A stretch of 10,337 bases of DNA from Thermoplasmata archaeon. GTDB taxonomy: Archaea > Thermoplasmatota > SW-10-69-26 > JACQPN01 > JAJPHT01. The stretch spans positions 1 to 10,337 of the forward strand of contig JAXDQU010000112.1 in the NCBI GenBank assembly GCA_034667685.1, read 5' to 3'. The notes under the pieces were generated by a model. It ran no database searches, was not told the origin of the DNA, and saw nothing but the letters and a program-made list of their open reading frames with translations. The position numbers and the translations under genes are program-made. The first letter of the stretch is position 1, and the number at the start of each line of letters is the position of its first letter. Below, one piece after another: positions 1 through 10,337 of the stretch.

Positions 1-1080
1 GGCCGCGCCCCCGAGCCCGTTACCCCGGCCGCGCTCCCCTCGCCCACCGTGCCGGAGACGGCCGCGACCGGCGCCGCCGCGTCCGCCGCCGCGCCCACGC
101 CCGCGAGCAGCCCGCCCCCGCAGCCAGGCGGCGGGAACGAAGGCGGCGCCGCGCCGGCCCCAAGCTCCGCGCATCCGACCGAGGCGGCCAACGGCTCCTC
201 GGCGCTCGCGCCGCTCGTGCTGGCCGTCGCGTCGAAGGGGACGGTCCCGGCCGCCGCCGACGCGTGCGTCCACGCCTACGGCCAGGGCGCGTGCGAAGGC
301 GTCGGGTCGCTGCTCGCGACGCCCATGTCCTCCGACGTCGACGTGCCCGTCACGGGGCGCGTCACCGGCGGCGACCTGACGTTGGCCTACGACGCGACGG
401 GCGGGCAGGCGCTCGCCGTCTCCGCGCTCGTCGTGGGCCCCTCGACGACGCGGCTGGTCGCGGCCAAGGAGGGCCTCTCGCCCGTCGCGCTCGCGCTGCC
501 CGCCTTCGACGTGGGCCCCGACGAGATCCTGCGCCTCAGCGTGGGCGCCGTGATGCCCGACCTCCTTCCTTCGCCGGGCCCCGCGTTCGCGCGCGCGAGC
601 CCCGCGGACGTCGCGTTCTCCCTGGAGGGCGCGGTGCGCGCGCTCGCGCAGCCCACGGCCACGCGCATCCTCTCCTACAAGCTCGAAGGCATCGTGCCCG
701 CGTCCGCGCGCGGCTGCGCGTTCTCCGCGGGGTGCGCGAGCTTCCCGAACGCGACGGCGTGGACCGAGGACCAGCCCAAGGTCGGCGCGCGGCCGCTCTC
801 CGGCTCGCTCGTGATGGCGTGGGACGTCCAGTCGCCCACCACCGGGACGATGGCGTTCGACGTGGCCGTCGTCAACAGCACGCGCGTCTTCACGATCGGC
901 CATGCGGAGGGCGAGAGCCCGCTCAAGCTCGACGTCCCGAAGGTCATCCTGCCCGCGGGCATGACGCTCGTCGTGCGCGCCTACGTCCCGCCGCAGCCCT
1001 CGCCCGTGCCCGCGTCGCTCGCCGCGAGCCCGCTGGACCAGCCCTTCACCATCCAGGGCTCGTGGAGCGTCGCGGGCTAG
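1..1080 (+). CDS. Exported/surface protein, 5'-truncated; Pro/Ala-rich linker followed by two copies of a ~135-aa beta-rich domain with a Cys pair
   Basis: Frame is open from base 1 (GRAPEPVTPAALPSPTV...) to TAG at 1078-1080, so GTG 49 is probably not the real start. GC3-rich codons. Internal duplication is shared with the next gene. Confidence 0.8.
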   Translation, partial: GRAPEPVTPAALPSPTVPETAATGAAASAAAPTPASSPPPQPGGGNEGGAAPAPSSAHPTEAANGSSALAPLVLAVASKGTVPAAADACVHAYGQGACEGVGSLLATPMSSDVDVPVTGRVTGGDLTLAYDATGGQALAVSALVVGPSTTRLVAAKEGLSPVALALPAFDVGPDEILRLSVGAVMPDLLPSPGPAFARASPADVAFSLEGAVRALAQPTATRILSYKLEGIVPASARGCAFSAGCASFPNATAWTEDQPKVGARPLSGSLVMAWDVQSPTTGTMAFDVAVVNSTRVFTIGHAEGESPLKLDVPKVILPAGMTLVVRAYVPPQPSPVPASLAASPLDQPFTIQGSWSVAG

Positions 1081-1100
1081 CCGCATCCGCCGAACGCCGG

Positions 1101-1736
1101 ATGGCCCGGCGCGGGGTCGGGCGGTCCGTGCGTCCGCTCGTCCTCGCCCTCGCGCTGCTCCTTCCCTTCGCGGGCTGCCTGGAGCACGCCAATCCCCAGC
1201 CTCAGCCAGGGCCTCAGCCCCAGCCTCAGCCTCAGCCTCAGCCCCAGCCAAGTCCCCAGCCCGCGCCCGTCACGAAGGCCAACGCCACCGGCCCGCGCGC
1301 CGTGCCGCTCGACTTCGAGGGCCGGATCCCCGCCTACGCGCAGGCGTGCGTCTGGTCGCCGCTGACGACCGCATGCCCGTACACGCCCGTGGGCGACTTC
1401 TCGCGCCTCGTGGACGAGCCCGCGCTGCCGGGCCCGCCGCGCTCGGGCGTCGTGACCGCGACGTGGAGCGCCGCGACGCCCGCGCAGGAGACGATGCTGC
1501 TCACCGCGTACTCGTACGACGCGAACGGTGGCTTCGCGAGCTTCGGCACGGTCCAGGGCAAGTCGCCGCTCAAGCTGACGATGCCGAGCCTCGCGCTGCC
1601 TCCGGGCCAGACGTTCGTCGTGGGGCTCTTCCCGCAGGAGCAGGACGGCTGGCTCCCCGTGGGCGTGGGCGGCTGGGCGAAGGCGAACCCCGTGGACCAG
1701 CCCTACCGGCTAGAGGGCGAGATCGTCGTCGGATGA
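1101..1736 (+). CDS. Lipoprotein, paralog of the upstream gene (one domain copy, PQ linker)
   Basis: ATG 1101 (alternative GTG 1128). N-terminus RPLVLALALLLPFAG|C is a hydrophobic stretch plus lipobox. Motifs GKSPLKL and PVDQPY match GESPLKL and PLDQPF of the upstream protein. Confidence 0.85.
   Translation: MARRGVGRSVRPLVLALALLLPFAGCLEHANPQPQPGPQPQPQPQPQPQPSPQPAPVTKANATGPRAVPLDFEGRIPAYAQACVWSPLTTACPYTPVGDFSRLVDEPALPGPPRSGVVTATWSAATPAQETMLLTAYSYDANGGFASFGTVQGKSPLKLTMPSLALPPGQTFVVGLFPQEQDGWLPVGVGGWAKANPVDQPYRLEGEIVVG
1194..1263 (+). repeat. In-frame CCYCAG hexamer tandem repeat encoding a (Pro-Gln)n linker
   Basis: ccccag/cctcag units are read directly and translate to PQPQPGPQPQPQPQPQPQPSPQP. 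Confidence 0.9.
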
Positions 1737-2762
1737 GCCCGGAGGCCCGACCGCGAAGTCCACCGCGAAGTGGCGCTCGCGCGGCGAGTAGGCGCGCACG
1801 ACGCGCGTCGCGCTCACGCGCAGGCCCCGGCCCGCGTCGCGCGCCCGCGCGGCCAGCTCCGCGAGGTGGCGGCCCAGCGCGTCCTCGGGCTGGATGCAGT
1901 GGTAGTGCCACGCGCCCTCGGGCTTGAGCGTCCGCAGCGCGTCCTCCAGGAACGCGTGCGCGGCGTGCGGCAGGTTCGTGATGACGCGGTCCGCGACGCC
2001 CGCGTGCGCGGCGCTCCACGCGCGCGCGTCGGCGTGCTCGGGGAAGACGACCGAGGCCGCCTTGTTGAGCGCGACGTTCTCGCGCGCGAAGGCGACCGCG
2101 TCGGGGTTGAGGTCGATCGCGTCGACGCGCGCGGGCTTCGCGTGCTTCGCGATGACGAGCGCGAAGGGCGCGACGCCGGCCATGAGGTCCACGACGCGCT
2201 CGCCGGGCGAGACGAGCCGCGCGACGCGCATCCGCTCCGTCGCCAGGCGCGGCGAGAAGTAGACGCGCGCCGGATCGACGCGGATGCGCACGCCGTTCTC
2301 CGCGTGCTCGGTGCGCGTGTCCGGGTCGCCCACGATCACGCGCAGCGCGCGGACGCGAAGCTCGCCCGACACGCCCTCGTCGTCGCACACGGTCCGCACG
2401 CGCGGCGTCGTCTCCAGGAGCGCCTCCGCGATCTCGCGCTCGCGGTGGCGGAGCGCCTCGGGGATCTTCACGATGAGGACGTGGCCCACGACGTCGAAGC
2501 TGCTCGGAAGGAGCGCCGCCTCGGCGGGCGTGATATCACGAAGCCGCTCCGTGTAGCTGCGCACCTGCTCCTCGGCGGGCTCGAACTCCGCCATCGCCAC
2601 CGGGAAGCCCATGCGCGGCTCGCCGTCCACGAGCGGGATGAGCAGCTCGCCCGACTCGCGCCGCACCTTCAGGTCGTGGCGCACGACGCCCTCCTCCAGC
2701 AGCGCGCGGCGCACGCGCTCGGCCTCGCGCAGCGGCACGCGCAGGGCGGGGGCTTGGGTCAT
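1710..2762 (-). CDS. trm5: tRNA (guanine-37-N1) methyltransferase, Trm5/Met10+ family, 350 aa
   Basis: True start is MTQAPALRV at 2762, with an ATGA overlap with the upstream stop. Motifs LPSSFDVVGH, VYFSPRLATER, GERVVDLMAGVAPF (SAM motif I), DLNPDA and DRVITNLP. The Trm5a/b/c subtype is not resolved. Confidence 0.88.
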   Translation of the reverse strand: MTQAPALRVPLREAERVRRALLEEGVVRHDLKVRRESGELLIPLVDGEPRMGFPVAMAEFEPAEEQVRSYTERLRDITPAEAALLPSSFDVVGHVLIVKIPEALRHREREIAEALLETTPRVRTVCDDEGVSGELRVRALRVIVGDPDTRTEHAENGVRIRVDPARVYFSPRLATERMRVARLVSPGERVVDLMAGVAPFALVIAKHAKPARVDAIDLNPDAVAFARENVALNKAASVVFPEHADARAWSAAHAGVADRVITNLPHAAHAFLEDALRTLKPEGAWHYHCIQPEDALGRHLAELAARARDAGRGLRVSATRVVRAYSPRERHFAVDFAVGPPGSSDDDLAL

Positions 2763-3406
2763 GGCGCCCCCCGCAGCGGCTTCATCGCCAGCACGCGCTC
2801 CAGCGCCTCCGTCTGCCCCCGCCGCTCGGCCTCGTTGCGCATCCAGGCCAGGTCGAGCCGCTCCTTCATGGCGGCGAAGACGGCGAGCGCGCGCGTCCAG
2901 TCGCCCGTGTGGCGCAGGTGCCAGCCGGACTCCGCGTAGGCGAGGATCACGTTCTCGGGGCTGCGCAGCTCCAGCGGCGTCGTGCCGTCGAGGAGGACGG
3001 TCATGGTGCGCTCCTCGCGGGCGCGGGAGCCCAGCTCGTCGGCCACGATCTCGACGTAGAAGGGCACGCCGGGAACGTCGAGCGCGCGGGCGCCGCGGGG
3101 CACCATGCCAAGCTCGCGGAGCCGGGCGACCAGCGCCTCGCGCGCGGGCGTCCACGTCCCGATGGCGAGCACGATCACGTCGATGTCGCCGCTGGGCCGC
3201 CAGAGCGCGGGGTAGGCCGCGCTCGTCCCGACCGCGCTGGTCGCGTAGAAATCCGCGGCGGTGCCGCCCGTGACGACGACGCGTGCCCCCACTTCGCGCC
3301 CGGCTTCGGAGACGGCGGCCGCCACGAGGAGGCGCGCCTCCAGGTCGTCGCCCGCGGCGCGCGCCTTCGCGAGCAGCGCGGCGGCGCCCTCAGGGGAACG
3401 TGACAC
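2759..3406 (-). CDS. Putative nucleotidyltransferase (DUF6036/AbiEii-like Pol-beta superfamily), 215 aa
   Basis: GTG at 3406 is preceded by the SD-like GAGGAGGG. VVVTGGTAADFY...RPSGDIDVIV fits GG-x-A...R-x-S/T-x-D-I-D. Later motifs are SPENVIL and LDLAWMRNEA. Confidence 0.72.
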   Translation of the reverse strand: MSRSPEGAAALLAKARAAGDDLEARLLVAAAVSEAGREVGARVVVTGGTAADFYATSAVGTSAAYPALWRPSGDIDVIVLAIGTWTPAREALVARLRELGMVPRGARALDVPGVPFYVEIVADELGSRAREERTMTVLLDGTTPLELRSPENVILAYAESGWHLRHTGDWTRALAVFAAMKERLDLAWMRNEAERRGQTEALERVLAMKPLRGAP

Positions 3407-3698
3407 GCAACCCTCCTCGTCGCGCGAGGCCGGTGCGGAGCACGACGAGCCGCGGGCCAAGCTCCTCGATCCGGCCGCGCTCGCGCGCAAGGGCCCAGCG
3501 GCGGGCCGCCAGCTCGGCGAGCGCGACCTGCTTCTCCGGGGACCAGGGGCGCTCGTGGGCGGCGCCCGAGGCCGCGTCGCGCGCTGCGAGCAGATCGCTC
3601 ACCACGTCGTCGAAGCTGCCGGACCCCTTCAGCTCTGCCAGGCGAGCCTTGGTCTCCTTGCGCAGCGAGACGAGGTCGAAGCCGGGTCGCGTGGGCAC
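3390..3698 (-). CDS. Small antitoxin-like DNA-binding protein (RHH/CopG-like N-terminus), ~102 aa
   Basis: VSLRKETKARLAELKGSGSFDDVVSDLL resembles archaeal antitoxins of the 'TI.i..ETK.RL..LK...SfDdVI.eL' type. Overlaps the NTase start by 17 nt. Start GTG 3698 is preferred over 3743, which would run through the AT-richer promoter region. Confidence 0.7.
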   Translation of the reverse strand: MPTRPGFDLVSLRKETKARLAELKGSGSFDDVVSDLLAARDAASGAAHERPWSPEKQVALAELAARRWALARERGRIEELGPRLVVLRTGLARRGGLRVTFP

Positions 3699-3709
3699 GT
3701 TCCCCCATG

Positions 3710-3757
3710 AGGACTTAAGGCACTTGAGGGTTTCTGTTTCCACGTGACTTAAGTCAC
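3710..3757. promoter_or_regulatory. Putative promoter/operator of the antitoxin-NTase pair
   Basis: Perfect 14-bp palindrome GTGACTTAAGTCAC at 3744-3757, an 11/14 copy at 3710-3723, and ACTTGAG at 3722-3728, all in an AT-richer intergenic patch. Confidence 0.5.
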
Positions 3758-4522
3758 ATTCTTCGCCAGCTCGCGCACCGCGTCCTCCTCGACGAAGTGC
3801 AGGTTGCCGGGCACGACCAGCGTATGCAGCGGCGGCCCGAAGTCGCGCTTCGCCAGCGCCTCCAGCGTGCCGCGCCAGACGCCCGGCTCGGGGCTGCCGG
3901 CGCGCGCCAGCGCGTAGACCTCCAGCTCCGGCGGCAGCGCCCCCTCGCCGCGCTCGCGCTCCATGCGTGATAGCAATGCCGCGCCCTCCGAGGCGGTCAT
4001 GTAGCGCCCCTCCGCCGCGCGCAGGTCGAGCAGCGTCAGCGTGTGCAGGCCGCGCGCGCGGTTGTCGCGGATCACGTCGTACGGGCTCGTGGGGAAGTAG
4101 CTCCCGTCGGGGAAGACCACGGTCGTCGCGCGGCCGAACTTGTAGCTCATCAGGCCCAGGAGGCCCGCCGCCGCCGTGGCGATGCTCGCGCCGTGGACGA
4201 CGCGCGTCGGGATGCCCTCGCGCGCCGCCCGCACGCGCAGGTCCACGTGCGTCGTCGCGGTCATGCTATCGCCCACGGCGAGCAGCACGACCTCCTTCGT
4301 GCGCGCGGCCTCGATCAGCTCGTCGCCCTTCTCCAGCGGGTCGCGCGTGAGCCAGTGGACGTCGCGGCCGTAGAACGCCACGAGCTTCTCGGGCGAGGCG
4401 CCGCCCAGGTGGGCCGTGTACCACTCGCCGTAGACGACGTCCGCCGCGCGCACGATCTCCAGGCCGCGCACCGGGACGTCCTTCTCGTCCCAGAGGCCCA
4501 GGCCGACGAAGGTGAGGCTCAC
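3749..4522 (-). CDS. dph5: Diphthine synthase (diphthamide biosynthesis methyltransferase)
   Basis: LTFVGLGLWDEKD, EWYT, VGDSMTATTHVDL, VVHGASI, GLMSYKFGRATT, N...GLHTLTLLDL, ARAGS and DFGPPLHTLVVPG.LHFVE motifs; 257 aa. Confidence 0.95.
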   Translation of the reverse strand: MSLTFVGLGLWDEKDVPVRGLEIVRAADVVYGEWYTAHLGGASPEKLVAFYGRDVHWLTRDPLEKGDELIEAARTKEVVLLAVGDSMTATTHVDLRVRAAREGIPTRVVHGASIATAAAGLLGLMSYKFGRATTVVFPDGSYFPTSPYDVIRDNRARGLHTLTLLDLRAAEGRYMTASEGAALLSRMERERGEGALPPELEVYALARAGSPEPGVWRGTLEALAKRDFGPPLHTLVVPGNLHFVEEDAVRELAKNVT

Positions 4523-4543
4523 GGAGCGCGAGCCCAGGAAGCG

Positions 4544-4552
4544 CCCTTAAGC
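4544..4552. promoter_or_regulatory. Palindromic TATA-like box (CTTAAG) shared by divergent dph5 and amine oxidase genes
   Basis: The only TATA-like element in the gap, centred about 26 nt from dph5 GTG (4522) and about 28 nt from ATG 4577. Confidence 0.55.
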
Positions 4553-4576
4553 ATGGCGACGCGCCCCAGCGTGACG

Positions 4577-5866
4577 ATGGATGCGGACGTTCTCGTCATC
4601 GGCGCCGGCGTCGCGGGGCTCTCGGCGGCGCGCCTCCTCGCGGACGCGGGGCAGCGCGTCGTGGTGCTGGAGGCGCGCGACCGCGTGGGCGGCCGGTGCG
4701 TGACGGACCATACTCTCGGCGCGCCGGTGGACCTGGGCGCCGCGTGGCTGGGCTCCGCGTCGGAGAACCCGCTCGTGGACCTCGTCGCGTCCGCGGGCGG
4801 CCGCACGCGCGCGTGGGACTGGTCGAGCACGACGCTCTTCGACGCCGAGGGCCACGCGATGCCGGAGGACGAGGTGGCCCGCGTGCGCGACGTCTTCGAC
4901 GAGGTCGTGCGGCTCCTCGAATCGCGCAAGTCGCGCGGCCTCCCCGAGCACGACCAGGCGCAGGCGGTGGACGCGCTCCTCGACGCGATGCCCCTCGCGC
5001 CCGGGCGCCGCGCGGCGGTGCGCTGGTGGGCGTCGATGCAGCTTGGCATGTTCCAGGGCGCGGACCTGCGCACGCTGAGCGTCAACGCCTACGGCGCGGA
5101 GGAGGACATGCCCGGCGACGACCGCTCCGTTCCCACCGGGTTGGGCGCGTGGGCCGTGACGCTGGCCGAAGGGCTCGACGTGCGGCTCGCGCACCGCGTG
5201 TCGCGCGTGCGCCAGACGGACGAGGGCGTCGAGGCCGAGACGGACCACGGGACGTTCCGCGCGCGCCGGGCGATCGTCACGCTCCCGCTGGGCGTGCTGC
5301 GCGCCTCCGCGGTCGCGTTCGAGCCTCCGCTCTCCGCGCGCAAGCTCGACGCCGCGAAGCGCCTCGGCGTGAGTGTCATGGACCGGGTCGTCCTCCGCTT
5401 CCCGCGCGTCTTCTGGCCCCCGACGCGGCGCTTCGGCATCGTGGACGAGCCCAAGGCCGAGTTCGTCGACCTCGCGCGGGACGCCGGGGTCCCGCTGGTG
5501 GCACTCCTGACGAAGACGACGCGCGCGGAGATGGACGAGGCGCGCACCGACCACCAGGCCGTGAACGAGGCGATGCGTCTCCTGCGCCGGATGATCCCCG
5601 ACGCGCCGGACCCGACCCACGCCATCGTGACGCGCTGGGCGCGCGATCCCTACGCGCGCGGCAGCTACGTGCACACGCCGCCGGGCGCCACGGGCCAGGA
5701 CTACGCGACGATGGGCGAGGCCGAGGGACGCCTGCACTTCGCGGGAGACGCCACGAGCCAGGAGCTTCCAGGCACGACGTGGGGCGCGTGGAAGGAGGGG
5801 AAGCGCGCGGCGCGCGAGGCGCTGCGGGCGCTCCACGCGGAGCTGGCGCTCAGGGAAAATGAATGA
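4577..5866 (+). CDS. Flavin-containing amine oxidase (MAO/PAO/LSD1 amino_oxidase family)
   Basis: DVLVIGAGVAGLSAA (GxGxxG), EARDRVGGR, DLGAAW, IVTLPLGVL, W.RDPYARGSY and LHFAGDAT motifs. Start at ATG 4577 (alternatives 4571 and 4553). Confidence 0.92.
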   Translation: MDADVLVIGAGVAGLSAARLLADAGQRVVVLEARDRVGGRCVTDHTLGAPVDLGAAWLGSASENPLVDLVASAGGRTRAWDWSSTTLFDAEGHAMPEDEVARVRDVFDEVVRLLESRKSRGLPEHDQAQAVDALLDAMPLAPGRRAAVRWWASMQLGMFQGADLRTLSVNAYGAEEDMPGDDRSVPTGLGAWAVTLAEGLDVRLAHRVSRVRQTDEGVEAETDHGTFRARRAIVTLPLGVLRASAVAFEPPLSARKLDAAKRLGVSVMDRVVLRFPRVFWPPTRRFGIVDEPKAEFVDLARDAGVPLVALLTKTTRAEMDEARTDHQAVNEAMRLLRRMIPDAPDPTHAIVTRWARDPYARGSYVHTPPGATGQDYATMGEAEGRLHFAGDATSQELPGTTWGAWKEGKRAAREALRALHAELALRENE

Positions 5867-5895
5867 AAAAAACGAGGGCCGGCGGAAGCCGGCCC
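5866..5895 (-). terminator. Hairpin plus U-tract terminator for the CxxC-x17-CxxC gene
   Basis: Minus strand reads GGGCCGGC-TTCC-GCCGGCCC-TCG-TTTTTTT, followed by further T-rich sequence. It starts about 11 nt after the TAA at 5907. Confidence 0.7.
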
Positions 5896-5906
5896 GAGAT
5901 GCTCGC

Positions 5907-6165
5907 TTAGAAGCGGCGGGGCGAGCGCGTTTCGCCCGGAGGCGAAACGTGCGAGCGCGCCGCTTCCAGCGCGCCTATGGCGCGCGTAGAAGCGGCGCGG
6001 GCCGCGGGAGTCGCGGGGGGGCGCGTGCTTCTGGAAGCAGTCGCGGCAGTACACGGGGCGGCCCTCGGTCGGCTTGAAGGGGACCTGGGTCTGCTTGCCG
6101 CAGTCGCTGCAGACGGCGTTGTGCATCTCGCGGGGGCCGGAGGGGCCACGGTTGTTACCGTACAT
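5907..6165 (-). CDS. CxxC-x17-CxxC zinc-finger protein (59 aa, codons 6165-5989) whose stop codon (TAA 5907-5909) is displaced by a 79-nt insert
   Basis: PREMHNAVCSDCGKQTQVPFKPTEGRPVYCRDCF has the exact CxxC-x17-CxxC spacing, followed by the usual Arg-rich tail ending PRRF. The 154-aa extension looks spurious. Confidence 0.85.
5908..5999. repeat. 79-nt structured insert with 11-nt direct repeats and two hairpins
   Basis: TAGAAGCGGCG occurs at 5908-5918 and 5987-5997. Hairpins at 5956-5999 (about 20 bp) and 5928-5949 (9 bp). GCGAGCGCG is repeated at 5921 and 5951. Confidence 0.8.
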
Positions 6166-6265
6166 CGGATTCTACTTTCCTGACCCTGGATTCTGACGAC
6201 TTGGCCCCTTGCGAGGGTCAGGTGACGAACTCGGATCAAGCATTGCCAAGACGGCATCCTTTAAC
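6166..6265 (-). promoter_or_regulatory. TATA-like box (GTTAAAG, 6259-6265) and ~70-nt structured 5' leader
   Basis: AT-richer intergenic region. Perfect 9-bp inverted repeat at 6179-6187/6214-6222, plus an alternative GCAA-tetraloop hairpin at 6205-6216. Confidence 0.5.
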
Positions 6266-6299
6266 TACTTGTGGGTCACCGGGCCGGGAATACGGGGCC

Positions 6300-6830
6300 T
6301 CAGGCGTCATGGAGCAGGGCCACGCCGGTGCTGGCGGCCAGGAGGAAGCTGACCGGGACGCTCGCATCGTTGTTCGCCTCGCCCGGGCCCTCGGTCGCCA
6401 GGCCGGTCGCGTCGGATTCCGCGTGGAGCGTGACGGTCCCGACGATGCCGGTCCCGTCCCAACGGAACGTGGCGGGGAAGCTCGCGCCGGCGGCCAGCGA
6501 CGGGACCACCAGGTCGCTCAGCGCGTGCGCCCCCGCCGAGTCGGAGAAGCTCAGCCGCAGCGCGGGCGCGGCGCCGCCGTGGTTGGCGACGAGGACCGTG
6601 ACCTCCTTCGCCTCCGGGTCGGTGGCGCCGGCGGCCAGGGGCGCGTCCCGCGCCGCGATGCCGTCGACCATGAGGTCGGGGAGCGTCGGGTCGCGCACCA
6701 GCACGCGCCCCAGCATCGTGGCGTGACGGTGCCCGGCGCGAAGGCGAAGCCGTGGACGTGGACCGTGGTGGTGGCGCCACCGCTGCCATGGGCGAGCGGA
6801 GCGGAGGACGAGGATTGGGACGAGGCGCAC
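6300..6830 (-). pseudogene. CARDB (Ig-like) domain protein with damaged N-terminus, probably a relic of signal peptide + cupredoxin + CARDB; the frame is still open (176 aa)
   Basis: CARDB motifs LPDLMV, VTVLVANHG, VPSLAAGAS...F.WD and E..EANN. The segment 6802-6722 reads sensibly only in the +1 frame (APLAHG...VHVHGFAFAPGTVT). Confidence 0.6.
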
Positions 6831-6883
6831 GACGCGGCCGATGCCGTGCGGGGGAAATGTCCGGTTTCCCGAATCCCGTCGCT

Positions 6884-6973
6884 GTGACCCGGGCCGAAAC
6901 CCGAGAACCCGTGGACCCGAAGACCCGCCCGGGTTCTCGGGTCGTCGGTCCTCGGGTTTTCCGCCAGGGTCAC
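6884..6973. repeat. Imperfect ~43-bp inverted repeat built from 8-mer RRACCCGN units
   Basis: Arms at 6884-6926 and 6931-6973. Units are AAACCCGA, GAACCCGT, GGACCCGA and AGACCCGC. The outer stem GTGACCC/GGGTCAC includes the ychF stop codon. Confidence 0.8.
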
Positions 6974-8163
6974 TTGCCTGCGACGATCCGGAGCACGTCC
7001 CCGTTCTCGAGCGCGTAGTCCGCCCCGACGACGCGCTTCGTGCGGCCGTTCACGCCGCGGATGAAGTTCTCGCCGAGGTCCGTGTGGACCTTGTAGGCGA
7101 GGTCGCGCGCGGTGGCGCCCTTGCGCATCAGGTGCGCGTCGGGGAGCACGCGCCCCTCCTTGTCGGTGAAGTGCGTCTCGTCCTCGACGGGGTAGACGAC
7201 GATACGGTCGAGGAAGCGGTACACGGCCTCTTCGAGCAGCTTCTGGACGCCGGTGCCGCCGTAGGGGCGCATGACCTTCTCGCGGATCTGCTCGAGGCCC
7301 TTCTTCTGCGCCGCGTTGAGCTTGCCCTCGTCCACGAGCGTGAAGTCCGCGTCGCCCGGCTCGTAGCGCACGATGCCCGCCTCGGCCGCCTTGCGCAGGG
7401 CCATCTCGGCGTTCGCGCTCGTGGGGATGGCGGTGGCGCCCATCTTGGCGAGGCGCTGCACGGTGGCCGGGTCCGCGCTGTCGGCCTTGTTGAGCGCGAG
7501 CAGGATCGGCTTGCTCTGCCGGCGGATCTCGCCGCCCAGGCGGATGAGGTCCTCCTCGCCCCACTTCGTGACGACGGGCGGCATGTCCGACTTCGCGATG
7601 GCCTTGGCGAGGTCGTGCTCCTTGATGCCCAGGCCCGTGAGGCGCTGGGCGAGCACCGTCTCGGGCTTCTCGTTCTTCATCGTGATGCCGCGCGCGGTGG
7701 CCGCGAAGTCCTTGCCGATGATGCCGCCGATCCACGCGTCCAGCTCGCGCTCCAGGAACGCGACGTCCTGCGCCGGGTCGTGCGAGTGCGCGGGGACCGG
7801 GTTGCCCTCGGCGTCCGTCGCGCCGCTGGCGTCGACGACGTGGACCATCACGTCCGCGCTGCGGAGGTCGTCGAGGAACTTGTTGCCCATGCCCTTGCCG
7901 CTGTGCGCATCGGGGACGAGGCCCGCGACGTCGAGCACCTCGGCGGGGATCCAGCGCGTGCCCTGGACGCACTTGCCGGTGCGCGGCGTGCACGCCTCCA
8001 GCCCGAGCGCCGGGTGCGGGCACGTGGCGCGCAGGTAGGCCACGCCGCGGTTGGGGGCGATCGTGGTGAAGGGATAGTTGGCGATCTCCGCGGGGGCGCG
8101 GGTGGACGCCGTGAAGAAGGTGGACTTGCCGACGTTGGGCTTGCCCACGAGGCCAAGGAGCAT
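6970..8163 (-). CDS. ychF: YchF/Obg-family translation-associated NTPase (archaeal type) with C-terminal TGS domain
   Basis: GLVGKPNVGKSTFF (G1), ANYPFTTI (G2), DVAGLV...G.GMGNKFLDDLR (G3), NKAD (G4), and TGS motif LAYKVHTDLGENFIRG; 397 aa. Confidence 0.93.
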   Translation of the reverse strand: MLLGLVGKPNVGKSTFFTASTRAPAEIANYPFTTIAPNRGVAYLRATCPHPALGLEACTPRTGKCVQGTRWIPAEVLDVAGLVPDAHSGKGMGNKFLDDLRSADVMVHVVDASGATDAEGNPVPAHSHDPAQDVAFLERELDAWIGGIIGKDFAATARGITMKNEKPETVLAQRLTGLGIKEHDLAKAIAKSDMPPVVTKWGEEDLIRLGGEIRRQSKPILLALNKADSADPATVQRLAKMGATAIPTSANAEMALRKAAEAGIVRYEPGDADFTLVDEGKLNAAQKKGLEQIREKVMRPYGGTGVQKLLEEAVYRFLDRIVVYPVEDETHFTDKEGRVLPDAHLMRKGATARDLAYKVHTDLGENFIRGVNGRTKRVVGADYALENGDVLRIVAGK

Positions 8164-8192
8164 GGGCGCCGCAACGCGGGTCTGACGAAAAA

Positions 8193-8255
8193 GGGCTAGG
8201 GGCTCCGGGCTCTGGACTCCGGAGCCCTGAGTCCGGAGTCCAGAGCCCGGAGCCC
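8193..8255. repeat. Perfect 24-bp inverted repeat made of 7-mer tandem units; possible terminator for the peptide genes
   Basis: GGGCTCCGGGCTCTGGACTCCGGA (8200-8223) is the exact reverse complement of 8232-8255, with an 8-nt loop. Nine consecutive heptamers. Followed on the minus strand by CCCTTTTT. Confidence 0.9.
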
Positions 8256-8265
8256 GTCGTCCGGC

Positions 8266-8496
8266 TTACGGCAGGCCGACCCAGCTGTTCACGTTGGGCA
8301 GGCCGGGCTCGTTCCCGCTCGCGGCGGGCGCGCATTCGGGGCGGCACCAGCAGTTGTCGTCCGGAGGCGCGGGCTGCCAGCAGCGCGGGATGCAGTACCA
8401 GTACGAGAGGCACACCTCGCTGGGCGGGACGAACGAGTCCGCCAGCCCCGGGAGGAGCATGAGCCCCGCGACGGCCACGAGGGCGAGCGCGCGCAT
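8266..8496 (-). CDS. Secreted six-cysteine peptide B (76 aa)
   Basis: ATG overlaps the upstream TGA (TGATG). Signal peptide MRALALVAVAGLMLLPGLA. Core CLSYWYCIPRCWQPAPPDDNCWCRPEC. Confidence 0.75.
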   Translation of the reverse strand: MRALALVAVAGLMLLPGLADSFVPPSEVCLSYWYCIPRCWQPAPPDDNCWCRPECAPAASGNEPGLPNVNSWVGLP

Positions 8497-8699
8497 CAGC
8501 CCATCTCCGGGGGCGGCGGGCACTCCGGGGCGCAGGCGCAGTACGTGTTGGGCGGCGGGACGCAGATGAGGCAGCCCGAGTAGTACGAGTGGCCGATGAC
8601 GCACGGGAGCGGCTTCGAGGCCTCGGCGGCGCCCGCGAGCAGCGTGATCCCGAAGGTCGCCAGCGAGAGCGCGATCAGCAGCGTGGTGACGGTGTTCAT
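8496..8699 (-). CDS. Secreted six-cysteine peptide A (67 aa)
   Basis: SD GGAGGT upstream. Hydrophobic signal ending AEA. Core CVIGHSYYSGCLICVPPPNTYCACAPEC. Confidence 0.8.
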   Translation of the reverse strand: MNTVTTLLIALSLATFGITLLAGAAEASKPLPCVIGHSYYSGCLICVPPPNTYCACAPECPPPPEMG

Positions 8700-8742
8700 C
8701 CAGAACCTCCGGTCGCGGCAACGCCCCGGGAGGATAAGAGCC

Positions 8743-8985
8743 TCACGCCAACCCGACGGCCCAGGCCAGGAAGAGGAACGCGCCGAGCAGCCCCACGAGC
8801 CCCGCGCCCATCGCGATGCGCCCGTGCGAGCCGAAGAGCGCCACGCCGCCCATGCCCGCCGCCAGGACGCCGCCGCCCAGGGCGAGCGTGCCCGCCACGA
8901 GCGCCTCGGCGCCGCCCAGCGCCAGCCCGACGCCGGCCAGCGACGCGGCGGCCAGGAGGAGCGCGGCGACGTCGAGGCGTCTCAC
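8743..8985 (-). CDS. Small Gly/Ala/Leu-rich membrane protein (80 aa, about 3 TM segments)
   Basis: GTG overlaps the upstream TGA (GTGA) and is preceded by AGGAG. The translation is almost entirely hydrophobic. Confidence 0.7.
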   Translation of the reverse strand: MRRLDVAALLLAAASLAGVGLALGGAEALVAGTLALGGGVLAAGMGGVALFGSHGRIAMGAGLVGLLGAFLFLAWAVGLA

Positions 8986-10337
8986 GCGCGCCGCTCCTGG
9001 GTCTTCGCCTCCGCGCGCGTCTCGACGACGGGCACGTTGCGGTGGCGCTCCTCGTCGCGCGGCTCGCGGCGCGCCGGGTAGACGACCGGGACCACGAGGA
9101 CCGCGACCACGAAGGCGACCGCGAGCGCGACGGCGGTGGCGAGCATTGCGCGGCGCGCCTCGACGTCCGAGACGCGCGTGAGCACGAGGAACGAGGCGGC
9201 GACGATGACGAAGCCGTAGAGCACGCCCTTGCCCGCGCCCTCGTACGCGCCGCGCGTGTCGCCGCTCCGCTTCGCGCGCAGGGCGAGGTGCGCCACGTGC
9301 GCGGTGCCCACGGCGCCCAGCACGACGACCGGCAGCGCGAGCGCGATCGAGAGGCCCACGCCCGCGTAGGGGAGCGCCGCGAGCCAGACCACGCCGGCGA
9401 TCGCGACGAGCGCGAGGACGGCGAGCGTCACGCGAAGCGAGCGCGTCAGGAGCAGCGCGCCCGCGACGGCGGTGATCGCAGCGGCGTCGGCCATGGCATT
9501 GATCCAGGGCTGCTGCTGCGCGGCGAGCTGGCGCTCGGCGGCGGACTGGCCCACGTAGCTGACGCGCAGGTCGGCGGGCTTCTGCGCGGCGTTCTTCGCG
9601 AGCGCGGCCTGCACCTCGCGGGTCGCGGCGGCGTCGTCGGCGGGCGTGCCGCCCTTCACCGAGAAGATCGTGACGGCCGTGTCGTAGCCGTGGTCCACGA
9701 TGAGCGCGCCCAGCGGCCCGAGGGGCGAGGCGGAGGCCGCGTCGAGGTCGGCCTTGATCTCGGCCTGCGTCTGCGGGTACGCGTCGGTGCGCGGCGTGGG
9801 CGCGGCGCCGGGGATGACCTGGTTCTGCACGAGGCCGCCCGCGCCGTCGTGCACGTGGACCCACGTGTCGAGGACGAAGGGAAGGTCGCGCAGCGTGTCG
9901 GCCACGACGTGCGAGGACCTGTTCTGCGCGCCCTGCCGCAGCGTGTCGGAGACGGCGCGGATGTAGGCGTGCGCGGCGGGTTGCGTCAGGTCGCCCTCGA
10001 AGACGAGGACGTTCGCCTTGATATCAGGCGAGCCGGCGGCGTAGAAGCCCTCGATGGCCTTGTCGTTCTCGACGCGGAGCGGGTCGGTGGCGGCCCAGCT
10101 GCGCGGCGGGTCGATGCGCGCGTCCTCCGGGATCGCCATGGCGCCGGAGAGGGCGACGCTCGCGAGAAGGATCAGCGCGGCGGCGACGAACCAGCGCCCG
10201 CGGGAGACGCCCACCGCGATGGGCGGCATCAGGCGCGAGGGGGCGTGCGACTCGCGGCGGCCGCGCTGGAGCGTCGCGTCGGAGCGGTCGCCCAGCGCGA
10301 GCACCGCAGGTGCGAGCGTGAGCGTCAGGAGCAGCGA
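8982..10337 (-). CDS. MMPL/RND-family transporter, C-terminal half (5'-truncated by the window edge)
   Basis: Frame is open to the window end (SLLLTLTLAPAVLAL...). One TM, then a large extracellular domain (GDLTQP...YI..V; VSYVGQS), then about 5 TMs (LLLTRSLR...; ending LVVPVV), which is the RND repeat topology. Confidence 0.78.
   Translation of the reverse strand, partial: SLLLTLTLAPAVLALGDRSDATLQRGRRESHAPSRLMPPIAVGVSRGRWFVAAALILLASVALSGAMAIPEDARIDPPRSWAATDPLRVENDKAIEGFYAAGSPDIKANVLVFEGDLTQPAAHAYIRAVSDTLRQGAQNRSSHVVADTLRDLPFVLDTWVHVHDGAGGLVQNQVIPGAAPTPRTDAYPQTQAEIKADLDAASASPLGPLGALIVDHGYDTAVTIFSVKGGTPADDAAATREVQAALAKNAAQKPADLRVSYVGQSAAERQLAAQQQPWINAMADAAAITAVAGALLLTRSLRVTLAVLALVAIAGVVWLAALPYAGVGLSIALALPVVVLGAVGTAHVAHLALRAKRSGDTRGAYEGAGKGVLYGFVIVAASFLVLTRVSDVEARRAMLATAVALAVAFVVAVLVVPVVYPARREPRDEERHRNVPVVETRAEAKTQERRA

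Follow-up and report, generated by a model that had tools for sequence, protein, structure and literature searches.

How does a gene end when its last sense codon is followed by TAC in place of a stop, and when a second copy of its own terminus lies 79 nt downstream, beyond a strongly structured stretch? This question is raised by a small zinc-ribbon gene on the minus strand of the window, the DNA analysed here, which is the entire 10,337-nt contig C112 of an archaeal genome assembly (G000; 3.48 Mb, 71% GC, 124 contigs). We followed the locus in a sister species (G003) and in the relatives G001, G002, G004, and G007. A sequence-only reading had placed the structured element between the last sense codon and the stop, and had proposed a recoding or processing signal, a site-adapted miniature element, or a template-switch accident. 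The best explanation, and in our view a probable one, is an ordinary gene ending in PRRF-TAA with a DNA-level gene-terminus insertion module behind its stop.

The zinc-ribbon gene and its stop codon

The open reading frame starts with ATG at 6165, and its codon 59 is TTC (5991-5989). It scored 77.7 bits against TIGR04272 (cut-off 36) and 76.6 bits against PF23477 (cut-off 27), and the four cysteines at CxxC-17-CxxC spacing are visible in its translation, which makes it a member of this family. Small proteins of the CxxC-x17-CxxC type are reported to bind zinc and to have eight paralogues in Methanosarcina mazei (PMC12704099). Read with TAA at 5986-5988, the window's gene encodes 59 aa, a small protein by the standard of this family (about 60-85 aa). 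The neighbouring genes in the window matched profiles for Trm5/TYW2, a diphthine-synthase-type methylase, and a YGR210-type GTPase. Ribosomal protein S28e, whose family was detected in the archaeal control genomes only, was found in G000, and a search for tmRNA returned none, both in line with an archaeon. A 198-nt metatranscriptome contig (run X10) was identical to window positions 6010-6207, which cover the 5' UTR and most of the zinc-ribbon CDS; it ends 11 nt short of the palindrome and gives a weak hint that the gene is expressed.

In the window, TTC is followed by TAC (5988-5986) and the frame is open to a stop at 5701, which would give 154 aa. The apparent absence of a stop depends on one base, 5986. 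We compared the contigs of four public runs (X1, X2, and X3 and X10, three of DNA and one, X10, of RNA) with window positions 5650-6350. Run X1, which holds 0.96 of the sampled window words, gave a 4,389-nt contig (depth 9.41) that matched 5956-6350 with a single difference, at 5986, where the plus strand reads G in the window and T in the contig, giving TAA in the mRNA sense. Run X2 gave a 157-nt contig (depth 3.89) that also reads T on the plus strand at 5986, again giving TAA. This second contig represents another haplotype, with 8 differences in 150 nt and the same hairpin X (Table 1). The window base was carried by no X1 or X2 contig, with one contig per run covering the site, 5986 lying 31 nt from the contig end in both runs, and contigs rather than reads being compared, which yields no allele frequencies. 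In runs X3 and X10 the site falls outside contig coverage. No Logan contig bridges 5956-5959 with 31 nt on each side, a coverage gap that is evidence neither way.

The sister species showed the same stop. Its orthologue, 95% identical over the gene, reads PRRF-TAA followed by the same module, both in the G003 genome contig and in a continuous 180-kb G003-like metagenome contig (L019). Among 16 homologous ORFs with a readable 3' end, counted without the ORF of the window itself and without one truncated by the end of its contig, nine end in RRF-stop, including all eight of the other copies from the genus. In the G003 assembly the orthologue is split over two contig ends (the end of C7 and the start of C22) with a 97-nt overlap inside the gene, and L019 is continuous across it. 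The public record of G003 is labelled Proteobacteria bacterium, though it is placed in the same genus as the archaeal genome of the window.

Position 5986 stands directly after a GGCGCGC run, within a GC-rich palindrome and at its foot. Inverted repeats and GGC are reported to trigger sequence-specific Illumina miscalls (PMC3141275). TAA is very probably the true or majority state at 5986-5988, and the TAC of the window would then reflect either a rare allele or a wrong base in the consensus, a one-base assembly error being the most likely source of the non-stop reading. Judged from these comparisons, the gene most likely encodes a normal 59-aa zinc ribbon ending in PRRF-TAA, with the 79-nt unit after the stop. 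With TAA at the first copy the protein is complete, and no recoding, bypass, or excision is needed. The open 0 frame described earlier is therefore present in the window as assembled but is contradicted by the X1 and X2 contigs and by G003, and the element lies behind the stop, not between the last sense codon and the stop.

It is unlikely that TAC is real in this strain, where it would amount to a stop loss with a non-stop or read-through message and either a damaged gene or an extended protein. The assembled contig does read TAC, and the comparison was made at the level of contigs, which drop rare variants, and not of raw reads. However, TAA appears in every X1 and X2 contig covering 5986, the X1 contig being otherwise identical to the window, and the sister species reads TAA as well. 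The 154-aa frame would also continue beyond the T7 terminator and run antisense through the convergent flavin amine-oxidase gene. Small-protein and recoding screens on metagenome-assembled genomes should take this as a warning: a single miscalled base at a palindrome is enough to make a normal gene of 59 aa look like a 'non-stop' ORF of 154 aa.

The 79-nt unit and its orthologous sites

The unit consists of two direct copies of the gene end (T1 and T2), an inverted copy between them (rcT), and two hairpins (X and B), in the order T1, hairpin X, rcT, hairpin B, T2, and then the original terminator. The direct repeat is exact over 11 nt (5987-5997 and 5908-5918, start to start 79 nt on the minus strand) and reaches 15 nt with the TAA allele. 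The second gene-end copy runs into a TAA that is in the +1 frame because 79 mod 3 is 1. The inverted arms 5956-5966 and 5989-5999 are 100% complementary over 11 nt, the inner hairpin has arms at 5925-5936 and 5941-5952 around a 4-nt loop, and the 9-nt direct repeats of hairpin B lie at 5921-5929 and 5951-5959. The repeats, inverted arms, hairpins, U7 terminator, and +1 frame of the second TAA are all in the sequence as the earlier reading described them, and the inverted arm is able to pair with either PRRF copy.

Table 1. Features of the zinc-ribbon locus in the window and of modules with the same layout elsewhere in G000.
Feature	Position	Strand	Basis or detail
Zinc-ribbon CDS, 59 aa, CxxC-x17-CxxC, C-terminus ...GPRRF	5989..6165	-	TIGR04272, PF23477
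Stop-codon position	5986..5988	-	TAC in window; TAA in run contigs and sister species
T1, gene-end copy joined to the gene	5983..5997	-	11-nt exact repeat 5987-5997; 15 nt with TAA
Hairpin X, apex of the T1:rcT palindrome	5969..5985	-	7-bp GC stem, ATA loop; sequence, folding
rcT, inverted gene-end copy	5956..5967	-	complementarity of 11 nt with T1, 9 nt with T2
Hairpin B with flanking 9-nt direct repeats	5921..5959	-	9-bp stem 5928-5949, UCCG loop
T2, displaced direct gene-end copy with own TAA (5907-5909)	5904..5918	-	continuous with ancestral downstream flank
Terminator-like hairpin (5876-5895) and T7 run (5866-5872)	5866..5895	-	repeat search, folding
Convergent flavin amine-oxidase gene	4043..5866	+	PF01593, 218.7 bits
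Seven G000 modules, 1 to 4	C84:8765-8903; C12:59749-59878; C111:12900-13001; C61:2671-2773		
Seven G000 modules, 5 to 7	C21:92325-92474; C118:55587-55701; C45:295-444		
FttA/aCPSF1 module, G000			repeat 38 nt
LSm module, G000			repeat 24 nt; similarity continues up to the stop
Membrane-protein gene module, G000			repeat 21 nt
tRNA-Leu module, G000			repeat 17 nt
tRNA-Val module, G000			repeat 16 nt
Thermosome module, G000			repeat 15 nt
tRNA-Ile module, G000			repeat 15 nt

A 151-nt stretch across the unit folded at -91.9 kcal/mol, compared with a mean of -64.4 (sd 3.88) for shuffled sequences (z = -7.09), and none of 200 shuffles was as stable. The Rfam search returned five matches with E up to 1, all far under the gathering score (best 25.3 bits vs 111). 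In a blastn-short search of G000, the 79-nt unit and its two hairpins matched only themselves, apart from short matches of 12-22 nt. The exact pattern of hairpin B matched once among public genome contigs (G003) and once among metagenome contigs (G003-like), and no spread of this hairpin beyond the G003 lineage was seen in those collections. Since the window's hairpin B has no second copy in G000, the unit would be assigned to the class described below by its layout and not by shared sequence.

The G002 orthologue (83% identity) showed an empty site, the check proposed earlier for an insertion, with the whole unit absent. The G002 gene end aligns to T2, the next 6 bases, and the terminator of the window. 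Because the G002 gene end runs directly into the flank that follows T2 in the window, we read the unit as an insertion, which would be common to G000 and G003; the other possibility is a loss in G002. In G003 hairpin B is conserved with a UGCG loop, and the apex of the first palindrome differs from that in G000 by paired changes on both arms. The second G003 copy reads ...TTCTG, with the stop lost, and is followed by a T run. Immediately past the T run of the terminator (window 5860-5870; L019 from about 1560 onward) G000 and G003 are no longer syntenic, and their convergent downstream genes differ, that of G000 being the amine oxidase.

The same layout at other gene ends

We scanned the G000 genome for k-mers that occur twice, 30-130 nt apart, with their reverse complement between the two copies. 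The scan gave 5 loci at K=11, 13 loci at K=10 (1-3 in three second-order Markov simulations), and 55 loci at K=9 (19-26 in the simulations). A bare direct/inverted/direct triple of 9-mers is not rare in a 71% GC genome, so the weight of the argument lies on the G003 orthologue and on modules of the same layout, and not on the repeat count alone.

After extension, seven of the nine loci with repeats of at least 14 nt showed the order T1-X-rcT-B-T2 (Table 1). The repeat ends 0-3 nt from a stop codon or a tRNA 3' end in all eight modules, that of the window included. Over all modules, the repeats measure 9-45 nt and the whole elements 64-135 nt. The thermosome module was missing in all five relatives compared, and extra copies of the FttA gene end were found in 4 of 30 genomes of the phylum, that is, in four of eight from the window's family and none of 22 outside it. 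Judged by sequence layout, the 79-nt unit is one of a recurring class of gene-terminus duplication modules that is restricted to the family. The genome-wide search suggested by the sequence-only reading, for modules carrying an inverted copy of their own flank, thus found the layout at no fewer than seven other gene or tRNA ends; because the class recurs, a one-off template-switch accident is not supported. No published description of such gene-terminus modules was found at the level of titles and the first lines of abstracts.

Some further loci resemble the modules in part. In G000 the 3' ends of two tRNA-Arg genes (C8:40260-40399 and C11:62205-62270) are repeated in direct orientation 50-125 nt further downstream; GC hairpins separate the copies, and there is no clear rcT. 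A CxxC paralogue in G004 (C222, L003) has a Gly/Arg-rich tail and a TGA within a 9-bp hairpin. Its gene end recurs as a 15-nt copy some 80 nt further downstream, which makes it a second, independent case in this gene family. Several aragorn tRNA predictions in G000 (Gly, Pro, Tyr, and Glu) contain 'introns' of 1.4-2 kb and are probably artefacts of the intron option.

Hairpin B was shared between unrelated targets. An identical 48-nt hairpin B occurs in the thermosome and tRNA-Ile modules of G000 (C118 and C45), and near-identical copies occur at five further targets in G003, namely the ends of thiolase, tRNA-Met, AAA-ATPase, and GatE genes and the 5' end of a homoserine-dehydrogenase gene. 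Among 15 genomes of the order, the C118-type hairpin was found with up to 3 mismatches in G000 only. In the modules of this B family, B is immediately flanked by rcT on its 5' side and by T2 on its 3' side, and T1 is always the copy next to the gene body. The homoserine-dehydrogenase module (region of G003 C15:211970-212019) stands in antisense orientation at the 5' end of its gene; its 14-nt repeat begins exactly at the ATG, and the inverted copy overlaps the GGAGG upstream of the start.

At the FttA gene the modules form arrays. The order T1-unit-T2-unit-T3 was found in G004 and G001 and two units were found in G007, while G003 and G002 had none. Within the arrays, every rcT is a better match to the T copy on its upstream side than to the downstream copy, and no rcT accompanies the final T. 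Directly after the third FttA gene-end copy on G004 C130 (L042/L069) lies a tandem array of about six 20-nt GC-rich units.

The displaced copies retain their coding state. The peptide and the stop were kept in all seven extra FttA copies, and in the G007 FttA copies 8 of 11 codons differ, all eight synonymously. Copies in which T spans 33 nt showed 25 synonymous vs 4 non-synonymous codon changes, a count that covers the FttA arrays, LSm, and thiolase. Four rows whose repeat is shorter than the 33-nt comparison span were left out, namely two CxxC modules, the membrane protein, and the thermosome; they hold 2 synonymous and 20 non-synonymous changes, mostly outside the repeat, and with all rows included the raw total is 27 vs 24. 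The mainly synonymous differences indicate that the displaced gene-end copies evolved as coding sequence. Divergence of this coding type fits the arrival of a block, made up of a gene-end copy, X, rcT, and B, in front of the resident end, and fresh local copies decaying neutrally would not fit it.

We compared the two strands over 19 modules. G:U pairs made up 27 of 825 pairs in the sense strand and 29 of 823 in the antisense strand, and the sense strand was the more stable in 11 of 19. With pairing and stability symmetric between strands and one module antisense at a 5' end, the palindromes look like DNA features and not transcript structures. The modules show recurrent, lineage-restricted duplication of exact core-gene termini (FttA/aCPSF1, thermosome, LSm, thiolase, GatE, and tRNAs), by a process that keeps the displaced copies coding-competent and re-uses one hairpin at unrelated targets.

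Possible origin of the modules

Cis-mobilizable elements are cargo-less derivatives of integrated elements that duplicate att sites. Integrative elements are reported to have att sites at the T-stem-loop or 3' end of tRNA genes and to reconstitute the gene after integration (PMC8371274). The modules are similar to such archaeal and bacterial tyrosine-recombinase elements, as their repeats cover the 3' part of a tRNA, from the T-loop to the last base, or the end of a protein gene. In both cases the gene is reconstituted and intact, with a direct repeat over its terminus, the displaced end lies downstream, tandem accretion occurs, and relatives have empty sites. Unlike att elements, a module measures only 64-135 nt in all and has no integrase, and its own target is present within it as an inverted copy adjacent to a hairpin. 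In addition, a single hairpin family is used at unrelated targets, which should not be possible with a sequence-specific integrase.

The folded single-stranded attP of CTX-phi is described as having opposite att copies and a spacer, with a stem that mimics the duplex target, and its integration as leaving an inverted and a direct att copy beside one junction (PMC3089051). The rcT-B-T2 order of the modules resembles this arrangement, as well as the attP of IMEX and the attC of integrons, and in the B-family modules inverted and direct copies flank a spacer at one junction. However, those systems use one fixed site (dif or attI) with Xer or IntI, whereas the modules have many unrelated targets and almost no cargo, and a recombinase is only a putative participant.

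From these likenesses, we infer that the module is a gene-terminus insertion cassette of an att-like or folded-hairpin type. A small cassette with its own copy of a conserved gene terminus and with palindromic arms would recombine within the terminus. It would supply a new functional gene end and push the resident end downstream, as in att-type duplication, and repeated events of this kind would build arrays. Both the recombination within the terminus and the import of cassettes belong to this proposal and are not direct observations. Against it, the module carries no recombinase gene, one recombinase could hardly recognise such unrelated targets, the two tRNA-Arg cases have no clear rcT, and the model offers no explanation for the gain of a new T together with a matching rcT.

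The search for an enzyme or a parent element covered the genus genomes. The module itself contains no recombinase gene. Tyrosine-recombinase genes (PF00589) numbered five in G000, three in G003, two in G004, and zero in G001. The direct repeats around the five G000 integrase genes, and second copies of the adjoining tRNA ends, were searched for and gave nothing convincing, the contigs being short. Within G000 there was no free or larger element with any T copy, and no third copy of any T elsewhere, save chance matches of one 14-mer. On G000 C25 an integrase gene (35611-36108) adjoins tRNA-Val(tac), and another integrase lies near tRNA-Ser on C78.

A bolder form of the proposal, which we put forward tentatively and think possible though rather less likely to be right than wrong by some distance, is that the modules are miniature mobile DNA of an archaeal family, for which 'gene-terminus cassettes' would be a fitting name. 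The target would be written as a gene-end copy and an inverted complement flanking a shared hairpin, and the same backbone would be re-aimed at unrelated tRNA and housekeeping termini, replace the terminus with a coding-competent copy, and stack into arrays. One possible route would be a folded-hairpin attP that imitates the target duplex; another would be the use of the spare gene-end copy as a portable homology arm. If targeting is indeed encoded in nucleic acid, the cassettes would represent a new, very small kind of site-specific mobile DNA and a possible source of programmable integration. The site-adapted miniature element of the sequence-only reading, with its target duplication and inverted flank copy, is partly supported, by the empty site in G002, the layout at seven or more other ends, and the shared 48-nt B; terminal inverted repeats and a duplication of fixed length were not present.

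Alternatively, the unit may be a purely local mutational product, made by fold-back or template switching at a quasi-palindrome with no mobile or imported DNA, and would have persisted neutrally in both G000 and G003. Snap-back synthesis would make two nested palindromes of the kind seen in T1-X-rcT and rcT-B-T2, the window's hairpin B is single-copy in G000, and the paired changes at the G003 apex are what hairpin-templated correction would give. We nevertheless consider this origin improbable, since the layout recurs at many termini, different targets share an identical B, the gene boundary is where the repeats invariably end, and the displaced copies differ almost only at synonymous sites, unlike neutral local copies.

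A functional RNA element in the 3' UTR is still more doubtful. In such an element rcT would pair with T1 or T2, and the pairing could serve as a terminator/antiterminator, stabilise the mRNA, or act as a switch by masking the stop codon. The very stable fold (z = -7.09) with two alternative pairings, its conservation in G003 with a T run after it, and the RNA-library contig described above, as a weak hint of expression, speak for this role. However, G:U pairs (27 vs 29) and stability (11 of 19 in sense) are strand-symmetric over the 19 modules, a module of the same layout lies antisense at the 5' end of homoserine dehydrogenase, and the G002 orthologue has no module.

We give very little credit to a single-strand hairpin transposon of the IS200/IS605 or REP type, in which a greatly lengthened guide, rcT on the 5' side of hairpin B, would pair with the target T and insertion would follow right after T. 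The ends of IS608 are built in the order target, linker, guide, hairpin, and second copy of the cleavage site, and the order of the module would match this by analogy. Against it, the Y1 transposase (PF01797) was found in none of the four genus genomes and was detected in six control genomes, and in the arrays rcT matches the upstream T and not the T on its own 3' side, which is the opposite of the prediction. The modules share with REP/REPIN, MITE, and IS200/IS605-derived palindromes their small GC-rich hairpins just after genes and a dispersed hairpin family (two copies in G000 and five in G003). Unlike these elements, they lack terminal inverted repeats, their repeats (9-45 nt) are not target duplications of constant length, their copy number is very low, no Y1 transposase accompanies them, and their flanks are gene-end copies. 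A MITE was rejected, as the window's unit has no second copy and repeat lengths vary (9-45 nt), a REP/RAYT or IS200/IS605 derivative for want of a Y1 (HUH) transposase in the four genus genomes, and an IS110-type bridge-RNA element because the DEDD transposase PF01548 was found in 0 of 4 genus genomes.

Programmed recoding or processing, by bypass between the PRRF copies, a +1 frameshift, or excision of 79 nt of RNA, has almost no probability left: matched codons do stand 79 nt apart with a strong hairpin between them and removal of 79 nt gives a clean 59-aa ORF, but TAA at the first copy (run contigs and G003) leaves nothing to rescue, the G003 second copy has no stop, so that bypass or splicing there would destroy the ORF and a conserved landing or splice site is excluded, no joint skipping 79 nt was seen in the contigs of the four runs (three DNA and one RNA, the RNA contig ending at 6010), no Rfam family reached its gathering score, and G:U pairs showed no strand bias. 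Programmed bypass in phage T4 gene 60 takes place between matched codons on both sides of a structured gap. The window has matched codons flanking a structured gap in the same way; unlike in gene 60, its take-off site is followed by a true stop with the protein already complete, and its landing copy is not conserved in the sister species.

G000 also contains another repeat family, seen on C25 as a 33-nt exact repeat (39-71 and 55632-55664) with an inverted copy beside the second site.
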